Shown here piece after piece: positions 1 to 64,000 of a DNA stretch of 64,000 bases; position 1 is the stretch's first letter; each line of letters starts with the position of its first letter. This DNA comes from Candidatus Sulfomarinibacteraceae bacterium (GTDB taxonomy: Bacteria > Acidobacteriota > Thermoanaerobaculia > Thermoanaerobaculales > Sulfomarinibacteraceae). The notes beneath the pieces are model-generated. The model ran no database searches and was not told the origin of the DNA. It worked only from the letters and a program-made list of their open reading frames with translations. The DNA lies in contig CAWCLO010000007.1 in NCBI GenBank assembly GCA_963796455.1, positions 1 to 64,000 on the forward strand, given 5' to 3'. The translations under genes and the position numbers were made by a program.

Positions 1-35
1 TTATATGTGGTCTACTGGTTCCGTTACGTATTGCT
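1..35. other. Probable Oxford Nanopore ligation-adapter remnant (artefact)
   Basis: Ends in GTTACGTATTGCT (23-35), matching the 3' end of the ONT adapter ...TTCAGTTACGTATTGCT. It is AT-rich, sits at the window start and is followed by indel-rich sequence. Confidence 0.85.
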
Positions 36-1934
36 CGACGGCGGCAAAAACAAAGGTTGTCCCGCGGAAAAAAAGCGGCCCTCCCGGCAAGGGCCCGGTC
101 AAAAAAGCTGGCAAGAAGGCGAGCCCCGTCAAGAAAAGCGAACCCGGGGCCGAACTCGTGACGGAGAAGTTAATTGCGACCGGAAGTCCGGCAGGTGACG
201 ACCAGGACCTCGAATTGACATCGACTCCTGTCACGGCCGACAGCCACATTCGCGTCGATGTCCGGGTGCTCGACAACCTGATGAATCTCGTCGGCGAACT
301 GGTGCTGGCTCGAAACCAACTGGTTCAACACCTTTCCGGCTCGTCGGACACGCAGCTCGCCAACACGGCGCAGCGTCTCGATGGAGTCACCGGTGAGCTC
401 CAGGACGCGGTGATGCGCACCCGGATGCAGCCGATCAGCTCGATCTGGAAAAAGCTCCCGCGTTTCGTCCGCGATCTCGCCCTCGAGTTTCGGCAAGGAA
501 GTCGAAATCAAAATGGAGGGCGAAGACACCGACCTCGACAAATCGGTCATCGAGGCCATCAAGGGGTCGCTGCTCCACCTGGTCCGGAACGCCGTCGATC
601 ACGGGATCGAGGATCCCGGATGTTCGCGAAGCAAGCGGCAAGCCCGAGGGCCGGGACCTCACGTCTTCGCGCCCACCACGAAGGCGGCAACGTCATCATC
701 GAAGTTCGGGACGACGGAGCAGGTCTCGACCACGAACGGATCATCGCCCGGGCGGTCAAAGCCGGGCTGGTAACTGAGGCCGGAGGCGGCCGAACTCGAG
801 CTCCAGGAAATCGAGGGCTTCGTCTTTCAGGCCGGTTTCTCGACCGCCTCGAAGGTGACGAATGTCTCGGGCCGCGGCGTCGGTCTCGACGTGGTCCGGG
901 CGAACGTCGAGAGCCTGGGAGGTTCGATCGACCTGCACAAGCGAACCAGGAGCATCGACCACGATCAGGGTCAAGATTCCCCTGACCCTGGCCATCGTCT
1001 CCGTCCTGCTCGTCGCGCCGGCGACAACCGGATCGCCATCCCCCAGGTGAGCGTGTGGAACTGGTCCGGCTCGAGGGCGACGGCGAGGACCTCGGGATCG
1101 AGGACGTCAACGGCGTCCCGGTGTGCCGTCTTCGCGGCAAGCTCCTGCCACTGGTCTATCTCAACCGTGAACTCGGGGTCGACGAACCATCGCGAGGCAG
1201 GTTCGGCGGCCTACATCGTCGTCCTGCAGGGTGACGACAGACAATTCGGCCTCGTCGTCGACACCATCGAGGATTCGCAGGAGATCGTGGTCAAACCTCT
1301 CGGCCGGCTGCTCTCCGGCCTGCCCTTTGCCGGCGCGACGATTCTCGGCGACGGGCAGATCGCCCTGATCCTCGACGTCTTCCGCCTCGGTCTGAAAGCC
1401 GGCGTGGTCTCCGAAACCCGCGCCCGCACGATCTCGGCCCAGATCAGCACCGCGGTCGAGGAGCGGAAACACCGCGCGCGCCTGGTGTGCCTCCGCGGCG
1501 AAGACGACGAACGGATGGCGGTCGAATTCGACCACGTCAGCCGCCTCGAGAGCTTTCCCGCGGTCGTCGATCGAAGTCGTCGGCGGCGCCAGGTCGTCCA
1601 ATACGGCAACGAGATCCTGCCGCTGATCGACCTCCAGCAGTCGCTTCCCGAACGCGAGGGCGAAGTCACGAAACATCTCCGGCCGCTGTCGAACCAACAC
1701 GGTTCCCGTCGTGGTGTGCACCATCAACGGCCGGCTCGTGGGTCTCGTCGTCAACCAGATCGCCGACATCGTCGAAGAAGGGGTGCAAGGCCCGACGCCC
1801 GGCAAGCCGCGAAGGGGTGAGGGCGTGCACCGTGATCGAGGACCGGGTGACGGAGATCCTCGACATCGAAACGGTGGTCCGCCTCGCCGATCCGGAGTTC
1901 TTCGACCGCGAGCGAGTCGAAATGGAGTCGATGA
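36..1934 (+). CDS. cheA: Chemotaxis histidine kinase CheA (5'-truncated, several apparent frameshifts; P3-P4-P5 plus a second CheW-like domain)
   Basis: Motifs spread over frames: IRVDVRVLDNLMNLVGELVLARNQ, MRTRMQP, LLHLVRNAVDHGIE, IEVRDDGAG, VTNVSGRGVGLDVV, KIPLTLAI, QEIVVKPL...GATILGDGQIALILD, then a second CheW-like region ending VTEILDIETVVR. Confidence 0.9.
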
Positions 1935-2408
1935 TGGCTCCCCAATACTGCAGTTTTCATGTCGGCGACCTCTTACCTCGGCATCGAGGTGGAACGGGTC
2001 CAGGAGGTCCTCCACGACTCTCCAATCACGCCGGTCCCCACCGCACCGGCGGCGGTCAGCGGCCTCATCAACCTCCGCGGCCAGATCGTGACCGCGATCG
2101 ATCTCAGAAAACGATTCGGGCTCGAAGAGGCGGATGACAGCCGTCACCCCGACCATGCTGGTCCTCGATGCCAAAGACGGTCTTCTGGCCCTCGTGGTGG
2201 ACTCAGCGGGCGACGTCGAAGAGGTCGACGAGGGCCGCTTCGAGGAACCGCCGGCAACCCTCAAGGGCGAATCGCGGCGCCTCATTCGCGGCGCCTGCAA
2301 ACTGCAGAAGAACTTGATGCTCGTCCTCGATGCGGACCACGTCTTCGATCTCGAACGAGAGTCGCGAAGGAACGGATCAGTGAGGCGGAATCCAACACCT
2401 CACCGTGA
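1934..2408 (+). CDS. cheW: CheW coupling protein (frameshifted in read)
   Basis: QYCSFHVG / [11 protein letters not shown]...[27 protein letters not shown] / [11 protein letters not shown]...LMLVLD across three frames. Confidence 0.88.
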
Positions 2409-2420
2409 AAGGCCGATCCG

Positions 2421-2789
2421 ATGCGTGCGCTGATCATCGACGATTCCCGTGCCATGCGCTCGATTCTTTCCGGCATCCTCGACCGAACTGGGCTGCACCG
2501 TCGAGCAGGCCGGGGATGCCGAATCGGCGGCGTCACTCCTCGAGCGGACCACGACTTCGACTTCGCCCTCGTCGACTGGAATCTGCCGGGAATGAACGGC
2601 CTCGAACTGGTGAAGATCATCCGCAAGAATCCCGAACTCGCCGCCATCCGGCTCATGATGGTGACAACCGAGACCCAGCTGGACCGCGTGCGCGAAGCTC
2701 TCGAGGCCGGGGCCGACGAGTACATCATGAAACCCTTCGACAAGGAGATGCTGTTGGAAAAACTCACCCTCCTCGGCATCGAGGCCTGA
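2421..2789 (+). CDS. cheY: CheY-type response regulator
   Basis: MRALIIDDSRAMR...LVDWNLPGMNG...MMVTTET...EYIMKPF. Confidence 0.9.
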   Translation: MRALIIDDSRAMRSILSGILDRTGLHRRAGRGCRIGGVTPRADHDFDFALVDWNLPGMNGLELVKIIRKNPELAAIRLMMVTTETQLDRVREALEAGADEYIMKPFDKEMLLEKLTLLGIEA

Positions 2790-2791
2790 GG

Positions 2792-3864
2792 ATGAAGCCA
2801 GATTCGTATCCTGGTGGTCGACGATGCGGTTGTGGCCCGCCGCGTCATCTCCGACATCCTTTCCGATGAAGCCGAGTTCGAGGTCATCGGCACCGCGCCC
2901 AACGGTCAGGTCGCGCTGTCCAAGATCAAACGCCTGCAGCCGGACATCGTGACCCTCGACATCGACATGCCGCGAGCTTGACGGCATGGAGACTCTGGCC
3001 GTCATCCGCTCCGAACACCCGGAAGTGCGGGTGATCATGGTCTCGAACCACACCATCCGCGGTGCATCGATCACGGTCGAGGCGCTCTTCCTCGGAGCGT
3101 CGGACTACGTCACCAAGGCGGCACGGAGCTCGTCCGCCGAAGAGGCGACGAAAATACCTCCGCGACCAACTCGTTCCGAAGATCCGGTCGCCTGTCCCAT
3201 CTGTCCGCCCGCCCGTGCACCTCGAGTCGAGCGGAAACCCCGACAGGCCTCCGGCCGGCGCCGCCATCCGACCAGACGGTCAAGGCCGTCGTCATCGGTT
3301 CCTCCACCGGCGGCCCCAACGCCCTGACCGGAGGTTCTCGAGCTGCCTTCCGGCCGATTTCCCGGTGCCGGTGATGATCGTCCAGCACCTGCCTGAAAAC
3401 TTCACGACCTTCCTCGCCCGCCGGCTCGACACTGCGGCCTGCTTTGCTCGTGTACGGAGGCGGCCGACCACACCGTGATCGCCCCCGGCCAGGTCTGGAT
3501 CGCTCCCGGGAATCTCCACCTTGAAACCCGCTCCACCTCCCGCGGCATCGAATTGAGGACCTCGCAAAGGGGCCGATGGTCAATTCCTGTCGACCGGCGG
3601 CCGACATCCTCTTCCGGACTGCTGCCGACTGCTACGGTTCCGGCACGCTCGCGGTTGTCCTGACCGGGATGGGCCAGGACGGGCTTGCGGGTGCCGGGAG
3701 ATTCGCCGCAGCCGGCGGACAGAGTCATTGTCCAGGACAAGGCAACCAGCGTCGTCTGGGGCATGCCGGGGCAGGTGGCTACCGCGGGCCTTGCCGACGC
3801 GGTGCTTCCGATTTCCGAAATCGGGGCCGAAGTGGTGCGCCGCGTGAAGGCGCTCCGGCCATGA
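2792..3864 (+). CDS. cheB: CheB methylesterase (REC + esterase; frameshifted in read)
   Basis: IRILVVDD...[54 protein letters not shown] in successive frames. Confidence 0.88.
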
Positions 3865-4739
3865 ACCACTCCAATCTCCCCGGATCCACAACTCGTGCGA
3901 TCAGCCAGCTCGATTTCGACTTCATCCGCGCGCTGGTGCGCAGGAAATCGTCCATTAGCCCTCGATCGAGAGCAAGGCGTACCTCGTGGTTTCCCGCCTC
4001 GCCCCAATTGCGCGAGAACACGGTTTCGACTCGGTAGGGGCCCTCATCATCCCACCTCCAATCGAGCGGCCGGCGGAGAGCTCCACGACCCGGTCGTCGA
4101 GGCCATCGCCACGACCGAAACCTCCTTCTTCCGCGACCTCCACCCTTTCACCGCCCTCCGCGAGAGATCATCCCGGAGTTGATCCGGACGCCGGCAGAAC
4201 ACCGACCGCACCCTCAGCATCTGGTCGGCGGCCTGTTCCAGCGGCCAGGAGCCGCACAGCATGGCGATGCTGCTTCGCGACCGTTTTGCGGACCTTGCGG
4301 GGTGGAATCTGCAGTTGGTGGCGAGCGATCATCTCGGGAAGGATGGTCGACCGCGCCCGGGAAGGCATATACACTCAACTCGAGATCAACCGCGGTTTGC
4401 CCGCTCCCTATCTGATTCGGTTCTTCGACCAGAAGGAAGACCAGTGGAGCCTCAAGAACTGAAATTCGGCAGATGTTTCGCTTCTTCCAGCCAGAATCTC
4501 GCCGAGGAGTGGAGCGATCGTTGGCTCCGGTGGATCTCCTGGTGATGCGCAACGTTCTCATCTACTTCGACGTCGAGACCCGGCGCGACATGCTCCGCAG
4601 GGTCCGCAGCATTCTCAAGCCGGATGGATACCTGCTGTTGGGTTCGGCGGAAACAACCCTCCACCTCGACGAGAATTTCACCCGGGTGCGGGTTGATCGG
4701 GCCGTCTTCTACCAAGTCTCGAAAGGTGGCCGCAAATGA
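3861..4739 (+). CDS. cheR: CheR methyltransferase (frameshifted in read)
   Basis: [61 protein letters not shown] overlap with cheB. Confidence 0.88.
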
Positions 4740-5186
4740 GCGTGGCTTCGGCCGACCTGAGCCGCATCGTTCAGAACCATCTGGTCGACCCAACTGGGCC
4801 TCCAGCTCGACGAGGCCGAAATCAAAATCATCGAAGCCGACTTGTCGAGGGACGGGACCGTCGATATCGAGGTCGATCTCAGTGGAGAATTCAACGGCAA
4901 GCTCAAGCAACGATGCTCCCGGCGGGTATCCATGGACGCCGCCGCTGCCGCCTTTTCAGTGACCGGAGATGATGTCTCGGCGGCTGACATCCGCGACACG
5001 CTGATCGAACTGGCCCACATGACAGCCGGAAATCTGAAGTCGATGCTTCACGAGTATTCGATCGTCGAAGTTCGCGACGACGTTGAAGCGTCGCTCGATG
5101 CGGGTGCTGAGATAGCGGGAGCAGGATTCAAACTGAAGGGGGAGCCCCTCCTGGTCACTCTGTATCGGATGATTCCCGGGGCTTGA
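4736..5186 (+). CDS. cheX: CheX-like phosphatase (frameshifted in read)
   Basis: VDLSGEFNG...DIRDTLIELAHMTAGNLKS. Last gene of the che operon, with ATGA overlap. Confidence 0.65.
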
Positions 5187-5415
5187 TGGACCGAATGGGA
5201 CGGGTATCGACTTCGTTGTCGGACTCGCGGCCTTTCCTCGTTTTCGACGACTCTGGGTTGAGACCCAGGTGTTGCGGTCGATAGTCCCACGACACGCTGG
5301 CAAACATTCGTCCGACTGATGCCAGAAGCAATGATCTGTCAGTACGAGGTGAATAGTCCCAACTGATTCGATCGAGAAGGTTTGCGAGGCTGGATCCACG
5401 TTTCTTGGCGGTCAT
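5155..5415 (-). CDS. Small hypothetical protein with repeated SWDYxP motif
   Basis: ATG overlaps the stop of the upstream gene (ATGA, 5412-5415). Contains ISWDYSPR and VSWDYRPQ. Confidence 0.45.
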   Translation of the reverse strand: MTAKKRGSSLANLLDRISWDYSPRTDRSLLLASVGRMFASVSWDYRPQHLGLNPESSKTRKGRESDNEVDTRPIRSIKPRESSDTE

Positions 5416-7517
5416 TGGCCCTGTCCCCCGTCTTCTTGTTGAAGAATCTCCTGCAAGAGCTCATGGTCGGCTGAACCCGGAATCGCTATCAGCATTTTTG
5501 TCAATCGATCTTCGGTGGCCACCGCGAATACACAGCGATGGCCCGGTTCACGCCCGCAGCGCACCTCCCGAGCGGCCAGGTGCCGACCGGCCAGATAGCA
5601 CAGGGTCGCGGCGTGGAAGCCGGAAAGTATCGAGCACGCTCCGCCGGCGGTCGCGGAAAAGATCCCTGGAAATGGGCTCGAAGTGGTGGCGGATCACGAT
5701 CAGTCCGGTGTCGCGATATCCGAGATCGGCCTCGAAGCTGCCCAGCCCGAATACTCCGACAGACGACGACAGCAATTCGAGCGCCATCTGCGATTCCATC
5801 TCGCGCAGGGTGATTTCATAGTCCCTCTGCACCATCTGTTCCAGGCGCATGGCGTGTCGGAGACCCCACTTCTTGCCGAAGCGTTGCAGGAGCTCGTGAT
5901 GACGGTGGCGAAGGCTCTTGGCAGAACAATCCCTCGAAAGGCATGCAGAAAATCCTCGTTGGCAACCAACAGACGATCGGCTTTCCCATCCCGCAGCGCT
6001 CCGGTCAGAGGATCGCGCTCGATTTCCACCGTCAACGATCGCCGTTGGTCCCGCAACCGGTTGATCACAACGATAAATCCGTTTTTCGAGACGAGGCAAA
6101 CAACCGCCACCCGAACCACATGTTCCTGGTGGCCCGCTCGGATCACCTCGCGGCCGACCGCAAGGCCCCCGCCCTCCTCGTCACTCGCCTGGCTCAGCAA
6201 GCGACCGGTGAGGCTCGCCAGACCACCGGGCAAAATTCCCGCGAGCGGACGACCGATCACGACCTTCGGATCGATCCGGCCGATGCGGGGCCCAAACGAA
6301 GAAAAGGACTCCACCCTGCCCTCGGGTTCGAGTACAAGACAACCTACCGGAACGGGTTTACCGGCCACTCCGTCGGCCTCGTGGCTCTCATCCTCGCGCT
6401 CTTCTTCGCCTTCTTGAATGCCGAGCGGTTCGAGGAAGCCGAATTCACTCAGGGCCTCACGCCAGGGGCCGAGAAGTTTTGCCAATCGCTGCGGCGTGAA
6501 TCGCCACGTCAGGGCGGAATCGAGCTGTCTGAAGACCTCTGCGACGAGGGACCCGACCGCCGTCGCGATCTCCATTTCCTCAAATCCCATGATCGAGGAT
6601 GCTTCGATGGTCACACTGCCTTCGTCACCGAAAACGAATGCCGCCAGGGCAGGAAATTCGTCGAGCAGCGTGTCACGTACCTGTTCGATCTTTTTTCTGA
6701 CCAGACGCGGGTGAAGATGGTTGAGCGCATAGCCCGAAACAAGATTGAGAAAGACAAGAGCCTGGTCGAGGACCTCGGTCTCGACCAGATCCTGAACCGG
6801 AATCGGCATCGTCGACGCGCTCTCTTCGTCGAATCGCCGCATGGCTTCGAGCAGGAGAGCGGATGGCAGGGTTCGGAAATCCTCGGCGACATCGACGTCG
6901 CCGAAATTTGCCTCAAAGGTACCATCGGCCCACACCGCGATCGAGTAGACCGCTTCTTCGCTCTTGGAAAGGCCCTCGATTTCGGCACCGATCACGTACC
7001 CTTCGCTCATCCAGACCGTGCCCGTTTGTCCGTCATGTTTGAAAATCACGGTGCCGGATCGTCGGCTCGCTTCGGCCATTTGCAGCAAATCCGGAACAGA
7101 CAACTGGCTCAATGAACCAAAAAGCAGCTGGTCCGAGCGATGCTTCTCGATCGCGAGCTTGGTGGTAAGGGCGACTTCTTCACTGTCGTAGGGAGGCAGC
7201 ACCACGCTGAGCAGCCCCATCCGGAGAGCCTCACGCCTCTCTTCGCCCTGGTTGGCTGCCACCACTACCAACGGAATCTGTTCCATCAACGGATTGGACT
7301 GGTAGAGCGTGATAAGAATCGAGTCACCGCTCTGGAGATCACCGAGGGGGGTCAATATGGCATCCGGAATGTGGAATTGCCGATTCGAGGTGATCTCGCG
7401 GGCCTCGTCGACGCTCGACATGCTGACGACCTCGTATTGCGCCGCTTCCAGACCACCGCCCAACCGCGCCGCAATGGCGGGCTCGGGGTGCGCGACGTAA
7501 ACGAGGTCCTTGCTCAT
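5412..7517 (-). CDS. Pseudo-receiver + DUF4388 + PAS-like + V4R-like signalling protein (two apparent frameshifts near 5930 and 5680)
   Basis: GSLSQLSVPDLLQMAEASRRSG (DUF4388). C-terminus reconstructed across frames: GKKWG...FGLGSFEAD...ACSILSGFHAATL...AREVRCGREPGHRCVF, stop at 5412-5414. Confidence 0.75.
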
Positions 7518-7581
7518 CCGGCAATCTCCACGAGCGGCGAAGCCTGGGCGTTCACCCATCTGCCGGGACAGATCTCTCGCC

Positions 7582-8424
7582 TCACCATAGGAATACCTGC
7601 ACGTCGAAGCCCTGCTCGCCGGCAATCACATTCGCGCAGATCGCCGCCGTTGGATTGCCGGCTCCTTCTTCATGGTTCGTGGAATACGGGGGTTCCGGCC
7701 TCAATCTGGAACCCATCGCTTCGAGGCGGGTACAGGCGTTCCCACCGATGATGTTGACGCACTCACAAACGGCGTCGATGGCGGTTTCGCTGTCGGCTTG
7801 AACCGGTATCCCGAGTAACCCTTCAGCGACACCCTGAGCGATTTCTGGGGGCAGATCCAGGACGATGTGGATCTCACGATCTCCGACCAGCTTCAAACCA
7901 TATCGACGACGCCCTTCGAGCAGACGGCCGCCGTCGATCTCGATGGCGCCGAGCTTGATCGGAAGATTGGTCAGCCTGCCGAGATGAAAGACCGAAAGCT
8001 CGACGACTGTTCGAACCGTCTCGGGGTCCGAGCACTTTTCGAAATCAGCCGCCAGCTTCTGATCGGCCTCTTGTTGGACCTCATGAAACTCCTGGAGGCG
8101 GTCTTCAACTTCGTCTCTCTTGAGGTGTCCGCCGGCAACCAGGGCGGCGCCGATCCGAACCCAATCAGAGCGCTGAATCGTGAGGAGCTCATCGAGTTGT
8201 TCCTCGTCGAGATACTTTCGGCAGAGCTTTTCGATCGGCACATCCGAGGTCCGATAAAGGGTCAGGATGGAATCCTGTTGCCGACGATCGAGATAACCGC
8301 GGCGCACACCGATTTCGGTCAGGGAGAGGTTTGTCCGGCGCTGGAGCTCGATCGCATCGATCAGCGCCTCACGATTGATGACACCCTTTGAGAGCAGGTA
8401 TTGGCCAAAAAACATTGAGCCCAT
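7582..8424 (-). CDS. MshEN-like repeats fused to a CheC/CheX-type phosphatase domain
   Basis: FFGQYLLSKGVINREALIDAIELQ and RIGAALVAGGHL at the N-terminus. DAVCECVNIIGGNA (ExxN) and PEPP at the C-terminus. Confidence 0.75.
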   Translation of the reverse strand: MGSMFFGQYLLSKGVINREALIDAIELQRRTNLSLTEIGVRRGYLDRRQQDSILTLYRTSDVPIEKLCRKYLDEEQLDELLTIQRSDWVRIGAALVAGGHLKRDEVEDRLQEFHEVQQEADQKLAADFEKCSDPETVRTVVELSVFHLGRLTNLPIKLGAIEIDGGRLLEGRRRYGLKLVGDREIHIVLDLPPEIAQGVAEGLLGIPVQADSETAIDAVCECVNIIGGNACTRLEAMGSRLRPEPPYSTNHEEGAGNPTAAICANVIAGEQGFDVQVFLW

Positions 8425-8433
8425 CTGTTCACC

Positions 8434-8805
8434 TCACGCCGCGCTCGTCAGATCACGCATGAACTGAATAAAATCGTCACGGGTGAAGGGTTTCTGGAGG
8501 AAGCTCCGCGCCCCGGTGGTCAGGCATTCGTGGACCGCCTCCTCCGTTCCGAGCGACGACACGATGACGACGAATGCGTCAGGATCGATCGCCAGGATCC
8601 GGCTCAGGGTCTCGACCCCTGATTGGCCCGGCATGATCAGATCGAGAAGCACAATGTCGGGATCGACCTCGGCAAAACGCTCGACCGCCGCCCGGCCGTC
8701 GCGTTCCGAGGCGACCACATCGAACTCCGAGTCTTCTAGATAGGCCGCGATAATCGTCAGTATCGCGGCGGAGTCATCCACCGTCATGACCCGCCATTTG
8801 GTCAT
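8434..8805 (-). CDS. Single-domain response regulator (CheY-like)
   Basis: VMTVDDS...VLLDLIMPGQSG...VSSLG...FLQKPF. Confidence 0.9.
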   Translation of the reverse strand: MTKWRVMTVDDSAAILTIIAAYLEDSEFDVVASERDGRAAVERFAEVDPDIVLLDLIMPGQSGVETLSRILAIDPDAFVVIVSSLGTEEAVHECLTTGARSFLQKPFTRDDFIQFMRDLTSAA

Positions 8806-10043
8806 CGTCTGTCTCCTACACGACTCTCGAGTTCACCAGTCATTGCTCGCATCCTTGTCTCGACACTCTTCAACCTCTCTTTGAGGAGGTTCTTTTCTAT
8901 CGCCAGGCCGGCCTCGATCATCAGCAGTTCCAATCCATGGATCGATGTGATGGGGTGTCCCCCTGGAAGGTTATCACCATAGAAAATGGCAAGGATCATT
9001 CCATCGACCACAATCGGAATCGCAACCACCGATGGCGGCACGTTTCCGCCCAGTTGCTCGATTAAATGGTTGTTCCAGGCACACTGCTTCAGAGGTCCGT
9101 GATAAGTGGTCATCCGTTCGATGACCTCGAAGAATACCGACGGTTCGTGTTTCGGTATCAAAATCTGACGAATTCGTTTTTCGGTGAGCCGCGAGTCGTC
9201 CTTTTCCTCACCGATCCCGAATTGACCGATGCCCGAAATGCCCTCGGGAGACACGCCGAAGAGAACCCCCCGGTTCACCACCCGGGTCGCGTAGCGCAGG
9301 ATCATGAGCGCGATTTCGGCTGTGAAGGACGCCGGCCGAAGTTGAATTTCGGTCATCAATTTGCGGAGTTCGGCGAGGTCATCGGGCCATTCCGTCAACG
9401 ATTCGTCCGGATCGAGCTTGTAGACGCCCGACCCCGGATCGACCATGTAGTCAATCAATTCTCGAACATTCTGTCCTGCCGATACACCCGACGAGGAATC
9501 CACCTTTGCTTTTGGCATCACCTCACTGGTACTACCGACCTGCTCCACCTTCGTCAAAAGCTCGAGCACGAACTGATCGGTATTGACTCCTTCAGCGAGT
9601 TCGGTCTCACCGTCATCCGATTCCTTTTCTGCCTTCCGCCATGTCGAAAGCGGTTTGAAGCTGAAGAAGCCAGAGTCCCAGTGGAGGAATTGTTCGGTAA
9701 TTTCCTGCAACTGGGCTCGGACTACGTCTTCGAGTGTTTCGTGGGTCAAGGCGCCCATATCAACCAGCACCGCGCCAAGCTTGCTCCACTCGCTGCCGGT
9801 CTTTTGTACCGCCAGCGCCTGGTCGAGAGTCTCCTGGGTCACAAGGTCCTGTTCGAGCAGCACTTTTCCCAGGAATGGGCGCGAGGTCCCGTTGGAGGCG
9901 TGAAAAATTTTGCCATTTCTGAAAAGGAAAACGCCGGTCTCGTCGCCGTGGCTCAGTGTCAGCTTGCCGGATTTCTTGAACAACGAGAGCACGTGGAAAA
10001 GCTCCGTGAGCTGAAGATCTTCGAGACGGCCGACGAGAGCCAT
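8802..10043 (-). CDS. DUF4388 + MshEN-like + GAF-like protein, paralog 1
   Basis: GRLEDLQLTELFHVLSLFKKSGKL; LGKVLLEQDLVTQETLDQALAVQ...KLGAVLVDMG; VAIPIVVDGMILAIFYGD. Confidence 0.8.
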   Translation of the reverse strand: MALVGRLEDLQLTELFHVLSLFKKSGKLTLSHGDETGVFLFRNGKIFHASNGTSRPFLGKVLLEQDLVTQETLDQALAVQKTGSEWSKLGAVLVDMGALTHETLEDVVRAQLQEITEQFLHWDSGFFSFKPLSTWRKAEKESDDGETELAEGVNTDQFVLELLTKVEQVGSTSEVMPKAKVDSSSGVSAGQNVRELIDYMVDPGSGVYKLDPDESLTEWPDDLAELRKLMTEIQLRPASFTAEIALMILRYATRVVNRGVLFGVSPEGISGIGQFGIGEEKDDSRLTEKRIRQILIPKHEPSVFFEVIERMTTYHGPLKQCAWNNHLIEQLGGNVPPSVVAIPIVVDGMILAIFYGDNLPGGHPITSIHGLELLMIEAGLAIEKNLLKERLKSVETRMRAMTGELESRVGDRR

Positions 10044-10161
10044 TCAGTACCTGCCTCGCGAGGCTGGCCGGAGCCGTGCTGTGCTTTGTCCCGCTGGTGC
10101 GAGTTTCATTTCCTGCCCCCCAGGACCGCCCACGTCGGCTGCGATCCCCACTCTGCAAGTT

Positions 10162-10177
10162 AGCAAGACCGGTGCCA
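10162..10177 (-). promoter_or_regulatory. sigma54 -24/-12 promoter
   Basis: Minus strand TGGCACCGGTCTTGCT (GG-N10-GC), ~120 nt upstream of paralog 1. Confidence 0.8.
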
Positions 10178-10500
10178 GCTCTAAACGAGGCGCGACAGTC
10201 GCTGCCGCCAGAATTCAGTCCCGTTCTGAGACAACCAAGGGAAGCGTTTTGTATCACCGGATGGGAGAGGCAGGAGGCAGGATTACCGCTGACCAAAACA
10301 GATCGTCACCTGAAGTTTACCACCTGACAACACGTGGTTTACGGGTTGGTTTTTGGCATATCCGGTTCGCGGTGGTCTCGTACCCGTTCCCGATACCGAA
10401 TTGCAGCGGCAGCGACAGTGTCCAGCGTCAGCGACAGGGAGCAGCGGCAGAGAACAGCGATCAGTGTTCAGCGGCAGCGGTCAGGATTCCGGTCGGCGGA

Positions 10501-10640
10501 ATGGCCACCTCCGGGTCGTTCAACGGCAGGGGTAGCCGGTGGGCGGCCGATGTCAAGGACAGGCAGGGTGCAGGGCATCCTTGACATCGGCCACCAAACC
10601 GGCTTGTGGGTATGGGCATGAACGACCCGGAGGTGACCAT
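10501..10640 (+). promoter_or_regulatory. Structured leader sequestering the RBS/start of the four-helix-bundle gene
   Basis: 10501-10522 is the reverse complement of 10619-10640 (21/22), which contains GGAGGT and the start. Inner perfect 15-bp stem 10545-10559/10578-10592. Confidence 0.7.
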
Positions 10641-10992
10641 GTCCAACGCCGCCACGAATACCAACCTCGTTGCCCACTCGAAAGCCCTCGAAGCAGCAGG
10701 AATCGCGATCAATCTCGTGATGAGGGTTCCGGCTCCGCTGAAGTCCATAGCCGATCAGGTGATCCGGTCGGCAAGTTCGGTCCCTGCAAACCTGGCTGAA
10801 GGTCACGGCCGTTTCGGTAGAGACCGGTTGAACCACTGGAGAATCGCGTACGCCTCGGCCAAAGAGGTCGACAGCCACTTGATGCTCCTCGCCCACGCCG
10901 GTGCGATCAGTCGGAATGGTGCCAGTGAAGCAATGAACGCCTTCGATCAAGTCCGTGCCATGACCTGGCGGCTGCTGAACCCGAAGAAGTGA
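10639..10992 (+). CDS. Four helix bundle protein (23S rRNA IVS protein-like / TIGR02436 family)
   Basis: IADQVIRSASSVPANLAEGHGR...HWRIAYASAKEV. GGAGGT RBS before ATG 10639; 117 aa. Confidence 0.88.
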   Translation: MSNAATNTNLVAHSKALEAAGIAINLVMRVPAPLKSIADQVIRSASSVPANLAEGHGRFGRDRLNHWRIAYASAKEVDSHLMLLAHAGAISRNGASEAMNAFDQVRAMTWRLLNPKK

Positions 10993-11122
10993 GTGCAGTC
11001 GCTGCCCCGGCCGCTGATCACTGACGCTGATGACTGAACACTGCCGCTGGCGACTGTTCGCTGTCGACCGTTCTCTGCCGCTGTCTCTGCACGCTATCCG
11101 AGACTCTGTCTTGGACAAGAGT

Positions 11123-11157
11123 GATGCAGGATGCAGGATGCAGGATGCAGGATGCAG
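11123..11157. repeat. (GATGCAG)5 tandem heptamer
   Basis: Five exact copies just after the right end of cassette A. Confidence 0.95.
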
Positions 11158-11238
11158 GAAAATTGTGGAAATACCGCACGGCTTGTCAAAGGCCGTGTCC
11201 GATGAAATTCCTAATTCCGAATTCTTATTTCTCGATCT

Positions 11239-12471
11239 CTAGCTCGTTCCATTTTTGCGGGCGCCGGACTTGAGCCGCTCCTCGATCTTTGCGAGTTTTT
11301 GCGTCAGCAGGTTCTTCTCGATGGCGAGACCCGCCTCGATCATCAATAACTCGAGACCGTGGGTCGAGGTGATCGGGTGTCCGCCGGGAAGGCTGTCGCC
11401 GTAGAAGAGGACCGCGACTCGGCCGTTGACGACGATCGGCGCGACGATCACCTCCGGAGGCACGACGCCGCCGATCTGATCGATCAGATAATTGTTCCAC
11501 GGGCACTGGTCGAGACGACCGTGGTACGAGGACTTGCGTTTGATGACCTCGGCGAAAACCGAATTTTCACTGGTCGGGATCTGCAGGTGCCGGATCCGGT
11601 TGGTCACATCCGGCGAATCATCTCCCGCTCTGCCGATTCCAAATTGTCCGATACCGGTGATCTTGTCTTCCGAGACCCCGAAAAGAACCCCTCGATTGAC
11701 AACACTGGTCGCATATCTGAGGGTCAGCAGCGCAATTTCCCCCGAGCTCGCAAAAGGCCGCAGGTGGATTTCGGTCATCATGGTGCGCAGATCGGCGAGA
11801 TCGGATGGCCACTCGGTGACTTCATCGGTCGGATCGGTTTGGTAGATCGTCGCCGTGGGGTCGACCATATAGTTGAGGAGTTCCCGCGATGTTTCGACCA
11901 CCGAGTCGCTTTCGGTGCGTCCACTCCGCAGACTGGGCACCGGTCGCACCGAGCCGCGGCCACCGACGTCTTCCACCTTGCTCAACAGATCGAGGATAAA
12001 CGGATCGATGCTGACGACCTCGTTGAGCTTTGCCTCTTCGTCATCGATCTCGGTCTCGAATTCTTCATGGGGATCGATGAACTTGAAACTGAAGAAGCCG
12101 GAATCCCACTTCATGAACTCGGTGGCGATCTTTTGCAGTTGTTGGGTCAGCACATTGTGGAGGTCGTTTTCATCAACTGCCCCCATTTCAACCAGAATGG
12201 CTCCGAGTTTCTTGCGCTTGGGGGCCAGACGTTGGGTCGCCAATGCGGCATCCAGAGTCTCGCGTTCGATGAGGTTGTGGCTGAGCAGGAGTTCGCCGAC
12301 TGACGGCGCCGAGTATCCATTGGCCGCGTGATACATTTTTCCGCTGTTGAGGAGGAAAACCCCCTTCTTCTCGCCCCGACTCAGGGTGAGCTCGCCCGAC
12401 TTCCTGAACAGCGACAAGGTCTGCAGGATCTCGTCCAGGCGAAGGTTCTCGAGACGGCCAACAAAAGACAT
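11239..12471 (-). CDS. DUF4388 + MshEN-like + GAF-like protein, paralog 2
   Basis: Collinear with 8802-10043 (shared FVGRLE/LVGRLE, WDSGFFSFK, GIGQFGIG, HGLELLMIEAGLAIEKNLL). Confidence 0.8.
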   Translation of the reverse strand: MSFVGRLENLRLDEILQTLSLFRKSGELTLSRGEKKGVFLLNSGKMYHAANGYSAPSVGELLLSHNLIERETLDAALATQRLAPKRKKLGAILVEMGAVDENDLHNVLTQQLQKIATEFMKWDSGFFSFKFIDPHEEFETEIDDEEAKLNEVVSIDPFILDLLSKVEDVGGRGSVRPVPSLRSGRTESDSVVETSRELLNYMVDPTATIYQTDPTDEVTEWPSDLADLRTMMTEIHLRPFASSGEIALLTLRYATSVVNRGVLFGVSEDKITGIGQFGIGRAGDDSPDVTNRIRHLQIPTSENSVFAEVIKRKSSYHGRLDQCPWNNYLIDQIGGVVPPEVIVAPIVVNGRVAVLFYGDSLPGGHPITSTHGLELLMIEAGLAIEKNLLTQKLAKIEERLKSGARKNGTS

Positions 12472-12631
12472 GACTCAGCTCCGACTCGAAGGTCCCCGAG
12501 GTCGGTGTTTTCTGCCGTTGGTGTGCATTTCAACCCTCCGTTTTCGTTCCAGGGCGGTGGAATTGCAACGTTCGGGTCTCTGCCGTGTTCGGGCTTGCGG
12601 CCCAGAACGCTCATCCGCCACTCAGGGTAAT

Positions 12632-12647
12632 AGCAAGACGGATGCCA
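12632..12647 (-). promoter_or_regulatory. sigma54 -24/-12 promoter
   Basis: Minus strand TGGCATCCGTCTTGCT upstream of paralog 2. Confidence 0.78.
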
Positions 12648-12727
12648 GATTGAGACCAACAGCGTAGGGGGCAATCAAGGAGAGTCATCCCGAATTGGGA
12701 CAGATACTGCCGTGACACGGTTTCTTC

Positions 12728-12761
12728 GAGTTCGGAATTCGGAGTTCGGAGTTCGGAATTC
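12728..12761. repeat. (GARTTCG)~5 tandem heptamer
   Basis: gagttcg gaattcg gagttcg gagttcg gaattc. Confidence 0.9.
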
Positions 12762-12866
12762 CGGGCCCCGAAAACCGGTTCGCCACAGCGTCATCACGGC
12801 GTTCCGGAGAAAATACCTTCTAGAATTTAGGCGATCTGCGGTTTTTTCCCGACGACGGGACCGTCG

Positions 12867-13157
12867 TCAGTCGATAGTGGCCGATTTGGCCGCTACCAGC
12901 TCCATGGCGCGGTTGATGGGGATATGCGCGACGCCGTCGCCTTCGCTGATCCACCCATAACTATTGAGAAGCTCGAGCTGATCCGCGTCCAGCTGCTGCA
13001 GGGCCTGATAGGGCTGCGAGTAGACCTTGCGTTCGAGTTCGGCCCTTTCGGCCTGAAAAAACAGCGCCTGCAGGGCGACAATGATCACAAAAAGCAAGAT
13101 CGCAGAAATGATTCCTACCACCGCGGAGGCCGCCACATTTGGATCGTCATAACGCAT
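12867..13157 (-). CDS. Small membrane protein, ActG-like subunit of alternative complex III
   Basis: One TM helix and LNSYGWISEGDGVAHIPINRAMELV. Follows actF. Confidence 0.7.
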   Translation of the reverse strand: MRYDDPNVAASAVVGIISAILLFVIIVALQALFFQAERAELERKVYSQPYQALQQLDADQLELLNSYGWISEGDGVAHIPINRAMELVAAKSATID

Positions 13158-13171
13158 GGAAACACTCCGTT

Positions 13172-13277
13172 TGAGTTCGGAGTTCGGAGTTCGGAGTTCG
13201 GAATTCCCGACATCCCTCAGCGATCGCCTGGATCGGCGAGCATAACTCCGAATTCCGAATTCCGAATTCCGAATTCA
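13172..13277. repeat. Inverted heptamer arrays forming a hairpin between actF and actG-like
   Basis: (GAGTTCG)4-GAATTC at 13173-13206 faces AACTCCG-(AATTCCG)3-AATTCA at 13244-13277. Confidence 0.9.
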
Positions 13278-13279
13278 TA

Positions 13280-14491
13280 TCAGGCGTTCTCGAACGCAAT
13301 GGACTCTTCGAGCCGGGGGTCCTTTTCCGGGATGACCGAGTGCCGTTTCAATCGGAACAGAACGCCGGCCGACCAGATACCGTTGAGACCGAGAAAGCAC
13401 AGGACATCAAGCAGCCCGAAGCGAGCCACGCCGGGGCTGAACTCGGGGATGACCAGCCAATAGATATTGATCCAACACATGATCAACACATAGCCGCCGG
13501 TGACGGCGAGAAGAGCCGGACGCCTTTTGATCGCACGAGAGACCAGAAGGAGGAAGGGCACCAGAAAGTGTCCGAAGATGAGGATCAAGCTGACATTGAC
13601 CCAACCGCCGGTCTGGCGCTTGAGAAACCAGCCGGTCTCCTCCGGAAGATTCGCGTACCAGATGAGCATGTACTGCGAGAACGCGATGTACGCCCAGAAG
13701 ACGATGAAACCAAAGAGCAGTTTGCCGAAATCGTGATAGTGCTCGACGGTGATCGCGTTGGGAAGGACCTTGCGAAATTGCAGACCGAAGATGACCTTTG
13801 GCATCACCGCTAGAAATGCCACCACCGACACCGCGAAGTAGTACACCCCGAAAATGGTCGAGAACCAGTGCGGATCCAACGACATCAGGAGGTCAAAGGA
13901 GGCGAAATTGATGCTGAGGGCGAAGAGCACCATCCCGGGTGCGCTGAATCGCTCCATGCGGAGGGTGAGCGCAGCGTCACCGCTCGCGTCCTGGGCGATT
14001 GAAGTTCTGTGGAGAAAGGTCGCCAGAACACCCCAGATGAGAAAGTATGCGATGAGACGCACGATAAAGAAGCTCGGGTTCAAAAAAGCGATCTTGCCGG
14101 ACAGGAGAGGATCGTGTGCGGCCGCCGCGGTATCGGTCCAGCTGTAAAGGTGGTTCATTCCCCAGATCACAGGCACAGCGAGCAAGGCCATCAGCCAGAC
14201 ATTGGCGGCGATCGCCTCCGCGATCCTCCGGATGACCACGCTCCATCCCGCCCGCGTGCAATGCTGGAGCAGGACGAAGAACAGCCCCCCCAGCGTGATT
14301 GCGAGGAAAAACGCGAAGCTCACCAGATAGGTCTCGAGCAGGTATTCCATACCGTGATCGGTACGACCGGCCAGGACAAGCGAACCGCCGATGCCGATGA
14401 CCGCCAACACGGCGCACATGATCATCGGGGGTCCCGCAACCCCATCAAGGTGTCGCTTTTCGGTCGTGATGTCCAGTTGATTGCCCTGCAT
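13280..14491 (-). CDS. actF: Alternative complex III membrane subunit ActF
   Basis: Multi-TM protein with AGWSVVIRRIAE, DLLMSLDPHWFSTIFG, HYHDFGK, YIAFSQYMLIWYANLPEE. Confidence 0.88.
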   Translation of the reverse strand: MQGNQLDITTEKRHLDGVAGPPMIMCAVLAVIGIGGSLVLAGRTDHGMEYLLETYLVSFAFFLAITLGGLFFVLLQHCTRAGWSVVIRRIAEAIAANVWLMALLAVPVIWGMNHLYSWTDTAAAAHDPLLSGKIAFLNPSFFIVRLIAYFLIWGVLATFLHRTSIAQDASGDAALTLRMERFSAPGMVLFALSINFASFDLLMSLDPHWFSTIFGVYYFAVSVVAFLAVMPKVIFGLQFRKVLPNAITVEHYHDFGKLLFGFIVFWAYIAFSQYMLIWYANLPEETGWFLKRQTGGWVNVSLILIFGHFLVPFLLLVSRAIKRRPALLAVTGGYVLIMCWINIYWLVIPEFSPGVARFGLLDVLCFLGLNGIWSAGVLFRLKRHSVIPEKDPRLEESIAFENA

Positions 14492-14501
14492 TTGTCCCTC
14501 G

Positions 14502-15149
14502 CTATCGCAATTGCGCCCGAATTTCGACCGGGACGTCGTCGACCGCAGCATTCTGGCTCAGTTGCAGAGCCCGCACATACGCGATGATCGCCCAGCGATC
14601 CTCGACCGGAATCTGTGATCCGTAGGACGGCATGTTTCTGATGCCGTTGGTGATGGTGTTAAAAAGATGGCCATCGGCGCGGCCACGGATCAAATCGGAG
14701 TGGAACGAGGTCGGAGGCGTCCAGGTTCCCTCCTGAAGCTCATCCGCCCTTTTGGCAACCATGCCGTCACCGTAGCCCGAAAGTCCGTGGCACGGCGAGC
14801 AGAAGATCTCGTAGTTTCCTCGTCCGGTCTGCAACACCGAGGTGTCGAGTTTCAGCGGATTGACCTCGAGCCAATCCTCCCCCACCCGCCCGGATGCGAT
14901 TGAGGGGTCGTCGAAAAGAGCTCCGCGGGCAATCGTTCCCGCCACCGGTTGGCGCATCGCGCGGCGGTCGGCAAAAAGCGGATTCCGGCTTTGGGTCTTG
15001 AATTTGGGCTGACTGTCCATGTCCGGCACGATGTGAATACGGGGCTTGGACGAGGTGGTGACCCGGGCTCGCATGATGAGCGCCAATGGGACCCATGAAA
15101 GGACGATCGCTATGAGGATCGAAAACAGCAGCCAGCGTGGCAACTTCAT
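14502..15149 (-). CDS. actE: Alternative complex III monoheme cytochrome c ActE
   Basis: PDMDSQPKFK, single CSPCH, GIRNMPSY, DRWAIIAYVRALQ. Confidence 0.88.
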   Translation of the reverse strand: MKLPRWLLFSILIAIVLSWVPLALIMRARVTTSSKPRIHIVPDMDSQPKFKTQSRNPLFADRRAMRQPVAGTIARGALFDDPSIASGRVGEDWLEVNPLKLDTSVLQTGRGNYEIFCSPCHGLSGYGDGMVAKRADELQEGTWTPPTSFHSDLIRGRADGHLFNTITNGIRNMPSYGSQIPVEDRWAIIAYVRALQLSQNAAVDDVPVEIRAQLR

Positions 15150-15724
15150 TGCACGTCCTCGACTTCCTCGATTTCTCTACCGGAGATCGATTCGAGCAAA
15201 TTGCGCGTCTCATCACGATCAAAGAGAGGATCCGCGGCCTCGATTGAAATGAAAAAACGATCGTCGGTGACCCGTTTGAATGCCCTGCTTCGAAACAGCG
15301 GGTGATAGAGCTGCGGAAGCTTGTTCAGTGCGAGCATCCCGACCAGGGCGCTGATCGCGGCAAAGAGAATCGTCGTCTCAAACGCCACCGGAATATTTGC
15401 CGGAAGGCTGAAGAGCGGTTTGCCGCTGATCTGGAACGGATAGTCGATGGCGTTGGTCCACCACTGGAGGAGGATTCCTGCCGTCGTGCCGGTCAGACCG
15501 GCGAGAAATACGATGTAGGGGAGAATCGTTTTTTTGATGCCCATGGCGGCATCCAGACCGTGGATCACGAAGGGGGTGTGCGCATCCCAGCGCGTAAACC
15601 CTGCGTCGCGCACCTTCGCGGCACCAACCAGCAATTCGTCGACCTTGTCGAACTCGACGATGTAGCCGTACAGGACCGTGGTCTCGACGTCGCTTGCGTG
15701 GGTCGTGTCGTGGCTGCCCATCAC
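15146..15724 (-). CDS. actD: Alternative complex III subunit ActD (DUF3341)
   Basis: [46 protein letters not shown]. Confidence 0.88.
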
Positions 15725-17163
15725 ACAACCTCCATTCCGGCGATGTCACCGTGATAATCGCCATGTCCGCGGTGGCCCGGGCGGTCGAGATGGGCCTGCG
15801 GCATGACTCCCTTGACCTCCGCCATGCCCACCATCGGCAGGAACCGGACGAAGAGCAGGAAGAGGGTGAAGAAGAGCCCGAAACTGCCGACAAAGGTCAG
15901 GACATCGATGATCGAAGGCCGGTAGTAGCCCCAGCTGGTCGGCAGGTAATCACGGCTCAACGAGCTGACGACGATCACGAACCGCTCGAACCACATACCG
16001 ACGTTGATCAACACCGAGGCGATCCACAGCACCACCGTCTTATTTCGGAATCTGCTGAACCAGAAGATCTGCGGAACCACGACGTTGCACGTCACCATCG
16101 TCCAATAGGCCCAGGCATAAGGGCCGAAGGCCCGGTTGAGGAAGGTGAAGGCCTCGTATTGATTGCCGCTGTACCAGGCGACGAAAAACTCGGTTGAATA
16201 GGCCAGACCAACCATCATCCCGGTGGCGAGCATGATCTTGGCCATGTTCTCGAGGTGGCGGGCGGTGATGATCTCCTCGAGATGGAAGATCTTTCGCGTC
16301 GGGATGATCAGCGTCACCACCATCGCAAAACCGGAAAAAATCGCGCCGGCGACAAAGTACGGCGGGAAGATCGTTGTGTGCCAGCCCGGCATGATCGAGA
16401 CCGCGAAGTCGAAGCTGACCACCGAGTGGACCGAAAGAACCAGGGGAGTGGCGAGCGCCGCCAGCAGCAGATAGGCAAATTCGAAGCGATGCCAGTGGCG
16501 GTTGGAGGATCTCCAACCAAGGCTGAGAATGCCATAGATATAAAAACGGAGTTTGGTCGTCGCGCGATCCCGGATTGAAGCCAGATCGGGGATCATGCCC
16601 ATATACCAGAAGAGCAGGGACACGGTTGCATAGGTGCCGACCGCAAAGACATCCCACAACAGAGGCGATCTGAAGTTCGGCCACATCAGCATCTGATTTG
16701 GAATCGGGAACAACCAGTAGGCAAACCAGATGCGGCCGACGTGGATACCGGGAAAGATCCCCGCGCAAACGACCGCAAAGATCGTCATCGCCTCGGCAAA
16801 ACGGTTGATGCTCGTCCGCCAGCGCTGACGAAGGAGAAAGAGAATCGCCGAGATCAACGTGCCCGCATGGCCGATTCCTACCCAGAATACGAAGTTGACG
16901 ATGGCGTAACCCCAACCCACCGGAACCTGAAGCCCCCAGACGCCGATACCCGTTGTAATGAGGTATCCGATCATCGCAAAGAGCATCAGGGTGAGACTGG
17001 AGGAGATGGCGAAGGCCACCCACCAGGCTTTTGGCGTCTCGCGTCGTTCGACGATGCCGCAGACCTTCTCGGTGACCGAGTGGAAGTCGTTGTCGCCGAC
17101 CACCAGCTTGGCGCGAACCCGTGGGTCGTCACCGGTGTTGTCGAGGTAGTTCGTGGTATTCAC
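15721..17163 (-). CDS. actC: Alternative complex III NrfD/PsrC-family subunit ActC
   Basis: [61 protein letters not shown]. Confidence 0.93.
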
Positions 17164-20100
17164 GCCGACTCCTCCCCGTGGTTGTCGTCGTCGTGGTGCG
17201 GTGGCGCGTGATCTGCGCTGTCGCCGCCGTCGATCGGGTTACTCAGTCTGGCGAGGTATCGGGTCCGTGGTCTGATATTGAGTTCGGCCAAGGTGGCGTA
17301 GGACCGGTGATCCGCATGCAGCCGCGACACTTCGCTGCCTTCGTCGTTGATGTTGCCAAAGGTGATCGCGTTGGTCGGACAGGTCTGGGCGCACGCGGGT
17401 TTGATCTCGCCGTCTCGAATCGGGCGATTGTCGTTCCGCGCTGGGATCCGAACAGCCTCGATGCGTTGGGTGCAGAAGGTGCACTTCTCCATCACACCGC
17501 GAGACCTGACCGTCACCTCCGGGTTGAATTGCATTTTGGAGGTTTCCGCCAGGCTCTTGTGATAGTTGAAGAAGTTGAAGCGGCGAACTTTGAAAGGACA
17601 GTTGTTGGAGCAATAGCGGGTGCCGACGCAGCGGTTGTAGACCATCGCGTTGAGCCCATCGGCCGTATGCTGGGTCGCAGCCACCGGACACACCTGCTCG
17701 CAAGGAGCATTCTCACACTGCACACAGGCCATCGGCTGAAAGACGACGTCGGCGTCTTCAACATCGATCGCCGCCACATCGGGTTCGGTCTTGAAGTAGC
17801 GATCGATCCGGATCCAATGCATTTCACGTTGATTGAGGACCTGCTCGCGACCCACGACGGGGATATTGTTCTCGGCCTGGCAGGCAACGACGCAGGCGTT
17901 GCAGCCGATGCAGGTGTTGAGATCGATCGTCATCCCCCACTGCTCGCCCTCGAAAACCTGGTCCTTCCACAAATTGATGTTCGGTGGGTGGTGGTCGTGC
18001 TCGTGAATCACGTTCGGGTTGGCCTTGAATGCATCAATGGTCGCCTCGCGGACCAGGGCGCCGACGCGCACATTGCGTTCGGCGAAACCGAGGGTGTCAA
18101 TGGCGAAATGATCCTGGGTCGTAGCCAGGGAATAGCGCTGTCCGGTCTTCGAGATGCTGACGCCGCGAACCACCGATGGCGAGTTCAGGGTGCGCAGAGG
18201 ATAGGTGTCGACCCCGACACCGGTACCGACCTGACCGGCGGCGGTGCGCCCGTAGCCCAGGCTGGTTGCCATCGAATGAAGGGCCACACCGGGAATCACA
18301 CAGACCGGAAGTTCGAGCTCGACTCCGTTGGCTGCGACGGCGACCACATCTCCGTCGGCCACACCCTGCTCGCGAGCCGTCTGAGGCGAAAGCAGCAACG
18401 CGTTGTCCCAGGTGATCTTGGTGAGCGCATCGGGCAGCTCCTGAAGCCAACCATTGTTGGCGAATCGACCGTCATACACCTTCGAGTCCGGTTTGATCAC
18501 GAGCTCGAGGCGATCGGCATTTGGCGGATCCACTTCGAGTTCGTTGCGAAGACCATCGACCGCGTTGGCGAGGGCGGATGGATCGGGTCGCGGCGCCACC
18601 GCGGGTTCCTTACTGCCTTCCACCAGACCGTCGTGGACGGCCCGACGCCAAAAGCTCTCGAAATCAGCCGTTGACGACATGGCACTCAAGGTTTCCCGAA
18701 CCAGCTCGTAGCCGGTTTTTTTGCCACTCCCGGAAAGGAGGGACAAAACCTCGATGTCCGATCGTCCCTCATAGAGCGGTTCAATCATCGGTTGCCGCAG
18801 AGTCCGGGTTCCATCCCAAGCCGCACCGTCGCCCCAGGCCTCGAATGAGTGAGCTCCAGGTATGTGCCAGGTGCAGCGGCGCGAGGTCTCGTCATCGTAG
18901 AGGCTGAGGTGAACCGACAGCGGGACATCCGCCAGCAGATCCGCAAATCCGAGATCGGCTGGGGCGTCAAAGGCCGGATTGCCGCCGAGAATCAACAGCG
19001 TTTCTACCTGCTTCGAGCCAATCGCAGCCGCCAGATCAGCGATCGCTTCGAGGTGGCTCGGACGATCGGGGTCGGGATCGGAGGAATAGACAAGGGTCGA
19101 ATCCGTCGCGCCCAGTGCGTGGTTGAGCACCGCCGCCAGGGCATGCACGGCGGGAGCCTGCCGCGGACCGACGACAATGACGCTCTGACCGTGATGGCTC
19201 ATCAGATCGGCAGCCAGGGCCTCGACAAATTCTTGCGCTTTTTCGGACGCCGGTTCGGCCGAGCCTGCAAAGCGCGCGGCAGCGGCCGGAAGATCCAGCC
19301 CGTGTTCGGCAACCAGACGGTTGGCGACCCAGGCGAGAAGCAGAGGGATCTGCGACGCGGGAACCGCCACCCGATGATCCGCCCGAACACCGGTCAGAGA
19401 AAAATCGGACTCGGCAGCATAGAGGCGAGCGCCCATCCCCGACTCGGGATCTCTGGCACTGGCGAACTCCTTCGCCAGGCGCAAGGCCGACGGGTGTTCG
19501 AAGAGTGGATCGGCGTCAAAACAGGCCACGACCGCTGCGTGCTCCAGCTGAGGCTGAACCCGGAGCTTCGATCCAAAGGCCAAACTCGTTCCTTCGCGTT
19601 CGTTGTCCCACGATGCGGCTTCATATTCGTACCAGGAAACTTCCGGCCGGCTCTCGAGCATGGCCTGACGCATCCTGGCGCGGGTTGGGGAGGACGACGC
19701 AGGGACAAGAACTGCAAGACCCCGTCCGTCACCGCCGAATCGGTCAGCGGCAAGATTCTCAAAATCGGCCCACGCCTTGACGTACTCCTGGCCGCCTTGG
19801 CGCAGGATGAGGCGTCGACTGCGGTCAGGATCATAAAGTTGGAGAACCTCGGCCTGTGCGATGGCGCTCAGTGCCCCGAAACTGTCGGGATGGAGCGGGT
19901 TGCCCTCAGCCTTGATCGGGCGTCCGTCAAAGGATGTTCCCAGGATGCCAACCGCCGCACCGGCGAACTCCATCGATGTCGCATAGTGCTCCGGCACGCC
20001 CGGAATGCGGCCATCCGGCCGGTTCGCGAAGGGAACGATCTCCTCTTTGGGCCAGCGGCAGGCCGTCAACCCGGCCATCGCCATCGAGGCGCCCATGACC

Positions 20101-20258
20101 TTGAGAAATTGGCGACGGGTGGCCGGCGGCAGCCGGTCCCACTCATCGTTCGGGAACTCCCGCTGCACCGCCTCCTGAAACTCTGGGGTGCGCGCGAGTT
20201 CGTCGAGGCTTCGCCAATAGGTGATGCCGGTCTGATTCTTGGTATTCAACGGTGACAT
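17160..20258 (-). CDS. actB: Alternative complex III subunit ActB (molybdopterin-oxidoreductase-like + Fe-S)
   Basis: YWRSLDEL, Tat motif RRQFLK with [64 protein letters not shown]. Confidence 0.93.
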
Positions 20259-20914
20259 GTGTTGCAATCCTGGGGAGGGTTGATGTTGTTGGTTTCTCGC
20301 AAACGACGACCGAGGGCCAACTGATCTTCTTCCGGCACCCAGTCGAGAGTTGTCACAAACTCATTCGGCCGCAAATGCTGTTCGGGATTGCGGTGACACC
20401 GCAAGCACCAGCCCATCGACAGCGCCTCGACCTGGGTGACCACCTCCATGGTGTCGATTCTCCCGTGGCAGGAAACGCAGCCAACCCCTCGGCGCACGTG
20501 CGCACTGTGGTTGAAATACACGTAATCGGGGAGATCATGGACGCGAATCCACTCGACGGGGACACCGGTCGAATAGCTCTCGAATACCGGAATCAGCTTT
20601 TCTGAATTCGCCCGGATCTTCGAGTGGCAGTTCATGCAGGTCTGGGTCGGCGGTATCGCGGCGGCGGCCGCCTTTTCTACCGACGTGTGGCAATACCTGC
20701 AGTCAATCCCGAGCTGGCCGACGTGAACCGCGTGGCTGTACGGCACCGGTTGTACCGGTGCATAGCCGACGTCGGTCGCTTGCGGAGAGAAGCCGAAAGC
20801 GACCACAACCGTCGCATAGAGCAGCCCTCCAAGCGCGCCGAGTGCCACGGCAGGTCGCAAGACCCCCGTCCATCTTGGGAAAATGAAGATATCATTGGAC
20901 TTGTCTTCATTCAT
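20246..20914 (-). CDS. actA: Alternative complex III pentaheme cytochrome c ActA
   Basis: Five CxxCH motifs (CRYCH, CMNCH, CVSCH, CLRCH, CNTCH), plus QPVPYSHAVH and LPDYVYFNHSAH. Confidence 0.93.
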   Translation of the reverse strand: MNEDKSNDIFIFPRWTGVLRPAVALGALGGLLYATVVVAFGFSPQATDVGYAPVQPVPYSHAVHVGQLGIDCRYCHTSVEKAAAAAIPPTQTCMNCHSKIRANSEKLIPVFESYSTGVPVEWIRVHDLPDYVYFNHSAHVRRGVGCVSCHGRIDTMEVVTQVEALSMGWCLRCHRNPEQHLRPNEFVTTLDWVPEEDQLALGRRLRETNNINPPQDCNTCHR

Positions 20915-20922
20915 GAGAACGA

Positions 20923-20951
20923 ATCCTAACTTTGTGCACCAGAGAAGTCAA
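20923..20951 (-). promoter_or_regulatory. sigma70-type promoter of the act operon
   Basis: Minus strand TTGACT-17 nt-TAGGAT, 8 nt before the actA ATG. Confidence 0.65.
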
Positions 20952-20978
20952 GTCGATGCGAACGGGTAGAATGGCCCA

Positions 20979-22019
20979 ATGAACTTAGTCAATATCGACT
21001 TGCGATCCGACACCGTAACACATCCTACAAAGTCAATGCGAGAGGCCATGGCGAAGGCCGAGGTCGGGGACGATGTCTATGGCGAAGATCCCACGATCAA
21101 CCGCCTCGAGGACAGCGCGGCGGAGCTGATGGGCAGGGAGGCTGCCGTCTTTGTCCCCACCGGAACGATGGGCAATCAGATCGCCATCCACCTGCATACG
21201 AGACCGGGTTCGGAGGTGGTGGCCGAAGCTGGATCGCACATCTTCAATTTTGAAATGGGCGCGATGGCGGCCCTGTCCGGTGCGCTGCCGAGGCCCATCG
21301 AAACCGAGCATGGACTGCTCGATCCACAACAGGTGGAAACCGCTATTCAACCGCCCGCTGGATACCGAACTCCGACATCGTTGGTCGTGCTGGAGAACAG
21401 CCACAACCTTGCGGGAGGCCGGGTCATGACGAGGGAGCTCATGTCGTCATTGATTGATGTGGCTCACGGTCATGGCCTGCCGGTTCATCTCGATGGAGCG
21501 CGGGTCCACAATGCGGCCGCCGCCCTTGGGGTGTCGGCCGCCGACCTCAGCGCCGGGTGCGACTCGGTGATGTTCTGCCTCTCGAAGGGACTTGGCGCCC
21601 CGGTCGGGTCGGTGCTGGTAGGCAGCAAGGATTTCATCGCCGACGCCCGAAGGGTACGGAAGATGTTTGGCGGCGGCATGCGTCAGGCGGGGATCATCGC
21701 CGCCGCCGGCCTGGTGGCCATCGAAGAAACCCTGCCGCTGCTCGGTGAAGACAACCGCCGGGCGCACCAGTTGGCGGTCGGTCTCGCCGCCATCCCCGGG
21801 GTGGTGCTCGACCCCGACACGGTGGAGACAAATATCGTCTTTTTCTCCCTGTCCGCTGATGCGGGCGGCGACGCCGCCGGTCTGGCCGCCCGCCTGGCCG
21901 AAAAGGGAGTATTGTGCCTCCCGCTGGGACACGACAGCATTCGGATGTTGACGCACTATCACATCAGTGACGAGGATATTGCGCGGGCGGTGGAGATCAC
22001 GGCGAGAGCGATGGAGTGA
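20979..22019 (+). CDS. ltaE: Low-specificity L-threonine aldolase
   Basis: [50 protein letters not shown]. Confidence 0.93.
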
Positions 22020-22050
22020 GTTCGGAGTTCGGAGTTCGGAGTTCGGAATT
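22018..22050. repeat. (GAGTTCG)4 heptamer array overlapping the ltaE stop
   Basis: Direct reading. A degenerate complementary arm lies at 22640-22658. Confidence 0.9.
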
Positions 22051-22211
22051 TCATCGCACCGGTCCCAGCACAAACCGCAGATCACGCAGATGAACGCAGA
22101 TAAAGGGTAATTGCCTCACGCACCCCAGCCTGAACAACGTGAGTCCGCGCCATCGCTGGAGCGAAGGGCTTCAATGCGACGGTCTCGAAAGGTCGTGAGA
22201 TCGGGACCGTG

Positions 22212-22299
22212 AGCGCCGGAGGCGCGACAGAATATCAGCCTGGGGCGTGAGCCCCAGGTTAAGGGGCGTTCCTCAAATCACCAGCCCCGGAGGGGTGGC
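22212..22299. repeat. REP-like palindromic unit
   Basis: AGCGCCGGAGGCGCGACA...CCTGGGGCGTGAGCCCCAGG...AGCCCCGGAGGGGTGGC, a layout resembling REP doublets of Y1/RAYT-associated repeats. Confidence 0.55.
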
Positions 22300-22601
22300 C
22301 GATGTCAAGGATGCCCTGCACCCTGCCTGTCCTTGACATCGGCCGCCCACCGGCTACCCATTCTGTTGAACGACCCGGAGGTGGCCATTTCGCCGACTGG
22401 ACTCCTGACCGCTGACCGCTGTTCCCTGTCGCTGCTCCCTGTTCGCTGATCCCTGCCGCTGACGCTGCCTCCTGTCGCTGTCCCTGCACCCTGGACACTG
22501 TCGCTGCCGCTGCAATTCGGGCACGGACGCGGACGCGGGCACGGGGCAACCGTGATCCGAAAACGCCAAAAACCCACCGCAAAAACCTCGTGTTGTCAGG
22601 T
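22295..22601 (-). mobile_element. Four-helix-bundle cassette, truncated copy C (left arm + leader only)
   Basis: Reverse complement matches 10322-10595, including CCTGACAACACG, GAATTGCAGCGGCAGCGACAGTG and the identical inner hairpin (22297-22344). Confidence 0.75.
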
Positions 22602-22679
22602 AGGAAAAATAAAATGACGATCGTTTCGGACAGCAGTGAAACTCAGACCTCAAAACTCAAATCTGCCGGCCTAAGCAAG

Positions 22680-23168
22680 CTATCGTGACCGGCGGCGTTC
22701 GAGTTGATCTTGCAGTTCCGGGATGTCGAGATCGAGGGTCGAGGCAAAGCGCCAACCCGGCGTCTCCTTGCGCCATTCGAGATCGGCCGTACATGGATCG
22801 CTGAGGCTGCCGAGAACATAGCCCCTGTTTCCATCCGAACTGCCCCACAGAATAAAGCGAACGCTGATTTCCACTCGCTCCTCGCCGGCTTCCACCCCGG
22901 TGATGATGAGGTCGACATCGAGGTCTTCATAGGTCTCCATCGCCTCGTTGAGATAGCCTCCGAGGAGCTCGTAGTTCAAACCGAAGGGGTCAGAATACGA
23001 CCGTGAGATTGACGACATGGTCCTCAGCAGGCCCTCCTCCTCGAAAGCCGCAACCATGGATGCCAACCCCCTCTTTGCCGCAGCCTCCGGAGACAGAAAG
23101 TGGCGGAGCCACAACCCCCCGCCGATGGCGGCGATCAAAATCACGATGAGAATTTTCTTTTGTGACAT
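22680..23168 (-). CDS. Hypothetical protein, N-terminal TM + NTF2/SnoaL-like fold
   Basis: KKILIVILIAAIGGGLWL, ISRSYSDPFG, LEWRKETPGWR. Confidence 0.6.
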   Translation of the reverse strand: MSQKKILIVILIAAIGGGLWLRHFLSPEAAAKRGLASMVAAFEEEGLLRTMSSISRSYSDPFGLNYELLGGYLNEAMETYEDLDVDLIITGVEAGEERVEISVRFILWGSSDGNRGYVLGSLSDPCTADLEWRKETPGWRFASTLDLDIPELQDQLERRRSR

Positions 23169-23471
23169 CCACTTCGGAGTCTACATGAGATTGAATGGGT
23201 CGACGTGCGGCGGGTCTATGTTCTCCGACACATTGGTTCAGGTCTGGATAACGGCACCGTATTCTTCAGGCCAATCGCGGCCTCGCCACAGTTCCAATAT
23301 TTGAAACCCGTAATCCATCCGTTCTTTTCGTCAATGGAGGTACCATATATAAGGGGGCAGTTGATTCGCCTATCCCGAGCGAAGATTTATCTCAGAGCTT
23401 TTGGGGATCTGGAAAAAACGATGCTTTGTTGGACCGCTCTCCAATTCAGCATCGAGTCAAGGATTTTTGTC

Positions 23472-23915
23472 GTGAGGAACCTTTTTCCAACATGTCTTGC
23501 CGTTGTCACTCTGTTGACGCCGAGCAACCCATTGGCCGCAGCCGATCCGGGTTACAAGATCGTGGTCAACGAAGCCAACATCACCTCGTCCATGACAACC
23601 CAGCAGCTCTCCAGGCTCTTCATGAAGGAGGCCACCTCCTGGATCGACGGTTCGCCGGTCCTTCCGGTTGATCAGGTGTCGAGTTCTGAGATTCGGAAGA
23701 AGTTTTCGAAGGCGGTTCTCAAGCGTGACGTCAACGCGATCAAGAGTCACTGGCAACGTCTGATCTTTTCCGGTAAGGGCGTACCCCCGCCGGAAAAAAA
23801 ATCCGATGCCGAAGTGCTCGATTTCGTACGGGCTAACCCGGGCGGTGTCGGATACGTAGCGTCTGCCGCCACACTCGGAACGGGCGTCAGGGAACTCGTG
23901 GTTTCGGGGAATTGA
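23472..23915 (+). CDS. Small periplasmic phosphate-ABC-SBP-like protein
   Basis: GTG start after AAGGA. Signal peptide, then YKIVVN...[14 protein letters not shown]...[11 protein letters not shown]. Confidence 0.75.
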
Positions 23916-23962
23916 CCGGCGAATCATATGATTCGGATGAACCCGGTATGGGAGAGTTCGCC

Positions 23963-25528
23963 GTGCTGAATCGACTCAATTTCACCCAGAAGATCTTTCT
24001 CATTCCGGCCCTCGCTGCGGCCAGCATCATCGTCATATTCGTGGTGGTGCAGATAAGCGCCGCCGCCACCGAAAAATTGGTCGCCGATATCGACGACGGT
24101 TACGTTCCAAAACTCGAGCTTTCTCGAGATCTTGTCGATACTCTGGCGCAGATTCAGCGCGGCCTCCAAGATGCAGCCATGGCTGCCGATCCTGCCATCC
24201 TTGTCGAAACCGATCAACTTCACACCGGCTTCGTCAACAGGCTGCGCGAAGAACGCAACAACCCGGTGATCGCTGTCACCGAGTCGAATATGTTGGAAAA
24301 GTCATTCGAGCAATACTACGACCTTGCACGCGATGCCACCTCACGCCTTATCGCCCAGGAGACGGGCGATGCCATCGTATCCGCTCTCCAAGAAATGCAG
24401 AATAATTACCTCGATTTAAAAGAAAACCTCGAAGAATTCGCAGAGAGCGCCCGGCGAGAGGTCGATATCGCCGTCGAGAAGGTTCGCCACAGCCAGCAGC
24501 GCGCCCGGAATCTCGTCTTCCTGGTATTGCTGCTGACCGCGGTGGGTCTTGGCGCGCTCTCGCTTACGGTCACTCGTGCGATCGTCCGGCCGCTCGCCGA
24601 AGTGGTGGAAGTTGCCAACAGGGTGGCCGATGGCGACCTTTCGCGAATCATTCAGATCCATGCCCGCGATGAGGTCGGTCGCACAAGTGAAGCGCTCAAC
24701 CTGGCGTTCGGCAATATGAGCGATGCGGTCAGGACGATCGCTCAGAACTCGAGAGCGCTCTCCGATGCCTCCGAAGGCCTGACGGCAGTGAGCCAACAAA
24801 TGGCCGCCAGCGCCGAGGAGACCTCGGCCCAGGCGTCCATGGTTTCAGCGTCGGCCGAACAGGTGAGCGCCAATGTGGAGATGGTAGCCAGTGGCATCGA
24901 CGACATGACCGGCAGCATTCACGAAATCGCGCGAAGCGCCCAGGATGCAGCCTCGGTTGCAACGACCGCCGTCCAGGTTGCGGAAACAACCACCGATACC
25001 ATCACAAAGCTCGACGAGAGCAGCGCCGCCATCAGCGATGTCACCAAGGCCATCACATCGATTTCAGAACAAACGAACCTTCTCGCCCTCAACGCGACGA
25101 TCGAGGCTGCTCGGGCCGGAGACGCCGGCAAGGGATTCGCGGTAGTTGCCAACGAGGTTAAAGAGCTGGCACGGGCAACAGCATCGGCGACCGAAGAGAT
25201 CGGGAGTCGTATCAATGCGATCCAAGGCGACGCGCAAAGTGCTGTTGCCGCCATCAACGAAATCGCGGTGATCATCGGCAAAATTCACGACCTGCAAAAC
25301 ACCATCGCGAGCGCGGTCGAAGAACAGACCGCGACAACCAACGAAATCGCGCGCAGTGTTTCCGAGGTCGCCTCCGGCAGTTCGGAGATCGCGCGAAACA
25401 TCTCTGGTGTGGCGACCGCCACATCGGATACAGCATCCGGCGCAAGCTCCACGCAAATCGAGGCCGCAAAATTGGCGGCGATGGCCGTCGAACTGCAGAA
25501 TCTCGTCAAAGGCTTCAGCTACAAATAG
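23963..25528 (+). CDS. Methyl-accepting chemotaxis protein (TM-helical sensor-TM-HAMP-MA)
   Basis: IVRPL...GDLS...RDEVG (HAMP); [36 protein letters not shown]. Confidence 0.93.
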
Positions 25529-25603
25529 GGATTGTCCGGCGGTGTACGATCGAGAGGACCACCCATGGCACGAGTGGTCCGATTTGGAGGCTTGACGATC
25601 GTC

Positions 25604-26934
25604 ATGTCGCAGCAATACAAGAGAGAAATCCTGGCGGAGCCCGATTTTCTGGGGACTTCTCGTCGTCTTGGTGGTGCTCGCGACCGAAATCTTCGTCCCT
25701 GACCGCTCTCTCCATAAAAAACCGCAAGCTGATGACACCTGCAAGGGTACGCGCCCAACTCGCCTCCATCACATCGCCCACCGGGACCGCGGGTTTGCAC
25801 GACGAGTATGTCGACTGGGCCTATTGGTCGAAGTTGTTTGCACTGCATCCGTACCTCGGATACGTCTTCGACGACAACTTCGAGCGCGAGCCGCGTCTCG
25901 ACGTCGGCGGGCCCGATGCCATCGACTATGGGTTTTCGCTGGCTGAAAAGGGCGTGTTCCACACCCCGGTCGAACGGACACTGGTCACGGTCATTACCGG
26001 TGGCTCGGTGGCCTTCAACGTCGGCCGCCGCTTTGGTGATCACATCAGCACGGTCGTCCAGACAGGTCTCAGTGACGAGTATGACCGGGTCATCGTGGTC
26101 AACGCCGCGATCCCCGGATTTCACCAACCGCAGCAGCTTCTCCTGCTGAACTATCTCTGGACTCTCGGCGCACACTTCGATGTCGTGATCAACCTCGACG
26201 GCTTCAACGAAATCGCCCTGGCTCCGGAGGAAAATCTGAGCACCGGCGTCGCCGGGTTCTTTCCCTATGCCTGGTACTTCAAGGTTGCGGACGCAGGCCC
26301 GGACACCCGCCTCGGATTCGCAGAGCTGGCACAATCCGAAAGACAGCGCCGCCGTCTGGCCGCATTCTTCCAGAAGAACCCGTGGAAGTATTCGAACACC
26401 GCTTCCGTGCTCTGGTCGTTTCTCAACGGTCGCCTTATCGACCAGATGATCGAGGTCGAGGCCGAGCTTGCCCGCCAGAGATCAACGGATTCACCCCGGT
26501 TGATGGTCAGCGGACCGCGCACTGAATATCGAGATCGCGCCGAAGTTCTCCAGCACATGGCCGAAATCTGGTGGCGGGCTTCAATTCAGCTGCACAACGC
26601 AAGCGAGACAGTGGGTGCGCGCTACTACCATTTTCTCCAACCGAACCAGTACGTTCCCGACTCGAAGCCCATGACCGAAGACGAACGCTCATCGACCGTC
26701 AACTGGGAGCTGGCCGTTTCCCCGTACGTTCTCGAAGGCTATCCCCTGCTCTTCGCCTACGGCCGCCAACTGCGCGAGGAGGGGATCCAATTCCACGACC
26801 TCAGTATGCTCTTCGAGAGCACCACCGAGCCGACCTACATCGACGACTGTTGTCACTACACCAGCAAGGGCGATCAGATGGTCGCCCAGGCCATCGGCGA
26901 CGCCATCGTCGACGATTTTCGACGCAACCGATAA
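25604..26934 (+). CDS. Membrane-anchored SGNH-like protein, paralog 1 (N-terminus interrupted by apparent indels near 25610 and 25695)
   Basis: GGSVA, NAAIPGFHQPQQL, NLDGFNE, FLQPNQY, DDCCHYT. An upstream out-of-frame segment FWGLLVVLVVLATEI-SLTALSIKNRKLMTP aligns with paralog 2. Confidence 0.7.
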
Positions 26935-26946
26935 GAGGATCTGAAG

Positions 26947-28275
26947 ATGAACGACGCCCCGCTGCCACCCGCATCAACCCGTCGAAAGGCGGCCTATGGG
27001 GTCATCCTCGTCGTCCTGGTGTTCGCTGCAATTGAAGCTATTTCGTTGCTCGGGCTGAGCGTCAAATACCGCCTTCTCGTCACGCCCGCCGTCCTGGAAG
27101 CGATGCGGTCCCCAGAAGCCGGCCAATCGACCGGACAGAAGCCGGCGCTGACTCCCGACGCATCTTTTTACCCACAGTTTGTCGTCCACCCATTTCTCGG
27201 CTATGTCCTGGACTCCGATTTCGACCGCGCCACCCGCCTCGACGCGGGCGGTGAAGACGCACTGAATTTTGGATTCCAACTCACCGAGCGGGGCATCTTT
27301 CATCCACCGGACGATCGCGCCCTGGTGGTCGCAGTGACGGGCGGCTCGGTGGCTTTTGGCCTCACCCTCCATTTCGCCGACGAGCTGAAGTCGCAGATTC
27401 TCAGCGGCATCGAGTCTCCGGTGGAAGACGTCGTGATCGTCAATCTCGCCTTGCCGGGCTACAAACAGCCGCAACAACTCCTCCTTTTGAACTACCTGCT
27501 GACCCTGGGCGCCCATTTTGACGTGGTCGTCAATCTCGACGGTTTCAATGAGATCGCGCTCGCTCCAACTGAGAACCTTCCCAGAAGTGTGGCGCCGATT
27601 TTTCCCCACGCCTGGTATTACCGAGTCGCCGACTTCGACCCCGAAACCCGCCTCGTCGTTGGCGAACTGATGCTCGAAAAGCGGCGAAGACACCGACTCG
27701 CGAAGCGCTTCGATAGGAAGCCCCTGGCCTGGAGTTCCACCGCCGGATTGGTGTGGACCCTCCTGGATCGACACGTGGCGCGGCGAATCGGCGACATCGA
27801 AGTGCGGCTCTCAAAATTGCAGTCATCCGCCGATCCGAGCTTCACGGTCACCGGCCCGAATCGACCCTACGACACTGAACGGCAGATGGTCCTCGATCTC
27901 GCCCGAAGCTGGGAGAGGGCTTCAATCCTCATGAACGGTCTCTGTCAGCGGTCCGGGGTGGAGTATCTGCACTTCCTGCAGCCCAACCAGTACCTCGCGG
28001 GTTCAAAGGAGATGGGTGAGCACGAACGGCTGAGCGCCATCAATTTTGAGTTGCAGTCGAGTGGATATGCGGAAATGGGATATCCCCTGCTCAAGGCTCT
28101 CGGCGAAAGACTCGGCGACGGCGGCGTGCATTTTGTCGATTTGACCATGCTTTTCGCCGCGACGGCCGAGCAGACTTACAGCGACGACTGTTGCCACTAC
28201 ACCGAAATCGGCGAACAGATGGTCGCGTCGGCAATCGCCCTGGAGATCACCAAGAGCCTCGGGGCCGACTCCTGA
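26947..28275 (+). CDS. Membrane-anchored SGNH-like protein, paralog 2
   Basis: N-terminal TM, HPFLGYV, GGSVA, NLALPGYKQPQQL, NLDGFNE, DDCCHYT. Confidence 0.75.
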   Translation: MNDAPLPPASTRRKAAYGVILVVLVFAAIEAISLLGLSVKYRLLVTPAVLEAMRSPEAGQSTGQKPALTPDASFYPQFVVHPFLGYVLDSDFDRATRLDAGGEDALNFGFQLTERGIFHPPDDRALVVAVTGGSVAFGLTLHFADELKSQILSGIESPVEDVVIVNLALPGYKQPQQLLLLNYLLTLGAHFDVVVNLDGFNEIALAPTENLPRSVAPIFPHAWYYRVADFDPETRLVVGELMLEKRRRHRLAKRFDRKPLAWSSTAGLVWTLLDRHVARRIGDIEVRLSKLQSSADPSFTVTGPNRPYDTERQMVLDLARSWERASILMNGLCQRSGVEYLHFLQPNQYLAGSKEMGEHERLSAINFELQSSGYAEMGYPLLKALGERLGDGGVHFVDLTMLFAATAEQTYSDDCCHYTEIGEQMVASAIALEITKSLGADS

Positions 28276-28282
28276 TCGACGG

Positions 28283-29785
28283 TCAGCCGCTGCGCGGCAC
28301 CCGACCGACCCGCCGATCCATGGCCCACTGGTACAGTTCGACGTAGCGGGCAGCGGAGTCCTGCCAGGAAAACCGTTCCTGCATCGCCCGGACCCGCATG
28401 GTTTCGATATCTTCGGGCCGGTTGTACCAGGTCCACAAGGCCCATCCGACGGTGTCGTACAAAGCCCGCGGTGTCAGCTTTGAGAACACAAAACCGGTCC
28501 CCTCACCCGTTTCCTGGTCATAGTTGACGACCGTGTCGGCAAGCCCCCCGGTTTTGCGCACAATGGGCAGCGTGCCGTAGCGGAGCGAATACATCTGATT
28601 GAGGCCGCACGGTTCATAGGCGCTCGGCATGAGGAAAAAATCAGAACCGGCCTCGATCAAATGTGCCAAACGGTTGTTGAACTCGAGAGCGACCGAGAGA
28701 TTCGGAAGTTTGTCGGCCAGGATAGTCAATTCCTCTTCGCACCAGGCGTCACCCGTACCGAGGATCACGAATTGGAGGTCGAAGTCTTCGCAGATCGAAA
28801 AAAGAGAACCGTGGGCCGGACCGCAGAGTTGACCAAAACCCTTCTGATCGACCAGACGGCTGACCATGGCGAAAACCGGCAGCGACGGGTCGACATCGAG
28901 ACCCATTTCTTCCTGCAGGAACTCCTTGTTGACCGCCTTCCCGTCGAGGTTCTCATGGGAAAAATTCGCCGGGATCTCGAGATCGTCTTCCGGGTTCCAC
29001 AACGAGTAATCCATTCCGTTCAGAACGCCGAAGAGATCGGCCTCACGGTTCCGCAAAATGGGATCCAACCCACAACCGAATTCAGGAGTCTGAATCTCCT
29101 CGGCATAGGTGGGAGAAACCGTGGTCAGGATGTCGGCATTCAGGATCCCGGCCTGCAGCAGATTGAGACCCTGCGGGGATTCAAACCCCGCCGATCGGTA
29201 GAGCTCCGGATCAAACGGTAGATGGGCGAATTCCTCCACCGGAAACACACCCTGATGTCCGAGGTTGTGAATGGTCAGAACCGAGCCGGTCTCGGCAAAC
29301 TCACCGTCCTGCTCGCGTGCGTTGAGACAGACTGGAACGACCGCCGCCGGCCAGTCGTGGACGTGCATCACATCGGGTATCCAGTCGATCGAGCGGCACA
29401 ACTGGAATGCTCCGCGGCTGAGGAGCGCGAAGCGGCGCAGGTTGTCGCGAAAACCCGGCTCCGCGCGCGAACCGTAAATGCCGTCACGGCCGTAGAGGCC
29501 TTCGTGGTCGAGGAAATAGACCGGAACCTCCGCGTCCGGCAGCCGGCTCTGGTACACGCCGCACCACTCCTGTTCGAGACCCAGCGGCACTCCAAGGGGG
29601 TCGCCGACCCGCCGGAGCCGAGCGATGTCCACGGAGTAATAGCGCGGCAGGACCATGCGAACCTCGTGTCCCTGGCGCTGCAATTCGGCCGACAACGCCG
29701 AAACCATATCGCCGAGGCCGCCCGCCTTGGCAAAGGGAACCGCCTCTGAGGTGACCATGAGGATCTTCAAGCCTGCATCCGCCAA
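28283..29785 (-). CDS. glgA: Glycogen synthase (GT5)
   Basis: EAVPFAKAGGLGD, HVHDW, TIHNLGHQG, SRLVDQKG, MPSAYEPCGLNQMY, RKTGGLADTV. Confidence 0.93.
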   Translation of the reverse strand: MADAGLKILMVTSEAVPFAKAGGLGDMVSALSAELQRQGHEVRMVLPRYYSVDIARLRRVGDPLGVPLGLEQEWCGVYQSRLPDAEVPVYFLDHEGLYGRDGIYGSRAEPGFRDNLRRFALLSRGAFQLCRSIDWIPDVMHVHDWPAAVVPVCLNAREQDGEFAETGSVLTIHNLGHQGVFPVEEFAHLPFDPELYRSAGFESPQGLNLLQAGILNADILTTVSPTYAEEIQTPEFGCGLDPILRNREADLFGVLNGMDYSLWNPEDDLEIPANFSHENLDGKAVNKEFLQEEMGLDVDPSLPVFAMVSRLVDQKGFGQLCGPAHGSLFSICEDFDLQFVILGTGDAWCEEELTILADKLPNLSVALEFNNRLAHLIEAGSDFFLMPSAYEPCGLNQMYSLRYGTLPIVRKTGGLADTVVNYDQETGEGTGFVFSKLTPRALYDTVGWALWTWYNRPEDIETMRVRAMQERFSWQDSAARYVELYQWAMDRRVGRVPRSG

Positions 29786-29916
29786 TTCGACCTCCCGCCG
29801 AGATCTTCAGATCATAGCTGAGTGCTCATTTCGCCATCGATACCGATTCCGACAGCGAGGGTGATCTGATACCTGTATTCATCTCCGTGATCCGAGGTTT
29901 CTCCGGGCCCCTCGTC

Positions 29917-30807
29917 CTAAATAAGCGCGTCGTCTTGCCAGCCCAGACGAACAATGTCGATGCGATCAGGATCCGAAACACCGATCCCATACTGGGTGTC
30001 GGCGACCTGGATATGGTGCGGCGGCGGGCTCATCGGCCGGCCGTCGCCAAAAAAGATCTTGCGTTTGGCCTCGATGATGCGCGCGCCCGTCGCATCCACC
30101 GCGACCGGATCGATGCCGACGATGAGGCCGCCGTAGGTCCACACGTAGTCTTTCGAAAAACTGTGCGGTCCAACCGAGTGGAACTGGGGCGTCAACATCA
30201 CCAGCACGTTGAGCCGCACCTTGCCATTGATCTCCGGCCGCAGCCAGATCGAACCGAGCGGAGCGCACGCATCTCCGTGATAGTCCGAATAACGCTCGGT
30301 AAAGGTGATGACGTTTTTGATGCAGGTTCCGAGGCCCGACCAATTGTGGGTGCGCATCGGTCGTGTGTTGATGAAGGCGGTGGCGCGCTGGAACACCGGG
30401 TTGCCCTTCACATTGCGATCATCCACTGCGACATCGCCAGGGGCCACACCGGCCATCAGCAGTTCGTGGCGGATCGCGTCTTCGAGCGCGGCTGGCGTCG
30501 GCAAAAATCTCCAGACATTGCTTTTGATTCCGACCACATCGCCGGCAGAGAAAAGCTTCTTCCAGGCAGCCGAGGAATCCGGAGCTTCGAGCAGGGTGGT
30601 CACGGCCTCGTTGAGCATGCGGTGGAGGACTTCGGGCTGGATCTCGCCGTCAGTTCCTATGACCTTCTGATCCCTCACCAATACGACCCTGGCCCGCTTC
30701 TTCGTCTCGCCGGCGGCCACGGACGCACCAACCGGAACCAGCCCGACCGCCGCAGCGCCGGACCCGGTGATCAGGAATTCTCGACGATTCAATTTCCGAC
30801 CGCTCAT
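29917..30807 (-). CDS. Tat-exported DUF362-domain protein
   Basis: NRREFL Tat signal, GDVVGIKSN, RTHNWSGLGTCIKN, DPVAVDATG. Confidence 0.8.
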   Translation of the reverse strand: MSGRKLNRREFLITGSGAAAVGLVPVGASVAAGETKKRARVVLVRDQKVIGTDGEIQPEVLHRMLNEAVTTLLEAPDSSAAWKKLFSAGDVVGIKSNVWRFLPTPAALEDAIRHELLMAGVAPGDVAVDDRNVKGNPVFQRATAFINTRPMRTHNWSGLGTCIKNVITFTERYSDYHGDACAPLGSIWLRPEINGKVRLNVLVMLTPQFHSVGPHSFSKDYVWTYGGLIVGIDPVAVDATGARIIEAKRKIFFGDGRPMSPPPHHIQVADTQYGIGVSDPDRIDIVRLGWQDDALI

Positions 30808-31664
30808 CTGGAGCCTCCCTTGAGTTGTTCGATCAACGAGTCGGCAACGGCCGCGGGTTGTGGGGCGAGCACCGTCGCCATGCGGCGATTAGACTTCCAG
30901 ATCGTGAGACCTGCCTCCGTCGCCCCGGCCGCGGCGCGGCTCGCCGTCGCGTCGTCGGGATAGTCGGCCAACAACAACCAGGCGTCGCCTCCCTCGAGAT
31001 CGTAGTGTCCAAGCACGGCGGCGACATCCGGACCGAATTCCAATACATTGCCAAAACCCAAATAGACCACGGCATTCAGGATCTCCTGGGTGCGGAGAAA
31101 CCGAATCGAGCGTTGATCGAGGCCCTCGGCCGGCAACTCGCTGACCAGTGCCGGAATCCGACCCTCATCGTGAATTGCCTGCGCCGCGTTTTCGGCCACG
31201 GCAACAAGAACCTCGTTGACCCGGTCGCCCTCGCCTTCGGCGTAGACCGACCCGTACCACCGGCCCTTCCAGAAGGACAACCAACCCGGATTCAGGAGGC
31301 CGCCTTGTCCGACCTCGACCACCTCACCATCACGATTGTGGGTAAAAACACCGAAGGCATCTGCATCAGAGGCGAGTTCAAAGAGATCCAGCACGATCGG
31401 AGCCTCGCCGGCGGGTCCTTCATATCGCCGTGACAGACAGCGCACCATCCCATAGGCCATATAGACCTCGGCGTGGCCGTCGATGTATTCGTAGATGGAC
31501 TCGGTATCGAAGACCTGATCGCCGACCGCCTGCCATTCGCCGACCCGATCGGGAAGATCGAGGCTCTGGCCGGCTTCATCGCCTCCGGATGTTGATTCTT
31601 GCGAACAAGCCGCCATCAGAACGACGGCTCCCACCGCGACGACCAGGGTCCGGATTCGGTCCAT
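30804..31664 (-). CDS. DUF6599-like lipoprotein
   Basis: Lipobox MAAC, IYEYIDGHAEVY, DAFGVFT, FWKGRWY. Confidence 0.72.
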   Translation of the reverse strand: MDRIRTLVVAVGAVVLMAACSQESTSGGDEAGQSLDLPDRVGEWQAVGDQVFDTESIYEYIDGHAEVYMAYGMVRCLSRRYEGPAGEAPIVLDLFELASDADAFGVFTHNRDGEVVEVGQGGLLNPGWLSFWKGRWYGSVYAEGEGDRVNEVLVAVAENAAQAIHDEGRIPALVSELPAEGLDQRSIRFLRTQEILNAVVYLGFGNVLEFGPDVAAVLGHYDLEGGDAWLLLADYPDDATASRAAAGATEAGLTIWKSNRRMATVLAPQPAAVADSLIEQLKGGSR

Positions 31665-31737
31665 TGCACCCTCCTGAACGCATCACGCAAACCCACCACA
31701 CTCGAGGCACCGGACGGTGAGATTTGCGCTCTCTGAT

Positions 31738-32442
31738 TCACCGCTCGATGATACCAGCCTGGGCATCGGAGGTACGGCGCCGCCGAACTTCCTCCGCATA
31801 GTCCCTGTTGTAACGAAGCGTCGTGGCAAGCAACGACGCTTCGGCCAGCCTCCAGTGGGAGGACATCACTTCACCGAGTGATCGAGTGACCTCTGAAGCG
31901 CCCAACTTTCGCGCCCGGAGCAACAGCCTCAGCACACGGTGGGCATTGGCCACGGTTTCGCGGGCAAGCCCGATCAAGGGGCTGGGATCGATCTCACGCA
32001 GCACCTGGGTGAACACCTGCGCTGCAAGCTGAATATCGGCACCTTGAGCGAGATGGCCGATACGGACCATGTGATCGATGAGAGCCGCCCGATGCCAGTA
32101 CTCGGTCAAAGCCGTGGCGGCATCTTTGACCGCGAATATGTAGATGATCTTGCGCCAGATCCGGCGGAGGATGTACTTGATCACGGTAAATACAGCCACC
32201 ACGCAACCTTGCAAGGAAAGCGGGCCGCTCAGGGATTTCACGAACTGCCGGCGCGCATCCGGCGCAATCGGAGCCTTCCGGTAGCGGGCAATCGATGACG
32301 GGATTCTCCGTCTGAAGACCCCCTCGAAAACCAGATCGACCAAAGGGATGGGAATCAGGACCGAGAGCCCGGCACAGGTGGCATCGGCATAAACATGCCA
32401 ATCGAACTCCGGCTCCAGGTTTTCATTTGTCAAGTCCGCCAC
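31738..32442 (-). CDS. Hypothetical protein
   Basis: ORF with GGAGGA RBS before GTG. Contains ADATCAGLSVLIPIPLVD. Confidence 0.65.
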   Translation of the reverse strand: MADLTNENLEPEFDWHVYADATCAGLSVLIPIPLVDLVFEGVFRRRIPSSIARYRKAPIAPDARRQFVKSLSGPLSLQGCVVAVFTVIKYILRRIWRKIIYIFAVKDAATALTEYWHRAALIDHMVRIGHLAQGADIQLAAQVFTQVLREIDPSPLIGLARETVANAHRVLRLLLRARKLGASEVTRSLGEVMSSHWRLAEASLLATTLRYNRDYAEEVRRRRTSDAQAGIIER

Positions 32443-32828
32443 GACTCCTCCGTTGACCTGATTGACGTTAGCACGCACCGAGAGACAGGCAGCAGAAGCG
32501 GCTCAACGACGAGGTCATGAATCACAATCGCTCTCGTTGTTGGGTTCGGCAATCCGCGCCACTGCTGTCCAGAACAAATCACCAGGTTGAGTTCCCCTAT
32601 AGAAAACACAGAGTCTACCGATCGGTAATTGGCATTCCCGGTTCGTGGTTGCCCCTTGCCCGAATTGCAGCGGCAGCGACAGTGCCCAGCGAAGCGACAG
32701 CGACAGTGCCCAGCGACAGCGAACAGTGAGCAGCGACAGGAAACGGCGACAGGAAACGGCGACAGGGACAGCGGTCAGGGACGGCGGTCAGTATCCAGCG
32801 ACAGCGGTCAGGAGTACAGGCGACGAAG

Positions 32829-32967
32829 TGGCCACCTCCGGGTCGTTCCAAGGAAGGGGTAAGCCGGTGGGCGGCCGATGTCAAGGACAGGCAGGGTGCA
32901 GGGCATCCTTGACATCGGCCACCACACCGGCTTGAGGGTATGGGCATGAACGACCCGGAGGTGACCA
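32829..32967 (+). promoter_or_regulatory. Structured leader sequestering the RBS, copy B
   Basis: 32829-32848 pairs with 32948-32967. Inner 15-bp stem 32873-32887/32906-32920. Confidence 0.7.
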
Positions 32968-33320
32968 TGTCCAACGCCGCCACTAACCCCAACCTCGTTG
33001 CCCACTCGAAAGCTCTCGAAGCAGCCGGGATCGCGATCAAGCTTGTTATGAGGGTTCCTGCTCCGCTGAAGTCCATAGCCGATCAGGTGATCCGGTCGGC
33101 AAGTTCTGTCCCTGCTAACTTGGCGGAAGGGCACGGCCGAGTCGGTAAAAACCGGTCGAACCACTGGAGAATCGCCTACGCCTCGGCAAAAGAGGTCGAC
33201 AGCCACTTGCTACTCCTCGCCCACGCCGGGGCAATCAGCCCGAACCGAGCCAGTGAAGCGATGATGGCCTTCGATCAGGTCCGTGCCATGACCTGGCGGC
33301 TGTTGAACCCGAAAGTGTGA
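32967..33320 (+). CDS. Four helix bundle protein, copy 2
   Basis: 117 aa; 11 differences from 10639-10992 by manual alignment. Confidence 0.88.
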   Translation: MSNAATNPNLVAHSKALEAAGIAIKLVMRVPAPLKSIADQVIRSASSVPANLAEGHGRVGKNRSNHWRIAYASAKEVDSHLLLLAHAGAISPNRASEAMMAFDQVRAMTWRLLNPKV

Positions 33321-33522
33321 GCGCTGTTCGCTGCCGCTGATGACTGAACGCTGCCCCTGACTACTGTTCGCTGTTGCTGTCGCTGTCCCTGAACGCTGTC
33401 AGAGATTCTGTCTTGGACTGGAGTGCATCTGGGTATCCGATACCGATAGCGATTGCGATAGCGATCGGAATTTGGGATTCAAAAAACTCTTCAGATTCGC
33501 CGCCTGTTACACTCGCTCCAAC

Positions 33523-34509
33523 GTGTACGAAGCTGAATACCAGGCCGCCATCGATATCGTCGCAGAAGTCTGTGGCATGACCCGAAGCGCCCAGGAGCGG
33601 ATTGTCAGCGCAGGAGAATCCATTGCGAAAGACGACCGTTCGCCGGTTACCGTGGCGGATCTCGCCGGTCAGGTCATCGTGAGCCACCGGCTCCGTGAGC
33701 TTTTTGCGGATGACCCACTATTGGCCGAGGAGAATTCCGACGCCCTCGCAGAATCGACCTTCATGGCGCAACGGGTCATCGCGCTTGCACAGATGGCCGT
33801 ACCCGACCTGAACGTCATGAGCATGATCGACGCACTCGACCGGGGCAATCACCAGGGCGGCGGTACGGGCCGGTACTGGGTGCTCGATCCGATCGACGGC
33901 ACCAAGGGCTTTTTACGCGGCGAACAATATGCCGTCGCGCTCGCACTGGTGGACGGCGGCGAGGTGGTCCTCGGAGTCCTCGGGTGCCCAAACCTGGAAC
34001 CTCTGCCGAGCGACGGCAATGACGGCAGTGGCCGTCTGTTTGCAGCCCTTCGCTCCCACGGAGCCACGTCGCTGAGCTTGAACCGGGACAGACAGCAAGC
34101 GATCGCGGTGGACCGGATCACCGATCCTTCGCAGGCGGTCGTCTGCGAATCGGTGGTGGCCGCCCATGCTGCGCACTCGGTTCAGGGAAAAATCGCCGCG
34201 CGACTCGGAATCACCGCCGAACCATACCGAATCGACAGCCAATGCAAATATGCGGTTGTCGCCCGGGGGCAGGCATCGATCTACCTCCGCCTACCACGAG
34301 ACACCAGCTATCGCGAAAAGGTATGGGACCACGCGGCGGGGTTGATCGTGGTCGAGGAGGCAGGCGGCCGAGTCAGCGATCTCCACGGAAAGCCGCTCGA
34401 TTTCTCCCAGGGCCGCCATCTCGGCCACGGCAGCGGCATCGTCTGTACCAACGGAGTCCTCCACGATCAGGTCCTTGAAGCCTGCCGGGCCGAACTCGGC
34501 CTCGACTGA
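33523..34509 (+). CDS. 3'(2'),5'-bisphosphate nucleotidase, HAL2-type (inositol monophosphatase superfamily)
   Basis: KDDRSPVTVAD, AEE, WVLDPIDGTKGFLRG, LGVLGCPNL, DSQCKY, YREKVWDHAAG. Confidence 0.9.
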   Translation: MYEAEYQAAIDIVAEVCGMTRSAQERIVSAGESIAKDDRSPVTVADLAGQVIVSHRLRELFADDPLLAEENSDALAESTFMAQRVIALAQMAVPDLNVMSMIDALDRGNHQGGGTGRYWVLDPIDGTKGFLRGEQYAVALALVDGGEVVLGVLGCPNLEPLPSDGNDGSGRLFAALRSHGATSLSLNRDRQQAIAVDRITDPSQAVVCESVVAAHAAHSVQGKIAARLGITAEPYRIDSQCKYAVVARGQASIYLRLPRDTSYREKVWDHAAGLIVVEEAGGRVSDLHGKPLDFSQGRHLGHGSGIVCTNGVLHDQVLEACRAELGLD

Positions 34510-34687
34510 CTCCCGACTGCCGCACGAATCCGCCCACGGATCACACAGAACGACCCACCGATTTTTTTTGATCTCTCAACAGAAGACCGGGGCCTTCCTG
34601 CCAACGTCGGTTGCCGTGGATTTTCAACGCAAAGGCGCAGAGGCGCAGAGATGCCTGAGACCATCTGGGTCCAGTTGATGCTTTCGT

Positions 34688-34903
34688 GACACGGGCCGGG
34701 CGACAGCGACAGAATTCAGCGGCAGCGGCAGGGAGCAGCAAACAGGGGAGAATCAGCAATCAGTGTGCAGCGGCAGCGATCAGGAGCACAGGCGACGAAG
34801 TAGCCACATCCGGGTCGTTCAACGGAAGGAATAGCCAGTGGGAGGCCGCTGATGACTGAACGCTGACGCTGCCCCTGAACACTGTCCGAGACACTGTCTT
34901 GGA
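34688..34903 (+). mobile_element. Four-helix-bundle cassette, empty copy D (left arm joined to right arm)
   Basis: Left arm and anti-RBS segment (34801-34821) are fused at GGCCG (34844-34848) to CTGATGACTGAACGCTG...GAGACACTGTCTTGGA. Confidence 0.75.
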
Positions 34904-35306
34904 AGAGGGTGTGAATAGATGAAGGTTGCGCTCCCGACGCGATAACACAACTGCAAGGCAGAATCGGTGTGCCGTAGGCGCACCGGTCGGTGGGAAGCGT
35001 GGCGGCGACGAGCGCTCGCGCTCGGAGACGGCACGCTTCTCACCGGCGACAGGCGATCGAACGATCGCCTGTTGTTCTGCCGCCAAGCATGTCAACACCG
35101 TAAAATCTCGCCAACCGCGCCTGTGCGACTTTGCGTTCTTGGCGTTCTTTGCGGTTCATTCTGTGTTCTTCTGTGTGTTCTGTGTGTCCGGCTTCGTCGC
35201 TCCGCGGCAAAGCCGTGAGGAGCCAGCTTTGCGTAGTGGCTTGGTGCTTTGGCGCCTTCGTGGTTGCGACGCCAATTTATCTGCGACGATCTGCGGTCGT
35301 GAGATG

Positions 35307-36770
35307 TCAGACGATCGGCGGCAGGACCGGGCCCGAATGCTCGAATTTGACGGCCCGTTTTCCGGTCGCGCAGGCCATGCAGGCAGGCTGAGACTTCAGT
35401 ACGAGTTCGACAAAGACCTGTTCCGGCATGTAAAAAAGCGCATCAACCCCGAGCTCGACCCGAATCTCTTCCACATCTCCATTGAATCGGGCCCCGATGA
35501 GCTCGCTCTGTGTGGGGGTGTTGATGCCCTGGAAACACGAGTCGATGACCACCGGCCACAGGGTGCCGAAATAGATCTTCTTCGCCCCGGCCGCGCGCAA
35601 GGCGCGCACGATCCGGGTGGCGTTGGTGCCCCGGACGATGCTGTCGTCCACCAGAAAGATCGATCGCCCTTTGACCGAAATCGCATCGACCCGGAAATCG
35701 AGCATCGCCGCTTCGTCCCGTGCCTCCTGGGTTTCTTCCATGAAGATACGGCCGCCGTAGCGGTACTTCGAGACCGGTGTCGCATATTGCAGCGCCGATG
35801 AATCGAGTTCCTTTTCGAGCTTTTGAGCAAAAGCCTCGGCGCCCGGAATCGGCGAGTGCGGAATCGGCACCACCATATCGATCTCTCTGACCAGATCGGG
35901 AGCCGTTTCGAGCACATGCGTCGCCAGCGACCGTCCGGCACGCCAGCGATAACTGCGAATCTTGTCGCCCATCATCTTCGATTCCACATCGGCAAAGTAG
36001 ATGAGCTCGAAGGCGCACGGAAGCTGGTCCCGTTGCAGCAGCACGCGTCGGTCGATTTCGAGATTGCGGTTGATGAAGAGGGCGGCTCCGTGCTCGACCT
36101 CATCTTCGACCTCGTATCCGTTCTGCTCCAGAGCGAGTGTTTCGGACGCGATCATGAGTGCTTCGCGGCCTGAGCGACTCCTTCGTCCGAGAACCATCGG
36201 GCGGAAACCGTGTGGATCGCGAAATGCAAACAAGCCTTCCGGAGTCGCAAGGACGGCGGAATAGGCGCCGGTTATCGCGTGCTGGGTCTCTTTGATCGCC
36301 CGGAAGACGATTTCTTTTTCTTCAGCCGTCGGGTCGAGACGGCGGTAGTGTTCAACCCAAAGAGCGAGCACTCGCAACAGAGCTTCCGCGTCACAGTCGG
36401 CTGCCAGCGCCTGGGATCGGTTCGCCAGCTCGCTTTCGATCTGCGGAACATTCGTGATGTGTCCGTTGTGGGCCAGGGCCAGAGAAGCGTGCGCGTCGAA
36501 GAAAGGCTGGGCGTTGTTGGTGCCGCCACCGCCATATGTTTTGTATCGGGTGTGGGCGATGCCCACGTCGCCCGACACCTCTCCCAGCTGTTTGAATATG
36601 TCGTCAGCCAGGCCTTCGCCTTTTTCCAATGAAAAGCCCCGGTGAACGGGGTCGAAAACAAAGAGACCGGCGTATGCCGGCCCGCGGTGCTGGAGGAAAT
36701 GCGCCCCGTTTCCAAGGTCGCCGACCACCGAGCGTCCGTTTTTACTGATGACCCCGACGATGCCGCACAT
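35307..36770 (-). CDS. purF: Amidophosphoribosyltransferase
   Basis: MCGIVG, LQHRG, HTRY, NAQPF, HNG, RDPHGFRP, LVDDSIVRGT. GGAGG RBS. Confidence 0.92.
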   Translation of the reverse strand: MCGIVGVISKNGRSVVGDLGNGAHFLQHRGPAYAGLFVFDPVHRGFSLEKGEGLADDIFKQLGEVSGDVGIAHTRYKTYGGGGTNNAQPFFDAHASLALAHNGHITNVPQIESELANRSQALAADCDAEALLRVLALWVEHYRRLDPTAEEKEIVFRAIKETQHAITGAYSAVLATPEGLFAFRDPHGFRPMVLGRRSRSGREALMIASETLALEQNGYEVEDEVEHGAALFINRNLEIDRRVLLQRDQLPCAFELIYFADVESKMMGDKIRSYRWRAGRSLATHVLETAPDLVREIDMVVPIPHSPIPGAEAFAQKLEKELDSSALQYATPVSKYRYGGRIFMEETQEARDEAAMLDFRVDAISVKGRSIFLVDDSIVRGTNATRIVRALRAAGAKKIYFGTLWPVVIDSCFQGINTPTQSELIGARFNGDVEEIRVELGVDALFYMPEQVFVELVLKSQPACMACATGKRAVKFEHSGPVLPPIV

Positions 36771-37023
36771 GCAACCTCCTCAGACGGGCACACTATAGCC
36801 CAGCTACCCGCCCGATGCTCGTTTCTTCATTCTGGATGGCCGATTGATGGTGTTGATGCATTTCCGACCCAAAAAACCCGAATTTGACATCTCGACGGCC
36901 TCCCAGCAAAACAACGAATCCTCACCTCATCGCCTTCTTCGGGAGGCCCCATGAATCGCGGTGATAACCTTGAAGTTGGTTCTCTCGCTAACGACCTGTC
37001 AACCAATAACAAAGGATTTGGTT

Positions 37024-37518
37024 ATGAGACGTCCGCACGCCGCCTGCAATCGTTCAAACCTGAGTCCGGCGATTCCGTTGCTCGTCTGCGCGGTGATGAC
37101 AATCACGCTCGGTGGTACCAACGAAGGCATTGCGAAGGACCCTCCAATTGTAATTCGAGGTTCGAGCACCCTGCAACCTCTGGCTGAGGTATGGGCCGAC
37201 GCTATTCGACGCGATTCGCGGTCAATTCGCTTCGATATCAACGGCACCGGCACAAGCGAAGGTATCGGGGATCTGCTGGCGGGACAGGCGGACATCGCCA
37301 TGGCGTCCCGGCCGCTGGAAGGCGCCGATTTCTCACGCGATAGAAATTGTGATCGAAAGATTGGACGCGACCTCGCCGCCGATCGTGAGGGTGGGAGCGG
37401 GGATCTACAGCAATTTCCGCGGCTCCCTGCGTTTCGGAGAAACCGCGGAATCAATGATCAAAGAAACTGGGTTCTACCCCGGTGTTCAGGTGGATGTCAT
37501 CGACGACTGAATTTGTGA
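37024..37518 (+). pseudogene. Truncated PstS-like phosphate-binding protein
   Basis: IRGSSTLQPLAEVW...GTGTSEGIGDLLAGQADIAMASRPL, after which similarity is lost (~37325). Confidence 0.6.
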
Positions 37519-37540
37519 GATGCGGTGGTAGTCCGGTCAG

Positions 37541-38290
37541 TTACTGCCTTTCGATTTCGCCGGTCATCGGCACAAAGCGTACCGGGATCACGGACCGTTC
37601 TTCGAATCCATCCCCGGTGCGGGTGATGACCTTGAGTTCCTGGTAGAAATCGCCGACCGGAATCACCATTTTCGCGCCCTCAGCCAGTTGCTCGAGCAAT
37701 GGATCTGGAATCCTCTCGGGAGCCGCAGTGACGATGATTCCGTCGAATGGTGCCTCGGTCGGCCACCCGCCATAACCGTCGCCACACCTCACTTCAACCG
37801 ATCGGAAGCCGAGCGCGGCAAGCGTGTCCGCCGCTCGTTCACACAATCGCTGGCGGATTTCGATGGACCGTACCTCGACCCCCATTTGTGCAAGCACCGC
37901 TGCCTGGTAGCCTGATCCAGTACCGATTTCGAGAACCTTTTGTCCCGCCTCGACTTCCAGGAGTTCGGACATGAGGGCCACGATATAAGGTTGGGAGATC
38001 GTCTGCGAGTCGCCGATCGGCAAGGGAGAATCGTTGTAGGCACCCTCGCGGTAGTTTTCCGGGACAAATAAATGCCGCGGGACGCTTCGCAGACTCGAAA
38101 GAACCGACGGGTCCTTGACCCCTCGGGCCTCGATCTGTTGGCTGACCATCTCTTCGCGCTGCATCGTCCAGTCAGGCTCCGTCAATCCCGGTTGGGTTCC
38201 ACCGTCCGAATTACAGCCGATGACGGCCAGAATCGCAATCGAGCCCGCGGCCGCGAAACGAAGCGGGATCACGCTGCCGCCGGGCTTCAT
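37541..38290 (-). CDS. pcm: Protein-L-isoaspartate O-methyltransferase with lipoprotein-like N-terminus
   Basis: VPRHLFVP, QTISQPYIVA, VLEIGTGSGYQAA, APFDGIIVTAA, VRFVPM. Confidence 0.92.
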   Translation of the reverse strand: MKPGGSVIPLRFAAAGSIAILAVIGCNSDGGTQPGLTEPDWTMQREEMVSQQIEARGVKDPSVLSSLRSVPRHLFVPENYREGAYNDSPLPIGDSQTISQPYIVALMSELLEVEAGQKVLEIGTGSGYQAAVLAQMGVEVRSIEIRQRLCERAADTLAALGFRSVEVRCGDGYGGWPTEAPFDGIIVTAAPERIPDPLLEQLAEGAKMVIPVGDFYQELKVITRTGDGFEERSVIPVRFVPMTGEIERQ

Positions 38291-38454
38291 CAGGATTCTC
38301 CACCTTTCGCCGCTGCAACCGGGGTCGATGGTTCATGCGGCTGCTTCGTTTCCGAGCTTCTCCGTTGATCACGACGGTCAACCGGCTCTGAGCCATCCAC
38401 CTTTTCCACATGGTAGAACACCTGACCGAGATACTCCATCGCACCGCTGACCAT
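38290..38454 (-). CDS. Possible 54-aa small protein (below the ORF-track cutoff)
   Basis: MVSGAMEYLGQVFYHVEKVDG...KGGES*. Its stop overlaps the pcm ATG (TGATG). Confidence 0.3.
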   Translation of the reverse strand: MVSGAMEYLGQVFYHVEKVDGSEPVDRRDQRRSSETKQPHEPSTPVAAAKGGES

Positions 38455-38644
38455 GCAGTTTACATGCCGGTCCGGAGCCCAAGCTACGTTCCAATGCCTG
38501 GCTCTGCAAAATGTCTCCGCGCTGGTGGCAGATGGAGCTTTGGGCGTCCTCGATTTGGGACAAACGACCTGCAGTTCGGACAGTCTCCCGCGGTATGACC
38601 GCGGTTTCTCTCTGTTATGGGTGCAGAAGACCGAACTGAAGCGC

Positions 38645-38660
38645 TGGCACGGGCTTTGCT
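38645..38660 (+). promoter_or_regulatory. sigma54 -24/-12 promoter
   Basis: TGGCACGGGCTTTGCT, 50 nt before ATG 38710. Confidence 0.8.
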
Positions 38661-38709
38661 CTTCCCCTGGTTGACGACGGCATCAATCATCACCGTCGGG
38701 GAGGCATCC

Positions 38710-40155
38710 ATGAGACACCAAAGAAAACTCGCGTATCTCGCAGCCGCAATCATCGTGATCGGCGCTGCCGCGGTCGTCGAGGCCGGCGGCCACTTCGGTC
38801 TCTACGTCGGTGGAGGGGGTTTTGGAGTCTCGGTGGGAGTCGGTGACTGGGGTGTTCACACCCGATCGTGGGCCGATCCCCACTGGTCGCTCAACTTCGA
38901 AGCCACCCTTTCCGGCTATGGCGAATGGGTTTGGGTCGGAGGCATCGGACGGGTGTGGCGTCCCTGGGTGGCCGCCGGTTGGCAGCCATATACCCACGGC
39001 CGCTGGGTCCACACCGTCCACGGATGGAACTGGGTCGCTTTCGAGCCCTGGGGATACGTCCCTCACCACTACGGAAACTGGGCCTATTCGTCCTTTGGCT
39101 GGGTCTGGGTCCCGGGTTATTCCTATGTCAGTGCCAACGTCGTCTGGGTCCGCGGTGGCGGCTACATCGGTTGGTATGCATGCCCTCCCCGCGGCTGGAG
39201 TCACGCCGCGCGAGGCTTCCACCACGGCTACCGGCATGGATTTCAGGACGGCTATGACACCGGCTACAGGGACGGTTGGCACGATGCTCGATACGCAAAC
39301 TATGTGGATTGGCGCCACTTCGGATCGGACAACGTCTCGCACCACGTGGTGGACCACTCTCGCGCCTCGAGATCAAGGATCGAGAATCACGCGGCCGCTC
39401 CCTCGACGTCGGAAATCCACAGTCGAGGTGGCGCTCGGATGCGTGATGTTCCGGTGTCGCGGCGCACCGTCAGCATGGCCGGCAGAGAGATCACCATCGC
39501 CCGGCCCGAGGGTGTCGCAGCAAGCATCGAGCGCCACGCGCGAGACACGGTCAGTCGGACGTTGACACCCGACGCACTCGAGAGAAGACAACCGATGGTC
39601 CGCTCGCGCCCATCTGAAGCAACTGCCGCTGCATCCTCGCGCGGAGAATCTCTCAGAAAACCGCAACGACAGACCGAACCTCGTCCTGAAAGCGCCGATC
39701 GCGCGACAAGCTCGAGTCGGACAAGACAGCATTCGAGTTCGCTCGCCGAAGGCCGGCAACCAATTTCCGCCTCGAGATCGATCCAGTCACGACAGCGTCA
39801 GTCTGAACCCTCGGAGACAGGCGGCAGCAGCGAGACCGGGGTGTCGCGTTCCAACTCGTCCGTTGCGTCCGGTCGTCGACTCTCTGCCACAAGCAGAAGC
39901 ACCTCGCGGACACCTTCGGAACGATCGCGAGCAATCGAACGAAGCACGACATCACAACGCGATCGAGCTAGTCGGTCGATTGACTCGCGACGGCAGAATT
40001 CCCCGTCCGCCAGATCCAAACCGGAGGGCACGAGATCCTCTGCGCGCCGGTCAGAGAAAAAGCCGGCCGCCGAAAACGCGACCACCGCTCGGGCACGAGG
40101 CTCGAAGCCACAGAGCAAAGAAAAACCAAAACCGGAGGCCAAACGTCGGCGTTGA
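38710..40155 (+). CDS. Secreted DUF6600-family protein with long S/R-rich disordered tail
   Basis: Signal peptide; LSGYGEW...WRP...WQPYTHGRW...EPWGYVPHHYGNW...GWVWVPG. GGAGG RBS. Confidence 0.78.
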   Translation: MRHQRKLAYLAAAIIVIGAAAVVEAGGHFGLYVGGGGFGVSVGVGDWGVHTRSWADPHWSLNFEATLSGYGEWVWVGGIGRVWRPWVAAGWQPYTHGRWVHTVHGWNWVAFEPWGYVPHHYGNWAYSSFGWVWVPGYSYVSANVVWVRGGGYIGWYACPPRGWSHAARGFHHGYRHGFQDGYDTGYRDGWHDARYANYVDWRHFGSDNVSHHVVDHSRASRSRIENHAAAPSTSEIHSRGGARMRDVPVSRRTVSMAGREITIARPEGVAASIERHARDTVSRTLTPDALERRQPMVRSRPSEATAAASSRGESLRKPQRQTEPRPESADRATSSSRTRQHSSSLAEGRQPISASRSIQSRQRQSEPSETGGSSETGVSRSNSSVASGRRLSATSRSTSRTPSERSRAIERSTTSQRDRASRSIDSRRQNSPSARSKPEGTRSSARRSEKKPAAENATTARARGSKPQSKEKPKPEAKRRR

Positions 40156-40183
40156 GGCTCGAAGGGAAAGGGACAAAGACACA

Positions 40184-40225
40184 GATGCTCGATACTCGAT
40201 GCTGGATGCTGGATGCTGGATGCTC
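40184..40225. repeat. (GATRCTS)6 heptamer array
   Basis: gatgctc gatactc gatgctg x3 gatgctc. Confidence 0.9.
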
Positions 40226-40248
40226 TGGATCCATACGTCGATTCCATT

Positions 40249-40580
40249 TCGGATAGCGAACAGGGACAGCGAATGGGATGGAGGGGTCGAGAGGCGGAAA
40301 TCAGCCATCAGCGTAGTGATTTCAGCGGCCATGGGACAGCGACCAGCATGTCACTTCTGGCGGAGCTCCGGCCTTTGTGGTGCGGCCGTCTCGGCCTGAA
40401 CGGTGAAGCCGGAAGGGGCGCAGCCACAACGGCTGTTCCTATGAGATGAACCACCCGGAGGAGGCTACTTCAGGTCGCCAGGACTCCTGATCGCTGCCGC
40501 CGAGCAGCGCGAGTCGCTGAACCGGGTCGCTGCTCCACTGTCGCTGCCGAAGGACGCTGTCGCCGCAGGATGACAATTCT
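40249..40580 (-). mobile_element. Four-helix-bundle cassette, degenerate gene-less copy E
   Basis: Minus strand has GGCAGCGATCAGGAGTCC...GTAGCCTCCTCCGGGTGGTTCA (anti-RBS-like), later AGAAGTGA...GGCCGCTGAAATCACTACGCTGATG...CGCTATCCGA, like the 3' end of copy A. Confidence 0.55.
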
Positions 40581-40794
40581 GGAAAGGGAGCGGAATCGGG
40601 TCAAAGAGCCAACCGCGGCAACAGGATCATGTCAGAGCGGTGCGATTCGAAAACCACGAGATGCAGTTGCAACTAACATCAGGTGACGATCTGTTATGGA
40701 CTAGCAGTAATGCTGGAGATGAACAGTGGAATCCATACGTCGATTCCATTTCCGATCCCGATCCCGTTCCCGAATGGGCGGAGGGGCGAAAGGG

Positions 40795-40861
40795 AGAACC
40801 GCACCTGAAGCCGCGTTCGTAATAAGGAGCGGGTATTCCTAATTCCTAATTCCTAATTCCT
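40795..40861 (+). repeat. 40-nt conserved head + (AATTCCT)n array
   Basis: AGAACCGCAC-N10-GTTCGTAATAAGGAGCGGGT, then ATTCCT(AATTCCT)3. Confidence 0.8.
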
Positions 40862-40882
40862 CCCGCGTGTTAGCATTCATCC

Positions 40883-41965
40883 ATGAGTGACGGCAACCAT
40901 GACAGCTCCAAAAGCACGAGAGTACGCGTTGACAAAGCCCTGAAGCGTTGTCAGGAATGGAGCCGGCACGGTCAGCACCGACAGATCATCAATGAGGTCG
41001 AAAAGCTCCTGACCCTGGTGGAAGACCACGATCATTTACGGGCAGCTCTTCTGACCTGGATGGCGCAAGCCCACCTCGCGATGGGGAATGCTGAAGCTGC
41101 GTTGCCGTCAGCATCGCAGTCATGGGAACTCGAGCCTTCACCCCACGCCTGCCACCTCACCTCGAACGCCCTCGAAGCACTCGGTGATGTTGACGAATCG
41201 GAAAAACATCTCCGCTTGGGATGGCGGCTTTTCCCGCAAGCGATCCACCTCCCCATCCAGCTGGCGGTCGTGCTTTCTGATCAGGCCCGAATGCCCGAGG
41301 CCCTCGACATCCTCGATGAAATCGATATCGACGAAAAGGTACCGGATGACTTCCAGATCTTTTTGGCTGGAATGCGCGCCAATCTCCTCAGTGCGATGGG
41401 GCGTTGGGCAGAGGCCGAAGAAGTCCTTCGCGACGGTCTCGCCTTTTTTCCGAATTCGCGGCTTCTCAAAGATGCCCACGAGGGGCTCCGGCGGACGAGA
41501 AAACGTCTCCGTGCCGAGGATTCTCTCGCCACGTCCTGGCGTGATGGTCTCTCCGCACTCGACGGGGTTTCCGGCGAGGTCGACGATGCGATCGTTCGCT
41601 GCTGTGCGGTCAACGAATATTCGGATCTTGTCGGTCTCGCCGCGCGACGGCTGTGGCGAAGCTTTCTCGACAGCCGCGGCGTACGGCCCCAATCTCCCGA
41701 CCCGTGGGGAGTGGCCCTTGTCCTGGCCACCCTCGAGATCGACGGCGCCGGACCATCCATCGCCGCCACCGCCCGTTCATTTGGAGCCAGTCCATCGAGC
41801 GTGCGATCGATTCTGAGCCGAATCCGTTCATTTCTCGAGTCTCTCGACCCGGAGTTCAGGGCTCGAGCATTTGCCGCTCACAGCAATCCACGGCTCGATG
41901 GCAAGGCGATACCATCCCACGGCATCGTCCGTTCGGCCAATGTCGTGCCGTTCCCCAGTACATGA
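40883..41965 (+). CDS. Tetratricopeptide-repeat protein with C-terminal HTH-like region
   Basis: TPR-like helices (AQAHLAMGNAEAAL, LSAMGRWAEAEEVL) and C-terminal WGVALV...SIAATARSFGASPSSV. Confidence 0.7.
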   Translation: MSDGNHDSSKSTRVRVDKALKRCQEWSRHGQHRQIINEVEKLLTLVEDHDHLRAALLTWMAQAHLAMGNAEAALPSASQSWELEPSPHACHLTSNALEALGDVDESEKHLRLGWRLFPQAIHLPIQLAVVLSDQARMPEALDILDEIDIDEKVPDDFQIFLAGMRANLLSAMGRWAEAEEVLRDGLAFFPNSRLLKDAHEGLRRTRKRLRAEDSLATSWRDGLSALDGVSGEVDDAIVRCCAVNEYSDLVGLAARRLWRSFLDSRGVRPQSPDPWGVALVLATLEIDGAGPSIAATARSFGASPSSVRSILSRIRSFLESLDPEFRARAFAAHSNPRLDGKAIPSHGIVRSANVVPFPST

Positions 41966-41978
41966 TTGGAGATTACCG

Positions 41979-42935
41979 ATGATCTCGAAATCCCGTGTGA
42001 CGCGATATGCGACGATCGCTGTGCTGTGCGTCTCGATGACCGTCTGGGCCGCCCAACGAGACCTCAACAAGACCGAGGTCTTTCCCTCCGAAGCCGGCAA
42101 GGTCCTCATGACGGACGTCGCAAATCTCGATCTTCGCGTCCAAAATTCTGACGTCGACCGGATCGAGGCCGATGTCGAGCTCCACATCGGCGGAACCGGA
42201 GAGGAAAAGGCGAAACGGTGGATCGAAAACCACACCCCTGAGTTCAGCGACAGTGAAGACAGCCTCAAGGTCACGGTGGAGCCGGCAAAGTCCGGTTTCC
42301 TCGGCTTTGGCCGCCTTTCGGCCAAGGCGCGGTTGGCGTTCAGGGTCCCGGGAGAGATCAATCCCGATCTCACGACGTCGACTGGAAACATCCAGGTACG
42401 GGGAGATTTCCCAAATGCTCAGCCCCTGAGGCTCCGTTCCCTTGCGGGCGACATCACACTGATCGGCGCCACCAGGTCTCTGCACATCAATGGTGGTGAA
42501 GGGGAAATTCAGATCGAGGTTTTTCGGCCGCTGGATGAATTTTTCGCACGCTCGTCATCCGGTTCCATCAACCTCACCGGAGGAGCCCGAGAAGCTCGGG
42601 CCGGCACCGGTTCGGGTGCGATTCGGCTCGAAAACATCAGCGGCAACGTCGAGGCCAGCACATCCAACGGAAGAGTCACGGTCATCTGGGATCGCATCGG
42701 CGAGGACGCGCAGGTCCGAATCCGATCGGCATCGGGCCGGGTCATCCTTCAGCTCCCCGGAAACACCCGCCCCCAGGGGCGGCTGAGTACCACGACCGGC
42801 AACGTTCGTAGTGAATTTCCAGGAACCGTGACCGCCGACGGCGGGACCCTGCAGTTGAGCGGTGACGGCCCGACCTTTGACGTCGAGACCGCATCCGGCG
42901 AAATCCAACTCACCATTCGCGAGGTTTGGAACTGA
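41979..42935 (+). CDS. DUF4097 beta-strand repeat (putative adhesin) protein
   Basis: Signal peptide and repeats of the TSTGNIQV, SSSGSINL, TSNGRVTV, TASGEIQL type. Confidence 0.8.
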   Translation: MISKSRVTRYATIAVLCVSMTVWAAQRDLNKTEVFPSEAGKVLMTDVANLDLRVQNSDVDRIEADVELHIGGTGEEKAKRWIENHTPEFSDSEDSLKVTVEPAKSGFLGFGRLSAKARLAFRVPGEINPDLTTSTGNIQVRGDFPNAQPLRLRSLAGDITLIGATRSLHINGGEGEIQIEVFRPLDEFFARSSSGSINLTGGAREARAGTGSGAIRLENISGNVEASTSNGRVTVIWDRIGEDAQVRIRSASGRVILQLPGNTRPQGRLSTTTGNVRSEFPGTVTADGGTLQLSGDGPTFDVETASGEIQLTIREVWN

Positions 42936-43026
42936 CCCGGATTTTTGGTGCCGCGGCATCACACTGATCCGACGATCGGAACTTTTTCGACTGATTCTCG
43001 TTGTACCTTCAGTAAGGAGCAGGAGA

Positions 43027-43725
43027 ATGCGAAAGACTGTCCTCGCCACCGTCATCATCCTGGTGATCGCCTTTGGAGCCGACGCCGGATCACGAACCAT
43101 GACCCATACACGAGCGGCCGATGGAATCGACGCGGTGGTCCTCGACAGCGGCATCGGTGATGTCAAGATCACCGCCCGCCAGGGCCTCGATGAGGTGACG
43201 ATAGAAGTCGTTCTGACGCCCAGGCGGGGCGGCATCTTCTCATCCAAACGCAAAGCCGAACTCGATGTGGAATCCGCTTCGCTCAAAGTGGATTCTGAGG
43301 GCTCGCGCCTCGTGCTCGGAATCAACCCTCCCGCCGACGATGAACGCCGTTTCGAAGAACGGTGGACGGTTCTGGTACCGGCCCGTCTCGAGGTCGCCCT
43401 CGATCACGGAGTGGGCGACATCCATATCCAGGGCGTGTTATCCGGGATCGAGGTCGATTCAGGGGTCGGTGATGTCCACGTCGAAACCACCGGAGGCGAC
43501 GTCACTATCGATCTCGGGGTTGGTACCGCGGTGGTGAATGCCCCGGCGTCCTCCTACAAAACGGCCGAAGGCGCGGGCGGAATCGGCGACGTGCAATTGA
43601 CCGTTCTCGGCGAGACAATCGAGAGCGGCGGATTCGTCAGTCACGCGGCGTCCTGGAAGGGCGACGGCAAGTACCGCATCGAGGTCGCCATCGGCGTCGG
43701 CGATGCGGTGATCACGCTCGAGTAG
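43027..43725 (+). CDS. DUF4097-like secreted protein
   Basis: AGGAG RBS, signal peptide, repeats DSGIGDV, DHGVGDI, DSGVGDV, IGVGDA. Confidence 0.75.
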   Translation: MRKTVLATVIILVIAFGADAGSRTMTHTRAADGIDAVVLDSGIGDVKITARQGLDEVTIEVVLTPRRGGIFSSKRKAELDVESASLKVDSEGSRLVLGINPPADDERRFEERWTVLVPARLEVALDHGVGDIHIQGVLSGIEVDSGVGDVHVETTGGDVTIDLGVGTAVVNAPASSYKTAEGAGGIGDVQLTVLGETIESGGFVSHAASWKGDGKYRIEVAIGVGDAVITLE

Positions 43726-43751
43726 CTTCCCCCGCCTGTCCCGTTCCCGAA

Positions 43752-43808
43752 AGGGAGAAGAGGGAGAAAGGGAGAAAGGGGGAAAGGGGGAAAGGGAGAA
43801 AGGGAGAA
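43752..43808. repeat. Purine-rich (AGGGRGAA)~7 array
   Basis: Direct reading. Confidence 0.85.
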
Positions 43809-43960
43809 CCGTACTTGATGCATGGTTCGTGATAAGGAACGGGTCTCCTCTGCTCCTCTGCTCCTCTGCTCCTCTGCTCCTCTGCTCCTCTGCTCCTCTG
43901 CTCCTCTGCTCCTCTGCTCCTCTGCTCCTCTGCTCCTCTGCTCCTCTGCTCCTCTGCTCC
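43805..43960 (+). repeat. 40-nt conserved head + (CTCCTCTG)14 array
   Basis: Head 43805-43844; 14 exact octamers 43845-43956. Confidence 0.92.
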
Positions 43961-44004
43961 TGATACACTCCCATCGTCCAAAAAGTCCACATGGGGGGGT
44001 ACCG

Positions 44005-46083
44005 ATGGAAGATACGGGCAAATCCAGCAAAATCCTGCCGGCGAACGCTTTTCGTGAGTTGGAACCGGGTGAGAGCTACACCCCGGTTGTTCCTGCCGAC
44101 GACCCTCGCGCGGAGGTTTCTGCGCGGTCGCTGATCATCGGCGTCGTCATGGTGGTGATCTTCACCTTTGCGGCTGCCTATATCGGGTTGAAGACCGGCA
44201 ATGTGATCGAAACCTCGATCCCGATCGCCATCCTGGCAGTCTTTTTGGGGACACTTTTCGCCGAACGCAACACCCTGCTGGAAAACGTCATCATCCAGTC
44301 CATCGGCCAGGCTGCGGGCGTCGTCGTCGCGGGCGCGATCTTCACCATCCCGGCGCTTTATATTCTCGATCTCAATCCATCCTTTCTGCAAATCTTTTTA
44401 TCCTGTCTGGTGGGCGGATACCTCGGTGTCGTGCTTCTGATCCCACTGCGAAGGTATTTCGTCAAGGATCTGCACGGACAACTCCCCTTCCCCGAAGGCA
44501 CAGCCATCGCCAACGTGCTCGCGACGGGAGAAAAATCAAAGGGTTCCGCCGGCAAGGTCCTGTTGATGGCCTTCGGCCTCGGCTTCTTCTATGACCTGAT
44601 CGTCGAGTTCCTCCACCTGTGGAATCACCATCTCAACTCCAAGATCCTGTTCGGCGAGTTCGGCCAACGCATGGCCGACATGCGTTTCGAGATCAAGCTC
44701 AACGCGACCGCCGTGTACTTCGGGCTCGGCTACATCATCGGCGTGCGCTACGCCGGGGTCATTGCCGCCGGATCGGTTCTCTCAGTGATGGTGCTGGTGC
44801 CCTTGATCTTTTTTGCGGGCCACGGCCTGACGGTGCCGCTCTCACCGCCAGAAGTCGAGGCGCTGGTCTCCGAGATGGACGCCGCCCAGATCTTTGCGAA
44901 TTACGTCCGACCAATGGGCATCGGCTGCATCGCGGTTGCCGGGATCATCGGCATCCTCAAGATGTGGAAGATCATCGTCTCGTCGCTCTCGTTGGCCTTC
45001 AAGGGCCTGGTCGGCGGCGGCGACAACACCGAGGTCGAGCGGACCGATCGCGACATGGCGCCGCGCAATACCTTCCTGATCCAACTCAGCGCAGTCGTCG
45101 GTATGTTCGTGCTTTTCTGGTTCATCAGCGGCAAGATTTCAACAGCCGCCGTCGGCACCGTCATCACCTTCATTCTCACTTTCCTCTTCACGCCGGTGGC
45201 GGCCCGGGCAATTGCCATCGTCGGCGTCAACCCGGTTTCCGGCATGACCATGTTGACCCTCATCATTGCCTGCCTCGCGTTGGTGGCAACCGGGCTCAGC
45301 GGCGACGCTCTCGGCATGTCGGTGGCCCTGGTCGTCGGGTGTGCGGTCTGCACGGCGCTTTCGACCTCGGGAGCCTTCATCACCGACCTTAAAGTCGGCT
45401 ATTGGCTCGGTGCAAGCCCCTTCCAACAGGAACGTTGGAAATTCCTCGGTATCTTCGTCGCCTCGCTTTGTGTCGGTGCGGTGATCTGGGTGCTCGCGAC
45501 GTCCTATGGTTTCATGATTGAAGATGCGAGCGGGCAGATGATCGTCAACCCCGATCTCCCGGCTCCCCAGGGCAATCTGATGGCGACGATCGTCTCATCG
45601 GTCATGGGCGGCGAACAACAGGCGGTGATTCTCTTCCTGCTCGGTGGAATCGTGGCTGTGATGCTCGAGATGGCCAGGGTTCCGGCACTCGCCTTCGGTC
45701 TCGGCATGTACCTCCCGATCGAGATCAATATGGCGGTGTTCTTTGGTGCCGCCGTCGGCCACTTCATCGGCAAGAGCGGCAAGACCGAAGAGGAACGGGA
45801 AGCGCGGAAGGAGCAGGGAACTCTCATCGCCTCCGGTCTGATGGCCGGTGCCGCGATCATCGGCACCATCGGAGCCATCCTCCTGTTACCGCAGGTCGGC
45901 GAACCAATGCTGATGATCGATATCCACCACGTCTCCGAGCAGGGCGCCGGCGCGTTCGCCGTGTGGTACGAGGGCTTCTGGGGCCAGATGGTCAGCGTTC
46001 TCGGTCTCGCGGCCCTGGTAGCGGGTTGTTTCATCCTGGCCAAGAAGGGCGCCAGGTGGCAGAAGGAGGAAGAGAGCGAGTAG
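44005..46083 (+). CDS. OPT-family oligopeptide transporter
   Basis: YIGLKTG...SIPIAIL, LENVIIQSIG, LPFPEGTA, NPVSGMT, DLKVGYWLGASP, PAPQGNLM, FGLGMYLP. Confidence 0.92.
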   Translation: MEDTGKSSKILPANAFRELEPGESYTPVVPADDPRAEVSARSLIIGVVMVVIFTFAAAYIGLKTGNVIETSIPIAILAVFLGTLFAERNTLLENVIIQSIGQAAGVVVAGAIFTIPALYILDLNPSFLQIFLSCLVGGYLGVVLLIPLRRYFVKDLHGQLPFPEGTAIANVLATGEKSKGSAGKVLLMAFGLGFFYDLIVEFLHLWNHHLNSKILFGEFGQRMADMRFEIKLNATAVYFGLGYIIGVRYAGVIAAGSVLSVMVLVPLIFFAGHGLTVPLSPPEVEALVSEMDAAQIFANYVRPMGIGCIAVAGIIGILKMWKIIVSSLSLAFKGLVGGGDNTEVERTDRDMAPRNTFLIQLSAVVGMFVLFWFISGKISTAAVGTVITFILTFLFTPVAARAIAIVGVNPVSGMTMLTLIIACLALVATGLSGDALGMSVALVVGCAVCTALSTSGAFITDLKVGYWLGASPFQQERWKFLGIFVASLCVGAVIWVLATSYGFMIEDASGQMIVNPDLPAPQGNLMATIVSSVMGGEQQAVILFLLGGIVAVMLEMARVPALAFGLGMYLPIEINMAVFFGAAVGHFIGKSGKTEEEREARKEQGTLIASGLMAGAAIIGTIGAILLLPQVGEPMLMIDIHHVSEQGAGAFAVWYEGFWGQMVSVLGLAALVAGCFILAKKGARWQKEEESE

Positions 46084-46154
46084 CGGCCCGGGCTGCAAGG
46101 AAAAAGGGAGAATCACTCGGCACCGATTTCTCCTGTATGGGAATGTCGCCTCCC

Positions 46155-46277
46155 GATGTCATCCTGAGCGCAGCCCCGCAGGGGCGTAGTCGAAGGATCT
46201 ATGGGATGGCCTGCTAAGACCTCGCGACCGCAGATCCTTCGACTTCGCGCCAAAGGCGCTTCGCTCAGGATGACATC
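46155..46277. repeat. Branched palindromic element (GTCATCCTGAGCG...CGCTCAGGATGAC type)
   Basis: 16-bp perfect terminal inverted repeat plus inner GTCGAAGGATCT/AGATCCTTCGAC. Confidence 0.85.
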
Positions 46278-46503
46278 TTGAAAAGGCCCACCTCTACAGT
46301 TCCGGATGGCGCTAAAGGAAGAACGCCCAACACAATACTCGATACTGGATGCTGGATTCCGAACCAGGATGGCAGATGGGACCGGGGGTGGAGGGGCAGA
46401 GCACTGCTCGACATCCTCGCTATCGCTATCGCTATCGCTATCGGGATCGCTATCGAACGGCTGCGGTAGATACGGATCCGGAACTGGCGACAGGGGGACG
46501 AGC

Positions 46504-46702
46504 AGAACCGTACCCGAAACGTCGTTCGTGATAAGGGCAGAGTCTCCTCTGCTCCTCTGCTCCTCTGCTCCTCTGCTCCTCTGCTCCTCTGCTCCTCTGC
46601 TCCTCTGCTCCTCTGCTCCTCTGCTCCTCTGCTCCTCTGCTCCTCTGCTCCTCTCTCTGCTCCTCTGCTCCTCTGCTCCTCTGCTCCTCTGCTCCTCTGC
46701 TC
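46504..46702 (+). repeat. 40-nt conserved head + (CTCCTCTG)~19 array
   Basis: Head 46504-46543; 13 units, one 12-nt variant, 5 units. Abuts the stop of the convergent gene. Confidence 0.92.
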
Positions 46703-47207
46703 AGTCGGAAAGCGCCTCGCGCAATTCCATCAACAGTTCATCCGCCGTATCAAATACCCGGGGCATCGCGGTCGCCGTACCGGGTGGTGCCTCGAGGGAC
46801 CAGCTTTTCCAGCACCACACCTCTCTGCCGGTCTTGAGCGCCAGACCGATTTCTGAGAGCGTTCCAGGTCCTCCACCGAGGGCAACGCACAAGGTGGCCG
46901 AAAGCACGTTGATGGCATTCCGGGCATTCGCCATGCCGGTGTAGATCGGGAGGATGATCCAAGGGTTCGGATAGCCGGCCGCCGGATCCGAGTTCGGCAG
47001 GACTCCGATGGTGAGCCCTCCGGCCTCCACCGCGCCCCGTGCCGCCGCAGCCATGACTCCGCTGCCTCCACCGGTCAAGACCACCCACCCGGCCCGGGCC
47101 GCAATCGCTCCCACACCTTCCGCCAAAGCCATTTCTTCCTTGGATGCGGCGGCTGGACCGAGAACCGCGAGAATCGGGCTCGAAGTCACAGCGGATCGGA
47201 CGTTCAT
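46701..47207 (-). CDS. LOG/TIGR00725-family Rossmann-fold protein
   Basis: VLTGGGSGVMAAAARGA...GLTIGVLP, TGMANARNAINV, GGGPGTLSEI. Confidence 0.85.
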   Translation of the reverse strand: MNVRSAVTSSPILAVLGPAAASKEEMALAEGVGAIAARAGWVVLTGGGSGVMAAAARGAVEAGGLTIGVLPNSDPAAGYPNPWIILPIYTGMANARNAINVLSATLCVALGGGPGTLSEIGLALKTGREVWCWKSWSLEAPPGTATAMPRVFDTADELLMELREALSD

Positions 47208-47327
47208 GTCGCCTCCTGCCGAAAAGGTGACTTGGAGTTTCCCGGAAGAAGCTCGAGAAGTAAAGGGTGCAGAGTGAAGGGTAGCTTCGGAATACCTGTG
47301 TGGCGTTCGTCGTCACTCTATTCACAC

Positions 47328-47357
47328 AAAAAAACGCCCGGGCCGAGGCCCGGGCGT
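47328..47357 (-). terminator. Rho-independent terminator of the OmpA-like gene
   Basis: Minus strand ACGCCCGGGCCTCGGCCCGGGCGT followed by a T-run. Confidence 0.85.
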
Positions 47358-47378
47358 CGATTATTGTTGATTCAACAA

Positions 47379-48023
47379 TTACTGCATTGCAACCAGGGTC
47401 ACGCGACGGTTCTGTCCGCGGCCCTCTTTGGTCGAGTTGTCGGCGATGGGCTTGTACTCACCATAGGAGATGACGTTCATGCGGAACAGCGGAATGCCCT
47501 GCTCCATATTCAGATAACGCATCGCCTGCTCAGCACGCTGGTGGCCGAGCTTGAGGTTGTAGCTTTCGCTACCGATGTTGTCGGTGTGGCCCTGAACCTC
47601 GATGAACGCATGGCCCTCGACAGCCTTGACAACTTCAGCAAAGGCATCGAGCGAAGCCTTGGCCTCGTCCGACAGATTGTATTTGTCAAAACCGAAATTG
47701 ACATCGTTGTCAGTGATGGTGACCTCGAGCAGGAAGCTGCCCATGGCAAGCACACCGGCCTCGTTGGCGCGATTGAGGGCGTCCTTGGCAGTCGCCGAAA
47801 TCTTGGCCATGTCACTCTCGAGCTTGGCCTGTCCGGCCTCGAGATCAGAAATCTGCTTCTGGTTGACCTCGATATTGTCATCGAGCTCACTCATCCTTGT
47901 CGACGTCACCTGGCCGAATTCCGAGATCTGCTCGTCGACCCATTTTTTGGTCGCACAACCGGACAATCCGACTGTCACCACCAAAAGCATCACCAAAACC
48001 GGCGAAAACGTTCTCCTCATCAT
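47379..48023 (-). CDS. OmpA/Pal-family lipoprotein with coiled coil
   Basis: Lipobox LSGC-ATKK, VNFGFDK, IEVQGHTDNIG...YNLKLGHQRA, NRRV. Confidence 0.9.
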   Translation of the reverse strand: MMRRTFSPVLVMLLVVTVGLSGCATKKWVDEQISEFGQVTSTRMSELDDNIEVNQKQISDLEAGQAKLESDMAKISATAKDALNRANEAGVLAMGSFLLEVTITDNDVNFGFDKYNLSDEAKASLDAFAEVVKAVEGHAFIEVQGHTDNIGSESYNLKLGHQRAEQAMRYLNMEQGIPLFRMNVISYGEYKPIADNSTKEGRGQNRRVTLVAMQ

Positions 48024-48115
48024 CCACCTCCTAGATATTTGACGTTTCATATTTATTCTCTCAAGAACACCGCGACACTATAACACACACACATAGCCGT
48101 TGAGATCAATAAAGT

Positions 48116-49111
48116 CTACCAGACAAGGCATTCCGGGGCCGTCGGGTCGACCTCTGCCGCACACTCGACGATTCCATCGCCGAGGCGAATCAGAACCGGT
48201 GTGGCGAAGAACCAATCGATGCCCGCCGGCAGTTCGGCCAAACGGCATTCAGCGCACGGAAAGGGCTGGATGTTTTCAGTCGGCCAACCGCTTCGTTCGG
48301 GAACGGCTATCGCGGTGGTCGGCCACTCCAGGGACTCGCTGAAGTACAGCGCGAGCAGTTCGTGGCAGTGCTCGCAATCCTTGCGGTACAGAATCACATA
48401 TTGTTGACCTGCAGTGAGATCGCTTGGCAATCCACGGCTCCATGCCGCAACTTCGAGGTCCGCGAAAGGGCGCCCGATCCAACTCTCGTAGTCGGGCAGA
48501 TAATAGCCATCCGACGGCAACGACCCGGCACCGGAGACGATCGATTCGGATCCTTCAGATTGTTCTGGAGAAGGTGATGCAGGGGACGGAAGACCGAAGG
48601 CGAGAGCGACGCTCAGCAGGCTCCATATTCCGGCCACAACCACCCTGCTGGTCGGAATCGTTGCACCCAGCGCAAGCCGCGGCTCCCGCCGTCCGCAAAT
48701 CAACAGCAGGACGAAAAATGTGACGTCCATCACAAGCGTGATCCACGGATTGACCTGGATCGCACCAAAACAGCCGCAACTGGAGGCCCCCAAAACCAGA
48801 TCGCCCACCAGAATCGGTATGAAGGAACCCAACACGATGATTCCGGTCCAACGGGCGAGCGGAGGCAAGAGAACCATCACCCCGACCACGACCAGCTCGG
48901 CGGCGATGCTGAAGCGCAGCACGAAATTCAGATCCATCCCGAGAGCGCCACACCACTGGATCAGAGCCGCCGGCAAGTGAGTCGGACTCAGATCGGCGAG
49001 TTTGAGCACCGCACCCAAAAAAAGCCACAGGGGAACCACCACCCGTGCCACGACGACGGCGACGGTGCCCGATGGGTTGGTCGAACCTGTATTGATATCA
49101 CGATCTGTCAT
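48116..49111 (-). CDS. MauE/DoxX-like membrane protein with thioredoxin-like C-terminus
   Basis: TM helices with SSCGCFGA; later YRKDCEHCHE and FATP. Confidence 0.65.
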   Translation of the reverse strand: MTDRDINTGSTNPSGTVAVVVARVVVPLWLFLGAVLKLADLSPTHLPAALIQWCGALGMDLNFVLRFSIAAELVVVGVMVLLPPLARWTGIIVLGSFIPILVGDLVLGASSCGCFGAIQVNPWITLVMDVTFFVLLLICGRREPRLALGATIPTSRVVVAGIWSLLSVALAFGLPSPASPSPEQSEGSESIVSGAGSLPSDGYYLPDYESWIGRPFADLEVAAWSRGLPSDLTAGQQYVILYRKDCEHCHELLALYFSESLEWPTTAIAVPERSGWPTENIQPFPCAECRLAELPAGIDWFFATPVLIRLGDGIVECAAEVDPTAPECLVW

Positions 49112-49267
49112 TCGAACTCCGTCTGATGAAATCGAGCTTCGGGCTGAAGTCTGCACCGTAGGATTCAAGAATCCCCGGACTCTTGTCCCTGATCCCTTCT
49201 CTCCGGGATCGCCTCGCTTATTTGTATCGCTGAAACGTCGGTTTCTGCCCCGAGCACCCTGCAGATT

Positions 49268-50911
49268 TTACAAATCGCTGACGTCTCCGCCGAGCCCACT
49301 CCAAACCGACGCCTCGACCTCGGCCGCTCGGGCTCGCGTCGCCGCGACGGCGCGATCCGCTCGAGCAAGGAGATCGATCGCATCGGCATCCGTTGGGATG
49401 TCCAGAAGATTGATCCGGACATTCATGGCGGCCCCGAGAACAGCGGCACTCGCCATACCGGCTCCGACCCCGGCGTCCGAGGCCGAGGCCTGCATCCCCA
49501 GATCGCGGGCACGGGCACAGAGCTCCACCACCTCGAGGCAGGCTTCAGCCACCCCGAGTGGCACCCGAGCCGCACCAAGAGTCGCTTCACGGACCGCAGC
49601 TTCGCGCCCGTCACCGGAGACCTTGTTCGCATCCATCAGCGCCTGGAACGACCAGGTGTCCGCATCGATCGCATCGAGAAACTTCTGTTTGAGTCCTTGC
49701 GCGCGAACCGCGACCTCTTCGAGTTCGTCCCGCACCTCGACAAAGTCAGCTTTCGGGTGCGGTAGATTGGCGACCATTGCGGCCAGAGCCGCAGCCAAAG
49801 CACCGGCCAACGCAGCGACCGAACCACCACCGGGAGCGGCGGAATCCCTTGAAGTCTCATCGGCGAATTCCTGCAAGGTCATCGAGGCCAGAGGCCGTTC
49901 GGGAGCCAGAATGTCCTCGATGATCTTTTCCCCCGGATCGAAGGTCGAGACCTCGGACAAACCCAGGGATCGGGAAGCCGCGTGCACGATGTCGGCCTCA
50001 GGTACTCCGGACGTCCGGTCCATCCGTTTGAGATAATGGAGGCCGGCATCGAGAATCGACTTTTTGGGGATCAAACCGACGAGTTCCGAACCGGTGACCC
50101 GGATGCCCCGTTGGCGGGCGCTCTCATCACAGGCGTCAAAGGCCGCATGAACCGGCGTCACATCAAGATCGATGAGGTTCATCGAAACCTGGGCGCACCC
50201 GTACTCCGGGATATACCATCCGACTCCCCGCACGGCCTTGAGCATTCCCGGTTGTTCGACTTGCTGTCCATCCGACCCGGTCACCATCCGACCCGTCTCG
50301 CGGACGTCGAAGGCGACTCGATTGGCCCACCTCTTGTCGCTGACATTGAGGTTGACGTTGTAGGCAACAAGAAACTTCCGTGCACCCGTGGTCATGACCC
50401 CGAACTCGGGAACAAATGTCGCGGGCCCGAAATCGGGTGCGAAATCAGGATCCTTCAACTTGCTCTGCAGGGCCTCGTATTCACCCTTTCGAATATCGGC
50501 CAATGAACGCCTTTCGGGTCGGGTGGCGGCAAACTCATACAAATAAACCGGTAGTCCGAGCTCTTCTCCGACCCGGGCGGCAAGCCGGTTGGCGAGTTCG
50601 ACACACTCGTCCATTGTGATCTCGGCAACGGGCACGAAGGGACACACGTCGACCGCACCCTGCCGGGGGTGGGCGCCATGGTGGCCACGCATATCGATCA
50701 GCCGGCGTGCCGCAGCGACCAATTGAAATGCGGCCTCCAGGACCGCCTCCGGTTCTCCGACGAAGGTGATCACCGTCCGGTTGGTTTCCGCTCCGGGGTC
50801 CACATCGAGCAACTTGACACCTGGCACCAGAGTGACGGTCTGAGCGACTTCGTTATAGACCTCGGGCTGCCGGCCTTCAGAGATATTCGGTACGCATTCG
50901 ACGATTTTCAT
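49268..50911 (-). CDS. ftcD: Bifunctional glutamate formimidoyltransferase / formimidoyltetrahydrofolate cyclodeaminase
   Basis: VECVPNISEGR, NRTVITF, HHGAHPRQGAVDVCPFVP, QVSMNL, APGGGSVAAL, NVRINL. Confidence 0.92.
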   Translation of the reverse strand: MKIVECVPNISEGRQPEVYNEVAQTVTLVPGVKLLDVDPGAETNRTVITFVGEPEAVLEAAFQLVAAARRLIDMRGHHGAHPRQGAVDVCPFVPVAEITMDECVELANRLAARVGEELGLPVYLYEFAATRPERRSLADIRKGEYEALQSKLKDPDFAPDFGPATFVPEFGVMTTGARKFLVAYNVNLNVSDKRWANRVAFDVRETGRMVTGSDGQQVEQPGMLKAVRGVGWYIPEYGCAQVSMNLIDLDVTPVHAAFDACDESARQRGIRVTGSELVGLIPKKSILDAGLHYLKRMDRTSGVPEADIVHAASRSLGLSEVSTFDPGEKIIEDILAPERPLASMTLQEFADETSRDSAAPGGGSVAALAGALAAALAAMVANLPHPKADFVEVRDELEEVAVRAQGLKQKFLDAIDADTWSFQALMDANKVSGDGREAAVREATLGAARVPLGVAEACLEVVELCARARDLGMQASASDAGVGAGMASAAVLGAAMNVRINLLDIPTDADAIDLLARADRAVAATRARAAEVEASVWSGLGGDVSDL

Positions 50912-51046
50912 CGGAGTCCTCCAAACCAAAATCCTGATACAACACTCGCGCGCTACCCGGTCAGTTTCTTCTCATGCTCTGCGGCCGCCGCATCTGCGCC
51001 CGGCACAAAAAACTGAAATCGATTTGAGGACTGACTCGGTCGCATC

Positions 51047-52078
51047 TCACGGATGACCGATATCCTCGACATCCGCATCAACCATCATCTTGACCAGTTC
51101 CTCGAATCCAACTTTGGGCTCCCAACCCAGTTGAGTGCGAACTTTGGTCGGATCTGCGAGCAACTCGTCCACCTCCGCCGGTCGGAAGTATCTGGGGTTG
51201 ACCACAACCCGTTTCGCACCATTTGTCCGATCGCGGCCGACCTCATCGATCCCGGCACCGGACCACTCGAGATCGATCCCGACACGGGCAAAGGCAGACT
51301 CGCAGAATTCGCGCACCGAATGGTGTTCACCGGTTCCCACCACCCAATCATCCGGTTCATCGGCCTGCAGGATGCGCCACATGGAATCGACAAAATCTCC
51401 GGCAAATCCCCAATCGCGTTTCGCTTCGAGGTTTCCCAAGGAAAGGTAATCACGCAGACCCGCCGCAATCTCGGCTACCGCACGGGTGATCTTTCGGGTT
51501 ACGAAGTTTTCTCCCCGGCGCGGCGACTCGTGGTTGAAGAGGATTCCGTTGGCGGCAAAGATACCGTGGGCCTCGCGAAAATTGATGGCCGTCCAGTATG
51601 CGAAAAGCTTGGCCACCGCGTAGGGTGAACGTGGGTGGAATGGGGTCCGCTCGTTTTGAGGAACCTCTTCGGCCTTGCCGAAGAGCTCCGACGAGGAAGC
51701 CTGGTAGAAGCGGGCATCGGGAGTGACCTGGCGCACCGCTTCGAGGAGACGGACAACACCGAGCCCCGACACATCGCCGGTATAGGTCGGCATGGTGAAA
51801 GAAATCCCGACGTGGGATTGGGCCGCGAGATTGTAGATCTCGTCCGGTCCCACTTCGACCAGAATCGTGGTCAAACTCTCGGTATCGCCGAGATCGCCGT
51901 AATGAAGATGAACGTGTTGTCTCCCAAGCGAGCTTTTTCGCAGATGATCGATCCGACCTCGGTTGAAGGTAGAGGACCGCCGAACGATGCCGTGAACCTC
52001 ATAGCCCTTTTCAAGCAGGTGTTCCGCCAGATAGGAACCGTCCTGCCCGGTAATGCCGGTGATCAATGCTCTTTTCAT
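51047..52078 (-). CDS. gmd: GDP-mannose 4,6-dehydratase
   Basis: [59 protein letters not shown]. Confidence 0.95.
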
Positions 52079-52213
52079 GCGGGGGAGGATAGCAGAGGGC
52101 CTGATGGCTCTCAATTGTCAGTTGGGAGTTATCGGGTTTGAGGTTTGAGTTACCGGACAGCTCTCTCAACACGGCGCTGTTCTTGTTGACAACTCAAAAT
52201 TCGAGAATCAAAC

Positions 52214-53683
52214 CTAATCGACGCTGTAGTTCGGCGCTTCCTTTGTCACCACGATATCGTGGGCGTGGGATTCCTTGAGACCCGCACCCGTGACGCGGAC
52301 AAAGCGTGAATCCGAATGCAGTTGGCCGATGTTCGAACACCCCGACAGGCCCATTCCAGCGCGCAGCCCACCAACCAGCTGGGTGAGCTGGTCGGCCAAG
52401 GGGCCTTTGAACGGAACCATGCCCTCGATTCCTTCCGGAACCAGCTTCGACTGTTGGCTCGGGCTCTGGAAATAACGATCTCCAGAACCTTCGGCACCCT
52501 TCATCGCGCCGATTGAACCCATACCCCGGTAGGCCTTGAAGGTCCGCCCCTGATACAAAATCTGTTCGCCCGGAGACTCCTCGACACCCGCAAAGAGCGA
52601 ACCGATCATGACCACGTCAGCTCCTGCCGCCAGTGCCTTTGTGATGTCGCCCGAAAAACGGATCCCACCATCGGCAATCACGGGTATCCCATGCTCCGCA
52701 GCTGCCCGAGAGCACGCGAGGATCGCCGTGATCTGAGGCATTCCGGCACCGGTCACGACCCGGGTGGTACAGATGGACCCCGGGCCGATTCCAACCTTCA
52801 GCGCGTCGGCGCCGAGTTCGATCAGATCGCGAGCCGCCTTTTCGGTGGCAATGTTGCCGACGATCAGAGGCGTGTCCGGGAACCCTTTCTTGATCTGTCT
52901 GGTCGCATCCATGACGCCGCGGGAATGGGCATGGGAACTGTCGAGAAACAACAGATCGACGTGGCGCTCGATGAGGGCCGCACAGCGTTCGCTGACGTCG
53001 CCGGTGACACCTACCCCGGCGGCCACCCGCAACCGCCCCAGTTCGTCCTTGCACGCGGATGGATAGTCCTGAGCCTTTTTGATGTCCTTGACGGTGATCA
53101 ACCCTTTCAGGTTGCCGTCACCATCAACCACCAACAATTTCTCGATCCGGTTTTTGTGGAGAAGGGTTTTCGCCTCTTCGAGGGTGGTGCCGATCGACGC
53201 AGTCACCAGGTTGTCTTTGGTCATGAAGTCGGTGATCGGACGATCGAACTCGGAGCAGAACCTCAGGTCGCGATTGGTGAGGATGCCCTTGAGCTGACCC
53301 TGCGCATCAACCACCGGCAATCCCGATATCCGGTACCTCGCCATCACGTCCAATGCCTGCCGTACCGACTGGTCCGGGTGCACGGTGACAGGATCCACGA
53401 TCATTCCGGATTCCGACCTTTTGACCCTGTCCACCTCTTCAGCCTGCCGCTCGATCGACATGTTCTTGTGGATGACCCCGACACCACCGTACTGAGCCAT
53501 GGCAATAGCCATATTGGCCTCGGTGACCGTGTCCATCGCTGCCGAAACGATCGGCAGATTGAGGGAAATACCGCTCTTGGTAAGGCGGGCTGTGACATCG
53601 ATTTCATTCGGATGGACTTCGGATCGCCAGGGCACCAACAGAACATCATCAAAGGTCAGGCCGACGGGGATTTCCTGATTCAT
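52214..53683 (-). CDS. guaB: IMP dehydrogenase
   Basis: [21 protein letters not shown] pair, [25 protein letters not shown]. Confidence 0.96.
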
Positions 53684-53686
53684 GAG

Positions 53687-56476
<2,790 letters not shown>

Positions 56477-56644
56477 CCGATCTACCTCGCCGGATCATAA
56501 AATGCCGGGGCGTCCCCCCGGCGCTTTCGATCGATCCTTGGACCGACCATAAGTGCGCCGGTTCCCGGCAGACTAGAGCATGCAAGCCGGGATTGCAACG
56601 TTCATAGTCACCGATACCACCCCATATACAGGCGGTGTTGACTT

Positions 56645-56740
56645 CGATGCTGGATGCTCGATTCTCGATGCTGGATGCTGGTCCGTCGAGCATGAAAACC
56701 GACGGGCCGGCCAATCTAGCATCGAGCATCGAGCATCCGG
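56645..56740. repeat. Inverted heptamer arrays (GATGCTS)n / (SAGCATC)n between the M23 gene and secA
   Basis: cgatgctggatgctcgattctcgatgctggatgctgg faces tagcatcgagcatcgagcatccgg. Confidence 0.85.
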
Positions 56741-56751
56741 CCATCGCAACG

Positions 56752-56776
56752 AAAAACGCGCCCTCGCGGGCGCGTT
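56752..56776 (-). terminator. Rho-independent terminator after the M23 peptidase gene
   Basis: Minus strand AACGCGCCCGCGAGGGCGCGTTTTT. Confidence 0.75.
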
Positions 56777-56800
56777 CGAAAATGAATGAATCTTGCCGGC

Positions 56801-57682
56801 CTAAAATGCGTCCAGGATGTAATACAGCGGATTCTTGGCTACGCCCTCTTCGTGCACTTCGTAGTGGAGATGGGGGCCTGTGGAACGCCCGGAATTTCCG
56901 AGGAGACCAACTTCCTGACCGCGAATGATCTCGTCACCCGGCTCGACCGAGATCTTGTCGAGATGGCCGTAAACGGTGGTAAAACCAAAATCATGGGAGA
57001 CGCGAACAGTCTTCCCCAAACCGCCATTGCGGCCCGCAAAGACCACGATGCCGTCGGCCGGAGCGTGGATCGGCGTTCCCCGCCGCGCCGAGATATCGAG
57101 CCCGCGATGGAAGGCGAGACGTCCGGTAAATGGATCCTTCCGCCGACCAAAACCGTCAGTGATCAATCCCAGAACCGGTGCCACGGTGGGAGTCGAGGCC
57201 AGAACCTCGCCCTGCTTGGCGATCTGCCCTTCGACAATATTGAGTTGATCCCGAATCCAGCGCCCCTGCATGAGAAGCGCATCCGGTGATTCCGGAAGCC
57301 GATCGTAGGGACCACCGCTGCCGACCCTCGTCGTGGAGGTGCCGCCGCCTGAGAATCCGACCGCTTCCGCTTCCATACCCGCGGCCAGTGCCAGACGGGC
57401 GGTACGTTCTTCAAACTCATCGAGCCGGCCCTGGACCTCGGCGATGGTTACTTCGAGTTGTTGATTGACGCCGGTCAGCTCTGTGTTCTCGGTTTTCAGC
57501 CGCTGCATTTCAACCCGACGGTTGACAGCGCTGCCAGTGAAAGCGATCGCTATGACGGATAGAACCAGTGCAATGGCGGCGGCGCTGGCCGCAACTGCGA
57601 AAGTTCTCGTCGAGAACGAGAACTTGAGAAAACGTGCCTTACTATGCGGCACGATGATGATCGTGTTCAGCCGTTTCGGCAT
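56801..57682 (-). CDS. M23-family metallopeptidase with TM and coiled coil
   Basis: HRGLD, YGHL, GNSGRSTGPHLHYEV. Confidence 0.92.
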   Translation of the reverse strand: MPKRLNTIIIVPHSKARFLKFSFSTRTFAVAASAAAIALVLSVIAIAFTGSAVNRRVEMQRLKTENTELTGVNQQLEVTIAEVQGRLDEFEERTARLALAAGMEAEAVGFSGGGTSTTRVGSGGPYDRLPESPDALLMQGRWIRDQLNIVEGQIAKQGEVLASTPTVAPVLGLITDGFGRRKDPFTGRLAFHRGLDISARRGTPIHAPADGIVVFAGRNGGLGKTVRVSHDFGFTTVYGHLDKISVEPGDEIIRGQEVGLLGNSGRSTGPHLHYEVHEEGVAKNPLYYILDAF

Positions 57683-57843
57683 GCCCCCCCCTCCTTGCAT
57701 CGAGACCCGAGACAACCGCAGCTACGATGTCGCCCGCAGATTGTCCCATCACCAAATTGAGGTGTCAAACTCAAATTGGACATGCCTCCAAGAAAACGAT
57801 ATCACAAGGTGGGTCAAGAGTCGCTTGAATTCGCGAACTTATC

Positions 57844-60261
57844 TCAAGAAGATCTTTCCTTGTCATTCGTTCCTTTTCCCTTCGCAGCCTTTCTCATCAG
57901 GCTCACCATCTCCTCGAGGCGTTCTTGACAGGCCTCGTAGAGGGATCCCTTCGTCCATCCCCTGGAGGCACTCCATCTGCCGGCCGCCGTACCGGTGAGA
58001 AGCTCGATCCCGTCGTTAATCGAATCCACGGCCCAGACGTTGAAGTTTCCCTCCTCGACCACCTGCACGACCTCGTCGTCGAGGTGAAGATCACCGACGT
58101 TTGAAAGCGGAATCATGACACCCTGTTCACCGGTCAGACCCGCGCTCTTACAAACCTTGAAAAAACCCTCGATCTTGGCGTTGACTCCGCCGATCGCCTG
58201 CACGTTGCCGTATTGATCCACCGACCCTGTGACCGCGATGTCCTGTCGCAACGGGCGGCCCGACAGGCTGGAGAGAATGGCGTAGACCTCAGTGGAGGAC
58301 GCCGAATCACCGTCAATCCCCCCATAGGATTGTTCGAAGGTCACCGAACAACCCATGGTCAGGGGCGAGGTATGGGCGAAGGTCCCGCGCAGGAAACCGG
58401 TCAGAATGCTCACCCCTTTGTCATAACTGGGCCCCGACAGACCCGCCTGCCGTTCGATGTTGATCACGCCTTCGCGCCCCAATCCGACCCGCGCGGTGAT
58501 ACGCGAAGGTTTTCCGAAACGGTGGTGTCCGAGGTCGTAGACCGCCAGACCGTTGACCTGGCCGACCACCGATCCACGGGTGTCGATGCGAACCACCCCT
58601 TCGCTGATCACCTCCTGCGAACGATCCTCACTCAAGGAGTGGCGCCGCCGCCTCGCATCCCTCGCCTCGGTCACATGCTCTTTGGTGATGAGTTTGTCGC
58701 CCTGCGTCTCGGCCTGGTAGGACGACTCTCTCAAAACGTCGGAGAGATCGGAGAATCGGCTGGAGAACTTCCGTCTCCACCCACCCATCCGCACCGCCTC
58801 CTCGAGCATGGCCGCCATTCCGCTGCGATCGAGGTCGAGCAGCCCCTCCTCCACCAACACCTTTTTCAGAACCGACAACACGTCTTTGGCATGGTCCTGG
58901 CTTTTCTTGAGTACGGTGTCGAAATCCGCCAGAACCTTGAAGATCTTGGAAAAGTCACGGTCGTGGCGAAACAAGAGGTCGTACACAGCCTTGCTGCCGA
59001 TGATGACCACCTTGACATCGAGCGGCACCGGTTCCGGTTTGAGCAGGGCGGCGCCGTAAAACAGACTCTCCATCGACTGGATCTGGACGCGACGATATTT
59101 GAGAGCCCGTTTGAGCCCCGGCCAGACCCGGGGCTCCATCAACACGTCATCGGCGTTCAGAATCAGGAACCCGCCGTTGGCCCGCAGTAGTGACCCGGCC
59201 CGAATTCGCATGAAGGAAGTGGTCGATTCTCCGCCCTGGGTCAAGGTCCGTTCGACCGTACCGAAGAGGTTGGTGTAGCTGGGCTCTGTTTCCATGACCA
59301 CCGGTCGGCCCCTGACATCGGTGTTGTCCACCACGAGATTCACCCGCCATCGCAGAAACTGATCCACATCGCCCGGGACCTCTTCCTCATTGATCATGAA
59401 GAGTCCCAGGTTTTCGCCGAGATCGTTCGCCACCTCGTCAAGGTATTTCCCGCCGCGCGGATCGCCGACACTCCTGCGAATCCGGTCGACCGCCTCGTCA
59501 AAAGCAGGCTGGAGCAGCCTCCTCCTGACATCCTCGACCCGCGTCTGAACTTCCCGTCGAATCTCGGAGACCTGTTCGAAAACGTCACGAAAGCGTTCGG
59601 TCAAACCGCCGTGGACCTCCCGCATCCGTTCGACCTCGGACAGAGCGACCGTTCCCGCCTCGACCAGTTCGCCGAGCTTTTCGAGCGGCGTCGGCTGTTC
59701 ATCGACCACCGGAAGAATTTCCGGCCGGGTCACCATGCCGGCCTGGACCTGAACCAAAACAAAGCCGGCATCGGAGACCTCTTTTTCGAAGCCTTCGACG
59801 AGCTTCCGTTCCTGTTTTTGCAGCGGCTCCACCGCTCGCTCGATTCGTGACCGGAAGTCGCGATCGTTGAGTATCGCCGGAAGGTTGTGCGACAGCTCCT
59901 CGATCAGGTCCTCCATGCCGGTCCTGAGGCGTTGACCGGCACCGGCCTTGAGAAAGACCGCACAGGGCTCTTCAGGCTGTCTGAAATTGAAAACGAAACA
60001 GATATCGTCCGGGCTCTCGTCGGCTTCGGTGAGTTTCTTGACGAAGCTCTTGATCGTCGTCAAACGCCCGGTTCCCGACATTCCGGTGACGAACACGTTG
60101 AAACCGATGCCTCGCATCGCCAGCCCGAAGGCAATCGCATCGGCCGCCCTGTCCTGGGCCACGATGGTTGCGGCCGGTTTGACTGATTTGGAGCTCTTGC
60201 TCGGCAGCCAGCTCTTCGGACATCGCCATGAAAGGTCCTTTGCGCGGAGCGATCGAATCAT
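57844..60261 (-). CDS. Lon-like (LonC/AAA_32 + S16) protease
   Basis: GMSGTGRLT, PSYTNLFG, GSLLRANGG, GQVNGL, FEQSYGGIDGDSAS, GGVNAKIEGFF. Start overlaps the MMPL stop. Confidence 0.88.
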   Translation of the reverse strand: MIRSLRAKDLSWRCPKSWLPSKSSKSVKPAATIVAQDRAADAIAFGLAMRGIGFNVFVTGMSGTGRLTTIKSFVKKLTEADESPDDICFVFNFRQPEEPCAVFLKAGAGQRLRTGMEDLIEELSHNLPAILNDRDFRSRIERAVEPLQKQERKLVEGFEKEVSDAGFVLVQVQAGMVTRPEILPVVDEQPTPLEKLGELVEAGTVALSEVERMREVHGGLTERFRDVFEQVSEIRREVQTRVEDVRRRLLQPAFDEAVDRIRRSVGDPRGGKYLDEVANDLGENLGLFMINEEEVPGDVDQFLRWRVNLVVDNTDVRGRPVVMETEPSYTNLFGTVERTLTQGGESTTSFMRIRAGSLLRANGGFLILNADDVLMEPRVWPGLKRALKYRRVQIQSMESLFYGAALLKPEPVPLDVKVVIIGSKAVYDLLFRHDRDFSKIFKVLADFDTVLKKSQDHAKDVLSVLKKVLVEEGLLDLDRSGMAAMLEEAVRMGGWRRKFSSRFSDLSDVLRESSYQAETQGDKLITKEHVTEARDARRRRHSLSEDRSQEVISEGVVRIDTRGSVVGQVNGLAVYDLGHHRFGKPSRITARVGLGREGVINIERQAGLSGPSYDKGVSILTGFLRGTFAHTSPLTMGCSVTFEQSYGGIDGDSASSTEVYAILSSLSGRPLRQDIAVTGSVDQYGNVQAIGGVNAKIEGFFKVCKSAGLTGEQGVMIPLSNVGDLHLDDEVVQVVEEGNFNVWAVDSINDGIELLTGTAAGRWSASRGWTKGSLYEACQERLEEMVSLMRKAAKGKGTNDKERSS

Positions 60262-62768
60262 GAGTCCTCCTTGAGAAACAGCAATGCGGGCAGCAACGTG
60301 ATCCCGAGCAACGCCGTCGCGAGCGCACCCAGAATCGCTGCGGCGCCCACCGAACGCAAGCCCGGATAATGCGAGAGCACCAACGAACCAAATCCCACCA
60401 TGGTCGTCAGCGCCGCCACGGCGATCGCCTTGGCGGTTTCGGTCACCTGGCCGACATCGCCCGCGGTCTCGTAGAAACGGTGAAGAAAGTGAATACCGTA
60501 ATCCACACCGATGCCGACGATCATGGTCAAAACAAAAATGTTGAAGAAATTCAATCGAAGCCCGAGGAAGGCCATGCCTCCAAGCATCCAGACCATCCCG
60601 AGAAAAAGCGGCAGAAGCGCCAACAAGGCGCGGAGCGGGCCACCCAGATCCCACCACATGAGAATGAAAACAGCCACGATCCCGACCAGTGAGGCCTTGA
60701 TGACGTCGCCCCACACGATCTTGCGTAACTCGGCAGAGATGACGTTCGGCCCGGCAAGAATCGCCCCCGGGTGGCGGGCCACCACTTCGTGCAGGGCTGG
60801 TGAGGCGCCTCGCCGCCATTCTCCGACCGGAGGGTAGAGATACATTGCGGCCGAAACCTCATCATCGGCCGCCGCCACATAGCGGTCGACGACCCTGGCC
60901 AGAGGGGTGCCGGCAAGATCATCGAGCGAAAGTGGGTTTCTGCGACCAAGGGCGGTCGTCAGATGCTGGATCCCCTCGCTGAATGCGGCCGGGTTGAGAC
61001 CGCTCGAAACCAGAGCCTCGGCAAAACGATCCTCAAGCCCTTCGACCTCCGGTTCGGCCGCACGCAGGCGATCGATCAACTGTTGCTGCACATCGATTGG
61101 CGGGATGACTCCGGCAATGGTGTCGATCCCAACCAGATTCACACCATCGACCAGCTCTTCGAGTTCGGGCAGGATCGCGCGACACCGCGCCAACGCGTCG
61201 ACCTCGTCGGAACCGTCGAGCCGCAGGACCATCGGCGTGAATCGCAATTCGAATGCATCCATGATTTCCTGGCGAAGCTGGATCGCTCTGTTGTCGCCTG
61301 ACCTCATGTTGCGAAAATCGTCGTCCCACTCGAGCCCGCGAATGCCGTACGCAAAGACGAGGGTCACGACTGCCGCGAGAAAAACCGTGACCCGGGGCCG
61401 CCGCACGCTGGCCCTGCAGATCCCCTCGGCCCCGAATGAGTGGAGCCGGTGCGGCCTCACGTGGCCCTTCCAATTGGAGACGAAGGTCAACAGCGCGGGC
61501 AGCAGCACATAGACTGTGACGACGAGCAGGAGAATCCCGGTGCCGGTGAGCAATCCGAGTTCCCAGAGACCGGCAAAATCGGTCACCAGGAACGAAAAGA
61601 AAGTGGCCGAGGTCGTGACCGCGCCGAGCAGAACCCCAACACCGGTGTATCGCCCCATCGCGTCGACTGCGTCTTCATGAGACGCCCCGGACTGGCGTTC
61701 CTCGAGATAACGGGCATACAAAACGATGATGAAATCGATTCCGAGACCGATGACGAGACCACCGAATGCCGAGGTGAGCGAGTTGATCCGACCGAGGGTC
61801 ACGGCGGCAAAACTGAAGGTCAACGCGATGCCAGTCACCAGCGGAAAAAATGCATAGATCAGCGCCGCTCGGCTCCTGAAAGCGAGCAGGAAGAGCAGCA
61901 TCACCCCCGCCAACGACGAAACCAGCCCTACCACCATGTCCGAAGTGATCAACCTCGCGTCGTCGAGAGCTACGAGATAGCCACCGGTGAATTCGACTCG
62001 CGGCGCGGACCGCTCACCTGTCTCTTCGATCCACTCGGCCTGCAGTTCAGCCATTCGGATCAAGAGGCCAGCCGCCAACCGGCGGTCGAAGGCCAGATCC
62101 TGGGCCGGCCGTATGGGCTTGGCCATCATCAGCAGGAACTGACGGTTTTTGTCGATCAAACAACCGGTTTCGGGGTCGACCCGGACACCAACGCCGCCAA
62201 ACCGGACCCTGGCCAGGATGCGCGGCAGCAGCCCCATCGGATCGAGTCGGATGAGATCTTTTGTCACCAGGCTCTGAGGAGTCATGATCTGAGCCCGCAG
62301 CTTTGCAGCCGTCTCCTGGAGACCTTCTTCGTCGAGCCCTGCGAGGATCTCTTCGAGTTCCGCCGGTTCCAGGAAGAGCGTGGCTCGATCGAGGAGCGGC
62401 ACCGCCGCGTCGGCGGCGCTGTCGACCCGATACTCTACCCAGTCGATCATTTCCCAATCACGGAATGAGGAGGCGACCAGTTCGGCGAAATCGAGGGTGG
62501 TTTCGGTTGCGCGCTCCGGGTCGAGGTGGACAACGACCAGCAGGGTATCCACTGATCCAAAGCGCTCGACGGTCGTCCTGAATCCATCCACCACCGGGTT
62601 GTTTCGCGGCACCAGGGACAGGATGTCGGTTTCGATTTTGACCTGGAAGGCCAGGAGACCGGCCGCCAGCCAGGCAATTATGGCGGCAATCGCGGCGATC
62701 CGTGGGTGGAGGCGACCAAAACGAACCAGGAAGAGAGGCAGCCGCCGTGGCAGCAAGCCACGCCTCAC
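60258..62768 (-). CDS. MMPL/RND-family transporter
   Basis: Two TM bundles with GLGIDF and GIGVDYGIH, plus large periplasmic loops. GTGA overlap with the pgsA stop. Confidence 0.85.
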   Translation of the reverse strand: MRRGLLPRRLPLFLVRFGRLHPRIAAIAAIIAWLAAGLLAFQVKIETDILSLVPRNNPVVDGFRTTVERFGSVDTLLVVVHLDPERATETTLDFAELVASSFRDWEMIDWVEYRVDSAADAAVPLLDRATLFLEPAELEEILAGLDEEGLQETAAKLRAQIMTPQSLVTKDLIRLDPMGLLPRILARVRFGGVGVRVDPETGCLIDKNRQFLLMMAKPIRPAQDLAFDRRLAAGLLIRMAELQAEWIEETGERSAPRVEFTGGYLVALDDARLITSDMVVGLVSSLAGVMLLFLLAFRSRAALIYAFFPLVTGIALTFSFAAVTLGRINSLTSAFGGLVIGLGIDFIIVLYARYLEERQSGASHEDAVDAMGRYTGVGVLLGAVTTSATFFSFLVTDFAGLWELGLLTGTGILLLVVTVYVLLPALLTFVSNWKGHVRPHRLHSFGAEGICRASVRRPRVTVFLAAVVTLVFAYGIRGLEWDDDFRNMRSGDNRAIQLRQEIMDAFELRFTPMVLRLDGSDEVDALARCRAILPELEELVDGVNLVGIDTIAGVIPPIDVQQQLIDRLRAAEPEVEGLEDRFAEALVSSGLNPAAFSEGIQHLTTALGRRNPLSLDDLAGTPLARVVDRYVAAADDEVSAAMYLYPPVGEWRRGASPALHEVVARHPGAILAGPNVISAELRKIVWGDVIKASLVGIVAVFILMWWDLGGPLRALLALLPLFLGMVWMLGGMAFLGLRLNFFNIFVLTMIVGIGVDYGIHFLHRFYETAGDVGQVTETAKAIAVAALTTMVGFGSLVLSHYPGLRSVGAAAILGALATALLGITLLPALLFLKEDS

Positions 62769-63331
62769 TGCTCGTCCTCCAGTACAACGCTGCGGTTCTG
62801 CCAAAAATAAACAACCATCGAGGCGACGGTGAACATCACCGTCAGCCACAGGGCCAACAACCCGATCACATCCCACGTGTGGGAACTGAGCTTGAAGATG
62901 ACGTCCGGATTCAAACTGTAGATCAGGATCGAAACCGTGATGATCTGGATCGTGGTCTTGGCCTTTCCGAGCCAGTTCGCGGAAATGGCGATTCCCTTCT
63001 CGAGGGCGATCATCCGCAGCGCCGTCACCGCGAACTCGCGACCAACCACCAGGGTGACCATCCACGCCGGCGCCTGGTCAAGCTCGACCAGGGAAATAAA
63101 TGCGGCGCTCATCAACAGCTTGTCGGCAATCGGATCGAGCATTGCACCGGTGGTCGTGATGGTCTCGGTCCGGCGGGCTATAATTCCGTCAAGGGCATCG
63201 GTCAAGGCCGCCAACAAGAAAATGCCAAGACCCCAGTACTCCTTGTCAGGAACTTCGGTCAACAACACAACCACGAGGAGCGGCACGAGAAAGATGCGAA
63301 ACAATGTCAGCAAATTTGGAATATTCCACAT
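62765..63331 (-). CDS. pgsA: CDP-diacylglycerol--glycerol-3-phosphate 3-phosphatidyltransferase
   Basis: NIPNLLTLFR, TDALDGIIARR...GAMLDPIADK, GREFAV, GKAKT. Confidence 0.92.
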   Translation of the reverse strand: MWNIPNLLTLFRIFLVPLLVVVLLTEVPDKEYWGLGIFLLAALTDALDGIIARRTETITTTGAMLDPIADKLLMSAAFISLVELDQAPAWMVTLVVGREFAVTALRMIALEKGIAISANWLGKAKTTIQIITVSILIYSLNPDVIFKLSSHTWDVIGLLALWLTVMFTVASMVVYFWQNRSVVLEDEQ

Positions 63332-63469
63332 CTTCAACTCCCTCGGGGCCCGAATGACATCGGACGCCCTGCATCATACCGTTCGCCAGATAATTGTGGG
63401 CGCGATCTCGGGGTCCGATGATTCTAGCCGGGAAAGGGCCGGCCGTCACCTGGAGTCGAGAATCTCTCG

Positions 63470-64000
63470 ATGAGGGTCACCTCCCACTGCATCAATCATC
63501 CCTCGAAGGATGCCTCCACCCGCTGCCGAAGCTGCGGCAAATGGTTGTGCGACCAGTGTTTCCAAAGGTTCGGGACCCGCGTCTACTGCGATCGAAAATG
63601 CCACGTCCGAGGTCTGCTTCACGACTCACTCGGGAAAGCTCTCGATATTGCTCGCGGACCGGTACACGCCGCCTGGGTGATCGCGGTTGTCGCTTCGGCC
63701 TCCGCCCTGCTCCTGACCGTCGTCGGGATCATGGTCGCCGACCTTGCCGAGGTTCGGGCCGGGCTCGGACGGATCGAGGCGGCCCGTACTCAGCTCGATC
63801 CCGAGCTCTCCGCATCCTTTCAGCAGGACGAAAACGGCGTCAGGGTCGACATCGGCGGGCGGGCCGAATCCCGGGTCCTCGTCTTGGTTGACGATCGCCC
63901 TCTCGAGGTGGTGAACGTCGACGACAGTGGTCGCGCCTCTTCGTCGGTACTCGACCCATCGACCCCGACCGAGTCCATTCGAATCGTGCAACTGGCAGGT
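63470..64000 (+). CDS. B-box-like zinc-finger membrane protein (runs off the window end; absent from the ORF track)
   Basis: MRVTSHCINHP...CRSCGKWLCDQC...YCDRKC, then a TM helix. Frame is open to 64000. Confidence 0.7.
   Translation, partial: MRVTSHCINHPSKDASTRCRSCGKWLCDQCFQRFGTRVYCDRKCHVRGLLHDSLGKALDIARGPVHAAWVIAVVASASALLLTVVGIMVADLAEVRAGLGRIEAARTQLDPELSASFQQDENGVRVDIGGRAESRVLVLVDDRPLEVVNVDDSGRASSSVLDPSTPTESIRIVQLAG

Follow-up and report, generated by a model that had tools for sequence, protein, structure and literature searches.

The two ~0.8-kb repeats within the 64,000-nucleotide stretch analyzed here (the window, positions 1–64000 of contig C7 of the assembly designated G000) are copies of one high-copy transposon. 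We conclude that this cassette is very probably a non-autonomous element with IS4-type terminal repeats and 9-bp target duplications, dispersed by IS4-mediated transposition; it is likely a mobile insertion cassette (MIC) mobilized in trans, rather than a transposase-free unit or one that resembles an rRNA intervening sequence (IVS). A mobile, multi-copy intergenic cassette without its own transposase had already been recognized in a sequence-only reading, and a genome-wide count agreed with it: G000 (90.5% complete, 10 contigs) carries 231 loci in total, amounting to 107 kb or 2.1% of the assembly, with 59 near-full copies of the gene and 70 matches to PF05635. Among named genomes, those of Ca. 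Sulfomarinibacteraceae, Holophagae and Thermoanaerobaculia are nearest to G000, and its host is therefore likely an acidobacterium from this group. Cassette matches were found in 15 of 18 genomes of the same genus, and weak matches in 2 of 12 genomes of another family. As in MICs, the cassette contains no transposase gene, and the PF05635 gene is its sole gene with a family match. Its parts, and its relatives in the window, are listed in Table 1. The boundaries first proposed for copies A and B (10322–11115 and 32605–33417) lie inside the true ends given there, and the three gene-less relatives noticed earlier were all recovered.

Table 1. Features of copy A, other copies in the window and divergent family genes (window positions unless a contig is given)
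Feature	Position	Strand	Remark
Copy A, full element	10284–11123	+	flanks match at 8/9
Left target-duplication copy, AGGCAGGAT	10275..10283	+	8/9 identical to right copy
Left terminal inverted repeat, degenerate in copy A	10284..10302	+	downstream end (IRR) of IS4-family element
Subterminal segment, possible IS4 3'-end remnant	10303..10375	+	alignment score 50.5 vs shuffled mean 30.4, max 50.0; weak
Left arm, degenerate CAGCGR repeats	10396..10490	+	inner limit approximate
Stem P1, 5' strand (anti-ribosome-site arm)	10501..10522	+
Inner hairpin P2, arms 10534–10559 and 10578–10604; most conserved part of the element	10534..10604	+	14/27 pairs changed on both sides
Stem P1, 3' strand	10619..10640	+	includes GGAGG ribosome site 10629–10633 and start codon bases 1–2
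Four-helix-bundle gene, 117 aa, PF05635/TIGR02436	10639..10992	+	start inferred from GGAGG spacing
Right arm, degenerate YCGCTG repeats	10993..11096	+
Right terminal inverted repeat, IS4 upstream end (IRL)	11105..11123	+	CACTCTTGTCCAAGAC start common to L049, L088 and L089 IRLs
Right target duplication (11124–11132) continuing into (GATGCAG)n heptamer array	11124..11158	+
Copy B, full element (gene 32967–33320)	32560..33425	+	flanks match at 5/9 only
Gene-less relative: left end, arm, P1 5' strand, near-perfect P2; without gene or right end	22287..22638	-
Gene-less relative: arm, P1 5' strand, right end	34700..34911	+
Degenerate gene-less relative, REP-core subfamily	40250..40709	-	limits approximate
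Four divergent single-copy PF05635 genes (L153–L156)	G000:C4:1278094-1278408, C1:983149-983445, C9:2726-3031, C10:733004-733315

The proteins of copies A and B are identical at 106 of 117 residues, as first noted, and both belong to PF05635/TIGR02436. Members of this common family, whose function is unknown, have been described from rRNA intervening sequences, and the family is structurally related to the DGR accessory protein Avd. A structure model based on an alignment displayed four helices (pLDDT 93.6; a single-sequence model with a pLDDT of 48 was discarded) and matched Xcc0516 (2GSC) and BT_0352 (2RLD) with TM values of 0.79–0.83 and E-values down to 1.8e-5. Its match to Avd (4DWL) had a TM of 0.79, 8% identity and an E-value of 0.084, in agreement with the earlier placement of the protein in the IVS-protein family with an Avd fold.

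Alignment of flanks delimited imperfect terminal inverted repeats of 19 bp, CACTGCTGTCCAAAACAGA on the left and CACTCTTGTCCAAGACAGA (read inward) on the right, which are complementary at a mean of 14.1 of 19 positions in 31 full elements; the right-end motif is conserved, as had been claimed. At the chosen threshold, profile scans for the two ends yielded 194 and 232 hits, compared with 2 and 0 in a reversed-genome control, and gave 81 left/right pairs once 12 pairs of same-type ends had been excluded. A 9-bp direct duplication was exact in 21 of these 81 pairs (shuffled mean 1.9, maximum 7), and no signal was observed in the same pairs for lengths of 3–8 and 10–15 bp. The earlier statement that target duplications are lacking accordingly fails: copy A lies between AGGCAGGAT and ATGCAGGAT, identical at 8 of 9 positions, although the flanks of copy B agree at only 5. 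For the analysis of heptamer arrays we used 80 elements, one 5.9-kb pair having been dropped. At the 25 sites outside such arrays, the flanks matched at a mean of 6.56 of 9 positions (one exactly), compared with 2.87 after shuffling (maximum 4.08); a 2-bp duplication mimicked by arrays is therefore excluded, and the length scan together with this match rules out duplications of 2 or 7 bp. The 9-bp duplication is real, though often old. However, the flanks of 12 of the 80 elements fit better in inverted than in direct orientation, and 28 of the 59 gene copies lack one or both recognizable ends, which counts against dispersal by IS4.

A search for DDE_Tnp_1 proteins across the genus led to a candidate partner, L012, an IS4 transposase (NF033592, E = 1.4e-74) with the full Y(2)R(3)E(6)K motif. 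The family consensus of the left end of the cassette, CACTGCTGTCCAAAACAG, is identical to the IRR of L012 at 18 of 18 bases, the right end matches the upstream ends of the close relatives of L012 (22 of 24 bases for the IRL of L049), and the asymmetry between the two ends is the same as that across the IS4 clade. Because the left end thus corresponds to the IS4 downstream end and the right end to the upstream one, the cargo gene runs antisense to the lost transposase. Exact 9-bp duplications were found in 15 of 30 class-level loci related to L012. However, only 7 of 54 metagenomic IS4 loci had exact duplications, and L012 itself lacks a direct duplication and is flanked by inverted arrays; both observations count against the assignment. 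No cognate IS4 transposase was found in G000, given its 90.5% completeness, by searches with PF14706, PF00872, PF01610 and the L012 protein (0 hits), and we infer that the helper IS4 is either unassembled or lost from this genome. As partners we rejected the single PF01609 (DDE_Tnp_1) element of G000, whose ends are unrelated, and the IS1380-type elements L013, L017 and L021, which match the motif partially and at one end only.

The same cargo also travels between ends of a second type. Of 284 related loci, we considered the 80 closest. IS4-type ends flank 32 of these on both sides, 15 with exact 9-bp duplications, and ISL3-type ends flank 31 on both sides, with 8-bp duplications that are exact in 8 cases and identical at 7 of 8 positions or better in 20. 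Autonomous ISL3 elements of the genus bear the same ends as the ISL3-ended cassettes. Within G000, 26 paired elements make up a gene-less subfamily that shares one replacement, which we take to be REP-like, and 9 of the 26 have exact duplications. Other cargo is present in three elements, and in four the core is inverted between the arms. Because gene-less versions and versions with other cargo have been amplified, the gene is dispensable in cis for IS4 movement. No relatives of the cassette were found in viral contigs.

Several related repeats were seen in G000. The same IS4 ends surround a long GATGTCATCCTGAGCG palindrome at G000:C4:24631-25197, C4:114700-115252 and C5:1335-2018, and a free copy of this palindrome lies at window positions 46155–46277. 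Three copies (G000:C1:367921, C3:97862 and C10:438034) share an internal deletion at a 7-bp microhomology, which was either amplified or recurrent. A second dispersed family of ~0.9 kb, with REP-like hairpins and 8–10-bp repeats but no clear open reading frame (ORF), is represented by G000:C1:620254-621148 and ~20 similar loci.

Insertions strongly favor heptamer arrays. A flank with a period of 7 was found for 64% of elements, compared with 0.9% of random sites. An end was present at 83 of the 169 GAT-type arrays but at 2 of the 129 AATT-type arrays. We rejected the possibility that arrays are, as a general rule, footprints of repeated duplication, because heptamer arrays occur beside both the 8-bp and the 9-bp versions; a GAT-type array without an element (L259) also argues against it. 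Separately, autonomous ISL3 (L035:100-1540) and IS4 (L012:1000-2450) elements were observed between inverted heptamer arrays, with 18 identical bases in L035, and fold-back copying or recombination between copies could account for such flanks.

Copies A and B are both intergenic. At site B, both flanking genes are kept in 11 of 13 relative loci and the gene is present in none of these 11, whereas at site A both are kept in 1 of 13, with a spacer of 232 bp. The comparison of orthologous sites therefore bore out the absence of the gene from site B in relatives, but not exact empty sites, for which these relatives, with flanking genes ~65–73% identical, are too distant. In G000, convergent spacers hold 26 of 59 gene copies, compared with 18% of all spacers; the corresponding count in relatives is 33 of 77 (3 of 80 loci without both neighbors were dropped, and gene calls came from an unvalidated hexamer model). 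An asymmetry between sense and antisense copies in tandem spacers of G000 (6 versus 17, P = 0.035) was discarded because it was not replicated in relatives (14 versus 16). No sigma-70 promoter or terminator was found, and we accordingly do not claim the TTGACA in P2 as a –35 box; an Rfam scan gave no family at the gathering score. Small shares of four sequencing runs contained 0 pieces across the site and 0 listed head-to-tail joints.

Individual sites displayed further peculiarities. The spacer orthologous to site B in another genome (L257:971-1477, G012) contains an independent IS4-ended element that is oppositely oriented, carries REP-like cargo and has an 8/9 duplication, and this spacer accumulates different repeats in different species. 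Copy A separates tandem DUF4388 paralogues (window 8802–10043 and 11239–12471), of which most relative loci showed one only. At G000:C7:223613-226277, a cassette copy is in frame with an upstream ORF, resulting in an 895-codon open frame with a C-terminal four-helix bundle.

Upstream of the gene lies a nested hairpin, in which the 22-bp stem P1 pairs with the GGAGG site and the start codon and encloses the 27-bp stem P2. In an alignment of 28 sequences (4 of 32 aligned poorly and were removed), 95.1% of cells were paired and 19 of 49 pairs had changed on both sides, compared with 5.6 after shuffling, although the sequences are related and the changes mostly Watson–Crick; pairing in slid controls of the P1/P2 alignment was at most 43%. 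P1 is predicted to occlude both the ribosome site and the start codon and would thereby silence the gene in read-through transcripts. The complementarity of the CAGCGR left arm and the YCGCTG right arm, noted from the outset, was confirmed. Arm limits could be set in 41 of the 59 copies, and these had a mean duplex energy of –108.9 kcal/mol compared with –63.6 kcal/mol for shuffled arms. The minus strand gave a comparable value (–107.3), and pairing between the two arms of one copy was no stronger than pairing with the arms of another copy (P = 0.41).

The core of the element, namely arms, P1/P2 and gene, has a history that differs from that of its shell. Gene copies of G000 displayed a pS of 0.27 and a pN of 0.045 (dN/dS 0.14), 58 of the 59 near-full genes are free of stop codons, and the 58 G000 copies form one clade with respect to relatives (support 0.94); dN/dS was 0.12–0.24 in four other genomes, for copies chosen as top hits. 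One mispaired element was dropped before diversity, pairing and distance counts. Diversity was 0.01–0.03 in P2 compared with 0.11–0.16 in the terminal repeats, and IS4 transposition alone therefore leaves the conservation of P2 and the protein above that of the terminal repeats unexplained. P2 is 96–100% identical to the consensus in 57 of 59 copies regardless of end state. The distance of the shell to its consensus ranges from 0 to 0.28 and is overdispersed (index 5.8), whereas that at fourfold sites is uniform (index 1.03) and uncorrelated with shell distance (rho –0.08; pairwise r 0.015). The four-gamete test was violated in 81–99% of cases, and linkage was lost within 40 bp. The genealogy of the core is thus uncoupled from the age of the shell. 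We infer that this reflects recombination between copies, in which cores under purifying selection move between shells that differ in age, although recurrent mutation could supply part of the pattern.

It is possible, if somewhat doubtful, that selection among the elements as donors keeps the core intact. One form of this explanation, which we regard as similarly tentative, is that the core is itself selfish: its Avd-fold protein would bind the RNA or single-stranded DNA (ssDNA) of its own hairpin, intact copies would act as donors, overwriting or filling other sites with such arms, and the IS ends would be a captured second vehicle. Such a process would add to the IS4 explanation and not replace it. 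The near-invariance of P2 whatever the state of the ends, the decoupling of fourfold-site from shell distance, the loss of linkage and the occurrence of one core under two unrelated IS end types are all in its favor, as are the divergent family genes described below. However, gene-less copies were amplified too, truncated gene copies do not share a fixed inner boundary and no gene matching the reverse transcriptase family RVT_1 (PF00078) was found in the G000 assembly, which is incomplete. Counts of private and shared variants (38/136 synonymous and 75/60 non-synonymous) were discarded as proof of selection at the element level, because the contrast is confounded by fourfold saturation, 65% of possible fourfold alleles being already present.

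Alternatively, selection at the level of the host might keep gene and hairpin intact, a proposal that we consider possible and about as doubtful as donor selection. Either a broken hairpin would allow a harmful protein to be made, or an oligomer on which the cell relies (for example, in defense) would be poisoned by faulty subunits, with alleles being reshuffled between copies by unbiased gene conversion. In favor of this, depletion extends to private variants, with 0.005 per site per copy at second codon positions and in P2; fourfold sites had 0.016 and the shell 0.032, counts that assembly error may inflate. The near-absence of stop codons and the preference for convergent spacers point the same way, but such a preference is expected of any insertion. 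Moreover, genomes of the genus have anywhere from 0 to dozens of matches, deleted or broken copies are abundant, and P2 is equally conserved in 12 broken copies (0.98) and 58 full ones (0.99).

Four divergent single-copy genes of the family in G000 (L153–L156; Table 1) bear on the origin of the core. Each of the four lies between inverted arrays of a different 6–8-bp unit, with no IS-type ends seen by eye, and the units are scattered genome-wide: three of them form 40, 13 and 95 dispersed arrays, compared with 0, 0 and 5 in a reversed control, which was uninformative for the fourth. The third unit forms 11 face-to-face array pairs, all in native polarity. The CAGCGR arms resemble a fifth such set, which suggests that the core was a repeat-armed cassette before it was captured by IS ends. 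A broader proposal, which we think unlikely, is that PF05635 genes with inverted short-repeat arms constitute a selfish class of their own, in which the Avd-fold protein would recognize its hairpin and drive the copying of intact cores to other arm-bearing sites without a transposase, integrase or reverse transcriptase of its own. The heptamer and octamer arrays of the genome would be seeded in this way, and IS4 and ISL3 ends would here have been captured as a second vehicle.

Other repeat-bounded loci were noticed in the window. A 96-codon ORF without a Pfam match lies between face-to-face GGAGTTC/GAATTCC arrays (12725–13280) and is possibly another repeat-armed cassette. Long (CTCTGCTC)n arrays, with the unit found in the arms of L153, occupy 43840–43960 and 46540–46690; a shared stretch of ~60 bp precedes them and is present also at 40772–40834.

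The sequence-only reading had instead proposed an IVS-like unit, free of any transposase, whose spread takes place at the level of RNA or ssDNA and which RNase III removes from transcripts. Long RNA stems, if transcribed, would be RNase III substrates, and both copies have strong whole-element RNA folds (z = –4.1 for copy A and –6.0 for copy B). The family link to 23S IVS proteins (PMC4990558) is also in favor of this model. We nevertheless regard it as very improbable, and this route of dispersal as largely refuted, because the IS4 and ISL3 ends carry duplications typical of their families and the predicted signatures of RNA pairing fail. While the internal hairpin (10501–10640) does covary, the outer stem does not, since the outer ends of 31 full elements pair with their own partner at 7.16 of 9 positions compared with 7.07 after shuffling (P = 0.10); in addition, ACGTGGTTT, described as an outermost end, lies ~49 bp inside the left end and is unpaired with AGACTCTGT in the predicted fold of copy A. 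The supposed richness in G-U pairs was not observed either, because G-U does not exceed A-C on the sense strand (83 versus 109 in P1, 6 versus 58 in P2), and an RNA rather than DNA level is thus unsupported. As a side observation, mismatches in P2 are mostly A-C on the sense strand, that is, G-U on the antisense strand, in counts that are non-independent. Only 6 of the 59 gene copies in G000, and 14 of the 77 in relatives, point the same way as their neighbors in a tandem run, and this rarity in co-directional operons, where a self-removing stem would pay off, also argues against the model, as does the absence of any PF05635 match from the rRNA region of contig C10 (located by primer motifs). 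Of the enzymes envisaged to act in trans, G000 has six Y1_Tnp genes but no RVT_1 match. The core may still have a second activity at the RNA or ssDNA level.

Under IS4-mediated dispersal, an IS4-family transposase supplied in trans would pair both ends and excise the cassette, which would reinsert with a 9-bp stagger at AT-N5-AT targets, as expected from what is known of the family. GAT arrays would supply such targets in harmless spacers. After insertion, the ends would decay, the arms would promote deletions and inversions, and cores would recombine between copies; the cargo likely stays intact through continued exchange between copies in which intact versions are favored, while P1 would hold the gene off in read-through transcripts. 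This mechanism of dispersal is ordinary; what a specialist would not expect is the conservation of the core inside decayed shells. These results place PF05635 in a defined, high-copy mobile cassette with a candidate transposase and a covarying hairpin, and make two old questions testable, namely how PF05635 genes spread and whether the protein aids its own spread. Searches of the open-access literature gave no description of an IS-ended PF05635 cassette.

We compared the cassette with known systems. Its protein shares the fold of Avd, but with the low identity given above and no reverse transcriptase found, it is not a DGR as described in PMC10053308. REP/REPIN sequences are moved by HUH enzymes (Y1 transposases) and lack terminal repeats and long duplications, whereas the cassette has both, with duplications of 9 bp; hairpins of REP-like type are found among its cargoes. 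The ORF-bearing 23S IVSs of Coxiella burnetii and Leptospira (S23p/PF05635) share with it the protein family and a gene in the loop of an inverted repeat. According to PMC4990558, the C. burnetii protein is apparently not made in vivo and its ORF is reported to be decaying; in contrast, the cassette is intergenic, has IS ends and duplications, and carries a gene under purifying selection. Among IS4 subgroups, IS4Sa has ends that start with CA and have T at position 9, with duplications of 8–10 bp (Table 1 of PMC2266710). The ends and duplications of the cassette fit this pattern, as does the YREK motif of the partner L012, although the cassette lacks a transposase and the assignment is a tentative one, drawn from the pattern of ends and duplications. 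The closest likeness is to MICs and MITEs, for example, MIC231 of Bacillus cereus, in which IS231 (IS4-family) ends surround a passenger gene. MICs and MITEs have IS-derived ends, lack their own transposase and are moved by a cognate transposase in trans, as stated in PMC3129680 and PMC6542083. The cassette likewise has IS-derived ends shared with an autonomous IS, duplications of the family length, a passenger and no transposase, and would likewise be moved in trans, although no cognate transposase was found in the 90.5%-complete assembly. Compared with known MICs, however, it has 59 gene-bearing copies in one chromosome, the PF05635 passenger gene brings a covarying hairpin of its own, and this cargo rides IS4 or ISL3 ends with a strong preference for heptamer arrays.
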